IMG/VR virus record: IMGVR_UViG_2850796239_000008
Length of the DNA: 23,815 nt
Reading direction: 5' to 3' (one strand)
Source of the DNA: a virus
Lineage: Duplodnaviria > Heunggongvirae > Uroviricota > Caudoviricetes
Shown: in pieces, positions 1 to 23,815 of the stretch
How the letters are laid out: every line of letters begins with the position of its first letter
Position numbering within the stretch: position 1 is the stretch's first letter
Made by a program: the position numbers and the translations under genes
Notes under the pieces: model-generated
Databases searched by the model: none
Seen by the model: the letters and a program-made list of their open reading frames with translations, nothing else
Told to the model about the DNA's origin: nothing

Positions 1-480
1 TTAAGAACAACGTTTGCAGGATATCGTCACGATGGTGACCCAACGCGATCTTCGTCGCCCCAGTTCCGTTGCGGTGCGATAAAGGATACCGCGACGTAGC
101 CGAGAACACAGTGAGCAAGTGGTTTTGCCCTCTGGAATCTTCTCTTTCACGATACCGTAAGTGTTCTCTTCAACAATCTTGTACTCAACGCCCAGCTTTT
201 CAAGATACTCGGGCAGAACGTGTTCCGGGAAGCCCGGTTGCTTTTGATCGAGGTTAACAGCCACCAGCGAAAAATTGATTGGCGCGCTTTGCTGCAAATT
301 GCGCAGAATCTCCAGCATGGTATAGCTGTCTTTACCCCCGGAGAGGCAAACCATGATGCGATCGCCTTCTTCAATCATATTGAAGTCAGCAATGGCTTCG
401 CCCACGTTACGACGCAGACGTTTTTGTAATTTGTTCAGGTTGTATTGTTCTTTCTTTGTAATTTGTTGATTTTCTTGCAT
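1..480 (-). CDS. ttcA: tRNA 2-thiocytidine synthetase TtcA, 5' portion only; frame breaks after ...TATELG and the gene continues beyond the window edge
   Basis: ATG at 478-480; PP-loop motif SGGKDS ([13 protein letters not shown]). After ...YRTATELG the listed frame reads RRRSRWV...stop at 1-3, while the alternate frame reads [19 protein letters not shown], typical of this ATPase family. Break is at the C-run 58-61. Confidence 0.85.
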
Positions 481-531
481 TATTTCAGTTCTCTGGTACT
501 AAATGGGGCAAATTGGGGGCAAACTTTGCAA

Positions 532-1767
532 CTACGATAACCGCGCATTCAACATGGCTATCTGTTCGTCGTTCATGTCATCAATCCACATACCGTAAAT
601 TTCATACACCATTTGCGCAGTTTCATGCCCCATCTGGCTGGCTATAAATGCCGGGTTCGCTCCTGCCGTCAACAGCCAGCAGGCAAAAGTATGTCGCGTA
701 TGGTACGGATTACGGCGGCGAATACCAGCACGTTTTACTGCTGCATTCCATCTTGCACCCAAACTGCTTACCGAGTAATAAGGTTTCTGTTTTTCGTTAC
801 ACACCCTGGGCATGAAAACAAAATGCAGTTTTTGCTTTTCAGTTCTGCCGTACTCCCGATGATAAAAAGTGATTTCGCTTTTGCGATGATGCCCGGTCAG
901 TTTGTATTGCTCCTTCAGTGCTTCAAGAGCCGGCTGCAGTAATGTTACCGTCCGGATCCCGGCATTTGTTTTTGGGGGACCGAACATATCAAGTATCGTC
1001 AGGTTTCTTCTGACATTCACAATTCCCTTCTCGAAATCCACATCCTCCCACGCCAGAGCTGCCAGTTCCCCGTGACGAAGCCCGGAGTAAACGGCAAATT
1101 TCCACAAGTTTTGGCTCTGTCCTTTTTCACTTTCCATTAATGCATTGAATTCTGTTTTAGATAACGGGTCAGGCTTTATTCTGTTTCGCTGTAATTTTTT
1201 TACTCCTTCAAATGGTTTGGTTGATATAAATCCCGACTGATACGCAAAACGTAACAACGAACAGAGCAGGGCGATATAGTTATCAACTGTGCGCACGGTT
1301 CTTCCTTTTTTGTTGGATCTTGGATTATCTAGGTAAAGCGTTTCTCCATGCAGCAGTTCATTCCGGTAGTTTAAGATATCGCTATAACGAATATGCGATA
1401 TCGGGGTACTCTCACAAATTATTATCCTGAGTGTTTTTAATTGTGATTTCGTTTTCTTCATTGTGTTTGTTGTTAACTCTGTCTCTTTAATTTTTGTCCA
1501 GATATCACAAAGCTCCCCGAATGTTTTTATGACCCTCGTTGTCACCATTTTTGCCCCAGTGCTGGACTGGGGAAAACGTCTTAAATACTCAAATTCACCG
1601 GAACTGATTTCATGAACTATCAACGCTCTTAAATTCCCGGCCTTTTTAATGTTACTGTTAGTAATCTCCCAGCCTTTCAATGTTTCCCGACATCGTTTTC
1701 CTCGAAACATGAACCAGATGCGAATGTATTTACCTCGAATCTCGACACCTGTTGGTAATTTAGACAT
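532..1767 (-). CDS. intR: Phage tyrosine integrase (Rac-type, 411 aa)
   Basis: 411-aa ORF directly next to ttcA; C-terminal catalytic region with HTRHTFACWLL and MGHETAQMVYEIYG (R..H-x-x-R..Y signature); ATG at 1765-1767, stop TAG at 532-534. Confidence 0.9.
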   Translation of the reverse strand: MSKLPTGVEIRGKYIRIWFMFRGKRCRETLKGWEITNSNIKKAGNLRALIVHEISSGEFEYLRRFPQSSTGAKMVTTRVIKTFGELCDIWTKIKETELTTNTMKKTKSQLKTLRIIICESTPISHIRYSDILNYRNELLHGETLYLDNPRSNKKGRTVRTVDNYIALLCSLLRFAYQSGFISTKPFEGVKKLQRNRIKPDPLSKTEFNALMESEKGQSQNLWKFAVYSGLRHGELAALAWEDVDFEKGIVNVRRNLTILDMFGPPKTNAGIRTVTLLQPALEALKEQYKLTGHHRKSEITFYHREYGRTEKQKLHFVFMPRVCNEKQKPYYSVSSLGARWNAAVKRAGIRRRNPYHTRHTFACWLLTAGANPAFIASQMGHETAQMVYEIYGMWIDDMNDEQIAMLNARLS

Positions 1768-1768
1768 A

Positions 1769-1984
1769 TCATGAGTCTTTGATAAACTGATTTATCTTCG
1801 GATAGTTGTACCAGATAATCCCTCGCTTACTGTCTGGCTTCCCTAAAGGAGATACTCGTTTGAAGTGGAAGCCTTCCACCCAACAGTTCTGGCGGTATGC
1901 TTCAATTTGTCTGGCACCCAGACCAGTGCGAAGCATCAGGCCGTATTCAACCATCCACTCTTCATTAAAGATTACTTGTGCCAT
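1769..1984 (-). CDS. xisR: Excisionase-like small protein (71 aa from ATG; in-frame TTG at 2008 gives 79 aa)
   Basis: Small ORF immediately upstream of the integrase with a 1-nt gap; RBS AGAGGTG 4-5 nt before the ATG at 1982-1984; product [32 protein letters not shown]... resembles the prophage excisionase-like family as I recall it. Confidence 0.6.
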
Positions 1985-2083
1985 CGCATCACCTCTGGCA
2001 GGCGCCAATGTTAGGCTGAAATTGACGCCCGATGTTGATTATTAATAATCAGCTATGAAGTTTTAATTTGAATACAATGCAAT

Positions 2084-2272
2084 TCACGAGGACTGAAGTT
2101 TCTCGCAATTAAAATTTATCAGTTTTACTTTCTGCTCTCTGGAAACGCCTGCTTCTTTTTCCCCTGAGAGCATTTTTTCGCATTCTGATTTCGTTAGTTT
2201 TGTCTTTGAGTATCTTGTCCAGCTGGCAGGAGAACCACCTTCCTTTTCAATAGTGGCTGTAATTTTATACAT
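2084..2272 (-). CDS. Small prophage early protein, 62 aa (possibly YdaC/DUF1187-like)
   Basis: ATG preceded by GGAGGT at 5 nt; the longer ORF in the track starts at a TTG. Family assignment is from memory only. Confidence 0.5.
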   Translation of the reverse strand: MYKITATIEKEGGSPASWTRYSKTKLTKSECEKMLSGEKEAGVSREQKVKLINFNCEKLQSS

Positions 2273-2322
2273 GAACACCTCCATTAATATTTTCAAAAAC
2301 CGTGTCCAAAATGCACTTGGTT

Positions 2323-3420
2323 TTACACCGGAATATTCTCATCGTATCCTGCTTGTTGCGTTTCGTTTTGTGTTTGTGGATCCGGGAATGCATATTCAAC
2401 GCCTTCCAGTTCAATCCATAGTGCATTACGACCAGCTTTGATTGTCGGCCAGTCCATACCTTTGATTCTTTCCCATGAGCGGGAGGTGAATGTTTTTTCC
2501 AGCAAATCAGCTTTTGCGCGTTTGGCGTCGTTACTGGTGCCCCCATGGTGCTTGTTGAGCAACTCGATAATTTCATCAAGTGCGATTTCTTTTGCACGCT
2601 TTTCTTTTAGCCATGTCGGTGTACCGTCGTTGGCAAATAATTCACTGTTATCCCGTGAGGTATCGATGCCGAGGTGTTCACCTCCCAGGTTAAGAAACTC
2701 GATATGAGGAAGAAAGTTTTTAAATGTTGGGTTTGAAAATACCTGTCCATCAATACGGGTGGAGCGATCTTTTAGTATTCTGGCGGTGCGCCACACCTGA
2801 CCGGTTTCTATGTTCATTTGCTTCTCCATCTGGATCAGGATGGAGGGTTCATAACCGGTTTCTGTTTCTGCTTTCATTTTTATACCGGTTTTTGCCAACT
2901 GGCGTTTGCCATCATCACCTTCGAAAAAGTCATACTCATATCCTGCACGCCCGCACATAATAATGTGCGCCTGACTGTTAACAAATCGATCGGTAAAGCG
3001 TCGCCACTCCTGTTTGAGCCACGCCCAGTCTGAAAATTCCAGTCCTCGTTTACGGTTTCGGCGTCTGGCATACTCGTCGCATAATCCGGTCCAGAAGTGA
3101 CTGATGGAGTCGATGATCATTACGGAACCGCTGCTTTCCGCTTCATTAATGGCTTCAAGCAGATCAACAAACGAGCGGGTTTTTGCCGTAAATAATTCGA
3201 TATTTTCCGCATCAAAGCGGGGTTTAACCCAGTCAGAGCCTGTTTCTGTGTCCAGAAACATTACCGGGCGGTTACCAGCTTCAATTCCCCGTTGCCGCAT
3301 AAGCATTACCAGACCAATAGCCAGTTCGCTTGCTGTGTAGGTTTTGCCGTCGCCAGCAAACCCCATAATTCCTGCTTTTAGATAGGCCTGTGTGTTTATT
3401 GCTCGTTGAAAAAGCGCCAT
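2323..3420 (-). CDS. RecA-fold ATPase, AAA_24/Sak4-like phage recombination protein (365 aa)
   Basis: Walker A GFAGDGKTYTA, Walker B-like VMIIDSISHF; GGAGGA RBS 9 nt upstream; sits where a lambdoid phage carries its recombinase. Confidence 0.65.
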   Translation of the reverse strand: MALFQRAINTQAYLKAGIMGFAGDGKTYTASELAIGLVMLMRQRGIEAGNRPVMFLDTETGSDWVKPRFDAENIELFTAKTRSFVDLLEAINEAESSGSVMIIDSISHFWTGLCDEYARRRNRKRGLEFSDWAWLKQEWRRFTDRFVNSQAHIIMCGRAGYEYDFFEGDDGKRQLAKTGIKMKAETETGYEPSILIQMEKQMNIETGQVWRTARILKDRSTRIDGQVFSNPTFKNFLPHIEFLNLGGEHLGIDTSRDNSELFANDGTPTWLKEKRAKEIALDEIIELLNKHHGGTSNDAKRAKADLLEKTFTSRSWERIKGMDWPTIKAGRNALWIELEGVEYAFPDPQTQNETQQAGYDENIPV

Positions 3421-3425
3421 AGATT

Positions 3426-3722
3426 TTAGTCCTCCAAATCAATATCAACCTGGTGGTGGGCAATGGTTTCAGCCATGTACCGGATGTGTTCTGCCATGCG
3501 CTCCTGAAACTCAACATCATCATCAAATGCGTGGCTGATTGCCTGTTTATTGGCACCGTGGCGTTGCAAATGGTCGATGCAGAGCGATTCAAACAGGTGC
3601 TGAGGCAGACCTTTTTCCAGGTCGTCCGCCAGTTCCGTTTCTTTTTCTTCACGAACGATCTGCTGGTAGTGGCGAGCCCATGCCATTTCTTCAATACGAT
3701 CAAAAATCGGGTAAGCGCTCAT
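3426..3722 (-). CDS. Hypothetical acidic protein, 98 aa
   Basis: ATG at 3720-3722 (a GTG lies 3 nt upstream); stop lies 3 nt before the Sak4-like start, so tightly coupled in the operon. No recognisable motif. Confidence 0.5.
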
Positions 3723-5640
3723 CACTGGTCACTCCAAAATTTTCAAGCTTGTTGGCAATCATCATTGCGATGTCAGGGATTGCAGGCGCATAGGCTATGC
3801 ACGCAGGATTCGCACATAAACCGTAAACCGCCGCAATCAACACCTGTTTTTTCCAGTTGAGTTCATCTTCGCCAGTTTCATTATTGCTATCATTATGCTG
3901 ATCGCTGCCAGCGTTCTCCGGTAACAAATCATCAGCTTTTTCCGTTTTCTTCGGCTCTTCTTCCTGTGCTTCATCTGGTTTTTTTTCGTCAAAAGTTTCC
4001 TGATAAGTTGCGTCTCCCATCACCGCGCCACAGTCAGGGCAGTTATCCTCGCCAGTCTGATTGCAGGGTGTTCCCTCCTCCGGTTCGCTGTTCTGGTGCT
4101 GTTTATCTTCAGTCTGTCGCACTTCATTTTCCGTTTTTTTGACTTCATTTGAGGAGATATGATGACCGGGAATCCATTTCGAATCATTCGGGTCGCTAAT
4201 CCCTTCAACAAATTCTCCGCGAGAGGCAGCCAGTAATTTGTCTGCATCGACAGGATTTTTGGGCGGAATGTTTTTCCGGGCTTCATGGAGTTCTGTCCGC
4301 AGTTTCTGATATTTCGCATCAACAGCATTTACCTGTGACTGAGCATCCAGCGGCTGCGTGTCCTGATGATGTTCAGTTGCATCCGGTTCCACTGTTTCAG
4401 CCGTTGCCTGTTCATCTGCCATTGCGCAAGATGGTTGCGGTTTTTCTTCATCATCCTGTTTTCCTTCTTCTGTTACACGTTGCGGCATCGGGGCAGAGGA
4501 GCGACCGCAGGCAATATCCACGATTTCCGGATCAGGGTTGGCATGATCGGTTTCAGTCAGTACCTTGTTCAGATATTCAGTGACGTGCGCGGGGATGACC
4601 TCGATACCAATCGGTGCTTCTTTCACTGACGCAACCACGATGGCGCGGGAATAATCCATCCCGCCAGGCATGGTGATGAATTTGTCGCGGAAAACAGAAA
4701 AGGGCGGTTTATTTTCAGCGATAATTTCCTCGACACGTTTAGCGTGTGCCGGATGAAGGTTATAAATATCCACGTCCATTGAACGGGCCAGTACGCCAGT
4801 GGCTACGTCGCGCGCCAGCGACGTCAGATCGTGGACGAAACCTTCGCCGCGATCGGTGAGGTTCCCGCCGCCAGCATTAGCACCGGAAGCCGTGCGAGTG
4901 ATACGCGAAACACGATTTCCTTTCATCCACTCTTTTGTCAGCAGACCGCGATCGGTGTAGTTGGCATCCAGATATGCTTCGAAAAAAGCAGTCATCAGTC
5001 CCAGATTTGAATTACCAGGATTAGGGAAAACTTTGTCAGTATCACGCACGAGTTTGTGGAGGTCGCGAATCTCCAGCGGGTCGAGCAGACTGGTTTTATG
5101 CGAAACAGCCAGAGCAGTAACAGCCGGTAGTTCTTCATCCCGAGCAATGTGTAATGCCTGGAGTTCGTCGCGTGAAACGTGCGTTACCGGTTTTTCGCTG
5201 CCGTGTTGCGCAAGCCAACGAATGGGCAGTTCCTGACCGGAAACTGGCAGGAGCATGTTCTCCTCAATTTCTGTCATGTCTTCGCCGTTGACGTTGGTAT
5301 TGTCAGTGCTGGCTGGTTTGTCCTGAACAGAGGGAGAAGATGCGATAAATACCATTGTGATGCCATCTTCCCCGCCTTTTTCGTAACGGTTGCAGAATTC
5401 CGTATCAAACACGCCTTCTGGTGGGAGGTCATCAACAACGGGCAAATTGACGCGAACAGGTTTTTTAAAGTCATCTTCATCGTAGCCAGCATCGTCAATC
5501 GCAACAGCACCACGGGAGATGGCAATGGATAATTTTTTCGCTTCAGCCCAGTAAAAACCGCCTTTAATACCGAGGCGTTTTCTTACTTTGTCATTTTTTG
5601 CTTCGTAATACAGTGGGTAAACTTGTTTATCGGTGCTCAT
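3700..5640 (-). CDS. Large acidic early protein, 646 aa; occupies the recE position and may resemble the non-catalytic N-terminal part of exonuclease VIII; no nuclease motif seen
   Basis: Uninterrupted 1941-nt ORF with ATG at 5638-5640; long D/E-rich low-complexity stretch (about residues 380-560); Cys cluster [14 protein letters not shown]-terminus ...[18 protein letters not shown]. Confidence 0.6.
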
Positions 5641-5663
5641 TGTTTTTTAACCTCAACTCATAT

Positions 5664-5960
5664 TCAGATTGCATAAAAGAAACGAACTGATGATGCGATA
5701 TGAGAGAGTTCTTTCAGTCGTTGATAACTGATACCGTATTTCTTGTCAGCCTCTTCAATGCGAGCTGTGAGTAATGCAATTTCTTTAATGGCACATACAC
5801 AACAATCAAATGTTCCCAGAACGTAACCGTCATCAATAATTACCGTGACGTTTTCTTTTTGGGAAATCTGAATGAAACTATGTAATGTATTCCCACATTT
5901 AAATTCGGCGAGAGAATCGTTAATAACATCAAGTTCAATTTCACATTCAATAATGCTCAT
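5664..5960 (-). CDS. Hypothetical protein, 98 aa
   Basis: Internal ATG at 5958-5960 has RBS AAGGAA 7 nt upstream; the upstream ATG at 6008 has none. Product starts MSIIECEIELDV... Confidence 0.5.
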   Translation of the reverse strand: MSIIECEIELDVINDSLAEFKCGNTLHSFIQISQKENVTVIIDDGYVLGTFDCCVCAIKEIALLTARIEEADKKYGISYQRLKELSHIASSVRFFYAI

Positions 5961-6034
5961 TGCTGTTTCCTTTTTTAAGGTTGAGTGAATCCCTGCCATT
6001 GCTGGCATAAATTCAGTTTCGAATATTCAGTTAA

Positions 6035-6322
6035 TTAAAGTTCGTGTGCCATCTTGTCTTTTTCGGCACAAGCTGCACTGCAATATTTTCGTTTCTTTCT
6101 GGCAATCATGTTTCCATGCATATAAATAAGCTCGCCAGTAAAAGCTTTTTCAGGTAAAAACTGTTTATTGCAGAGATGGTAATCACATTGTATTAAATCC
6201 AGGTCACCTTTTTGCTGGAGAATTTTTCTGATTCTCCACAGCCATTTTTTAATCCCGGTATGACTGATGGTCTGCCTGAGGGCAGGTGTAAAACAATAAT
6301 CAAGCATGGGGTTCATATCCAT
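6035..6322 (-). CDS. Hypothetical Cys-containing small protein, 95 aa
   Basis: ATG at 6320-6322 with GGAG 4-5 nt upstream; basic patch RKKRKYCSAAC and CDYHLC suggest a possible zinc ribbon. Confidence 0.45.
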   Translation of the reverse strand: MDMNPMLDYCFTPALRQTISHTGIKKWLWRIRKILQQKGDLDLIQCDYHLCNKQFLPEKAFTGELIYMHGNMIARKKRKYCSAACAEKDKMAHEL

Positions 6323-6332
6323 AGCTCCATTT

Positions 6333-6880
6333 TTATTTTAAGGAAAGCAACTGCTCTACGGTCATGTTTTTAATTGCGCCCCGGTTTACAAGAGTCCAGC
6401 CCTGTTTTTCCAGGTAGAACTGGAAAGTCTCCAGGGTACAGACCAGTGCGCCATCAGGAACGGTTTCGGTGAATTCGACATTGCCGAATTTGTCGAAGTG
6501 AACAACCAGAGTGCGACCATCACCCGGAATCATCTTGTCAGCAGGTGGGGTGTTATTCTGGCGCAGTTCGGCCTCCATGCGGTCGAACTCAGCAATGTAG
6601 GCTTCCTTGAATGTGGCGGCTTTTTTGCCCGTGAAGCCCATCACCAGGAAAACGAAGCCGTTTTTGGTGATTTGGTAGGCGTTATAAGAATTGCCGCGGT
6701 GTTCGAATTTAACCCGCGAAAAGTTGCTGGTTAAAAATAGTTCAGAACATTCGAGGGATTCTATTTTTTGAACAACATGGTGATGCTGCTTGCCAAAAAA
6801 CTCAGCAATCGAAATAGAAGTAGTGACGGCGCGACCATTTTCGATGGTTACGTCAGGGTGAGAAAGGGTAGTAGCCATAA
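6333..6880 (-). CDS. Rha-family phage regulatory protein; the ORF is open in frame up to 7172
   Basis: Phage_pRha-type N-terminus TTSISIAEFFGKQHHHVVQKIESL right after the Met at 6878-6880 (RBS GAGGA 8 nt upstream). The upstream 97 codons are Pro/Gly/Arg-rich and look non-conserved. Confidence 0.7.
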
Positions 6881-7193
6881 TGACATCCTCAAGTGATAAG
6901 TTAATTAACTCACCAGCAGAGGTGCTAATCTCATGGGTGGTGAGACGCACAGGGTTAGCACTACCGGTCACTCGAGAACCCGGCCAGCCTTGCGGCTGCC
7001 CCGCACGCCTCACCATAATTTGAATGTGGCTGTGCATTACGCATAAAAAAACCGCTTCAGCGCGGCTATGCGCTCGAGTAACTTTCGGGGTGCTAATCCC
7101 GGCACCCGTTTTATGAGGTGCAGGTGCACTATAATTCCACCCGTTCTGGTTTTCAATAGCTACATTCAACATTTTCTCTTTCCTTTCATCACC

Positions 7194-7348
7194 GAAGTGA
7201 ATTTTGTGATGCGGTGCCTGGTGCCTCCAGGTGACGTTAACCAGTTAACAATTACAGTCGGCTTTCCCACCCAAAACAATAAGGACTAACATGACTTTTA
7301 ACTGTGCCGCGTGCGCTTAGCCGCATTCACCGCATCACAAAATTCACT
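7194..7348. repeat. Perfect 22-bp inverted repeat pair (AAGTGAATTTTGTGATGCGGTG / CACCGCATCACAAAATTCACTT) flanking 111 bp
   Basis: Arms at 7194-7215 and 7327-7348 are exact reverse complements. The spacer contains GTTAACCAGTTAAC (7235-7248) and the short hairpin CCTGGtgcctCCAGG. Confidence 0.85.
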
Positions 7349-7585
7349 TTAAAAAGGGCGGACATCAGCCAGCAATTAAACCGATGCCGCCAACTGGTAC
7401 TTCACACAGCAATGTCGTTATTTACAACCGGAAGCGCACTCCCACCATTTAAATTTCACAGACAAGACCGACTCTTTATGGATACCGGAAATGCGCCTTC
7501 GTGTTGTGCCCGGTTTTATTTCACCACCTCCGGGCTTTGGTGGTATCTTTACTGAAGTTCTCACACAACCAGTAAGGAAATGAAT

Positions 7586-7876
7586 ATGCCAACGTATCTC
7601 GCCAGAGTAGAACTATATAATGCTGAGCCAGAGGATTACGAAGGGCTTCATAAATATATGCTCTCACTAGGATTCAGGAGAACGATCCCCCATGGAGATG
7701 GTTCGTATAATCAACTCCCGGACGGAACTTATGTTTTCGAAAAGGGCGGTGATATTTATCAAATTCGCAGCCAGATATCTGACTATGCAGACCGACTATC
7801 CGGGTATCGCGCGTCTGTTTTTGTTTGCGAATTCAGTCAATGCGCATGGTATTTATACCCCGCCAAGACCCGGTGA
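7586..7876 (+). CDS. Hypothetical 96-aa protein on the opposite strand to the early operon (moron)
   Basis: ATG at 7586 with AAGGAA RBS at 6-nt spacing; product MPTYLARVELYNAEPEDYEGLHKYMLSLGF... has a beta-alpha-beta-like pattern; its 3' end overlaps the convergent minus-strand gene by 24 nt. Confidence 0.5.
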   Translation: MPTYLARVELYNAEPEDYEGLHKYMLSLGFRRTIPHGDGSYNQLPDGTYVFEKGGDIYQIRSQISDYADRLSGYRASVFVCEFSQCAWYLYPAKTR

Positions 7877-8056
7877 ATATCCTGCACGGCCTTCTGCTTT
7901 GTAGAAGGCTTCTTCGCTATCATAATCGCCAGATTCCAGCGCTTCTTTAGCCAGCCAGATGCGTGCCCCAGTGCCTGCATTTGGCTCCAGTTGCTGGAGG
8001 CGTTTTGCATCTTCTAGGAGTAGAGCGATAACGTGTTTTAATTCTGTCTCGTTCAT
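7853..8056 (-). CDS. Hypothetical 67-aa early protein
   Basis: ATG at 8054-8056 with GGTGAG RBS; start lies 1 nt after the stop of the upstream gene, so translationally coupled. Product MNETELKHVIALLLEDAKRLQQ... Confidence 0.45.
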   Translation of the reverse strand: MNETELKHVIALLLEDAKRLQQLEPNAGTGARIWLAKEALESGDYDSEEAFYKAEGRAGYSPGLGGV

Positions 8057-8057
8057 T

Positions 8058-8213
8058 TTACTCACCTGAATGTCTTCCCAACCAACGACGTGCGCCAGCT
8101 TCGGTTTTAAACGTTTTGCTTTTGGTATACGTCATGGCGGTGAATGTGCCGTCTTGATTGGGAAACACGCCACATACCAGAGATTCGTTGTTGCCAAGAT
8201 CGATAGTATTCAT
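8058..8213 (-). CDS. Small prophage protein, 51 aa (YdaF/YdfA-like, DUF1391-type)
   Basis: ATG at 8211-8213; product MNTIDLGNNESLVCGVFPNQDGTFTAMTYTKSKTFKTEAGARRWLGRHSGE matches in length and character the 51-aa Rac-region protein as I recall it. Confidence 0.55.
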   Translation of the reverse strand: MNTIDLGNNESLVCGVFPNQDGTFTAMTYTKSKTFKTEAGARRWLGRHSGE

Positions 8214-8393
8214 GTTGACCCCATTTCCCCTTAACGCCGGGTGGCGGAACGTTTTATCTACTGCGCTTTGTATCAATCAACAACTGCCGTCATGTTCGTA
8301 TGCCTCAGGCTGGCTACTTAGCCCTGTTCAGTGACTGGATAACTCGAGGTATTGTCCTGCCGTTCTCTGGTGGGGCGTTGTTTGGATATGCTT

Positions 8394-8422
8394 ATTAAAC
8401 ACAATTTGTTTTCTTATGTCAA
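8394..8422 (-). promoter_or_regulatory. Leftward early promoter candidate (pL-like): TTGACA-17-TTTAAT with overlapping palindromes
   Basis: Minus-strand -35 TTGACA at 8422-8417, 17-nt spacer, -10 TTTAAT at 8399-8394. Palindromes AACAC-GTAAT-GTGTT (8421-8435) and AAACA-CAATT-TGTTT (8397-8411) overlap the -35 and spacer. Confidence 0.5.
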
Positions 8423-8460
8423 CACGTAATGTGTTTTATGGTGGGTGTCATATGATGATG

Positions 8461-8937
8461 CTACAAAAAAGCCCGCTGATAGCGGGCTGATTGGCATATT
8501 ACTGTGATAGCAAGATCATTATTCCGGTGGGGATTATCTTTAATCCTGCCTCTCAAATATTTTTCTACATACTCATCGATTTCTTTTAGCCGGACTTCAA
8601 ATAGCTCAATCATTCGTTGTTGTTCTGAGCCCGGTAGCTGGTTAAACAACTCAAGAAGTTTTCGTTGGGATTCATTTAACCACAATTCAGAAGATTCCTG
8701 TTCTCCAAAGAGGAGCTCAGGAGGAGATATGCCAAGTGCCTTTCCCAATACGACAGCGTCATGTACTCCAACATTTCTGCTGCCCGCCTCATAGTTACCT
8801 ATACGCGATTGCGTCCATCCGCAGATTTCAGCAAGTTTTCCTTGAGATAAACCAAGCTTCTGCCTGCGCTCTTTAAGACGCATTGCAATTTTGTCATTGA
8901 GCCTACTAGCGGCAATTTTTTCGTTTTCTTTTTCCAT
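8461..8937 (-). CDS. racR: Prophage repressor, XRE-family HTH, 158 aa (RacR-type)
   Basis: ATG at 8935-8937; HTH region LGLSQGKLAEICGWTQSRIGNYEAG; 158 aa; divergent from a Cro-like gene across a 96-bp operator region. Confidence 0.85.
   Translation of the reverse strand: MEKENEKIAASRLNDKIAMRLKERRQKLGLSQGKLAEICGWTQSRIGNYEAGSRNVGVHDAVVLGKALGISPPELLFGEQESSELWLNESQRKLLELFNQLPGSEQQRMIELFEVRLKEIDEYVEKYLRGRIKDNPHRNNDLAITVICQSARYQRAFL
8465..8488 (-). terminator. Rho-independent terminator at the end of the repressor gene
   Basis: Minus strand reads AGCCCGC-TATC-GCGGGCT followed by TTTTTT; the hairpin overlaps the last 8 codons and stop of the repressor ORF. Confidence 0.6.
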
Positions 8938-8947
8938 TGCATCCTTG

Positions 8948-17881: not shown

Positions 17882-18237
17882 ATGCAGTCACGATCACTTC
17901 TTCTTGACACCGGGACATGGGATATCCTGCTTGATGATACCGGAAATCTTGCCATTACTGATAATCCCCATGCGGTAGCTCAGGATGTGGCGTGTGCGTG
18001 CAGTACTTTTCTGGGGAGTGCTGGTACGACTCAACGGCTGGCATACCTTACTGGCCACGCATCCTCGGACACTGGCCCGGCACACAACTGGTGAATGCCA
18101 CTCTGCAACAGGAAGCACTTAAACTGCCGACCGTGAGCGCCGCTGTCTGCCAGGTCACAGCTGATCAAACCCGGACAGTAACAGGTGTGCTGCGTATTAC
18201 AGATACCAATAATGACATTTTTACGGTATTGCTATGA
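17882..18237 (+). pseudogene. Baseplate wedge protein (gpW/gp25-like), split by a frameshift in a G4 run
   Basis: ORFs 17882-18094 and 17992-18237 join as ...ACACSTFLGECWYDSTAGIPYW... if one G is added at 18013-18016; strong RBS CAGGAG before the ATG at 17882. Confidence 0.65.
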
Positions 18238-19475
18238 GTGAAAATAAATCTTTTTCTACCGCAGTGCCCGCTGTACAGATTTCGGATCGCGGGCTGAATG
18301 TGCCGGATGAAGCGGATATTCTGAGCGGCAGGCTTGCTGATTTTTCGGCGGCGCTGGGCGGGGCCATGAGTACCAGTCTGAGCAGTCCGCAGGGACAACT
18401 TGCATCCAGCGAAAGCGCCATTATTGCGGATAAAAACGACCAGTTGCTGTATATCGTTAACCAGATCAACCCTGACTTTTCCAGTGGTCGCTTTCAGGAT
18501 GCAATAGGCAGGATTTATTTCCTGGAGCGCCGCGGGGCCACAGGTACGACAGTAACAGCGACCTGTACCGGGCTGGTTGGCACGCTGATCCCGGCGGGCA
18601 GTATGGCGCAGGATGAGGCCGGTTATAAGTATGTCAGTCAGTCAGACGTCACTATCGGCGCATCAGGGCAGGTTGATGCGGTATTTCTGAATTTGTCCAC
18701 CGGCCCCGTCGGCTGTCCTGTGGGGACGCTGAATAAAATTTATAAGGCAATACCTGGCTGGTCAGGTGTCACTAACGCCAGTGCCGGTGTGCCGGGCAGC
18801 GATGAGGAAACCCGTGCGGACTTTGAAAACCGCCGACGTAATTCAGTTGCCCGTAATGCCCGGAATATTCTGGAAGCCATCCGGGGTGAAATACTCTCCA
18901 CGGTGGAAAACGTGGTGGATGTTTACGTCACCCATAATCCGAAAAAAACAGAACAAAAAGCCGGAGTCAGTCAGTATCCATTAACACCCGGTTCGCTTTA
19001 TGTTGGCGTGTACGGCGGCAGCCCGGCAGATATCGCGGCGGCCATCTGGCGTAAGGCTCCGCCGGGTATTGATATGAATGGCAACACAACGTTCACTGTT
19101 GCAGATAAGGAGTACGATCCGCCGTATCCTGAATACGTGATCAGCTGGCAGACACTCAAACCCGTCAGTCTGCATGTCAGTGTGACGCTGAAAAAAAGTG
19201 ACTACCTGCCTTCAGATATTACCCGACAGGTACAGCAATCCGTGCTGGACGCATTTAATGGTACAGATGGTGGTCTGCGGGCAAGGGTTGCCTCTGTTGT
19301 CTCTGCCGGGCGCTACTATGCCGGCATTTACAAAACCGATCCGGAACATATTGATATTCTGGGCCTTACTGTGAGCCGTGACGGTTCGTCATGGACAACG
19401 GCTGTCACTTTCGGGATAGATGAGATTCCGGTTCTGGATGTGTCGGATATCAGTGTGAAACTCCAGGAGGCATAA
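18234..19475 (+). CDS. Baseplate J-like protein, 413 aa
   Basis: Size and position after the W-like gene; ATGA overlap with the upstream stop. Confidence 0.75.
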   Translation: MSENKSFSTAVPAVQISDRGLNVPDEADILSGRLADFSAALGGAMSTSLSSPQGQLASSESAIIADKNDQLLYIVNQINPDFSSGRFQDAIGRIYFLERRGATGTTVTATCTGLVGTLIPAGSMAQDEAGYKYVSQSDVTIGASGQVDAVFLNLSTGPVGCPVGTLNKIYKAIPGWSGVTNASAGVPGSDEETRADFENRRRNSVARNARNILEAIRGEILSTVENVVDVYVTHNPKKTEQKAGVSQYPLTPGSLYVGVYGGSPADIAAAIWRKAPPGIDMNGNTTFTVADKEYDPPYPEYVISWQTLKPVSLHVSVTLKKSDYLPSDITRQVQQSVLDAFNGTDGGLRARVASVVSAGRYYAGIYKTDPEHIDILGLTVSRDGSSWTTAVTFGIDEIPVLDVSDISVKLQEA

Positions 19476-19476
19476 C

Positions 19477-20082
19477 GTGCAGAATGTGGCTGCCACTGTG
19501 CTTGCGCAGTATGCTGCCAGCCCCCGACTCAATGCCCTCATTAACAGCTTTAACGCAGCGCTTTCCCCCGACAGTTTTATCAGTGATTTTTATGGTCTTA
19601 TCTGGAACATCGATACCGCAGAAAAGTATGGTCTTGATGTCTGGGGAAAGATTGTGGGTGTCAGTCGCCGGCTGACGGTAAAGGACGATTTTAATTACCT
19701 GGGCTTCAGCGAGTCTAGGATGGACACCCCGGTAATGGATGATCCCTGTCCGTTTAATCAGGCACCGTTTTACAACGGAAAATCGGATACCCGGACTGTT
19801 GACCTGTCTGATGCTGTATACCGGCGGCTGATACTGATGAAAGCCATGTCGAACATTACTGACTGTTCCGTTCCGGATATTAACCGGATGCTGAGATTTA
19901 TGTTCGGAAAAAAACGCCGGGCTTATGTTCTGAATAATGGTGGATTGAGGATGAGTTACATCTTTGAGTCCGCGCTCTCGTTGGCAGAACTGGCGATTAT
20001 CCAGTCGTCGGGTGCACTGCCATCCCCGCCGGGTGTTTATGTTTCAGTAGTTTTAAAGGAGTCCCGTAATGAAGGCCAGTGA
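19477..20082 (+). CDS. Baseplate/tail protein I-like, 201 aa (GTG start)
   Basis: GTG at 19477 with AGGAGG at 8-nt spacing; position between the J-like gene and the fibre gene. Confidence 0.6.
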
Positions 20083-21301
20083 TAAACCCCGCCAGCTGGC
20101 GGTCCCCTTTGCGAGTACCGGAGATAAAAACCGTATCCCGGACAAGGCGACACAGCAGACCAGAGAGAGCGGTAATGCTGCGTATGATTCAGGTTTTCCT
20201 CCGGTGACCATGACAGCGGTCTCAGCGGGAGGTATACCGCCACACGGCAAGGATTTTAACGGTCTGATGTACGATATTACCGCAGCAATACGGTTCGCCC
20301 AGGCTGGCGGTTTGTACACGTATAATGCCGGTTTTGCGGGGGCCATTGGTGGATATGCAAAAGGAGCCATTCTCGCCGGAGTCGCAACAACAGCGGTCTG
20401 GCTGAATACCACAGACGATAACCTGACCGATCCTGAAGGCTCCGACAGTGCGGGCTGGGTAAATCTTCTTGAGGATCCGAAAAGGATATTCCTGCGGCAG
20501 AAGAACAATCTGTCAGACCTTCAGAATAAAGGGACGGCACGGGATAATCTTCAGGTTTACAGTAAAGAGCAGTCAGATCAACGCTATGTTCATCGGGAAG
20601 GCGATACCTTGTCCGGTGGACTTACTTTTGAAAACGACTCAACCCTTGCCTGGATTCGAAATACTGACTGGGCAAAGATTGGTTTTAAAAATAATGCCGA
20701 CAGCGATACTGATTCATACATGTGGTTTGAAACAGGTGACAACGGCAATGAGTATTTCAAATGGAGACACCGCCTCGCTGGCGGCCGGGTTAAAGACCTG
20801 ATGAATCTCAAATGGGATACACTAAATATTCTGGTTAATGCCGTCATTAATGGTTGTCTTGGAATTGGTACGACGAATGCGTTAGGTGGAAGTTCAATCG
20901 TTTTAGGAGATAACGATACCGGGTTTAAACAAAATGGCGATGGTCTGCTTGATGTTTATGCGAATGGACAGCGTGTATTTCGTTTCCAGAATGGCAGTAT
21001 CCAGAGTAATAAAGCTGTAAACGTTACAGGACGGGTAACACCGTCAGACTACGGAAACTTTGATGCCCGTTACCAGCAGCGAAATGGTGGCGTGCAGGAT
21101 GTGCGGTATGGTTATGAAATGTATTACAACCCTGGCAGCAACACCGTTTCATGGACGTTTCGCTCACCTTCGGGACACGGGCTGTCAGGGATATCGATAT
21201 CGGATACCGGCCGTAACTCAGCGGATAACGTCAACGGTGTGTATTACCGACCGCTGCAAAAACTGATTAATGGCACCTGGTATAACGTAGCGAGTATTTA
21301 A
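20069..21301 (+). CDS. Tail fibre protein (gpH-like), 410 aa
   Basis: AGGAG RBS; conserved fibre N-terminus followed by a Gly/Asn-rich distal region ([37 protein letters not shown]). Confidence 0.8.
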
Positions 21302-21303
21302 CA

Positions 21304-21849
21304 ATGTTGCATTTAAAAAATATTACTGCGGGTAATCCGAAAACCGTGGAACAATATCAGCTGACAAAACAATATGATGTCACCTGGCTTTTTTCGGAAG
21401 ACGGAAAAAACTGGTATGAAGAGCTGAAGAATTTCGCCAGCGACACAATTAAAATAACTTACACCGGAGACGGTCGCGTGGTGTGGGTCGGTAAGGATGT
21501 GACAGGCATTGAACCCCGTAACGCCAGTGTTATTGAAGTTCCTGATATTACCGCCAACCGCCGCATTACCGCGCCGGGTTACTGGTTTTACCGCAATGAT
21601 GAATTTGTCTTTGACTACAGACTCAAAGCGGAAGATGAGCGTGATGCCCTTCTGGCTCAGGTCAGTGCCCGGACAGGGGAATGGGAAGAAGACCTGCTGC
21701 TGGGGTTAATCAGCGACGAAGATAAAGAAAAGCTGAAAGCCTGTCGTATTTACGCGAAATCACTGCAGGCGATGGATTTCAGTGTCATCACAGATAAAGC
21801 CACATATAACGCCATCAACTGGCCGGAGCGTCCCGATGCCGCAGCTTAA
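21304..21849 (+). CDS. Tail fibre assembly protein (Tfa/gpG-like), 181 aa
   Basis: Starts 2 nt after the fibre stop; C-terminal Tfa-type signature ...AKSLQAMDFSVITDKATYNAINWPERP. Confidence 0.8.
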   Translation: MLHLKNITAGNPKTVEQYQLTKQYDVTWLFSEDGKNWYEELKNFASDTIKITYTGDGRVVWVGKDVTGIEPRNASVIEVPDITANRRITAPGYWFYRNDEFVFDYRLKAEDERDALLAQVSARTGEWEEDLLLGLISDEDKEKLKACRIYAKSLQAMDFSVITDKATYNAINWPERPDAAA

Positions 21850-23113
21850 AGGTGTGATTAAAACGCCCACGGGAGAACCGCTGGACGGCGCAACCATTAC
21901 ACTAACCTCCATACACAACCGTGCAGGGATTCTGAAAAGTGTTTTCAGCCATGTCACCACACAGAACGGGGAATATGACTTCCCCGTTCTGCCGGGTGTG
22001 TACAGCGTTCGCCTGACACAAAGCACACGGCGCCTTTCAGAAATCGGTGTCATCCGCGTTTATGAAGATTCAACGGACGGTTCGCTGAATGATTTTCTGG
22101 GCGCAACTGATATTGACCTGCGTCCGGAATCCCTGAAGAAATTCGAAGAGCTGGCGCAACAGGCGCAGCAGAGTGCCGGGAGCGCAGCCGGAAACGCACG
22201 GCAGACGGCGCAGGATGTGACGGCAGCCGCAACGGCCCGTGATGATGCACAACGTTTTGCGGAGAAAGCCCGACAGGATGCAACCGTCACAGCTGAGAAC
22301 AGAAAGGCCACAGCGGAAGACGTGAAAAGCACGGGGAAAAACGCCGTCTTATCCGGTCAGCGTGCACAGGCAGCCGCAGGTTATGCCCGCGCAGCAGAAC
22401 AGGCCAAAAATGACATTGATGCTGCGCTGACCGGCACTCTGAAAACGGCTAACCATCTGTCTGAAATCGCAGCAGCAGGCGAAAAGGCACAACAGAAGTC
22501 CCGGGATAATCTGGGGCTGAAAAGTGCGGCCACGATGGAAGCACAGAGCGACATTTACGACCGGACAAAAGGCCGTCTGGCGATACCCGGCGCATTCGGC
22601 TTTGGGCGTGCTTTTCTGCCTGAAGATGTTATCCGTTTTGACACTAAGAGTGATTTCCTGGCCTGGGTAAGGAATGCGCTGCCAGGTGAATATTCCGTTG
22701 CTGGCCCCTACGACATCATCATACCCGACACACGGTTTGAAGGGGTGCTCAGCATCCGGTGGACTGATGCACGCCCTGAGACAACAGAACCGAGGTACAG
22801 AGCCAAATCCCTTACTTTTTACGGCATTAACGGCCCCATTTATCACACCCGCTACTGCTACTGGCCCATATCCAGACTGACTGGCTGGGTGAAAATAAAT
22901 ATAACCACAGAAGATATTATTTACAGAATCGTGGCGAGCTCTGTCCGCAACAGATGGGGAGACCCTGACATTGGCGGGCTGATTATTGCTGCGTACCAGG
23001 GAGAAGCTGACGGTGATAAAGTCATCAGACTTGTCAGGGGCGGTCATACAGAGGCTCACGACTGGGACCGGTGGGGATTTCAGTGCCCAGTACTCCCACC
23101 GGAACGTATATAG
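21836..23113 (+). CDS. Side-tail-fibre-like protein, 425 aa: Stf-type N-terminal domain with an atypical C-terminal half
   Basis: N-terminus ...GVYSVRLTQS...GVIRVYEDSTDGSLNDFLGATDIDLRPESLKKFEEL matches the prophage side-fibre N-domain pattern; Ala/Gln-rich coiled segment; C-terminal about 180 aa lack fibre repeats. Confidence 0.7.
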   Translation: MPQLKGVIKTPTGEPLDGATITLTSIHNRAGILKSVFSHVTTQNGEYDFPVLPGVYSVRLTQSTRRLSEIGVIRVYEDSTDGSLNDFLGATDIDLRPESLKKFEELAQQAQQSAGSAAGNARQTAQDVTAAATARDDAQRFAEKARQDATVTAENRKATAEDVKSTGKNAVLSGQRAQAAAGYARAAEQAKNDIDAALTGTLKTANHLSEIAAAGEKAQQKSRDNLGLKSAATMEAQSDIYDRTKGRLAIPGAFGFGRAFLPEDVIRFDTKSDFLAWVRNALPGEYSVAGPYDIIIPDTRFEGVLSIRWTDARPETTEPRYRAKSLTFYGINGPIYHTRYCYWPISRLTGWVKINITTEDIIYRIVASSVRNRWGDPDIGGLIIAAYQGEADGDKVIRLVRGGHTEAHDWDRWGFQCPVLPPERI

Positions 23114-23251
23114 CATCCCCACAATTTTTCATTACGGGATGTTCAGAGCATTCATTACCGGGGTCATATTGCGCCCTGTCCGGGGTGCCGGATGCTCATG
23201 TCTCTGGCGCAATGCCCGGGCTTTTTATTCGCACATCGTGAGGAATGCACC

Positions 23252-23815
23252 GTGGAAATTAAAAAAATCATTAATCCCCGTTATACCGAAAGTGGCGCAG
23301 TAGACTGTGACGTTTTTTTTGACGACAGGGACCAGGCAGTCCCCTACACAGCCACCGCTGATGATGTCGCACCGACGGGTCAGCGAATCTGGCAGGAACT
23401 GCAAAGTGGCAAATGGGGTGAGATAGCCCCATTCACTGTGACACCAGAAATGCTGGAAGCGGCCAGAGAGGCCAGACGTCAGGAAATTGAAGCATGGCGC
23501 ACAGAACAGGAGGCGAAGCCGTTCACGTTTGAATGGAACGGTCGTATCTGGAATGCTGGTCCCGACTCACTGGGCCGCCTGTCCCCGGTAGTCATGCTGG
23601 CAAAATCTGTCACAGCACAAACACATATGGCGTGGAGCGATGCCGATAATCAGCAGGTGAAACTGTCGATGCCGGAACTGGAAGAACTGGCGGCAGCAAT
23701 GGTGCAGGCGCAGGTCGATCGCAACGATGAGATTTATCGCCGTCAGCGGGAGCTGAAGGAAGAGCTGAATAGTCTGAAGGATTTGAATTCGGTTAGGAAT
23801 TTTATCGTGGAATAA
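23252..23815 (+). CDS. Hypothetical protein, 187 aa from GTG; possible fibre-associated chaperone or accessory protein
   Basis: GTG at 23252 with GAGGAA RBS at 8 nt (in-frame ATGs at 23192/23198 lack an RBS); position after the fibre gene; stop at the window end. Confidence 0.45.
   Translation: MEIKKIINPRYTESGAVDCDVFFDDRDQAVPYTATADDVAPTGQRIWQELQSGKWGEIAPFTVTPEMLEAAREARRQEIEAWRTEQEAKPFTFEWNGRIWNAGPDSLGRLSPVVMLAKSVTAQTHMAWSDADNQQVKLSMPELEELAAAMVQAQVDRNDEIYRRQRELKEELNSLKDLNSVRNFIVE

Follow-up and report, generated by a model that had tools for sequence, protein, structure and literature searches.

One-base deficits in G/C runs of ttcA and of prophage genes in a Shigella boydii chromosome record most probably reflect homopolymer under-calling

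In the chromosome record CP026875.1 the gene ttcA is interrupted by a frameshift, and several genes of the adjacent prophage are interrupted in the same manner. The question raised by this locus is whether the bacterium has lost these genes or whether the record has lost bases. The stretch of DNA that was analysed (hereafter the window) is 23,815 nt long and corresponds to CP026875.1:3109136-3132950 (assembly GCA_002950355.1; the whole record has 5,164,076 bp). Positions 1-10480 of the window are identical to the record. CP026876.1, the accession that follows, belongs to a plasmid of S. boydii ATCC 35964, from which we infer that CP026875.1 is the chromosome of that strain.

The region is a Rac-type prophage located in the 5' end of ttcA. 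In the Escherichia coli K-12 record the cryptic prophage Rac starts 50 nt inside ttcA (b1344), and the K-12 locus has the same gene order, ttcA-intR-xisR, and the same prophage boundary as the window. Judging from the sequence, the Rac-type prophage integrates within the 5' end of ttcA and evidently rebuilds it. The main features of the ttcA end and of the prophage are the following.

1-480, minus strand: 5' part of ttcA, an ATG-started ORF of 159 aa comprising 141 genuine TtcA residues and 18 out-of-frame residues, followed by a stop
58-61, minus strand: C4 run as written on the plus strand (G4 in the coding sense), a run of five in all comparators and the source of the ttcA frameshift
431-480, minus strand: first 50 nt of ttcA, from the Rac-type prophage, attL side; collinear with ttcA-intR-xisR of K-12
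532-1767, minus strand: intR-type tyrosine integrase, 411 aa, intact
11485-12755: IS600, interrupting the DnaB-type helicase gene, which is left as 319-aa and 145-aa fragments
14682-15449: IS1, at the junction of the lambdoid early region and the myovirus tail module

The lambdoid early region carries intR, xis, an AAA ATPase gene, gam, a gene for a 646-aa RecE-family protein, rha, a repressor/cro pair, ydaT and the DnaB helicase gene, and the right part is the baseplate and tail-fibre module of an E217-like myovirus. The mosaic is different from that of K-12 Rac, since here the Rac/lambdoid early region is joined via IS elements to the E217-like myovirus tail module. The prophage has no head or packaging genes and is therefore defective whatever the state of its homopolymer sites.

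The closest complete E. coli genomes are those of the enteroinvasive (EIEC) strains L001 (NZ_CM177009) and L002 (NZ_CP119441), with 99.1-99.2% identity over the common regions. In their annotation ttcA is intact (936 bp), the spike protein has 225 aa, the sheath initiator 118 aa and the HTH repressor 139 aa. For the broken sites as a group, the comparison rests on relatives that are 0.2-1% diverged.

The frame of ttcA is lost after ...LYRTATELG, and the frame one base over continues TtcA to the edge of the window; in the minus-strand translation, the premature stop is the first triplet of the window. The remainder of the gene forms a separate 144-aa ORF in the source genome (L004 10501-10935), and an uninterrupted ttcA frame of about 311 aa is absent from the record, which has the 159-aa and 144-aa ORFs instead. 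A preliminary description of the window, made from its letters alone, had attributed the break to a one-base deficit in the C run at 58-61. Minus-strand translation and comparison bear this out: the run is CCCC in the window and CCCCC in the EIEC relatives and in K-12. The alternate-frame translation also agrees with TtcA orthologues, as had been anticipated, and one added G yields a 311-aa TtcA with 100% identity to WP_001157407.1. On the TtcA equivalog model NF007972 of NCBIfam, the repaired protein reaches 513.9 bits (cut-off 272), in line with the initial assignment to the PP-loop ATPase family. Against the Pfam PP-loop model PF01171 it scores 51.7 bits (cut-off 27), and the recorded 159-aa ORF, with 20.3 bits, falls below that cut-off.

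The hallmarks of TtcA are the SGGxDS PP-loop motif and CxxC cysteines that bind an Fe-S cluster. The motifs SGGKDS (residues 47-52) and CSLC (122-125) are both inside the ttcA ORF of the window; the second CxxC motif, CNLC, is past the frameshift and comes into frame only after the one-base repair. If the truncation were real, this second motif and everything else after residue 141 would be lost and TtcA activity should be abolished, an expectation that has Fe-S ligation by TtcA as its premise. There is no secondary decay of the gene: ttcA of the window differs from that of L001 at seven nucleotides, every one a synonymous change, including the two located beyond the shift, and the repaired protein is identical to WP_001157407.1. 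The repaired protein differs from K-12 TtcA by one residue (G290 versus C290); unlike K-12, ttcA is recorded here with a one-base deficit.

The short form of ttcA, in this sequence context, is absent from the complete E. coli genomes searched. An 81-nt segment of ttcA from the window has no exact match in 4,726 complete E. coli genomes, the best match being 81/82 with one gap. The exact IntR protein of the window is present in 298 indexed blocks, and all eight of the other places listed carry a 311-aa TtcA. The hosts with an identical IntR are about 0.9% diverged from the source, and ttcA is intact in all those retrieved.

Comparison with relatives revealed four further genes in the window with the same kind of lesion.

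8461-8937, minus strand: repressor-like HTH gene, 158 aa here and 139 aa in relatives
8529-8532, plus strand: G4 run in the repressor-like gene; G5 in relatives
17193-17869, plus strand: gene for the membrane-puncturing spike (xxxxx_N and gpV Apex motif), broken into ORFs of 80 aa and 154 aa
17417-17421, plus strand: G5 run in the spike gene; G6 in 9/9 independently retrieved relatives
17882-18237, plus strand: sheath-initiator gene (gpW-like), split into 70-aa and 81-aa ORFs
18013-18016, plus strand: G4 run in the sheath-initiator (W) gene; G5 in 10/10 relatives
21836-23113, plus strand: tail-fibre gene (phage_tail_N; L015 14644-15921), whose C-terminal frame departs from relatives after the run at 23037
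23037-23040, plus strand: G4 run in the tail-fibre gene; G5 in 6/6 relatives and in L046

The spike and W-like genes had already been singled out as repairable by one G each, in the runs at 17417-21 and 18013-16. Both proposals are confirmed by the relatives, where the spike run is G6 instead of G5 and the W run is G5 instead of G4; together with ttcA, the three runs compared are one base longer in the relatives at every site, a comparison that the preliminary description had proposed. Three like lesions are additional to these: those at 8529-8532 and 23037-23040, and one in abgB outside the window. In the repressor-like gene, the ORF is lengthened to 158 aa because the one-base deficit lies three codons ahead of the normal stop. 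The gene abgB is about 9 kb to the left of the window, and a change from C5 to C4 (L004 ~19475) splits its 481 aa into 263 + 218 aa.

The intact forms of the affected phage genes are common. In relatives the spike is a single 225-aa protein and the sheath initiator has 118 aa. By exact look-up, 673 contigs carry the intact 225-aa spike, as against 5-7 with the 80-aa fragment; the intact sheath initiator is found on 825 contigs; and the 139-aa repressor is found on 776 contigs, with the 158-aa form on one, the source itself. Overall, the broken forms of these three genes occupy 1-7 contigs. Once repaired, the spike, W and repressor sequences agree with the proteins of the relatives. The exact baseplate-J protein of the window is present in 230 indexed blocks, and 7/7 of the other places listed have G6 and G5 at the two runs, with the 225-aa spike and the 118-aa sheath initiator both intact. 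L046 encodes a DUF4376 protein identical to that downstream of the tail-fibre gene and has G5 at 23037.

A census of the runs in the aligned relatives was used to describe the lesions as a class. All five clean one-nucleotide differences between the window and its closest relatives are deficits of the window in G/C runs of 5-6:

58: C5 to C4, ttcA
8529: G5 to G4, repressor-like gene
17417: G6 to G5, spike gene
18013: G5 to G4, sheath-initiator (W) gene
23037: G5 to G4, tail-fibre gene

Shortening affects 5/23 of the G/C runs of at least five, 0/112 of the A/T runs of at least five (Fisher p = 1e-4 versus G/C runs of at least five) and 0/76 of the G/C runs of four (p = 5e-4 in the same comparison). 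No run in the window is lengthened relative to the aligned relatives. G/C runs of at least four make up only 1.9% of the window, and the pattern of lesions in G/C runs is far beyond chance. With the flanking site in abgB included, the five lesions of the window plus one are all losses of a single base from G/C runs of at least five, which is the signature of under-calling.

On these comparisons of sequences, we consider it highly probable (about 0.93) that the frameshifts in ttcA and in the phage genes are G/C homopolymer under-calls of an unpolished PacBio assembly and not real decay. They would be consensus-calling errors of a long-read-only assembly instead of bacterial mutations. In unpolished PacBio data the bases of G/C runs are systematically under-counted, and more often so in longer runs; each under-call removes one base, and the affected gene then reads as a frameshifted pseudogene. 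In the living strain the runs in ttcA, the repressor, spike, sheath-initiator and tail-fibre genes and abgB most probably have 5, 5, 6, 5, 5 and 5 bases, respectively, and the genes would be in frame. The reads themselves would be expected to show the longer runs. Homopolymer under-calling had been put forward as the cause in the preliminary description, and it now agrees with deletions restricted to G/C runs, with the intact relatives, with the identity of the repaired TtcA and, as described below, with batch specificity, homoplasy and the accession range of the record.

The strongest alternative, which we regard as unlikely, is genuine gene decay: slipped-strand mutations at G/C runs would have inactivated ttcA and the prophage genes in the course of the reductive evolution of Shigella. 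Shigella genomes are rich in pseudogenes, and the prophage has already been disrupted by IS600 and IS1. The gene ttcA is reportedly dispensable in E. coli (Jager et al. 2004), which also counts in favour of decay. The distribution of the lesions is nevertheless difficult to reconcile with it. Natural slippage should also strike the A/T runs, which are five-fold commoner and longer, and should yield some +1 events; neither is observed in the window. Here about six lesions fall within 42 kb, and sister genomes of the sequencing batch reach 2 per kb; densities of this order would imply hundreds to thousands of frameshifts per genome. Downstream of the shift in ttcA no secondary degeneration is seen, and the retrieved relatives with identical neighbouring proteins are all intact.

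Genuine frameshift pseudogenes of Shigella have the same look, a conserved gene being split into two ORFs at a short run, but they are passed on within a lineage and are recovered again when sequencing is done independently. The lesions described here behave differently: they differ between batch genomes of the same lineage and are absent from other assemblies. The NCBI genomes with the 80-aa spike fragment (n=5) all have accessions of the CP0268xx series, namely CP026824, CP026825, CP026842, CP026845 and CP026875. Their chromosome sizes and IS patterns differ, and there are at least two species among them, since CP026843, which adjoins CP026842, is a plasmid of S. dysenteriae ATCC 9754. Common descent of the spike frameshift in these five genomes was considered and rejected, given the differences in IS content, in a 4-nt deletion (see below) and in species.

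One-base deletions were counted in the tail module of this myovirus type that these genomes share, with the Illumina draft contig L024 as a reference. The five batch genomes have 2 (L015), 18 (L013), 10 (L014), 15 (L016) and 8 (L017) deletions in G/C runs, a total of 53 over 40.8 kb of alignment, and none of them has an insertion in a G/C run. The seven assemblies that do not belong to the batch (L001, L002, L021 and L025-L028) have no such deletion in 87 kb (p = 5e-27). L016, which is CP026842 and, from the neighbouring plasmid accession, presumably ATCC 9754, has one of the highest deletion densities (15 in 10.2 kb).

The combinations of short runs vary among the batch genomes, and no tree explains them: for instance, L013, L014 and L015 have the short form of the W site, which L016 and L017 lack, and a real 4-nt deletion is shared by L013, L014, L016 and L017 and missing from L015. 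L016, L017 and the independent Logan contig L018 belong to one lineage, with 3-4 substitutions in 7.4 kb. Relative to L018, L016 lacks one base at 13 G/C runs and L017 at five; the sites are largely different and the run is always shorter. The lesions follow the sequencing batch and not the phylogeny, which argues against decay.

One observation from the same lineage favours decay. The G5 allele of the spike is also found in L018, which is otherwise free of the batch errors and which was retrieved by that very allele.

The 4-nt deletion provides a contrast to the homopolymer artefacts. It lies in a GTCA repeat (L001 position 28608), truncates the baseplate-J gene in L013, L014 and L016-L018, and is a genuine inherited pseudogene lesion. 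In the window, the baseplate-J gene (18234-19475) is intact and codes for 413 aa.

The ttcA run also gives some support to real mutation. The exact 159-aa product, with the identical slip from G5 to G4, is found in nine Logan/ENA contigs unrelated to the source, among them L005 (Logan SRR9075483), L006, L007, L011, L012, L003 and L008. L005 is a K-12 derivative that is otherwise clean: over 20.5 kb it differs from MG1655 by one substitution and the ttcA indel. These contigs were examined as possible members of the source lineage, and this was ruled out, since their identity to the source is 97.4-99.1% and several resemble K-12. The recurrence in nine assemblies suggests either sporadic real slippage at the ttcA run or a recurrent error, arising in other pipelines as well. 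It is conceivable, at a probability slightly lower still than that of decay in general, that the G5 run of ttcA is a recurrent slippage hot spot and that the S. boydii strain, in common with those nine assemblies, is truly without the tRNA 2-thiocytidine-32 modification. In that case ttcA would be sporadically and repeatedly switched off across Escherichia and Shigella.

In certain bacteria homopolymeric G/C tracts serve as contingency loci, and programmed frameshifting is known from tail genes of some phages. These precedents, and the sporadic variation of the ttcA run between assemblies, are the points in favour of functional tracts, that is, of phase-variable switches or programmed-frameshift sites at which a short run would mean a gene that is regulated OFF or a shift that is bypassed; this we consider extremely improbable and reject, because the relatives carry single uninterrupted ORFs at the spike, W and repressor loci, the runs have merely 5-6 bases, well under the length of typical contingency tracts, the short ttcA allele in this sequence context is missing from the 4,726 complete genomes, and the affected genes (a tRNA modification enzyme, a repressor, baseplate proteins and a hydrolase) are functionally unrelated.

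The explanation by under-calling is consistent with what has been published on the sequencing batch. In the literature, accessions CP026774-CP026878 are attributed to the PacBio Shigella set of Kim et al. 2018 (Genome Announc 6:e00282-18), a CDC set of 59 historical genomes whose assembly used PacBio reads and no short-read polishing. The bracketing accessions and the neighbour CP026876 indicate that CP026875 belongs to this set; the PacBio-only origin of CP026875.1 thus comes from the literature on the accession range and not from the record itself. According to Yassine et al. 2022 (PMC8795385), those PacBio genomes were left out of cgMLST for 'numerous indels in the homopolymers', and this comparison of PacBio and Illumina data from the same strains, which blames homopolymer indels, also argues against decay. 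In the rows available of their Supplementary Table 1, PacBio and Illumina versions of the same strain differ at 9-584 alleles, the largest discrepancy in those rows (584 alleles) being that of ATCC 9754.

The error class reported there for the genomes of Kim et al. 2018, homopolymer indels leading to false alleles and pseudogenes, is the same as that found here, and the magnitude is consistent with the 9-584 cgMLST allele differences per genome, as far as those parts of Yassine et al. (PMC8795385) extend. Unlike the present analysis, the same parts of that paper give no list of sites and make no mention of ATCC 35964. What is new beyond Yassine et al. is that the errors at these loci are deletions only, depend on run length and are almost entirely in G/C runs.

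Independent assemblies of the source lineage were sought with lineage-specific protein queries, and no short-read assembly of the lineage was found over ttcA, the spike gene or W. The IS600-truncated DnaB query retrieved one Logan contig of 1.9 kb, which is 100% identical to the window and contains none of the affected runs. The identical DUF4376 query retrieved draft contigs that start at the DUF4376 gene itself, with the exception of L046. Within the lineage, the truncated TtcA, the 158-aa repressor and the 154-aa spike fragment were found only in the source, and there was no second lineage assembly covering the sites. The identical RecE-family protein query retrieved prophages that are integrated elsewhere, at yebY/copD.

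CP026875.1 and its sister records serve as closed reference genomes for Shigella serotypes. If the frameshifts are false, they would occur about once per 4-7 kb here and up to twice per kb in the sister genomes, and would affect pseudogene counts, inferences on reductive evolution, calls of prophage defects and allele distances. The genes ttcA and abgB and those for the prophage repressor, spike and sheath initiator should not be called inactivated unless short reads confirm it. This would be an ordinary data-quality artefact with no new biology, and its value is that of a warning on these reference genomes.

Several minor observations concern other indels and the surroundings of the window. 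At about 2295-2305, between the DUF1187 and AAA ATPase genes, the window has an 11-nt segment, AAAAACCGTGT, that is absent from L001; this indel is not homopolymeric and is probably a real variant. In the intergenic left flank (L004 ~12698, 12909 and 16831) there are A8 to A7 and T4 to T3 deficits and a T4 to T7 expansion relative to all relatives, and in the right flank there is one T9 to T8 difference (L041 14893). A different error profile is seen in the long-read record L022 (GCA_900450175.1, UGFN01000003.1, second prophage copy), with insertions and deletions at both A/T and G/C runs and many fragmented tail genes; no such errors are seen in the first copy of that record (L021).

In the relatives with G5 at the tail-fibre run, the ORF has 421-422 aa and reaches about 50 nt into the DUF4376 gene; the ORF of the window stops earlier, at 23113. 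To the right of the window (L023/L041, beyond 23815), the end of the tail-fibre region is followed by a sitABCD-like ABC metal transporter, uspF, ompN and ydbK. The EIEC strains L001 and L002 have ipaH3 and pphA at the equivalent position.

Follow-up and report, generated by a model that had tools for sequence, protein, structure and literature searches.

A Probable Gam-Centred Recombination Module with a Nuclease-Less RecE Relative and a Candidate RecA-Type Annealase in a Rac-Family Prophage

Gene Order and Prophage Setting

The window analyzed here, that is, the whole stretch of 23,815 nucleotides of the virus record IMGVR_UViG_2850796239_000008, carries three ORFs in the same direction on the minus strand (Table 1), in the places in which they had been predicted, at the site occupied by ralR, recT, and recE in the Rac prophage of E. 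coli K-12. They encode a 646-aa protein related to the N-terminal region of RecE (hereafter RecE-N), a 98-aa protein of the lambda Gam type, and a 365-aa ATPase of the AAA_24 family. The integrase and excisionase adjoining ttcA define the prophage as a member of the Rac family. The gene order of K-12 Rac is ttcA-intR-xisR-rcbA-ralR-recT-recE-racC-ydaE-kilR, which confirms the layout given in the original prediction.

Table 1. Features at the integrase-proximal end of the window.
Feature	Position	Strand	Remarks
ttcA fragment	1-480		Rac attachment site
Rac-type integrase	532-1767	(-)	99% identity to K-12 IntR
Excisionase	1769-2008	(-)	DUF1233
rcbA/ydaC homologue (DUF1187)	2084..2296	(-)	PF06688, E 2e-36; 92% identity to K-12 RcbA
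AAA_24 RecA-fold ATPase, 365 aa	2323..3420	(-)	Sak4-like core, C-terminal helical domain, and acidic disordered tip
gam, lambda Gam-type RecBCD inhibitor (predicted), 98 aa	3426..3722	(-)	ATG start used by PGAP
"CANPA" tail, ~55 aa, codons 592-646	3703..3867	(-)	Replaces the nuclease domain
Nuclease-less RecE-family protein, 646 aa	3700..5640	(-)	Residues 1-591, RecE N-terminal region; residues 592-646, "CANPA" tail

The proposal that the recombination module had been swapped is borne out at the DNA level, where homology to K-12 Rac covers positions 1-2295 of the window, is missing from 2296-3866, and sets in again within recE, at 3867. This gap shows that the swapped block is real and approximately 1.57 kb long; on its left it is flanked by the rcbA/ydaC homologue, which is common to K-12 Rac. 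By comparison with K-12 Rac, the exchange has removed ralR, recT, and the 3' third of recE, which encodes the nuclease. In the order of transcription, the replacement block consists of a conserved tail that closes the RecE-N ORF, a lambda-type gam, and the gene for the AAA_24 ATPase.

Among those ORFs of the window that were scanned against Pfam, none matched RecT or Bet and none matched SSB. A terminator scan found no convincing strong intrinsic terminator between the three genes, and a promoter scan of the locus returned matches at chance level only. It should be mentioned that the prophage is degraded: an IS3-family element interrupts the gene for a DnaB-type helicase, and an IS1 directly precedes baseplate genes.

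The Nuclease-Less RecE Relative and Its Tail

The suspected resemblance of the 646-aa protein to the N-terminal region of RecE is clear, with 77% identity to residues 40-585 of K-12 RecE. The alignment stops at a domain boundary (...SDETGE), with no alignment past residue 591 and an unrelated tail thereafter. Other family models tell the same: the sole Pfam match is PF06630 (E 1.3e-36, residues 52-189), phrog_607 is matched over positions 1-622 of 883, and the NCBIfam equivalog model of exonuclease VIII (NF007259) is matched over positions 1-596 of 877, with a score of 1061 bits that stays below the cut-off (1269). The C-terminal PD-(D/E)xK 5'-3' exonuclease domain (PF12684) gave no match in the Pfam search, and a search of the PDB gave no sequence match at E<=1; in a control, the full-length RecE P0190 matched the nuclease structure 3H4R at residues 623-884. 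The absence of a nuclease domain stands as predicted, and the genes that follow RecE-N are gam and the ATPase gene rather than an adjoining recT.

The protein is indeed acidic (118 D+E versus 68 K+R), and most of the excess falls within residues 391-437 and 493-591. The reported cysteine cluster is a C-x7-C-x2-C arrangement (C526/C534/C537), and the Zn-ribbon has lost its first Cys in the lineage of the window. In the AF2 model, residues 1-100, 120-250, and 260-390 are folded, the acidic residues 493-591 are disordered, and helices are formed by the tail (591-634). The dN/dS values of the folded parts are 0.04-0.11. The RecE-N family has 227 representatives in a library clustered at 50% identity, and all of the relatives found here whose source is named are enterobacterial.

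The tail begins at position 3867, which is the breakpoint of the DNA homology to K-12 recE. Its motif, LTYxQQLTIAALQGLCANPA..DDIPxMA..LA, is kept in at least 20 divergent cluster representatives (50% identity), and therefore the 646-aa ORF is not a random truncation; the dN/dS of the tail is 0.14-0.18. Divergent relatives with this tail carry the Pfam labels YdfE_N/YdfE_C, and divergent tail-type proteins are also found without Gam or an annealase. When the tail alignment was used as a profile query, the search returned only short fragments and a few ORFs of 50-90 aa, with no new fusion partners. A tblastn search of phages with the 54-aa tail gave 0 matches, though Shigella phage 75/02 Stx encodes the tail, probably owing to low-complexity masking or the short query.

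In sister copies of the locus, the RecE-N gene is disrupted by IS elements in about half of the cases (4 of the 10 E. coli genomes that carry it and the locus L011), and these copies keep gam and the ATPase gene intact. In one genome, PGAP labels the 646-aa ORF as "incomplete, missing C-terminus". RecE-N is most likely a conserved protein in its own right rather than a broken nuclease, and it has no exclusive tie to the ATPase.

Gam and the AAA_24 ATPase

The 98-aa protein that lies between the two larger ones had been described as an acidic separating protein. It is acidic (23 D+E versus 9 K+R), but it is no anonymous spacer: it matches PF06064 over positions 1-97 of 98 (E 8.1e-56), phrog_259, and the PDB entries 5MBV and 2UUZ over residues 1-97 (E 2.5e-50, ~80% identity), and PGAP names it "host-nuclease inhibitor Gam family protein" in identical loci. 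Since this protein is lambda Gam, the module is centred on Gam. Its ~80% identity to lambda GamS suggests that it would inhibit RecBCD. The 5' end of gam overlaps the stop of RecE-N by 23 nt, an alternative GTG start would extend the ORF to 3426-3725, and the ATPase gene starts 5 nt past the gam stop. NCBIfam has no model for this Gam and none for the ATPase.

The ATPase belongs to AAA_24, as had been proposed, with a match to PF13479 (E 7.5e-14) that scores 52.5 bits (cut-off, 27), a value between those of the experimentally characterized Sak4 proteins of PA73 (62.9 bits) and HK620 (30 bits). It matches phrog_1366, labelled as of unknown function (E 1e-79), and the Sak4-like phrog_124 (E 1e-8), which is also matched by HK620 Sak4 (E 1.9e-5). 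The Walker A motif, GFAGDGKT, occupies residues 20-27, and three elements are invariant across 30 homologues: G20-T27 (Walker A), D57-G61 (DTETG), and D104-S105 in the Walker B sequence IIDS. Direct comparison with known Sak4 proteins yields scores that are not significant, both for HK620 (BLASTP E 0.11; hhalign E 0.14) and for PA73 (hhalign E 0.033 over 157 columns). The AF2 model (pLDDT 84) has a confident extra helical domain at residues 269-340 and a disordered tip after it. With Foldseek, the model is matched by KaiC, RadA, Rad51, RecA, and UvsX at E 3e-7 to 1e-4, and a PDB search with the family profile found no sequence relative. Lopes et al. (2010) restricted Sak4 to proteins of fewer than 290 residues ("core-only", with no extra domain), and the ATPase, with its 365 aa and additional C-terminal domain, falls outside this definition. 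The original assignment as a Sak4-type annealase therefore holds for membership of AAA_24 but not for Sak4 in the "core-only" sense, and we regard the protein as a Sak4-like candidate annealase on the basis of family and fold.

The subfamily of this ATPase is 60-87% conserved across the Proteobacteria and reaches the candidate phyla, as far as the Patescibacteria. The neighbourhoods of 43 loci in many phyla are mixed and include DNA methylases, replication protein O, and a few SSBs; Gam adjoins the relatives only in enterics, and these censuses of the 43 loci gave no universal partner. In Achromobacter prophages, relatives lie directly upstream of an SSB gene, and DUF669, the family of the annotated SSB adjoining PA73 Sak4, occurs near relatives in three loci. 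PADLOC defence models gave 0 matches among six proteins, the ATPase included.

Gene Combinations in Other Genomes

The full trio of RecE-N, Gam, and ATPase is present in 10 of 5426 complete E. coli genomes and in many Shigella, in several near-identical copies per genome, and at its best place in each of the 10 genomes the ATPase is 99.9-100% identical. A tail-type RecE-N with Gam is followed by Bet-Exo in 106 E. coli genomes, as against 10 with the ATPase. A prophage of E. coli R1, for example, has the tailed RecE-N and Gam and then Bet-Exo-RalR in the place of the ATPase. Because the same RecE-N and Gam precede the ATPase in the window and Bet-Exo-RalR in R1, the junction between gam and the downstream genes is visible. 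Tail-type RecE-N also precedes gam-bet-exo in Shigella phages 75/02 Stx and POCJ13 and in O104:H4 Stx prophages.

The other sub-unit, Gam with the ATPase, is found in the UV-inducible Cronobacter phage phiES15, whose early-left operon reads kil, gam, AAA ATPase, DUF7740, methylase, xis, and int. In this case, the gene for Gam shares one base with that for an ATPase 85% identical to the one of the window, there is no RecE-N, and these two are the only recognized Rec-module functions annotated between kil and methylase/xis/int. Compared with the window, the phiES15 Gam is highly diverged (dN 0.53) but the ATPase, with a dN of 0.11, is conserved, which means that the pairing is kept with different gam alleles. 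Both phiES15 and a Cronobacter prophage encode replication O/P proteins of their own; against Cronobacter, the ATPase of the window has a dN of 0.06 with dS saturated. Both sub-units, the tailed RecE-N with Gam and Gam with the ATPase, recur in other phages, and purifying selection acts on all three ORFs. A further locus, L011 (E. coli ECMA0423/S. flexneri), was considered as an example of Gam and ATPase without RecE-N and was rejected: BLAST finds a RecE-N gene there, carrying an IS3-family insertion with a 503-bp deletion.

Interpretation of the Module

We propose, with a probability of roughly 60%, that the locus is a Rec module of a Rac-family lambdoid early-left operon that was rebuilt by modular exchange and that combines an anti-RecBCD protein with a RecA-type annealase and an accessory RecE-N protein. 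In PMC12315714, such modules are defined as a contiguous, co-directional cluster that lies between xis-int and the kil/regulatory genes and contains an anti-RecBCD gene and an annealase; the locus has the position, the orientation, and the anti-RecBCD gene (Gam), and its ATPase is a putative annealase. The class to which it most likely belongs is that of an anti-RecBCD protein with a RecA-type annealase, without a phage nuclease or SSB. Gam would block RecBCD, so that linear phage DNA and its ends would survive; resection would fall to host nucleases, as it does in modules of the P22/HK620 class, which have no nuclease; the AAA_24 ATPase would be the candidate annealase; and RecE-N would serve as an accessory factor. 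Several points count against this proposal: the ATPase has no significant direct similarity to the Sak4 proteins of HK620 and PA73, it is longer than the "core-only" definition allows, and its neighbours across phyla are heterogeneous. In addition, if Gam fully inhibits RecBCD in a module that lacks an exonuclease of its own, the model does not account for the origin of ssDNA. Furthermore, because the prophage is degraded and RecE-N is frequently IS-disrupted in sister copies, the present-day function at the locus of the window is uncertain.

The similarity to RecE, the lack of a nuclease domain, and the AAA_24 membership, on each of which the original prediction had staked itself, all came out in its favour; its idea of a pairing fared worse. 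On this reading, a RecE-N scaffold and the Sak4-like ATPase would form a dedicated pair, a specific two-component recombinase like RecE/RecT in which RecE-N would load the ATPase. The two genes are co-linear and co-directional in one operon, near-identical copies of which occur in the E. coli and Shigella genomes mentioned above, and according to Fu et al. [quoted passage not shown] However, we find such a pair highly improbable: tail-type RecE-N with Gam is far commoner before Bet-Exo, divergent tail-type proteins do without Gam or an annealase, phiES15 has Gam and the ATPase without RecE-N, and about half of the copies have an IS-disrupted RecE-N beside an intact gam and ATPase gene. The distributions also differ, with the ATPase spanning the Proteobacteria to the Patescibacteria and the named-source RecE-N relatives being confined to enterobacteria. 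Quite unlikely, too, is that the three ORFs are the inert leftovers of a dead prophage and the 646-aa ORF a truncated recE. The IS-split helicase gene, the IS1 before the baseplate genes, the PGAP flag of a missing C-terminus, the IS insertions in sister copies, and the lost Cys of the Zn-ribbon would fit such decay, but the tail is a domain conserved in divergent clusters, dN/dS is 0.04-0.18 across the folded domains and the tail, and the ATPase has its low dN at saturated dS. Moreover, all three ORFs are intact, the ATPase is nearly invariant in the 10 genomes, and a like architecture exists in viable Stx phages and phiES15.

The ATPase could also be a RecA-fold motor other than an annealase, such as a hexameric helicase/translocase for replication restart or a factor for counter-defence/host takeover, placed in a variable slot close to int. 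Its best structural matches are KaiC hexamer domains, its extra C-terminal domain has no Sak4 counterpart, some distant AAA_24 homologues are annotated as "replicative DNA helicase", and replication protein O and DNA methylases are frequent neighbours in other phyla. We consider this unlikely, as the ATPase replaces Bet-Exo directly after gam and overlaps gam translationally in phiES15, and SSB or DUF669 neighbours occur, as with characterized Sak4. Further points against it are the O/P proteins that phiES15 and the Cronobacter prophage possess, the DnaB-type helicase gene, now IS-split, of the window prophage, and the lack of a PADLOC match.

As a more tentative, speculative extension, it is possible that RecE-N is an autonomous conserved module, with a fold unseen in the PDB, that is coupled in cis to interchangeable effectors, namely, a PD-(D/E)xK exonuclease, a DEDD 3'-5' exonuclease, RecT, or the CANPA tail alone. 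Tail-only RecE-N may then work in trans with whichever recombinase lies downstream, be it Bet/Exo or, as in the window, the Sak4-like ATPase in their place, or with none. The extended ATPase, for its part, may carry an acidic SSB-tip-like motif of its own, [DE][DE][ILVM]P, and could thus do without the cognate phage SSB on which classical Sak4 depends. If this speculation is true, RecE-N would be a DNA-end/replisome targeting or tethering factor, a host-takeover factor, or an anti-defence factor, and the tail-only proteins would offer a clean genetic handle on the first ~590 residues of RecE, whose one known effect is to boost linear-linear recombination.

Phage recombination modules drive prophage mosaicism and are a source of recombineering tools. 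A subfamily of long AAA_24/RecA-fold ATPases sits exactly at the Bet-Exo site of sister prophages, and if the ATPase is a true annealase that uses host SSB without a dedicated exonuclease, it would be a compact candidate for recombineering. The existence of a nuclease-less, tailed form of RecE also implies that the "dispensable" N-terminus has a selected function of its own. Proteins of this form are routinely mis-annotated as "exodeoxyribonuclease VIII"; to label such ORFs as exonucleases, or as pseudogenes "missing C-terminus", is wrong.

Comparison with Known Systems

All the parts of the module belong to known kinds. With the RecE/RecT locus of K-12 Rac, the window shares the prophage family, the ttcA attachment site, a 99%-identical integrase, and the flanks rcbA, ydaE, and ydaT; it differs in lacking the PD-(D/E)xK domain, recT, and ralR and in having the 55-aa CANPA tail, gam, and the AAA_24 ATPase. 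The lambda Red modules that follow a tail-type RecE-N have the same upstream half, in which RecE-N overlaps gam (88% DNA identity to R1); in the window, however, Bet and Exo, together with RalR, give way to a single 365-aa ATPase, which leaves no phage exonuclease.

The Sak4 proteins of HK620 and PA73 are core-only, RecA-type, ATP-dependent annealases with a cognate SSB (Hutinet 2018; Lopes 2010). The ATPase of the window is likewise an AAA_24 protein with a RecA/RadA-like fold and Walker A/B motifs, encoded in the lambdoid early-left Rec-module slot beside an anti-RecBCD gene, and some of its relatives adjoin SSB or DUF669, as does Sak4 of PA73. In contrast, it is longer (365 aa versus 226-245 aa), with a C-terminal helical bundle and an acidic tip in addition, its PHROG (1366, unannotated) is not that of Sak4, its partner is Gam rather than Abc2, and no phage SSB adjoins it. 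The inducible phage phiES15 has the same unit of Gam and ATPase and differs in the absence of RecE-N and in its diverged Gam allele.

Zheng, Casjens, Davidson, Amundsen, and Smith (2025; PMC12315714) described lambdoid Rec modules that combine an anti-RecBCD protein with an annealase, without a nuclease or SSB, in 46 phages (the P22 class), as well as a class with a Rad51/RecA-type annealase. The same study reported nuclease-less "RecE-2" proteins, to which no role was assigned, so that nuclease-less relatives of RecE have been known since 2025. Like "RecE-2" and the proteins with the Pfam domains YdfE_N/YdfE_C, the 646-aa protein is related to RecE, is encoded in an early-left operon, and has no nuclease domain; by that study's description, however, "RecE-2" is no more than a distant relative of Rac RecE, to which the protein of the window is 77% identical over the common part.

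Organization of the Recombination Region

The locus is a mosaic lambdoid Rec module of recognisable units. Two of them are conserved and have putative functions only: the nuclease-less RecE-type protein with its own C-terminal tail (hereafter, tail-type RecE-N) and a long ATPase of the AAA_24 family. The similarity of the integrase and the DUF1187 protein to K-12 IntR and RcbA, together with the K-12 Rac gene order (ttcA-intR-xisR-rcbA-ralR-recT-recE-racC-ydaE-kilR), which agrees with the layout in the original prediction, places this prophage in the Rac family, integrated where Rac attaches. In a DNA comparison, identity to K-12 Rac is 97% over window 1-2295, 2296-3866 has no K-12 Rac counterpart, and homology restarts at 3867, inside recE, at 87%. 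This loss and return of homology shows that the proposed swap of the recombination module is real and has sharp bounds. The ttcA frame has a stop at window 1-3, and the alignment over 1-2295 has a length of 2296 and therefore contains at least one indel. The ttcA 3' end seems out of frame relative to the K-12 TtcA sequence; the gene may carry a frameshift, which would be in keeping with a Shigella-like genome.

Features of the window and their coordinates
Feature	Coordinates	Strand	Remark
ttcA fragment	1-480		reading frame 159 aa
Integrase	532-1767	-	99% identical to K-12 IntR
Excisionase	1769-2008	-	
DUF1187 protein	2084-2296	-	92% identical to K-12 RcbA
AAA_24 ATPase	2323-3420	-	365 aa
Gam	3426-3722/3725	-	98/99 aa
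Nuclease-less RecE-type protein	3700-5640	-	646 aa
phrog_2434 ORF	5664-6008		114 aa; beyond 646-aa ORF; "DNA breaking-rejoining protein" by PGAP in identical RefSeq locus
YdaE-family ORF	6035-6322		beyond 114-aa ORF
Rha/Ash regulator ORF	6333-7172		279 aa; upstream of YdaE-family and 114-aa ORFs
DnaB-like replicative helicase, two fragments	10504-11490, 12614-13201		region 10504-13201
IS3-family element	~11488-12751		HTH_Tnp_1 ORF 11552-11854; rve ORF 11890-12708
IS1 transposase ORF	14697-15200		with 15119-15394; region 14697-23815

The genes from the integrase to RecE-N form a minus-strand operon. The three ORFs for RecE-N, Gam and the ATPase are all intact, with no convincing terminator between them. 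The regulator beyond them joins an Ash-family domain (residues 14-105) and a Rha regulatory domain (117-200) in one protein.

The host prophage is degraded. The helicase gene is split by the IS3-family element, and in E. coli ECMA0423 a 96%-identical copy of this element is inserted in the gene for RecE-N. Myovirus-type baseplate/tail genes (Dit-like, Pam3 gp18-like, baseplate hub and Baseplate_J) follow directly after IS1, with no late-regulation, lysis or head genes between them in window 14697-23815, and the prophage has therefore been rearranged or deleted. The closest proteins are from Shigella and E. coli. The ATPase gene occurs at 23 places in 10 E. coli genomes, in prophages with different integrases; taking the best place per genome, its identity is 99.9-100%. 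An IS interrupts the RecE-N gene at four of these 10 best places and in the ECMA0423/S. flexneri locus (L011).

A RecE-Type Protein without a Nuclease

The suspected likeness of the 646-aa protein to the RecE N-terminus, and its lack of a nuclease, were both upheld. It is 77% identical to residues 40-585 of K-12 RecE (E = 0) and shares 86% identity with a RecE variant of 884 aa as far as ...SDETGE, after which the two diverge completely. A Pfam scan did not find the PF12684 nuclease domain in it, and it has no PDB sequence match, whereas the search with full-length RecE picks up the nuclease structure 3H4R (residues 623-884). It also falls below the cut-off of the NCBIfam exonuclease VIII equivalog (1061 vs 1269 bits), aligning only with positions 1-596 of 877. 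The protein is the N-terminal part of RecE. In full-length RecE, this region promotes linear-linear recombination (Fu et al. 2012, as cited in PMC11611040).

Its last ~55 residues (including ...IANKLENFG...), the "CANPA" tail standing in place of the nuclease domain, recur in a 665-aa E. coli R1 prophage protein and a 682-aa protein of Shigella phage 75/02 Stx, and a phmmer search with the tail found the C-terminal motif LTYxQQLTIAALQGLCANPA..DDIPxMA..LA in at least 20 cluster representatives, which share just 25-45% identity with the window protein. When the window gene is compared with its relatives in R1 and 75/02, dN/dS is 0.04-0.11 for the folded N-terminal domains, 0.14-0.18 for the tail and ~0.44 for the acidic linker. 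In a set of 62 diverse RecE-N proteins, a PD-(D/E)xK nuclease is found in 18, a DEDD 3'-5' exonuclease (PF16473) in 12 (814-aa proteins; P0235, P0219 and others) and a RecT domain in three, and the remainder have no recognised catalytic domain. In alignment, the DEDD-exonuclease and RecT fusions change over at ...ETGE, which is also the point at which the CANPA tail or the PD-(D/E)xK nuclease begins. Nuclease-less RecE is a genuine protein type rather than a truncation; nuclease-less "RecE-2" proteins of unknown roles have been described in lambdoid early-left operons (Zheng et al. 2025, PMC12315714).

RefSeq widely labels the 646-aa protein "exodeoxyribonuclease VIII" or "RecE family exodeoxyribonuclease", and in one genome its gene is marked as a pseudogene, "missing C-terminus"; such labels mislead, since the architecture is a conserved one that lacks a nuclease. 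Some divergent CANPA-tail relatives carry precomputed YdfE_N/YdfE_C Pfam labels. K-12 RecE and every other relative in the alignment have a CxxC...CxxC zinc-ribbon (e.g., VCTACGQSDGDNCPDCG); in the window protein (residues ~522-540; 4030-4065) a ~15-residue deletion has removed the first Cys, leaving three of four putative ligands, and among the aligned relatives this loss is confined to the 646-aa Shigella/E. coli lineage.

Gam and the AAA_24 ATPase

The 98-aa acidic protein had been taken as a mere separator, and its identity was missed: it matches PF06064 (lambda Gam) over the whole model (E 8e-56) and two experimental structures of lambda Gam, 5MBV and 2UUZ (E 2.5e-50). The protein is lambda Gam, which alters the reading of the whole module.

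The 365-aa protein is an AAA_24 member, as had been proposed (52.5 bits, cut-off 27), of the unannotated subfamily phrog_1366. Its AlphaFold model (pLDDT 84) has a RecA-type core (~residues 14-230), which matches structures of KaiC, RadA, Rad51, RecA and UvsX, an extra helical bundle (269-340) and a disordered acidic C-terminal tip. Three motifs do not vary among 30 homologues: Walker A (G20-T27), DTETG (D57-G61) and Walker B (D104-S105). An acidic motif, [DE][DE][ILVM]P, is common in the tip across the family (homologues P0001-P0120), for example FDEDIPQ, FEDVPG and DEEIPF, the window version being YDENIPV (C-terminal ~20 residues, window 2323-2385). Of 107 full-length homologues, which are mutually related so that the counts are not independent, 28% have it within their last 30 residues, vs 2.7% +/- 1.5% of shuffled tails, and none has it in residues 1-330. 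The motif resembles the SSB C-terminal tip, DDDIPF (PMC5928155).

Partners of RecE-N and the ATPase

The original prediction, whose observation was confirmed and whose interpretation was supported in part, paired a RecE-N scaffold with a Sak4-type annealase. This pairing did not hold, and RecE-N is not specifically tied to the ATPase. Among 5426 complete E. coli genomes, the tail-type RecE-N gene is present in 106, including O104:H4 strains, and the ATPase gene in just 10. Tail-type RecE-N is mostly seen with Bet-Exo or alone: in R1, 75/02 Stx and the more divergent P0243 it overlaps gam, followed by Bet and Exo, and still more divergent tail-type proteins (loci L057, L058/L059 and L060/L061) are encoded by the final large gene ahead of DUF1187/excisionase/integrase, in operons that show no Gam, annealase or nuclease. 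Conversely, the UV-inducible Cronobacter phage phiES15 and one Cronobacter prophage have the order kil-gam-ATPase-DUF7740-methylase-xis-int, with no RecE-N in this operon. Their ATPase is 85% identical to that of the window, and its start overlaps the gam stop. The Cronobacter Gam is strongly diverged (dN 0.53) and the ATPase conserved (dN 0.11, with saturated dS); the Gam-ATPase association therefore persists across different gam alleles. In these arrangements gam thus acts as a shared linker, with tail-type RecE-N upstream and Bet-Exo or the ATPase downstream. The locus is of note chiefly for its two uncharacterised proteins, and less for their occurring together.

Proposed Role and Comparison with Known Systems

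In the best-supported model, Gam would shield linear DNA from RecBCD, and the ATPase, a predicted annealase, would anneal ssDNA in an ATP-dependent manner with host SSB. The ATPase occupies the slot of Bet-Exo in sister prophages, and its Pfam family holds both experimentally characterised Sak4 annealases (PA73, 62.9 bits; HK620, 30 bits), with which it shares a fold of the RecA/RadA-like kind, as reported for Sak4 by Lopes (2010). In Achromobacter prophages an SSB gene directly follows a 73%-identical homologue, and three more distant loci carry DUF669, to which the annotated SSB gene beside Sak4 in phage PA73 belongs. These points argue for the model, although it does not account for where ssDNA would come from when RecBCD is inhibited and the phage supplies no exonuclease. 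In 43 loci, which range from Proteobacteria to Elusimicrobia and Patescibacteria, the neighbours of the ATPase are heterogeneous.

Of the Sak4-type annealase originally proposed, the AAA_24 family and RecA-type fold stand, but not the classical Sak4 assignment: compared directly, the protein shows no significant similarity to the Sak4 of HK620 or PA73, and at 365 aa with an extra domain it lies outside the "core-only, <290 aa" criterion (Lopes et al. 2010). It probably works like Sak4, or is a long variant of it, and we do not file it as classical Sak4. Classical Sak4 requires the C-terminal tip of its cognate SSB, which the tip motif of the window ATPase family resembles. As a whole, the proposed module would resemble the lambdoid class "anti-RecBCD + annealase, no nuclease, no SSB", which comprises 46 phages (Zheng et al. 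2025, PMC12315714).

Follow-up and report, generated by a model that had tools for sequence, protein, structure and literature searches.

A covarying helix closes an STnc100-family RNA domain behind a DicF/KilS-like sRNA in a Rac-like prophage

The window analyzed here, a stretch of 23,815 nucleotides assigned to the Caudoviricetes (IMG/VR record IMGVR_UViG_2850796239_000008), is a Rac-like lambdoid prophage, and its early-left operon, read on the minus strand, contains a perfect 22-bp inverted repeat. The two arms of this repeat are the 5′ and 3′ strands of P1, the closing helix of a structured RNA of about 155 nt encoded on the minus strand. P1 follows directly on the terminator of a KilS/DicF-like sRNA, and covariation shows that it has been kept in prophages of the Rac and Qin types in several genera. 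The spacer can also be tied to the widespread STnc100/PasD family. By analogy with Qin, P1 is probably a processing helix for RNase III, which would separate the sRNA from the message downstream; the positions of the arms give a concrete handle on the processing of RNA that is read through past the sRNA terminator. DicF, DicB and KilR, whose genes adjoin homologous units elsewhere, are prophage products that block host cell division.

The inverted repeat

The left arm, 7195–7216, is AAGTGAATTTTGTGATGCGGTG and the right arm, 7328–7349, is CACCGCATCACAAAATTCACTT; they are complementary at 22 of 22 positions, with 111 nt between them and 133 bp from start to start. The initial annotation of this DNA, made from the letters alone, had described exact 22-bp arms and a 111-bp spacer, and these hold, but its coordinates (7194–7215 and 7327–7348) have to be moved by +1 base. 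Among the inverted repeats in the window with a spacer of at most 300 nt, this is the longest perfect one. The longest perfect inverted repeats in 100 shuffled versions of the window were 10–14 nt, in agreement with the earlier view that a repeat of this length is unlikely by chance. Both of the features that had been noticed within the spacer, a tandem of GTTAAC (7237–7250) and a short hairpin, CCTGG-TGCCT-CCAGG (7217–7231), are present. The 18-nt core of the arm does not occur a second time in the window when up to 3 mismatches are allowed.

A perfect match of the arms is rare. Among 83 distinct arm pairs, 22 of 22 complementary positions were found only in the window and in a near-identical relative from Escherichia coli (L003); in the common copies P1 contains between one and three G·U pairs, or an A is bulged out.

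Genomic setting

The closest relative is E. coli FDAARGOS_944, with 99.8% identity over 7100–7600, in which the prophage adjoins ttcA. The features of the window that bear on the repeat are collected in Table 1. The RalA sRNA among them is a marker of the ralR/ralA toxin-antitoxin pair in Rac-type prophages.

Table 1. Features of the prophage window and parts of the structured RNA
Feature	Coordinates	Strand	Evidence or remark
intR	532–1767		
RalA antitoxin sRNA	2088–2266	+	Rfam, 207 bits
RecE	3700–5640	-	Pfam
Rha antirepressor	6333–6878	-	Pfam
C4 antisense RNA, upstream of the Rha gene	6933–7020	-	Rfam RF01695, 78.6 bits, cut-off 45
isrK sRNA	7045–7121 (start 7121)	-	Rfam RF01394, 66.8 bits, cut-off 50
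isrK promoter, sigma-70-type, near-consensus TTGAAA-17-TATAGT	7128–7156	-	About 40 nt downstream of P1
P1 3′ strand (left arm of the initial annotation)	7195–7216	-	Homology with other prophages stops at the outer end, 7195
Terminal hairpin, CCUGG-AGGCA-CCAGG	7217–7231	-	Abuts the P1 3′ strand; Rfam alignment
Hairpin formed by the tandem GTTAAC	7233–7259	-	Alignment, pair counts
Conserved 5′ part of the domain (AAUGCGGCUAAGCGCACGCGG, hairpin 7309–7324) and length-variable centre	7260–7327	-	Alignment
P1 5′ strand (right arm of the initial annotation)	7328–7349	-	Perfect inverted repeat; conserved pairing
Intrinsic terminator of the KilS/DicF-like sRNA	Stem 7361–7388, tail CGCCCUUUUU 7351–7360	-	Terminator scan
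KilS/DicF-like sRNA gene	7351–7445	-	End-to-end alignment with K-12 KilS (b4833)
98-aa gene	7580–7876	+	No Pfam match; antisense to the leftward operon
DUF1391 protein	8058–8276	-	Pfam
HTH repressor	8461–8937	-	Pfam

The repeat had been placed in a non-coding gap of 413 bp (7173–7585) thought to separate divergent transcription units. The region is indeed non-coding, but its extent and its description require revision. In the closest genome a 279-aa open reading frame, 6333–7172, is annotated as Rha (RefSeq/PGAP), and its reading frame crosses both the isrK and the C4 RNA gene. In the form that starts at the ATG at 6878, which is most likely the true start, the Pfam Rha domain begins at residue 19; the N-terminal extension encoded by 6879–7172 is probably an artefact of annotation, so that the genome annotation would carry a false extension across two sRNA genes. 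Because the annotated frame traverses isrK and C4, the non-coding stretch is larger than was described, from about 6879 to 7579. Nor does it divide two units: it contains the minus-strand RNA genes of a single leftward operon, in which the plus-strand gene is embedded antisense. The isrK-C4-Rha antirepressor module would have a promoter of its own, as predicted from sequence, within the early-left operon.

The plus-strand gene occupies the slot that sieB has in Rac, and in phage Rac-SA53 the shared upstream sequence extends to the first codons of this gene. A coding function for the repeat region itself, in the plus-strand frames 7068–7289 and 7304–7555, was considered and rejected, as the homologous elements range from 150 to 176 nt and differ in length by amounts that are not multiples of three, which also marks the domain as non-coding. 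A 9-codon mini-ORF with its ATG at 7292 was likewise rejected; it falls in the hypervariable centre.

Covariation and the transcribed strand

An alignment was made of 26 distinct copies of the unit from Escherichia, Citrobacter, Lelliottia, Pseudescherichia, Scandinavium and phage contigs. From these RNAalifold recovered the arms as a single helix closing a multi-hairpin domain. Nine of the 22 pairs of P1 have changed on both sides, and 97% of the cells are paired. None of 500 shuffles reached any of the measures of covariation obtained for P1, and pairing fell to 33–43% when, as a control, the 3′ partners were slid by 1–3 columns. In Lelliottia, for example, AAGCAGGUUUUAAGGUGUGGUG pairs with CACCACACCUUAAAGCCUGCUU.

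The hairpin that abuts the 3′ strand of P1 is paired in every cell of the 26-sequence alignment, and a U-A pair has become G-C in four sequences; no other motif of the STnc100 family is as well conserved as this hairpin. The tandem GTTAAC, which had been noticed as a repeated palindrome, provides both strands of an inner hairpin, CGUUAA/UUAACG, with compensated counterparts in Rac (CUGUAA/UUGCAG) and in Scandinavium (CGAUA/UAUCG). The version of this hairpin in the window is a hybrid, with a 5′ half of the Rac type, a 3′ half of the Qin type and two mismatches, which suggests recombination inside the element. The same hybrid is also present in Shigella flexneri (L113). A tRNA-like topology, with a four-way junction and the hairpin stacked on the closing helix, was considered and dropped, as it had no computed support.

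The strand on which the structure is expressed follows from its imperfections. Among the cells of P1 that are not Watson-Crick there are 40 G·U and 5 A·C, and in the whole fold 150 G·U and 10 A·C. Since a G·U pair on the minus strand corresponds to A·C on the other strand, and is a mismatch in DNA, the structure under selection is that of the minus-strand RNA, which has the same orientation as DicF/KilS, isrK, C4 and Rha. Folding of the single sequence, which the initial annotation had proposed as a check, gave a stable fold but did not distinguish the strands: both fold about equally well (z = -5.0 and -4.35), as any inverted repeat does, and it was the count of G·U against A·C that assigned the strand.

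Three possibilities had originally been offered for the repeat. The structured regulatory RNA is upheld by the compensatory changes across genera, the RNA-like bias of the mismatches and the match to an Rfam family; paired operators and a mobile element are not, for reasons given below. The minus strand, the neighboring DicF/KilS-like sRNA and the link to RNase III had all escaped the first reading.

Relation to the STnc100 family

With permissive thresholds, the Rfam model STnc100 (RF02076) matched 7203–7344 on the minus strand with 34.3 bits, which is below its gathering score of 47; the E-value was 1.2e-5 in a search of 801 nt and 3.4e-4 in a search of the whole window. In the Rfam alignment the arms correspond to the outer helix of the model, and 7217–7231 to its terminal hairpin. 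Both the closing helix and a CCNGG-AGGCA-CCNGG hairpin abutting its 3′ strand are conserved in the 26 sequences. The match covers model positions 21–154 only, leaving unmatched positions 155–206, which are the terminator of STnc100 itself.

Other long-stem units gave scores of 28.0 bits (Rac), 31.9 (Lelliottia), 34.4 (Qin), 36.9 (Citrobacter), 38.0 (Scandinavium) and 47.8 (Pseudescherichia), and short-stem units 43.0 bits in the phage P7 and 45.1 in an E. coli copy. This continuum indicates that the unit in the window belongs to a divergent subgroup of the STnc100 family, one which the Rfam cut-off misses.

STnc100 is present in multiple copies in lambdoid prophages and is related to PasD. With STnc100 and PasD the window copy shares an architecture in which a closing helix that ends in GGUG/CACC is followed by an AAU junction, a first hairpin and a variable middle, and in which the CCNGG-AGGCA-CCNGG hairpin is stacked on P1. 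It differs from STnc100 in scoring below the cut-off, in a P1 of 22 bp rather than 3–11 bp and in the sequence of the first hairpin, and it is without a terminator of its own and apparently without a promoter. The likeness to STnc100 thus supplies a name, not a mechanism.

It became apparent that the length of P1 is bimodal across 130 distinct instances of the family. An intrinsic terminator of their own lies within 120 nt in 45 of the 63 instances with a P1 of 3–11 bp, and in none of the 64 with a P1 of at least 18 bp. These counts indicate that the long helix accompanies embedding in an operon, behind the terminator of another sRNA. Searches of the literature found no description of the dicF-dicB and kilS-kilR spacers as a long-stem subgroup of STnc100, and neither the covariation of P1 nor the two-architecture pattern was found described there.

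Occurrence in prophages

A megablast search with 7100–7600 matched 4641 of 5426 complete E. coli genomes (about 85%), at a median of 2 and up to 9 places per genome; most of the weaker matches span window positions 7198–7393. Of the checks that the initial annotation had named, copies of the unit and conservation of the arms are found in related prophages, where the arms are kept by compensation, and the arm core has no further copy elsewhere in the window when up to 3 mismatches are allowed. K-12 has two homologues of the unit, which take up the kilS-kilR spacer in Rac and the dicF-dicB spacer in Qin; for both, the alignment with the window is base for base through arms and inner hairpins. 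Homology with other prophages ends at 7195, beyond which the downstream cassette differs.

One hundred long-stem copies were collected by scans of genomes and viral contigs. The 16-base pattern used in the first scan was too loose, giving many chance matches in GC-rich genomes, and the enterobacterial loci were kept. Ninety-two of the 100 lie directly behind a DicF-like hairpin and T-run, and 2 more behind a T-run alone. The gene downstream is dicB in 63, kilR in 18 and the Rha module in about 11, with a few others.

The dicF-dicB spacer of Qin is homologous over the whole unit, occupies the same slot directly after an sRNA terminator, and has a closing helix of the same 21–22 bp and the same inner hairpins. 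Three of the 21 pairs in the Qin helix are G·U; the helix in the window has 22 pairs, all Watson-Crick. Upstream there is DicF proper in Qin and the KilS-like variant in the window, downstream dicB and the isrK-C4-Rha module, respectively, and the centres of the two domains also differ. In the predicted read-through fold of Qin (L006), the terminator U-tract, 2436–2442, pairs with UUGAGGA at 2596–2602, which would lengthen the closing helix to about 28 pairs.

The kilR 5′ UTR of Rac is about 92% identical over 7195–7545 and has the same type of upstream sRNA, in the same type of prophage, integrated beside ttcA and carrying intR and ralA. In contrast with the window, one A is bulged from its helix and two pairs are G·U, and kilR follows directly. 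To our knowledge, a structured kilS-kilR spacer is not described in Bar et al. 2021.

The upstream sRNA

KilS (b4833) is a 98-nt Hfq-associated sRNA in the kilR 5′ UTR of K-12 Rac (Bar et al. 2021, PMC8175672). The sRNA at 7351–7445 aligns with all 98 nt of KilS; the loop and the single-stranded 5′ segment are not the same in the two, so that its targets may be different as well. With the Rfam DicF model (RF00039) it scored 28.6 bits at 7356–7406 on the minus strand (E = 4.7e-4), below the gathering score of 48; K-12 KilS itself scored 39.1 bits against this model. In the sense of the RNA, the terminator tail, CGCCCTTTTT (7351–7360), is followed by AA and then by the 5′ arm of P1, which thus starts 2–3 nt past the U-tract.

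In Qin of K-12 (L006), the 5′ seed of DicF, GGUGACGUU (2388–2396), is complementary over 9 nt to AACGUCACC (2551–2559), a conserved sequence of the downstream domain. A 7-nt match of the same kind is seen in the window between ACCAGUU of the KilS-like sRNA (about 7392–7398) and AACUGGU of the domain (about 7241–7247). To judge from these complementarities, pairing might occur between the sRNA and its own read-through leader.

RNase III and the closing helix

A helix of 21–22 bp, two full turns, fits the accepted size of a substrate of E. coli RNase III, and RNase III hairpins between cistrons are found in phage early operons, at the sites of T7 early mRNA, in the N leader of lambda and at sib. 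P1 resembles these T7 and lambda sites in that a helix of about two turns lies in a phage polycistronic transcript, where such sites define RNA ends and couple or uncouple the stability of the neighboring segments. The T7 and lambda sites are simple hairpins with internal loops and are unrelated in sequence, whereas P1 closes a 111-nt domain of several hairpins.

The proposal that P1 is a processing helix draws on Qin. According to the accounts in PMC5069750 and PMC9438474, which cite Faubladier 1990, full-length dicBF mRNA is processed by RNase III to a DicF of 72 nt, as against the 53 nt of the terminated form. Addition of these 19 nt to the annotated end of dicF, NC_000913.3 1649434, leads to 1649453, which is within the Qin 5′ arm, 1649441–1649462, at a distance of twelve pairs from the helix's outer end and nine from its inner one; the position rests on the quoted difference in length (72 vs. 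53), and an error of about 5 nt is tolerated. On these accounts the Qin homologue of P1 is most likely the basis of the reported RNase III 3′ end of DicF. In substance, then, as far as these accounts convey the original work, the link between the helix and RNase III has been known for Qin since 1990, and the fold is that of a catalogued RNA family.

Two further reports bear on this point. A 2023 study of the operon (PMC10448788) places an RNase III site only upstream of DicF, at the 5′ end of a 190-nt species, and mentions no downstream one. In an RNA-seq comparison, reads over 1649470 are listed only for the rnc mutant, 26 vs. 0 and 0 (PMC5371410, Table S1), a very low number that could also reflect more transcript.

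By analogy, the following course of events is envisaged in the window. The KilS/DicF-like sRNA would be transcribed from the repressor-proximal promoter or from a promoter of its own, and most transcripts would be halted by the intrinsic terminator at about 7351. A transcript that reads through would immediately gain P1, and thereby close the STnc100-family domain with its several hairpins. RNase III would then cut P1 in the read-through RNA near 7337, by homology with Qin, and near 7205–7209. The corresponding cuts in K-12 would be expected inside 1649441–1649462 and 1649573–1649593 for Qin, and inside 1418382–1418403 and 1418249–1418270 for Rac. The read-through sRNA would be left with a 3′ end about 19 nt past the terminator, it would be severed from the message downstream (isrK-C4-Rha here, dicB or kilR elsewhere), and the enclosed domain would be released. 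While P1, its strand, its homologues and its fixed position are matters of observation, we infer for the copy in the window the cleavage and what follows from it. Since the isrK-C4-Rha module has its predicted promoter downstream of P1, processing may have little regulatory effect in this prophage.

The conserved interior of the domain goes beyond what a simple cleavage signal explains. Its conservation could reflect a second regulatory RNA that the cut sets free, or else an effect of the domain as a leader on the gene downstream, and these two possibilities lead to the principal alternatives.

Alternative explanations

The enclosed domain could itself be the product, a trans-acting sRNA of the STnc100/PasD type excised by RNase III in an extended P1. 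We regard this as a tentative alternative, unlikely as it stands, and it overlaps with the processing of P1 by RNase III, differing in that function is placed in the released domain. In this form, embedded in an operon, the domain would do without a promoter or terminator of its own, and the idea would account for the two architectures, a short P1 combined with a terminator in free-standing members and a long P1 without one in embedded members. In EHEC, STnc100 copies are expressed, one of them confirmed by Northern blot (PMC5331693), and PasD, a relative, interacts with Hfq and with many targets (preprint 10.64898/2026.05.13.724894). Conservation is high in the loops and junctions of the domain. 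On the other hand, its centre is hypervariable, no RNA of about 130 nt is documented for this slot, and no STnc100 has a known target.

A related generalization, which we put forward as speculation, is that STnc100/PasD occurs in two forms: free-standing, with a short P1 and a terminator, and embedded in an operon, with a P1 of two turns and excised by RNase III. If the embedded form is as described, a single cut would mature the DicF/KilS sRNA and free a second regulatory RNA, and the same cut would reset the expression of a cell-division toxin, dicB or kilR, downstream.

It is rather less probable that the domain is a cis-acting leader that sets the translation or stability of a toxic downstream gene such as dicB or kilR, with no need of RNase III. 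Such a leader could hide the ribosome-binding site, block the loading of Rho or block access of RNase E on a long untranslated leader. The next start codon or module always follows closely on the element, and in the predicted fold of Qin the U-tract pairs with UUGAGGA, the Shine-Dalgarno sequence of dicB, giving it an unpaired probability of 0.1–0.3. The Shine-Dalgarno sequence of kilR, however, is predicted to be unsequestered in the Rac fold, and in the window the domain precedes a promoter, not a clearly used start codon. The constant length of the helix, 21–22 bp, would also be left unexplained.

That the repeat acts at the level of DNA, as two inverted regulator sites that loop the DNA or as a cruciform, is very improbable. 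A dimeric protein could in principle bind at each of two perfect 22-bp arms that start 133 bp apart, and paired operators were among the earlier suggestions. Sites for a DNA-binding protein would not show the strong bias of mismatches toward G·U on one strand; the arms diverge in sequence between genera while their complementarity is kept, typical copies have a bulge or wobbles that break the symmetry of the DNA, and the arm motif is absent, with at most 3 mismatches allowed, from the region of the repressor/cro promoters. Least probable of all is an origin as a decayed miniature inverted-repeat transposable element, to which the inverted repeats at both ends of a short non-coding stretch and the many copies per E. 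coli genome might point: the flanking sequences, CACCG and TAAAA, are not a target-site duplication, none having been obvious earlier either, the copies track lambdoid prophages rather than being scattered and occupy one syntenic slot after a DicF-like terminator (the 92 of 100 given above), and the arms drift by compensation, which fits the pairing of RNA better than sites for a transposase.

Further copies of the family were also seen. The P1-like plasmid prophages P7 (L127, 2501–2616) and D6 have a short-stem copy resembling STnc100 (43 bits), which is immediately upstream of terB within the C1-controlled ban operon, among tRNA genes. Three IMG/VR contigs (L140, L150 and L174) have two or three matches to the pattern used in the search, the terminal-hairpin motif of the STnc100 family, adjacent ones being about 253 nt apart.

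What the first reader, a model, noticed from the sequence alone, without database searches (positions are those of the whole stretch)
7586..8056. Opposite-strand moron converging on, and overlapping, the early operon next to the immunity region
A 96-aa gene with a good RBS lies on the plus strand inside an otherwise minus-strand early operon. Its last 24 nt overlap the 3' end of a 67-aa minus-strand gene that is translationally coupled to the YdaF-like gene. Repressor-proximal opposite-strand inserts in lambdoid prophages often carry superinfection-exclusion or host-fitness functions. The convergent overlap would also allow antisense interference between the two transcripts. Neither protein has a motif I can assign.
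Basis: partly seen in the sequence, partly recalled or inferred. Interest (0 to 1): 0.55.

Follow-up and report, generated by a model that had tools for sequence, protein, structure and literature searches.

The report
YmfI-type moron in prophage sieB slot
The plus-strand ORF is a real but unannotated prophage accessory gene: a small YmfI-family protein with the fold of the RNA-cutting proteins GhoS and Cas2. It sits where related prophages carry the exclusion gene sieB, its function is untested, and in E. coli it appears to be decaying.

Summary
A 96-aa plus-strand ORF (7586-7876, RBS AAGGA) converges on a 67-aa minus-strand ORF (8056-7853). They overlap by 24 nt, and the 67-aa ORF starts 1 nt after the ydaF/DUF1391 stop codon.

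It lies on a roughly 350-bp cassette in the slot where Rac carries sieB. A predicted extended -10 promoter and 5'UTR lie upstream and are shared with e14 ymfI. A hairpin follows the stop codon.

The 67-aa ORF is a YmfJ-family gene. Its 42-aa N-terminal domain is strongly conserved. Its tail, which includes the overlap, is a by-product of the cassette junction.

The same geometry is already present in K-12: ymfI/ymfJ overlap by 63 nt, and sieB/ydaF by 4 nt.

Function is unknown. No GhoT-like toxin gene is present, and there is no PADLOC hit.

In E. coli the cassette is rare (19 of 5426 complete genomes). PGAP never annotates it, and it shows relaxed constraint.

Verdict: a new member of a known, uncharacterised kind; modest interest.

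The parts
7520..7549 (+). Predicted sigma-70 promoter of the moron: -35 TTCACC (7520-7525), 18-nt spacer holding the inverted repeat CACCACC/GGTGGT(A), extended -10 TGgTATCTT (7541-7549). Expected transcription start is about 7556.
   Evidence: Found by a permissive scan; the stricter scan found nothing. The same architecture is conserved upstream of e14 ymfI (TTCACC-16-TGgTATGCT), of the Salmonella orthologue, and of an unrelated 59-aa gene in O157:H7 (TTTACC-16-TGgTATACT). Prediction only.
7550..7585 (+). Conserved 5'UTR (CTGAAGTTCTCACACAACCAGTAAGGAA) with RBS AAGGA at 7575-7579.
   Evidence: Alignments. The sequence is shared by four lineages, one of which carries a different gene.
7586..7876 (+). 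96-aa CDS: YmfI-family protein (PHROG 8894) with a GhoS/Cas2-like ferredoxin fold.
7552..7901 (+). Exchangeable cassette: RBS, CDS and 25 nt of 3' sequence.
   Evidence: 88.6% identical to Salmonella Give prophages in an otherwise unrelated neighbourhood. Present in 19 of 5426 complete E. coli genomes.
7888..7910 (+). 10-bp hairpin (GGCCUUCUGC-UUU-GUAGAAGGCU) followed by UCUUCGCU. Terminator-like element of the moron, lying inside the tail of the 67-aa ORF and spanning the recombination joint at about 7901.
   Evidence: RNA fold -20.8 kcal/mol, z -3.95. The Salmonella orthologue has a different hairpin followed by a U tract at the same place. The U tract here is weak, and the terminator scan did not report this element.
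7853..7876 (.). 24-nt convergent overlap: codons 90-96 plus the stop of the 96-aa gene, against codons 61-67 plus the stop of the 67-aa ORF.
   Evidence: In the 96-aa family only L90 is conserved in this stretch. In the 67-aa ORF the tail carries 0 synonymous: 3 nonsynonymous polymorphisms.
7931..8056 (-). Conserved 42-codon YmfJ N-terminal domain of the 67-aa ORF.
   Evidence: 81% identical to e14 YmfJ residues 1-42. 124 homologue clusters share this domain and have C-termini of 36-116 aa total length. Against e14, dS is saturated and dN is 0.14. In E. coli, 7 synonymous: 2 nonsynonymous. PGAP annotates exactly this stretch as a truncated pseudogene.
7853..7930 (-). Non-conserved 25-codon tail of the 67-aa ORF. 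The last 14 codons or so (AEGRAGYSPGLGGV) are the antisense reading of the cassette's 3' end.
   Evidence: Unrelated convergent ORFs beside the Salmonella and MAG orthologues end the same way: AEGRSGSSSGLGPV and DGRAGSSLGLGSV. Homology to ymfJ starts only at 7946.
8058..8213 (-). ydaF (DUF1391) gene. Its stop lies 1 nt before the ATG of the 67-aa ORF.
   Evidence: Pfam PF07151 E 5.8e-29; sequence.
7195..7547 (.). Left flank, 91% identical to the kilR-sieB intergenic region of K-12 Rac. It includes a KilS sRNA homologue at about 7351-7445 on the minus strand.

Best explanation
Shown:
- The plus-strand ORF is a genuine protein-coding gene of the YmfI family (PHROG 8894). This is a large family of roughly 95-aa proteins found mostly on prophages and other mobile elements, and it is remotely related to GhoS/DUF2622.
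- The protein adopts a GhoS/Cas2-type ferredoxin fold.
- The gene lies on a roughly 350-bp cassette (7552-7901) in the slot of a Rac-like prophage that holds sieB in Rac itself.
- The 67-aa minus-strand ORF is a YmfJ-family early gene. Its conserved 42-aa N-terminal domain is intact. Its tail was created when the cassette was joined to it, so the 24-nt overlap is a by-product of recombination between variable tails.
- The same convergent, overlapping ymfI/ymfJ pair beside the repressor is annotated in e14 of E. coli K-12.

Inferred:
- In the lysogen the repressor silences the leftward early operon. The gene is then transcribed rightward from its own extended -10 promoter (7520-7549), translated from AAGGA/ATG 7586, and terminated at the hairpin at 7888-7910.
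- On induction, leftward transcription through ydaF and ymfJ' runs antisense across the gene and should suppress it.
- The product is most likely a small cytoplasmic RNA-binding or RNA-cleaving protein that gives the lysogen an accessory function: exclusion or defence against other phages, or RNA-level control of prophage transcripts. It is not a classical type V antitoxin.
- In this E. coli cryptic-prophage lineage the gene has lost the small convergent partner gene that accompanies it in many other enterobacterial prophages, and it seems to be under relaxed selection.
For: Identity:
- PHROG 8894, E 1.1e-37, full length. e14 YmfI hits the same PHROG at 8.6e-40.
- BLASTP against K-12 YmfI: 27% identity, E 2e-11.
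- NCBIfam YmfI_phage is the only NCBIfam hit.
- Some relatives carry the source names 'DUF2622' or 'GhoS'. 24 of 68 aligned relatives hit Pfam GhoS, best E 2.4e-8.

Fold:
- pLDDT 91.8.
- hhalign places nearly invariant E9 and H22 opposite GhoS D15 and R28. R28 is reported as the key catalytic residue of GhoS (PMC4010927).

Coding:
- dN/dS 0.12-0.36 for this clade and 0.03-0.1 in the Citrobacter-type clade.
- 971 representative relatives.

Slot and cassette:
- The flanks match the Rac kilR-sieB region and ymfJ/ydaF. The cassette matches Salmonella prophages.
- sieB (PF14163) occupies the slot in Rac and in phage 666R9, converging on ydaF with a 4-nt overlap.
- A different 59-aa gene occupies it in O157:H7.

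Orientation: the gene is a lone opposite-strand gene in all prophage contexts examined.

Promoter, 5'UTR and hairpin.

e14 parallel:
- ymfI and ymfJ overlap by 63 nt next to the repressor ymfK.
- ymfJ is strongly induced late in the SOS response and its protein is detected, whereas ymfI changes little (PMC11002266).
Against: - There are no expression data for this gene. The promoter is only a consensus-level prediction, and the stricter scan found nothing. The hairpin has a weak U tract.
- The residue aligned with catalytic R28 is His, not Arg.
- No defence-system model matches, and no literature on function was found.
- PGAP annotates the gene in none of the 19 complete E. coli genomes that carry it.
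- E. coli alleles show near-neutral change: 3 synonymous against 4 nonsynonymous, 2 nonsense (E9*, Q59*), 1 stop loss and IS2 truncations.
- The window allele carries a private S51F change.
Confidence: 0.6

Rival explanations
1. Decaying remnant. The ORF descends from a functional phage gene but has no function in this cryptic E. coli prophage. It is intact here only because too little time has passed for it to break.
For: E. coli alleles: 3 synonymous: 4 nonsynonymous, plus 2 nonsense, 1 stop loss, IS2 insertion at 7622/7623 and a further truncation. dN/dS of window against Salmonella is 0.36, compared with 0.12 for Salmonella against the MAG and 0.03-0.1 in the Citrobacter-type clade. The usual convergent partner gene is lost. 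The host prophage is riddled with IS elements and pseudogenes in the closest genome. The window allele has a private S51F change.
Against: The ORF, RBS, predicted promoter and hairpin are all intact in the window and in most alleles. Counts are small and the alleles are not independent. e14 keeps an intact ymfI in the same arrangement.
Confidence: 0.25
2. One half of a two-gene convergent module. The YmfI-like protein works with the small acidic 'MKFxEL...AAAFIAME' protein encoded tail-to-tail with it (for example as a regulator/effector or toxin/antidote pair). In the window the module is broken.
For: The partner converges on YmfI-like genes, mostly with a 4-nt overlap, in 10 loci. These span three different positions in prophage genomes: the early-left slot, the Q-lysis gap and the lysis-terminase gap. 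Partner homology: 33% identity, E 2e-5 between the Salmonella and Citrobacter versions. Partner dN/dS is 0.25-0.4. Only the last 16 codons or so of such a partner survive in the window, fused to the YmfJ N-domain.
Against: Burkholderia, Caulobacter and Sediminibacterium relatives lack the partner. e14 ymfI and the window gene are paired with the unrelated YmfJ instead (hhalign probability 0.2%). No physical or functional link was tested.
Confidence: 0.2
3. A classical type V toxin-antitoxin antitoxin. A GhoS orthologue cleaves the mRNA of an adjacent small membrane toxin.
For: Some relatives are named GhoS in source annotation. GhoS is the best structural match.
Against: No co-directional hydrophobic ORF follows the gene in the window or in 13 related loci. 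Gene calls in all contexts show a lone gene. The Pfam GhoS score is below the gathering threshold.
Confidence: 0.04
4. The transcription matters, not the protein. A conserved rightward promoter in this slot fires against the early-left operon and damps leaky expression of kil and recombination genes in the lysogen. The gene carried is incidental.
For: The promoter and 5'UTR are conserved in four lineages with two unrelated genes downstream. Convergent geometry is a constant of the slot: sieB/ydaF overlap by 4 nt, ymfI/ymfJ by 63 nt, and the pair here by 24 nt.
Against: Strong purifying selection on the protein in other lineages. The same protein family is found in other prophage positions with other upstream sequences. 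The hairpin directly after the stop would limit antisense reach to about 60 nt of the ymfJ' tail.
Confidence: 0.1
5. A protein-binding inhibitor rather than an RNase. For example, a Cas2-like decoy or anti-defence factor that helps the phage.
For: Cas2-type fold. Small single-domain phage accessory proteins are often inhibitors (general knowledge).
Against: The orientation against the lytic operons suggests expression in the lysogen rather than during infection. Conserved polar residues (R7, E9, Y18, H22) look more like a ligand or active site than a binding surface. Nothing was tested.
Confidence: 0.08

Closest known systems
ymfI / ymfJ of the e14 cryptic prophage, E. coli K-12 (b1143 / b1144)
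   Same: Homologous proteins: YmfI 27% identity, same PHROG 8894; YmfJ N-domain 81% identity. Same geometry: the plus-strand gene converges on and overlaps the first-operon gene beside the repressor. Same predicted promoter and 5'UTR.
   Different: The e14 overlap is 63 nt and YmfJ is full length (102 aa); YmfI is 113 aa. Here the overlap is 24 nt and YmfJ is cut to its N-domain plus a foreign tail. ydaF lies between it and a RacR-type repressor. The protein is too divergent for the NCBIfam equivalog (53.6 against 140 bits). Neither e14 protein has a known function.
GhoS (YjdK), type V antitoxin endoribonuclease, PDB 2LLZ, Pfam PF11080 (formerly DUF2622)
   Different: 14% identity. Below the Pfam gathering score. 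His replaces the key Arg28. No ghoT-like toxin gene. Located on a prophage against the operon direction, rather than in a chromosomal ghoST operon.
sieB (superinfection exclusion B) of Rac, lambda and P22
   Same: Same slot and same orientation: between kilR/KilS and ydaF, converging on ydaF. The 350 bp to the left are shared.
   Different: Not homologous. SieB (PF14163) is a 162-203-aa protein whose Pfam model the window protein does not match. The window protein is a 96-aa soluble alpha/beta domain. No exclusion activity has been shown.
Cas2 / VapD small ferredoxin-fold nucleases
   Different: No detectable sequence similarity. No CRISPR or vapX context.

Membership tests
YmfI family phage protein (NCBIfam NF051477; PHROG 8894) | Score at or above the NCBIfam equivalog cut-off (140 bits) | tested here: not met
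   53.6 bits, E 2.3e-14, covering 3-90 of the protein and 3-88 of 89 profile positions. Homologous, but outside the equivalog.
YmfI family phage protein (NCBIfam NF051477; PHROG 8894) | Full-length match to the PHROG that contains e14 YmfI | tested here: met
   phrog_8894 E 1.1e-37, 1-94 of 94. K-12 YmfI hits the same PHROG at 8.6e-40. Pairwise E 2e-11.
YmfI family phage protein (NCBIfam NF051477; PHROG 8894) | Genomic setting as in e14: opposite-strand gene converging on a ymfJ-type gene near the repressor, with the same upstream sequence | tested here: met
GhoS (Pfam PF11080), type V TA antitoxin | Pfam gathering score (21 bits) | tested here: not met
   No hit at E<0.1 for the window protein. 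Orthologues score 12.3-17.7 bits. 24 of 68 more distant relatives hit at E<=0.01, best 2.4e-8.
GhoS (Pfam PF11080), type V TA antitoxin | GhoS/Cas2-type ferredoxin fold | tested here: met
GhoS (Pfam PF11080), type V TA antitoxin | Catalytic Arg28 (reported as the most important residue, PMC4010927) | tested here: inconclusive
   hhalign (probability 29%) aligns nearly invariant His22 with Arg28, and Glu9 with Asp15. The position is conserved but the residue differs.
GhoS (Pfam PF11080), type V TA antitoxin | Co-transcribed small membrane toxin gene (ghoT) downstream | tested here: not met
   No conserved or hydrophobic co-directional ORF downstream in the window or in 13 related loci.
GhoS (Pfam PF11080), type V TA antitoxin | Sequence-specific endoribonuclease activity | not testable with these tools
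   Needs purified protein and RNA substrates.
Moron (independently transcribed accessory gene inserted in a phage operon; definition from general knowledge of the phage literature) | Present in some and absent from other closely related phages, at a fixed junction between conserved genes | tested here: met
   The same flanks hold sieB, a 59-aa gene or this gene. The cassette is in 19 of 5426 E. coli genomes, while parts of the surrounding 1-kb region match in 4436.
Moron (independently transcribed accessory gene inserted in a phage operon; definition from general knowledge of the phage literature) | Own promoter and terminator | tested here: inconclusive
   Conserved extended -10 promoter-like site and a stable hairpin after the stop. 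Neither was found by the stricter scan, and neither has been verified experimentally.
SieB superinfection exclusion protein (PF14163) | Sequence match to the SieB model | tested here: not met
   No Pfam SieB hit. The predicted structure is a soluble alpha/beta domain. Rac SieB hits PF14163 at 1.5e-31.
Known anti-phage defence systems (PADLOC-DB 2.0) | Match to any defence-protein model | tested here: not met
   0 families at E<=1 for both ORFs.
YmfJ family (phrog_12693), for the 67-aa ORF | Conserved N-terminal domain of about 42 aa | tested here: met
   81% identity to YmfJ residues 1-42. phrog_12693 1-44, E 9e-18. Invariant core in 19 aligned homologues.
YmfJ family (phrog_12693), for the 67-aa ORF | Full-length (about 102 aa) protein with the YmfJ C-terminal region | tested here: not met
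   The match stops at residue 42-44. PGAP flags the ORF as 'missing C-terminus'. However, many homologues are only 44-60 aa long, so the N-domain may be the functional unit.

The most novel reading that the evidence does not exclude
YmfI-family morons are orphan GhoS/Cas2-fold endoribonucleases expressed from the prophage. They would form a widespread single-gene (or convergent two-gene) system that cleaves specific transcripts. The targets would be either mRNAs of superinfecting phages (a soluble, RNA-level counterpart of SieB occupying the same slot) or leak-through early transcripts of the prophage itself. A conserved promoter and 5'UTR would serve as a plug-in site for alternative exclusion genes.
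Probability: 0.15. Interest if true: 0.65.

Novelty: new member of a known kind. Interest (0 to 1): 0.35.

Why it matters
1. The gene is missed by RefSeq annotation in every complete E. coli genome that carries it. Meanwhile its neighbour is labelled a pseudogene even though its N-terminal domain is under strong selection. Both annotations could be improved.

2. The result links the uncharacterised K-12 genes ymfI and ymfJ to a large family. These roughly 95-aa GhoS/Cas2-fold proteins sit, always against the grain, at accessory-gene hotspots of temperate phages in several proteobacterial groups. That gives a concrete biochemical hypothesis for a 'y-gene': RNA binding or cleavage through R7/E9/Y18/H22.

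3. The kilR-ydaF junction appears to be an exchange slot holding alternative genes such as sieB and this gene. A predicted promoter and 5'UTR conserved upstream of several of them (though not evidently of Rac sieB), and the conserved ymfJ N-domain where present, could anchor the exchange. Such a slot is where new prophage-encoded exclusion functions might be found.

For this particular window the practical importance is limited, because the E. coli copy seems to be decaying.

Tried and rejected
- PADLOC scan of both ORFs and their neighbours: nothing relevant.
- Pfam scan of the window protein: no hit.
- Sequence search of the PDB with the family profile: nothing below E=1.
- BFVD viral structure library: no informative match. 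The AFDB50 library was unavailable.
- Search for a GhoT-like toxin ORF downstream of the gene in 14 loci: none. The classical type V toxin-antitoxin reading was rejected.
- Test of whether the YmfJ N-domain and the 'MKFxEL' partner family are related: hhalign probability 0.2%, rejected. The partner family has no Pfam match.
- Scan of genome contigs with the 68-sequence alignment failed because no stretch was conserved enough. The 6-sequence alignment returned only 4 loci.
- Literature: nothing on the E. coli gene in the 20 listed of 48 'ymfI' papers (mostly B. subtilis ymfI), nothing for DUF2622, and nothing relevant for GhoS-like, GhoS homolog or PF11080. The original GhoS paper (PMC3514572) is not held, so only R28 could be cited, second-hand.
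- Two E. coli papers that mention ymfI or ymfJ added nothing on ymfI expression.
- The strict promoter scan found no plus-strand promoter upstream. The promoter proposed here rests on a looser scan plus conservation.
- Alternative-frame ORFs in the region (7692-7904 plus strand, 7837-8010 minus strand, 7825-7950 plus strand) were treated as spurious. They are out-of-frame shadows of the two supported genes, and one of them appears only in frameshifted database entries.
- A 97-aa 'hypothetical protein' annotated in the slot of phage vB_EcoS-689R5 looks like a non-coding artefact: it is Arg-rich and has no similarity to the family.
Full report
**1. The observation**

- The plus-strand ORF runs from ATG 7586 to TGA 7874-7876 (96 aa). 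AAGGA lies at 7575-7579.
- An upstream in-frame ATG at 7580 is not the start. Orthologues begin at the position of 7586, and one orthologue has a 1-nt deletion between the two ATGs.
- The minus-strand ORF runs from ATG 8056 to TAA 7855-7853 (67 aa). The two ORFs overlap at 7853-7876 (24 nt).
- The DUF1391/YdaF gene (8213-8061; Pfam E 5.8e-29) stops at 8060-8058. That is one base before the ATG of the 67-aa ORF, with GGTGAG just upstream, so translational coupling is plausible.
- The neighbourhood is the immunity region of a Rac-like prophage. To the right are an HTH repressor (8461-8937, minus strand), a cro-like gene (9034-9276, plus strand) and ydaT. To the left are Rha-type, YdaE and RecE-type genes on the minus strand.

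**2. The 96-aa ORF is a real gene**

- It matches PHROG 8894 over its full length (E 1.1e-37). Its only NCBIfam hit is 'YmfI family phage protein', at 53.6 bits against a cut-off of 140.
- It is 27% identical to YmfI of the e14 prophage of K-12 (E 2e-11). YmfI hits the same PHROG.
- Close homologues of constant length (95 aa) occur in Salmonella, Citrobacter and a metagenomic genome at 57-86% identity.
- Nei-Gojobori dN/dS is 0.36 against Salmonella, and 0.14 and 0.12 in the two comparisons with the metagenomic orthologue. Within a Citrobacter-type clade it is 0.03-0.1.
- A profile search of 1.84 billion representative proteins finds 971 relatives at E<=0.001, nearly all 90-105 aa long.
- The family alignment has invariant R7 and Y18. 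E9, L21, H22, M25, P45, Y49 and L90 are at least 90% conserved, giving the motif RVELH...DYE.LH..M...LP.GTY.

**3. Fold and remote family**

- The window protein has no Pfam hit. Its orthologues hit PF11080 (GhoS, formerly DUF2622) below threshold, at 12-18 bits against 21.
- 24 of 68 aligned relatives hit PF11080 at E<=0.01, best 2.4e-8. Some relatives are named 'DUF2622 domain-containing' or 'GhoS' in source annotation.
- With the 68-sequence alignment, AlphaFold2 gives pLDDT 91.8 and a beta-alpha-beta-beta-alpha-beta domain.
- Generic ferredoxin folds score only a little lower, so the fold class is firm but the specific link to GhoS is moderate.
- A profile-to-GhoS alignment is collinear (probability 29%). 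It puts E9 opposite GhoS D15 and H22 opposite R28. R28 is reported as the most important residue for GhoS RNase activity (PMC4010927).
- The GhoS sequence I used from memory was verified against 2LLZ.

**4. It is not a type V toxin-antitoxin system**

- GhoS is co-transcribed with the small membrane toxin GhoT. No conserved or hydrophobic co-directional ORF follows the gene in the window or in 13 related loci.
- Gene calls in all contexts show a lone gene.
- No PADLOC defence model matches either ORF.

**5. Anatomy of the insert**

- BLASTN against related loci divides the region into blocks.
  - 7195-7547 is 91% identical to the kilR-sieB intergenic region of K-12 Rac and of Rac-like phage vB_EcoS-666R9.
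  - 7552-7901 is 88.6% identical to Salmonella Give prophages whose surroundings are otherwise unrelated.
  - 7946 and 7969 onward match e14 ymfJ and the O157:H7 ymfJ-like/ydaF region respectively.
  - 7902-7945 has no match among the related loci compared.
- In Rac and in phage 666R9 the slot between kilR and ydaF holds sieB (PF14163) on the plus strand. It converges on ydaF with a 4-nt overlap.
- In O157:H7 strain 2571 the slot holds an unrelated 59-aa plus-strand gene followed by the same truncated ymfJ-like pseudogene.
- In phage HannyBb the slot contains an unannotated 106-aa plus-strand ORF rich in hydrophobic stretches.
- So this is a cassette-exchange slot, and the 96-aa gene is one of the genes it can carry.

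**6. Expression signals (predicted)**

- A strict promoter scan found nothing on the plus strand.
- A looser scan finds -35 TTCACC (7520-7525), an 18-nt spacer and an extended -10 TGgTATCTT (7541-7549).
- This element and the following 5'UTR (CTGAAGTTCTCACACAACCAGTAAGGAA) are conserved upstream of three other genes. These are e14 ymfI (TTCACC-16-TGgTATGCT), the Salmonella orthologue (same), and the unrelated O157 gene (TTTACC-16-TGgTATACT).
- The spacer holds a conserved inverted repeat, CACCAC(C)...GGTGGT.
- Directly after the stop codon, a 10-bp hairpin (7888-7910; -20.8 kcal/mol, z -3.95) is followed by UCUUCGCU. The Salmonella orthologue has a different hairpin with a better U tract at the same place.
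- The hairpin in the window straddles the recombination joint.
- These features fit the usual picture of a moron with its own promoter and terminator, but none has been verified experimentally.

**7. The 67-aa ORF**

- Its first 42 residues are 81% identical to e14 YmfJ. The match to the YmfJ PHROG stops at residue 44.
- 124 homologue clusters share an almost invariant core (ELKHVIALLLEDAKRLQQLEPNAGTEARIW). After it come unrelated C-termini, giving total lengths of 36-116 aa. Many are only 44-60 aa.
- Against e14 the 42 codons are saturated at synonymous sites, with dN 0.14. The N-domain is therefore a selected peptide domain, not merely conserved DNA.
- PGAP annotates exactly these 42 codons as a pseudogene 'missing C-terminus'.
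- The last 14 residues or so (AEGRAGYSPGLGGV) recur at the ends of unrelated convergent ORFs next to the Salmonella and metagenomic orthologues: AEGRSGSSSGLGPV and DGRAGSSLGLGSV. They are the antisense reading of the cassette's 3' end.
- The 67-aa ORF is therefore a chimera of the YmfJ N-domain and a junction-derived tail.
- The 24-nt overlap lies in the variable C-terminal tails of both proteins. In the 96-aa family only L90 is conserved there.

**8. A precedent, and a partner gene elsewhere**

- In e14 of K-12, ymfI (plus strand) and ymfJ (minus strand) converge and overlap by 63 nt next to the repressor ymfK.
- In an SOS time course, ymfJ mRNA rises by a log2 fold change of 4-4.8 late in the response and YmfJ protein is detected. 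ymfI changes little (PMC11002266). That fits ymfJ being an early-left gene under repressor control and ymfI being transcribed independently.
- In 10 other prophage loci the YmfI-like gene converges on a small acidic protein (MKFxEL...AAAFIAME, 53-96 aa), with a 4-nt overlap in 8 of them.
  - These loci are in Salmonella, Citrobacter, Photorhabdus and IMG/VR contigs.
  - The positions differ: the early-left slot, the Q-lysis gap and the lysis-terminase gap.
  - The partner is under purifying selection (dN/dS 0.25-0.4). The Salmonella and Citrobacter versions are homologous (E 2e-5). It is unrelated to YmfJ and has no Pfam match.
- This suggests a two-gene convergent module in many enterobacterial phages. 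In the window only the partner's last codons remain.
- Relatives in Burkholderia prophages and in Caulobacter and Sediminibacterium elements lack this partner.

**9. Orientation rule**

In the prophage contexts examined, the YmfI-like gene is a single gene facing against the flanking phage operons. These contexts are the window, four Salmonella loci, Citrobacter, a metagenomic genome, S. Choleraesuis, Photorhabdus and two Burkholderia types. This is the strongest indirect argument that the gene is expressed from the prophage independently of lytic transcription.

**10. State of the gene in E. coli**

- The cassette is found in 19 of 5426 complete E. coli genomes, and no feature is annotated under it in any of them.
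- I compared 29 E. coli, Shigella and IMG/VR alleles.
  - The 96-aa ORF has 3 synonymous and 4 nonsynonymous variable sites, two nonsense alleles (E9*, Q59*) and one stop loss. It also has IS2 insertions that remove the first 11 codons or so, and one further truncation.
  - The YmfJ N-domain has 7 synonymous and 2 nonsynonymous sites.
  - Its 25-codon tail has 0 synonymous and 3 nonsynonymous sites.
- The window allele carries F51, which is shared only with two near-identical genomes. Every other allele and every close orthologue has Ser at that position.
- The counts are small, but they point to relaxed constraint on the moron and continued constraint on the YmfJ N-domain in this lineage.

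**11. Most likely mechanism**

Shown:
- Gene identity, fold class, cassette borders, slot equivalence with sieB, the origin of the overlap, and the precedent in e14.

Inferred:
- Rightward transcription in the lysogen from the conserved promoter, with termination at the hairpin.
- Suppression by convergent early-left transcription on induction.
- A product that binds or cuts RNA through the R7/E9/Y18/H22 surface and gives the lysogen an accessory phenotype, such as exclusion or RNA-level control.

Confidence:
- High that it is a YmfI-family GhoS/Cas2-fold moron in the sieB slot.
- Low (about 0.15-0.25) for any specific biochemical role.

The main rivals are simple decay of a once-functional gene, dependence on the lost partner gene, and a role for the transcription rather than the protein.

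**12. Novelty**

The family, the e14 precedent and the slot are all on record, although uncharacterised. This is therefore a new member of a known kind. The additions made here are:
- the fold assignment;
- the conserved promoter and 5'UTR shared by different genes in the slot;
- the convergent partner family;
- the reinterpretation of the 'pseudogene'.

None of these is surprising enough, or well enough tested, to raise the score much.

Noticed in passing
window 7351-7445 (-): Homologue (about 90% identical) of the Hfq-dependent sRNA KilS of K-12 Rac (kilR 5'UTR, own promoter; PMC8175672). It ends in the terminator-like hairpin and U run at 7388-7351. It lies about 75 nt from, and divergent to, the predicted moron promoter. 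In this window the gene downstream of it is a Rha-type gene, not kilR.
   Followed up: partly
window 6933-7020 (-) and 7045-7121 (-): Rfam hits above gathering score to C4 antisense RNA (78.6 bits) and isrK (66.8 bits). Both lie inside the 5' third of the 279-aa 'Rha/Ash' ORF (6333-7172) that PGAP annotates as one protein. This looks like a P1 c4/ant-type or Gifsy isrK/antirepressor module. The Pfam 'Ash' match (residues 14-105) covers the RNA genes, so the real protein may start further downstream.
   Followed up: no
window 2088-2266 (+): RalA sRNA (Rfam 207 bits), the antitoxin of the RalR/RalA type I toxin-antitoxin system of Rac-type prophages.
   Followed up: no
window 7526-7547 (+): Inverted repeat CACCACC-N10-GGTGGT(A) between the predicted -35 and -10 elements, preceded by a T run. 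It is conserved in Rac, O157:H7, Salmonella and e14 irrespective of the downstream gene. It could be an operator or an RNA structure. It does not have the layout of an intrinsic terminator on either strand.
   Followed up: partly
window 7491-7583 (+): 30-aa ORF whose ATG corresponds to the start annotated for the long (203-aa) sieB of phage vB_EcoS-666R9. Its TGA stop overlaps the ATG at 7580 (ATGA). It is probably a relic with no function; K-12 annotates sieB as starting downstream of the point where homology with the window ends.
   Followed up: partly
window 8217/8226 versus K-12 Rac L022 3316-3466: The ydaG-like 44-aa gene that lies between ydaF and the repressor in Rac, phage 666R9 and O157:H7 is absent from the window. 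Homology jumps across it.
   Followed up: no
L005 5268-5516, L009 5285-5506, L018 4279-4458, L019 4313-4474, L033, L034, L062-L065: A small acidic protein family (MKFxEL...AAAFIAME; phrog_26625 and phrog_9419) is encoded tail-to-tail with YmfI-like genes, usually with a 4-nt overlap. It occurs at three different positions in prophage genomes. This may be a conserved convergent two-gene module.
   Followed up: partly
L017 3239-3532 (+) / 3513-3782 (-): In the metagenomic Rac-like prophage, a second convergent overlapping pair sits immediately left of the YmfI-like pair. It consists of a 97-aa Cys-rich plus-strand ORF and an 89-aa minus-strand ORF with a 20-nt overlap, so the slot can hold two such cassettes in tandem.
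   Followed up: no
L067 (phage HannyBb) 987-1307 (+): Unannotated 106-aa plus-strand ORF rich in hydrophobic stretches lies in the equivalent slot. The record instead annotates a 205-aa minus-strand ORF across it. It may be another exclusion-type gene.
   Followed up: no
L013/L014 (Shigella flexneri SFBU1023, E. coli ECMA0423), junction equivalent to window 7622/7623: An IS2 end abuts codon 12 of the 96-aa gene and removes its start and promoter. The IMG/VR alleles L057 and L058 break at or near the same point (7623 and 7627), and a third (L059) breaks at 7668.
   Followed up: partly

Follow-up and report, generated by a model that had tools for sequence, protein, structure and literature searches.

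An apparently split sheath-initiator gene in a prophage remnant and its probable origin in a homopolymer error of a long-read assembly

Background

Sheath initiators of contractile phage tails have been described in solved baseplates, among them those of Pam3 (gp21; 7yfz), Pa193 (gp35; 9b45) and E217 (gp34; 8env/8eon). In these relatives six copies of the protein occupy the wedge ring, and the beta-hairpin of the protein meets the first sheath ring in a so-called 'handshake', which is the place where polymerisation of the sheath starts (PMC9942802, PMC13450770). Its fold comprises a core that is like the C-terminal domain of the sheath protein, plus the beta-hairpin that makes the handshake.

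A second body of literature that touches upon the locus described here concerns the quality of a collection of Shigella genomes. According to a passage in Yassine et al. 2022, the closed Shigella genomes that Kim et al. had produced with PacBio were left out of their study on account of numerous homopolymer indels, and the first two rows of a table in the same paper place PacBio and Illumina assemblies of identical strains 288 and 67 cgMLST alleles apart (PMC8795385).

We analysed a stretch of viral DNA of 23,815 nt (IMG/VR record IMGVR_UViG_2850796239_000008; hereafter the window), in which a baseplate gene that is intact in close relatives appears as two overlapping ORFs. In the following we describe the gene and its product, and weigh the possible origins of the break.

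Results and discussion

Two overlapping reading frames and a single gene

The coordinates of the features discussed in the text are collected in Table 1. The frames of the 70-aa and the 81-aa ORF, which overlap, meet at CTGGGGAG (18011-18018), and this is the sole point where the reading that is conserved in the family crosses from one frame to the other. The original prediction had placed the switch at a G4 homopolymer within this octamer and had proposed that one added G would yield a continuous protein of about 118 aa. Both points were confirmed: insertion of one G gives a 357-nt ORF with a product of 118 aa, and this product is identical to WP_001191863.1. At the DNA level the gene in the window and the intact gene of E. 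coli FDAARGOS_943 are 100% identical except for the one G.

Table 1. Position of the genes, reading frames and sequence elements in the window
Feature	Position	Strand	Remarks
ttcA, ORF 1-480	58-61	-	C4, relatives C5; TtcA cut to 159 aa
IS600 (IS3-family)	11485-12755		inside replicative helicase gene; splits DnaB / DnaB_C parts
IS1 remnant	~14697-15200		in place of head/sheath/tube/tape-measure module (~14540-15447)
Spike gene	17193..17869	+	G5 at 17417-17421, relatives G6; 80 + 154 aa instead of 225 aa
Shine-Dalgarno AGGAG	17873..17877	+	4 nt 5' of ATG; read from sequence
Sheath-initiator gene (gp25/W-type baseplate protein)	17882..18237	+	356 nt in window, 1 base less than the 357-nt intact gene
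Upstream ORF, 70 aa	17882..18094	+	residues 1-45 authentic; 46-70 out-of-frame read-through
Downstream ORF, 81 aa	17992..18237	+	-1 frame relative to upstream ORF; authentic from Glu46 (GAG 18016-18018) to stop
G4 run, site of missing base	18013..18016	+	relatives G5
Baseplate J/gp47-family wedge gene	18234..19475	+	intact, 413 aa; translationally coupled to sheath-initiator gene

We collected 41 homologues from Salmonella, Serratia, Photorhabdus, Xenorhabdus, Erwinia and other genera in an alignment and derived a profile from it (A2). The join between the two frames sits within FLGECWYD, the best-conserved motif of these proteins, in which G45 hardly varies and E46 never does. Because the join falls in this motif, at an invariant E46, the ORF pair is one broken gene and not a pair of chance neighbours. 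Each of the 41 homologues is encoded by one uninterrupted ORF (116-124 aa) that keeps the motif in frame. The stop of the gene in the window overlaps the start of the baseplate J gene in an ATGA at 18234-18237.

Intact copies are common. Nine complete E. coli genomes contain the region at an identity of at least 99.5%, and each of them is annotated with an intact 118-aa CDS (WP_001191863.1, where the accession was read). The site reads GGGGG in the three E. coli genomes (of three) that were read there, and the other six matches are likewise one base longer than the query. The intact 118-aa protein was found in 825 contigs, and the index of the collection lists it in 1676 blocks. A scan of metagenome contigs for the site, in its G4 or its G5 form, found none.

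Identity of the encoded protein

Various kinds of annotation were collected for the intact or repaired protein. Its name in PGAP is 'contractile injection system sheath initiator', and it matches PHROG 120, 'baseplate wedge subunit' (E = 7e-36). When the A2 profile was compared with PDB chains, the solved sheath initiators were recovered: Pam3 gp21 (E = 5.6e-11), Pa193 gp35 (E = 9.3e-11), E217 gp34 (E = 1.5e-10) and phi92 gp139 (E = 1.2e-6). The order of the baseplate module in the window is: plug, hub, spike, sheath initiator, Baseplate_J, Phage_Wedge1 and fibre genes. Together these data identify the gene, at the level of sequence comparison, as one that encodes the sheath initiator of a contractile phage tail of the E217/Pam3 type, and they support a role for the protein as the functional counterpart of T4 gp25 and P2 gpW.

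The connection to Pfam families was less straightforward. Precomputed tables assign PF10934 ('Sheath_initiator') to the intact protein and to nearly all homologues; a local hmmscan against Pfam-A gave no PF10934 match for any of the 41 family members, only noise, and scans of the repaired protein against Pfam and NCBIfam gave no match. For PF04965 (GPW_gp25) there was no match either, at E-value limits of 10 (repaired protein) and 1 (the 41 family members), whereas the positive control, P2 gpW, matched this family with E = 2.3e-14. An hhalign comparison of A2 with P2 gpW (a single gpW sequence) yielded a probability of 0.8% over 15 aligned columns. The structural route added little: the AlphaFold (AF2) model of the repaired protein was mediocre (pLDDT 69.7, pTM 0.43), and a Foldseek search of the PDB with this mediocre model returned nothing significant, the best matches being baseplate chains of diffocin and phiCD508 (E ~0.4, TM 0.29).

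The protein had originally been described as a gp25/W wedge protein, with a profile search of the corrected protein against the gp25/W family as the proposed check. That description is right with respect to role, because the PGAP name, PHROG 120, the matches to solved initiators and the V-W-J type of gene order all point the same way. It is wrong with respect to membership of the Pfam family, because the search with PF04965 was negative while the gpW control was found, and because the direct comparison with gpW gave next to no probability; by these searches the protein falls outside GPW_gp25 (PF04965) at the sequence level, and the proposed profile check came out negative.

State of the prophage

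The prophage, which is located at ttcA, is a remnant that retains only baseplate and fibre genes; head, sheath, tube and tape-measure genes are all absent from it. The IS600 copy in the helicase gene matches a copy in E. coli VL7S7 at 100% identity. To the right of the IS1 remnant, homology to intact relatives restarts only at 15447, inside a Dit-like baseplate gene.

Some further observations concern the surroundings of the prophage and of its relatives. An 11-nt stretch, AAAAACCGTGT, is found at 2295-2305 in the window and is missing from VL7S7; as this is no change in the length of a homopolymer, it presumably represents a real difference. The right flank of the prophage in the source record of the window carries a sit/ZnuA-type ABC transporter operon. 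Shigella/EIEC-like strains contain two to three copies of a prophage of the same type per genome, and such copies adjoin ipaH genes, which encode LRR/NEL effectors (locus L003, at 31080-31870, and loci L010, L023, L025 and L026).

One-base deletions in G/C runs

Positions 7992-23815 of the window are byte-identical to CP026875.1 (assembly GCA_002950355.1). We compared the window with VL7S7, its best E. coli relative, and found five clear-cut single-base indels, all of which are deletions in the window and all of which lie in G/C runs of at least five (at 58, 8529, 17417, 18013 and 23037); the remaining few one-base gaps are within poorly aligned, divergent stretches. Counted over runs of at least five bases, 5 of 22 G/C runs are shortened in the window with respect to VL7S7, against 0 of 103 A/T runs (hypergeometric p = 1.1e-4). 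The earlier claim that the break has the same direction of error as those in the spike gene and in ttcA was thereby borne out, all three being one-base deletions in G/C runs in this comparison. The G runs at 17417, 8529 and 23037 carry, in the alignment, the same signature as the 18013 site. With respect to the genes concerned, the short G run at 8529-8532 alters the C-terminus of a repressor-like HTH gene product (158 aa versus 139 aa), and the one at 23037-23040 alters the product of a gene for a tail-fibre N-terminal domain.

The exact 81-aa fragment was found in only eight NCBI records, all of them within CP026805-CP026877 (GCA_0029494xx-0029503xx); one of the eight, CP026840, is cited as S. 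dysenteriae 4 in Yassine et al. 2022 (PMC8795385). The records of this range look like a Shigella set sequenced with PacBio only, and from the adjacency of its accession and from its behaviour we infer that CP026875.1 belongs to the PacBio set of Kim et al. 2018.

Three pairs of loci, each with one of the eight records on one side, in which no substitution separates the two partners proved most informative: CP026805 versus UYIT01000003 (20,251 nt, 0 mismatches, 7 single-base deletions), CP026823 versus CP026807 (~20 kb, 0 mismatches, 17 single-base deletions) and CP026815 versus CP026807 (~20 kb, 0 mismatches, 13 single-base deletions). All 37 deletions occur in the G4-bearing record of the pair, 35 of them in G/C runs, and the 18013 site is among the deletions in each of the three pairs. 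Judged from these alignments the deletions must be consensus errors, because evolution does not yield 7 to 17 one-directional homopolymer deletions with zero substitutions.

For the window locus itself no zero-substitution partner was found, the best partner having 5 mismatches. The exact 413-aa J allele of the window was looked up in other contigs, of which 24 were read: among the nine places listed, the closest relative with this allele shows 5 mismatches over 5,626 nt, and all eight that do not belong to the window's own record have G5 at the site. These same eight places, which include draft assemblies with contigs of ~22 kb, also have G6 in the spike gene.

A different type of lesion was observed in the baseplate J gene of several Shigella loci, where the loss of a 4-nt GTCA tandem copy (reference position 4035 of L001) divides the product into 150 + 251 aa. 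The carriers are L004, L006-L009, L011, L020 and L021; the window does not have this loss. Six of the eight G4 records share it with two homopolymer-clean partner loci, L020 and L021, and by this distribution it is a genuine, shared pseudogenising mutation, in contrast to the homopolymer artefacts.

Origin of the missing base

The reading that we prefer is that the missing G is an uncorrected error of a long-read assembly, and we consider this very probable given the pattern of deletions. CP026875.1 would have been assembled from long reads alone, with G or C runs frequently called too short by one base; a G5 would have been called as G4 at 18013-18016, and the apparent split would not be biological. 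We infer that the real DNA of the strain has G5.

The main rival is a real pseudogene, in which replication slippage in the lineage of the strain took one G from G5 and inactivated the sheath initiator. Several observations make this conceivable: the prophage is already defective (IS600 in the helicase gene, an IS1 remnant and missing morphogenesis genes), and Shigella-type genomes accumulate pseudogenes. The G4 form is moreover not confined to the accession range, as it was also found at the equivalent of the 18013 site in Logan contigs (L012-L018) that stem from seven further runs (SRR17645344, SRR13380270, SRR22190957, SRR18114344, SRR22191007, SRR27639958 and SRR13268782). One of these, L012, shows the same error signature when compared with L027 (0 mismatches, 4 G/C-run deletions). 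Three others (L014-L016, from SRR22190957, SRR18114344 and SRR22191007) carry G4 in an allele that is ~10% diverged and have no other indel in ~1.2 kb, a stretch that holds no second G5 run to judge by; their G4 is ambiguous and may come either from slippage at a natural hot spot or from an artefact of the same kind. A frameshift of the identical kind in ttcA looks genuine in other lineages: nine contigs from ENA metagenome assemblies and Logan, none of them in the CP0268xx range, encode the identical truncated TtcA, and the five longer ones among these are short-read-like, come from an E. coli lineage that is ~2% diverged, and have no other indel. The ttcA frameshift may thus be natural in some lineages, as its alignments suggest, and since it recurs in a ~2% diverged lineage, not every such G/C-run deletion is an artefact. 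In the window itself, the ttcA frameshift may be of either origin. The frameshift in this host core gene had been considered as proof of error, and was dropped as such because the truncation recurs in otherwise clean contigs. Against a pseudogene in the sheath initiator stand the one-directional indels of the window with their limitation to G/C runs, the G5 in all eight other places with the J allele of the window among the matches listed, the otherwise unchanged gene with respect to FDAARGOS_943 and, above all, the same deletion in records of the accession range when set against 20-kb loci that are otherwise identical, a pattern that evolution cannot give. We regard inactivation in the lineage as unlikely. 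A related version, in which G4 is genuine and arose in this strain alone by slippage at a natural hot spot, and in which an occasional -1 slip would still give traces of full-length initiator, appears to us quite improbable as well.

The remaining alternative is that the G run acts as a site of programmed -1 ribosomal frameshifting or as a phase-variable switch, so that two products would be made or expression of the baseplate protein turned on and off. In the G4 allele, L-G-E-C-W-Y would be restored exactly if a single tRNA slipped by -1 on G-GGG, and leakiness at a low level is conceivable. Programmed frameshifting was nevertheless rejected: the gene is an unbroken ORF throughout the 41 homologues, close relatives carry G5, an X-XXY-YYZ heptamer is absent from the site, and the 82 nt downstream fold no better than shuffled sequences (z = -1.0). 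The known slippage-based switches also act on runs that are far longer than 4-5 nt. The probability that we would give to regulated slippage of this kind is close to negligible.

Consequences for annotation

With an assembly error as the preferred explanation, the breaks in the sheath-initiator and spike genes should be taken neither for pseudogenes nor for evidence that the prophage decays, and the same probably applies to those at 8529 and 23037. Annotations that are built on CP026875.1 inherit the breaks, as exemplified by the 79-aa 'hypothetical protein' WP_134795764.1. The importance of the observation is one of quality control only, the gene being of an ordinary type of baseplate protein that has already been characterised. 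A real private mutation, if true, would also matter little, because the prophage is without head, sheath, tube and tape-measure genes.

Comparison with known systems

The deletions in the window resemble those of the unpolished PacBio assemblies of the Kim et al. 2018 set: they are one-directional single-base deletions concentrated in G/C runs of 4-7, and such deletions vary between assemblies of otherwise identical DNA. No point of difference was noted.

With respect to the protein, T4 gp25, P2 gpW, Mu gp46 and TssE of the T6SS (all PF04965) share the role of the window protein, but a sequence relationship to it is undetectable. The likeness to P2 lies in the order of the genes, since spike, sheath initiator and baseplate J equal V-W-J, and in the length of the product (115 aa for gpW, 118 aa for the window protein). 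Close to the window protein are also the systems of the E217/Pam3 type. The neighbours of the gene in the window carry Pfam families that take their names from these phages (the E217_GP41 hub, the Pam3_gp18 plug, Baseplate_J and Phage_Wedge1), and the sheath initiators of the E217/Pam3/Pa193 type (7yfz, 9b45, 8env/8eon and phi92 gp139) are of the same size as the window protein (~110-125 aa). The sequence identity between the solved initiators and the window protein is low; the matches of the A2 profile to these chains cover most of the length, with E-values from 6e-11 to 1e-6.

Follow-up and report, generated by a model that had tools for sequence, protein, structure and literature searches.

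A frameshifted Stf-type tail fibre gene and its DUF4376 partner gene in a defective prophage at the Rac site

The window, by which we mean the whole stretch of 23,815 nucleotides that was analysed, ends in four genes that, like all features given below, lie on the plus strand. Behind Baseplate_J and DUF2612 genes of a contractile-tail prophage comes a first tail fibre gene (20069-21301, 410 aa), which matches phrog_454 (E 3e-85) and phrog_6859, shows a weak gp37_trimer match and, in E. coli VL40, carries the annotation "phage tail fiber protein". It is followed by the canonical tail fibre assembly protein (Tfa) of this fibre (21304-21849, 181 aa; PF02413 Caudo_TAP, E 8.8e-27; phrog_136, E 3.9e-60), then by a second fibre gene and finally by a gene for a DUF4376 protein of 187 aa. 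NCBIfam holds no family for any of these four proteins.

The prophage occupies the Rac site and contains a ttcA fragment, intR, and IS3-family and IS1 insertions. Head, sheath and lysis genes are absent, and two frameshifts are present besides the one in the second fibre gene; the prophage is thus defective and decayed. Compared with E. coli VL40 over 8.3 kb, the region shows three indels, each the loss of one G from a run of G (at 17417, 18013 and 23037), a pattern that long-read assembly error can also produce.

The second fibre gene, as it reads now, extends from an ATG at 21836 to a stop ending at 23113 and encodes 425 aa, its start overlapping the 3' end of the Tfa gene. A reading of the sequence alone had placed a second fibre here, with an Stf-type N-terminal domain and an Ala/Gln-rich coiled segment, and all of this was recovered. 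The N-terminal (tail-attachment) domain, residues 4-129 (21845-22222), matches PF08400 (E 9.8e-30; 103.7 bits vs a cut-off of 26.6), with a further match to PF13620 (CarboxypepD_reg, E 6e-8). Residues 100-235 (22133-22540) form a shaft with 26% Ala and 10% Gln, whose modelled part is predicted to be helical. The shaft ends in a junction motif, HLSEIAAAGEKAQQKSRDNLGLKSAAT, starting at nucleotide 22454 and conserved far above the rest of the protein when phiP27 L56 and P2-like fibres are compared. Residues 236-401 (22541-23038) form the in-frame part of the tip, which takes in sub-domain 1 and reaches into the beginning of sub-domain 2, and are conserved in homologues with 33-54% identity.

The remainder of the protein is not what it seems. 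DNA alignment with intact E. coli alleles of 468-470 aa (VL40 and FDAARGOS_944) places a frameshift at 23037-23040, where the window has four G and the intact alleles have five, with an adjacent A-to-G change at 23042. Because of this missing G, the last 24 residues are out of frame (24 codons plus stop, 23039-23113) and lie outside the ancestral protein; among homologues, this tail ("GGHTEAH...PPERI") is carried by frameshift alleles only. The C-terminal sequence GGHTEAHDWDRWGFQCPVLPPERI, earlier counted as part of the domain, therefore has to be withdrawn from it as the product of a 1-bp deletion. The rest of the ancestral tip can still be read in the +1 frame as 66 codons (RSYRGSRLGPV…GLFIRTS, 23041-23241, with the stop TGA at 23239-23241), and its translation matches the C-termini of the intact alleles. 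These last 66 residues are kept in homologues of just 33-54% identity, as well as in phiP27 L56, and distant homologues share the C-terminal pattern GSRL…LPGxYxALSG…GLFxRxA.

The profile matches agree with this picture. The 425-aa product matches PHROG 2636 (E 4e-167) up to profile position 502 of 568, whereas the intact VL40 allele aligns up to 567 of 568 (E 3e-198). Since the match stops short and the missing part is readable in the +1 frame, the second fibre would be a member of this family by descent, but a truncated one. The sequence-only reading had named a truncated remnant of a longer Stf in relatives as a finding that would speak against it, and this applies here: with four G in place of five, the gene (425 aa) is a truncated form of a slightly longer one (468-470 aa). 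Judged from its sequence, the second fibre gene in the window is a frameshifted pseudogene of a 468-aa Stf-like fibre, to which we ascribe receptor binding by inference.

One could object that the frameshift is an assembly artefact, a homopolymer under-call in CP026875.1, and that the real gene encodes the intact 468-aa fibre. That all three indels in the 8.3 kb are single-G losses fits this objection, as does the fact that the exact 425-aa product is found on one contig only, CP026875.1. However, no fewer than a dozen protein entries of S. flexneri, under many accessions, show the allele with four G (…LVRGSHTEAH…PPERI; …RGSHTEAHDWDRWGFQCPVLPPERI), and the products of the frameshifts at 17417 and 18013 are found on 5 and 8 contigs, respectively. 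Moreover, the fibre gene commonly decays, since in other Shigella copies an unrelated deletion of 4 bp (GACT) has disrupted it. We therefore regard an artefact as unlikely and retain the frameshifted pseudogene. Programmed frameshifting or phase variation at the G-run was also considered and rejected: the run is merely 4-5 G long, the conserved frame is the intact one and the break in other copies lies elsewhere in the gene.

The gene downstream of the second fibre (23252-23815) has an intact open reading frame of 187 aa, with a GTG start, a TAA stop and a GAGG ribosome-binding site at 23240-23243; the GTG start agrees with homologues in phiP27, P2-like and Mu-like prophages. It had been described as an unknown gene, which no longer holds, and as something other than a canonical Tfa, which does. 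Residues 70-174 match PF14301 (DUF4376; E 4.9e-17, 62.8 bits vs a cut-off of 25), and the protein matches phrog_1141 (E 5.6e-88); Pfam finds no PF02413 in it. A divergent Tfa was rejected at the sequence level, as hhalign against the window's own Tfa gives a probability of 0.15%. There are, however, hybrids in which a Tfa-like N-part is combined with a C-part of the DUF4376 type (phrog_11571). The AlphaFold2 (AF2) model (pLDDT 88) is mostly helical and resembles prefoldin-type chaperones; a sequence search of the PDB gave nothing meaningful.

The suggestion that this protein might co-vary with the tip also bore fruit: a DUF4376 gene lies directly 3' of the tip gene in all 18 loci compared, including those of Salmonella and Yersinia similis, and identical tips are paired with identical chaperone N-parts. 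A requirement of DUF4376 for an active fibre has been demonstrated only for Alteromonas phage V22, which cannot form active fibres without gp27 (PMC7289586, PMC10579305), and for Campylobacter CJIE1, whose H-fibre depends on the DUF4376 gene downstream (PMC7882524). By analogy with these phages, the 187-aa protein, a member of the DUF4376 class, is a putative tail fibre chaperone.

Alternatively, instead of helping the fibre to fold, the DUF4376 protein might be a distal adhesin that stays on the fibre tip and sets the receptor, in the manner of gp38 of T2/T6. PHROG 1141 carries the label "tail fiber protein", the homologues in phiP27 and Rac-SA53 are annotated as tail fibre proteins in GenBank, and TfaMu remains bound to its fibre; for DUF4376 chaperones, a role as transient "caps" has been suggested. 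Against an adhesin speaks that, among relatives whose tips are down to 35-49% identical, the accompanying DUF4376 proteins are still 67-82% identical, whereas a protein contacting the receptor would be expected to show the reverse; the mostly helical, prefoldin-like model argues in the same direction. We thus consider an adhesin decidedly improbable and keep to the chaperone.

The tip itself had been called an atypical, globular domain lacking Gly-rich fibre repeats. The globular, non-repeat character was borne out: Pfam matches neither Phage_fiber_2 (PF03406) nor other Gly-rich repeats in the second fibre, and the AF2 model (pLDDT 86-94 over most of the tip core) shows a mixed alpha/beta, two-lobed head of about 230 aa; the model contains a single chain, and the protein is probably trimeric. 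The frameshift removes five predicted beta-strands of the distal lobe. What did not hold is the uniqueness, since the tip falls by its profile match into a catalogued family, PHROG 2636, which includes phiP27 L56. Grouped at 90% identity, this tip family counts about 250 protein clusters from E. coli, Shigella and Salmonella, and at 50% identity 124 clusters among 1.84 billion representative proteins; its profile detects sub-domain 1 alone in some long fibres. From residue 236 onward, neither Pfam nor NCBIfam gives a match, and Foldseek of the tip model against the PDB returns nothing at E < 0.01. A PDB profile search with the tip family likewise leaves the tip unmatched, its sole match being an unrelated shaft motif of other members (9d93 gp4).

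The data speak against the alternative that the C-terminal domain is an enzymatic module, a depolymerase or esterase, instead of a simple binding head. No enzyme family is matched in Pfam, NCBIfam or PHROGs, the PDB profile search gives no match to the tip, and the domain has only about 230 aa with no beta-helix predicted. The two tailspike entries do not outscore the neighbouring plain fibre and receptor-binding proteins. The invariant residues of the tip family (Gly, Trp, Tyr, Phe and Pro) are typical of structural positions, with no conserved set of Ser, His, Asp or Glu among them. An enzymatic tip is therefore very improbable, and we continue with a binding head. Weakest of all, and scarcely credible, is the notion that the 425-aa product still works, for instance as a fibre of reduced length or as a protein domesticated by the host: the reading frame is long and the neighbouring DUF4376 frame is intact, but invariant positions (G-S, LPG, ALSG and LF-R) and five confidently modelled strands are lost, folding of such fibres is believed to start at the C-terminal end (PMC7289586) and virion genes are missing from the prophage.

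The second fibre and its DUF4376 partner are a catalogued type of phage host-recognition cassette. The layout of fibre 1, Tfa, fibre 2 and DUF4376 recurs in phiP27, Rac-SA53, P2-like and Mu-like prophages, and one lambdoid prophage, that of E. coli FDAARGOS_944, has lom followed by a near-identical fibre allele and then by DUF4376. We consider it highly probable that the locus is a portable two-gene host-recognition cassette of a temperate phage that is dead in this window. In such a cassette, the first gene would encode a second tail fibre, presumably trimeric, anchored to the tail by its PF08400 domain and binding a cell-surface receptor through its two-lobed alpha/beta head; both receptor binding and trimerisation are inferred. 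The second gene would encode an intermolecular chaperone of the DUF4376 type that, going by the experiments on DUF4376 proteins of other phages, may bind the head and help the fibre to fold and trimerise from its C-terminal end. Tip and chaperone are portable as a pair, joined to lambda-type, P2-type and other N-termini via the conserved junction motif and placed behind fibre 1 and its canonical Tfa in myovirus-type prophages or behind lom in a lambdoid one. In the window, the -1 deletion in the G-run inactivates the cassette by removing the last 66 conserved residues, and IS-associated deletion has taken the head, sheath and lysis genes of the prophage.

A broader reading, which we offer tentatively and doubt slightly more than we believe, joins these elements. 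The head might represent a structurally new class of receptor-binding heads without a solved homologue and might form, with a DUF4376 chaperone of prefoldin-like helical-hairpin type, a self-contained plug-in host-range cassette. In enterobacteria, this cassette could move between prophages of siphoviruses (lambdoid) and of myoviruses (P2-, Mu- and phiP27-like) by recombination at the conserved junction "LSEIAAxGExAQxxSRDNLGLKSAAT".

For the window itself, all this is of little import, as it concerns a pseudogene in a defective prophage and a family already catalogued as tail fibre. The pattern of tip plus chaperone may nonetheless serve phage engineers. The pair is compact, at about 420 aa in total, and nature has grafted it, always at a conserved junction, to fibre N-termini of at least three kinds. 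As a module, it is therefore a candidate for giving lambda-, P2- or Mu-based particles, or pyocins, a new target. The DUF4376 class, tested in Alteromonas and Campylobacter phages only, would also extend to prophages of E. coli, Shigella, Salmonella and Yersinia. Finally, the independent, repeated frameshifts of the fibre gene in Shigella are a further example of prophage decay there.

How does the cassette compare with known systems? The tailspikes and depolymerases stand apart, as the window's tip has no beta-helix, catalytic domain or enzyme family match. The pairs S/U (TfaMu) of Mu and H/G of P2 rely on Tfa proteins of the same kind as the window's own fibre-1 Tfa (PF02413), and between such Tfa proteins and the DUF4376 protein of the window no relation can be detected by sequence. 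Lambda Stf shares the PF08400 N-domain, and the FDAARGOS_944 lambdoid allele even takes the place of stf behind J and lom. Unlike lambda Stf, however, the window's fibre lacks Phage_fiber_2 repeats, has a tip of another family and a DUF4376 partner instead of a Caudo_TAP Tfa, follows a contractile-tail baseplate rather than J/lom and is much shorter than the long Stf-type fibres.

Similar in gene order are gp26/gp27 of Alteromonas V22 and gp8/gp9 of A5, where the DUF4376 partner lies immediately 3' of the fibre, as in the window, and where the cassette is likewise common to unrelated tail morphotypes. Proteins of the V22 gp27 class are expected to have a helical body with one or more beta-hairpins, resembling the intramolecular chaperone domains of the T5 and K1F fibres. 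Some relatives have a duplicated knob or duplicated sub-domains (compare PMC10579305). phiP27 L56/L57 (NP_543108/NP_543109) and Rac-SA53 tail3/tail4 stand in the same four-gene layout at the right end of the prophage, with a PF08400 N-domain in the second fibre; our literature search found no specific functional characterisation of the phiP27 or Rac-SA53 fibres. L56 aligns with the intact allele over its full length (36% identity, E 5e-72), so that both tip and C-terminal motif are covered, and L57 shares 72-76% identity with the DUF4376 protein of the window. Rac-SA53 tail3, on the other hand, has 1061 aa with Phage_fiber_2 repeats, whereas the fibre in the window is shorter, frameshifted and without repeats. 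As the tips are just about 35% identical to the window's tip, the phiP27 and Rac-SA53 fibres and the window's fibre are probably directed at different receptors.

The locus is real but ordinary: it pairs a second tail fibre with a chaperone in a cassette of a type already known and catalogued, which a frameshift has inactivated in the window. On the plus strand, the first fibre gene (20069-21301) lies directly upstream of a canonical tail-fibre assembly gene, Tfa (21304-21849; PF02413, E 8.8e-27), whose end overlaps by 14 nt with the second fibre ORF (21836-23113, ATG start; 425 aa). Next on the same strand comes an ORF of 187 aa, running from GTG 23252 to TAA 23815, the window's final base, with a GAGG ribosome-binding site at 23240-23243. 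Residues 4-129 of fibre 2 form a PF08400 “prophage tail fibre N-terminal” domain (E 9.8e-30), residues 100-235 contain 26% Ala and 10% Gln and are helical by prediction where modelled, and from residue 236 onward neither a Pfam or NCBIfam match nor Phage_fiber_2 repeats were found. The sequence-only reading had the anatomy right, namely an Stf-type N-domain, an Ala/Gln-rich segment, a repeat-less C-terminal part, and a 187-aa ORF next to it.

Its suggestion that the C-terminal domain (the tip) is atypical or enzymatic is unsupported. Fibre 2 matches PHROG 2636 (“tail fiber protein”; E 4e-167), the intact allele does so through the profile end (E 3e-198), and nothing in our analyses of the tip points to an enzyme. 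A tip profile search of a large protein collection yielded 250 clusters at 90% identity, the named ones almost all from E. coli, Shigella, or Salmonella, and the N-termini joined to the tip vary (PF08400, PF12571 (P2-type tail-collar fibre), PF03406, or none recognised). Among 1.84 billion representatives, only 124 clusters at 50% identity were found. Some long fibres among the representatives (570-1300 aa; entries P0337-P0342 and P0400-P0402) match tip sub-domain 1 two or three times in tandem, resembling the knob duplication described for Alteromonas phage A5, or have that sub-domain alone in mid-protein. For the C-terminal 262 residues of an intact allele, AlphaFold2 (alignment of 22 sequences; mean pLDDT 79, pTM 0.47) predicted a two-lobed alpha/beta head with a helical stalk, most of the core reaching pLDDT 86-94. 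The tip is best read as a receptor-binding head of a type without a solved close relative.

The 187-aa protein had been described as unknown and not a canonical Tfa. The latter holds, as sequence and profile comparison detected no relation to Caudo_TAP; the former gives way to matches with PF14301 (DUF4376; 62.8 bits, cut-off 25) and PHROG 1141 (E 5.6e-88). For DUF4376 proteins encoded just 3′ of fibre genes, a role as fibre chaperones has been shown in other phages (PMC7289586, PMC10579305, PMC7882524). Alteromonas phage V22 gp27, with A5 gp9 as its homologue, is essential to active fibres (PMC7289586, PMC10579305), and the Campylobacter CJIE1 H-fibre functions as a receptor-binding protein only upon co-expression of the downstream DUF4376 gene (PMC7882524). 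By analogy, the 187-aa protein is a predicted DUF4376 chaperone. RefSeq starts homologous genes at an upstream ATG (window 23192-23815), giving 207 aa and a 50-nt overlap with the intact fibre gene. Since phiP27, P2-like, and Mu-like prophage homologues begin where GTG 23252 lies, the 187-aa form, not the 207-aa one, is likely the real product. Natural hybrids of both chaperone types seem to exist, given that the Caudo_TAP Tfa (21304-21849) matches the N-part of PHROG 11571 (223 positions) and the DUF4376 protein (23252-23815) its C-part.

Intact, near-identical alleles occur in the complete E. coli genomes VL40 (468 aa) and FDAARGOS_944 (470 aa). In the DNA alignment their G5 run is G4 in the window (23037-23040), and an A-to-G change follows at 23042. 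With one G gone, fibre 2 is out of frame from residue 402, so that the C-terminal motif “GGHTEAHDWDRWGFQCPVLPPERI” cited in the sequence-only reading is a frameshift product. The ancestral C-terminus can still be read by translation in the +1 frame (23041-23241) as RSYRGSRLGPV…SLPGSYCALSGVPDAHVSGAMPGLFIRTS, ending in a stop codon that shares bases with the DUF4376 gene's ribosome-binding site. Homologues 33-54% identical to the tip, including phiP27 L56 and 416-aa fibres with a P2-type N-terminus, keep the pattern GSRL…LPGxYxALSG…GLFxRxA to the final residue; this distant conservation shows the frame to be the ancestral one. The frameshift site is model residue 196, and the distal lobe thus loses five strands that were modelled with confidence.

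The G4 allele (…LVRGSHTEAH…PPERI) is present in many Shigella flexneri protein entries, which makes a real mutation very likely. Between 15447 and 23785 (8.3 kb), all three indels relative to VL40 are single-G losses in G-runs, a pattern that long-read assembly error, instead of homopolymer decay, can also produce. They lie at 17417, splitting the spike gene into 17193-17435 and 17405-17869 (membrane-puncturing spike), at 18013, splitting the sheath-initiator gene into 17882-18094 and 17992-18237, and at 23037 in stf. However, the products of the first two frameshifts were found on 5 and 8 contigs, respectively, and what disrupts other Shigella copies of the fibre 2 gene is a 4-bp GACT deletion. 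Being unrelated to the window's lesion, it suggests that the gene has become a pseudogene repeatedly and independently. In S. flexneri SFBU1023 and “E. coli” ECMA0423, two small Shigella-type genomes (loci L011 and L013-L018), there are 5-6 tip-plus-DUF4376 cassettes each, and four per genome share this GACT deletion, which falls within a (GACT)n repeat at the ISRLTDW codons.

Searches for the exact 425-aa product located it on CP026875.1 alone (GCA_002950355.1; chromosome of 5.16 Mb). Downstream of the cassette there lie four ABC-transporter genes matching sitDCBA of the corresponding FDAARGOS_944 locus, and then uspF and ompN matches. Over 1-15436, the window starts with a ttcA fragment (1-480) and intR (532-1767), followed by Gam and RecE; Rha (Rha/Ash), a cI-like repressor, and YdaT; a DnaB helicase interrupted by an IS3-family element (11552-12708); and DUF1627 and DUF977. 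An IS1 (14697-15200) then abuts a truncated baseplate gene, the element jumping here directly into baseplate genes. This gene order marks the window as a Rac-site prophage from which the lysis, head, sheath, tube, and tape-measure genes have all disappeared. In an element of this kind a fibre gene has no virion to serve, in keeping with its decay.

Co-variation of the 187-aa protein with the tip across genomes, raised by the sequence-only reading, is borne out: the DUF4376 gene lies 3′ of the tip gene in 18 of 18 loci. In eleven of these 18, which come from Shigella flexneri, Salmonella, Yersinia similis, and a Shigella-like “E. coli”, it starts 10-17 nt past the tip gene. Across cassette types, tips are 35-49% and chaperones 67-82% identical; at tip identities of 94-99%, residues 1-60 of the chaperone agree completely (100%). 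The chaperone's last ~35 residues track the flanking backbone, not the tip. The junction motif HLSEIAAxGExAQxxSRDNLGLKSAAT is far more conserved than the flanks on both sides, as expected of a putative recombination joint. Downstream of the cassette, the T3SS effector gene ipaH3 comes directly in E. coli VL40 and VL7S7, and sitDCBA in the source genome and FDAARGOS_944 (loci L001 11161-12876, L009 34080-35795, and L003 12181-15630). That near-identical cassettes have different right-hand junctions suggests recombination between prophages.

What remains of modest interest is a tip fold without a solved relative and a tip-plus-chaperone module that is portable across tail morphotypes. The order of fibre 1, Caudo_TAP Tfa, tip-bearing fibre 2, and DUF4376 is that of phiP27 (L54-L57) and Rac-SA53 (tail1-4), and it recurs in two P2-like prophages and one Mu-like prophage; in a lambdoid prophage, J and lom precede the same fibre and DUF4376 pair.
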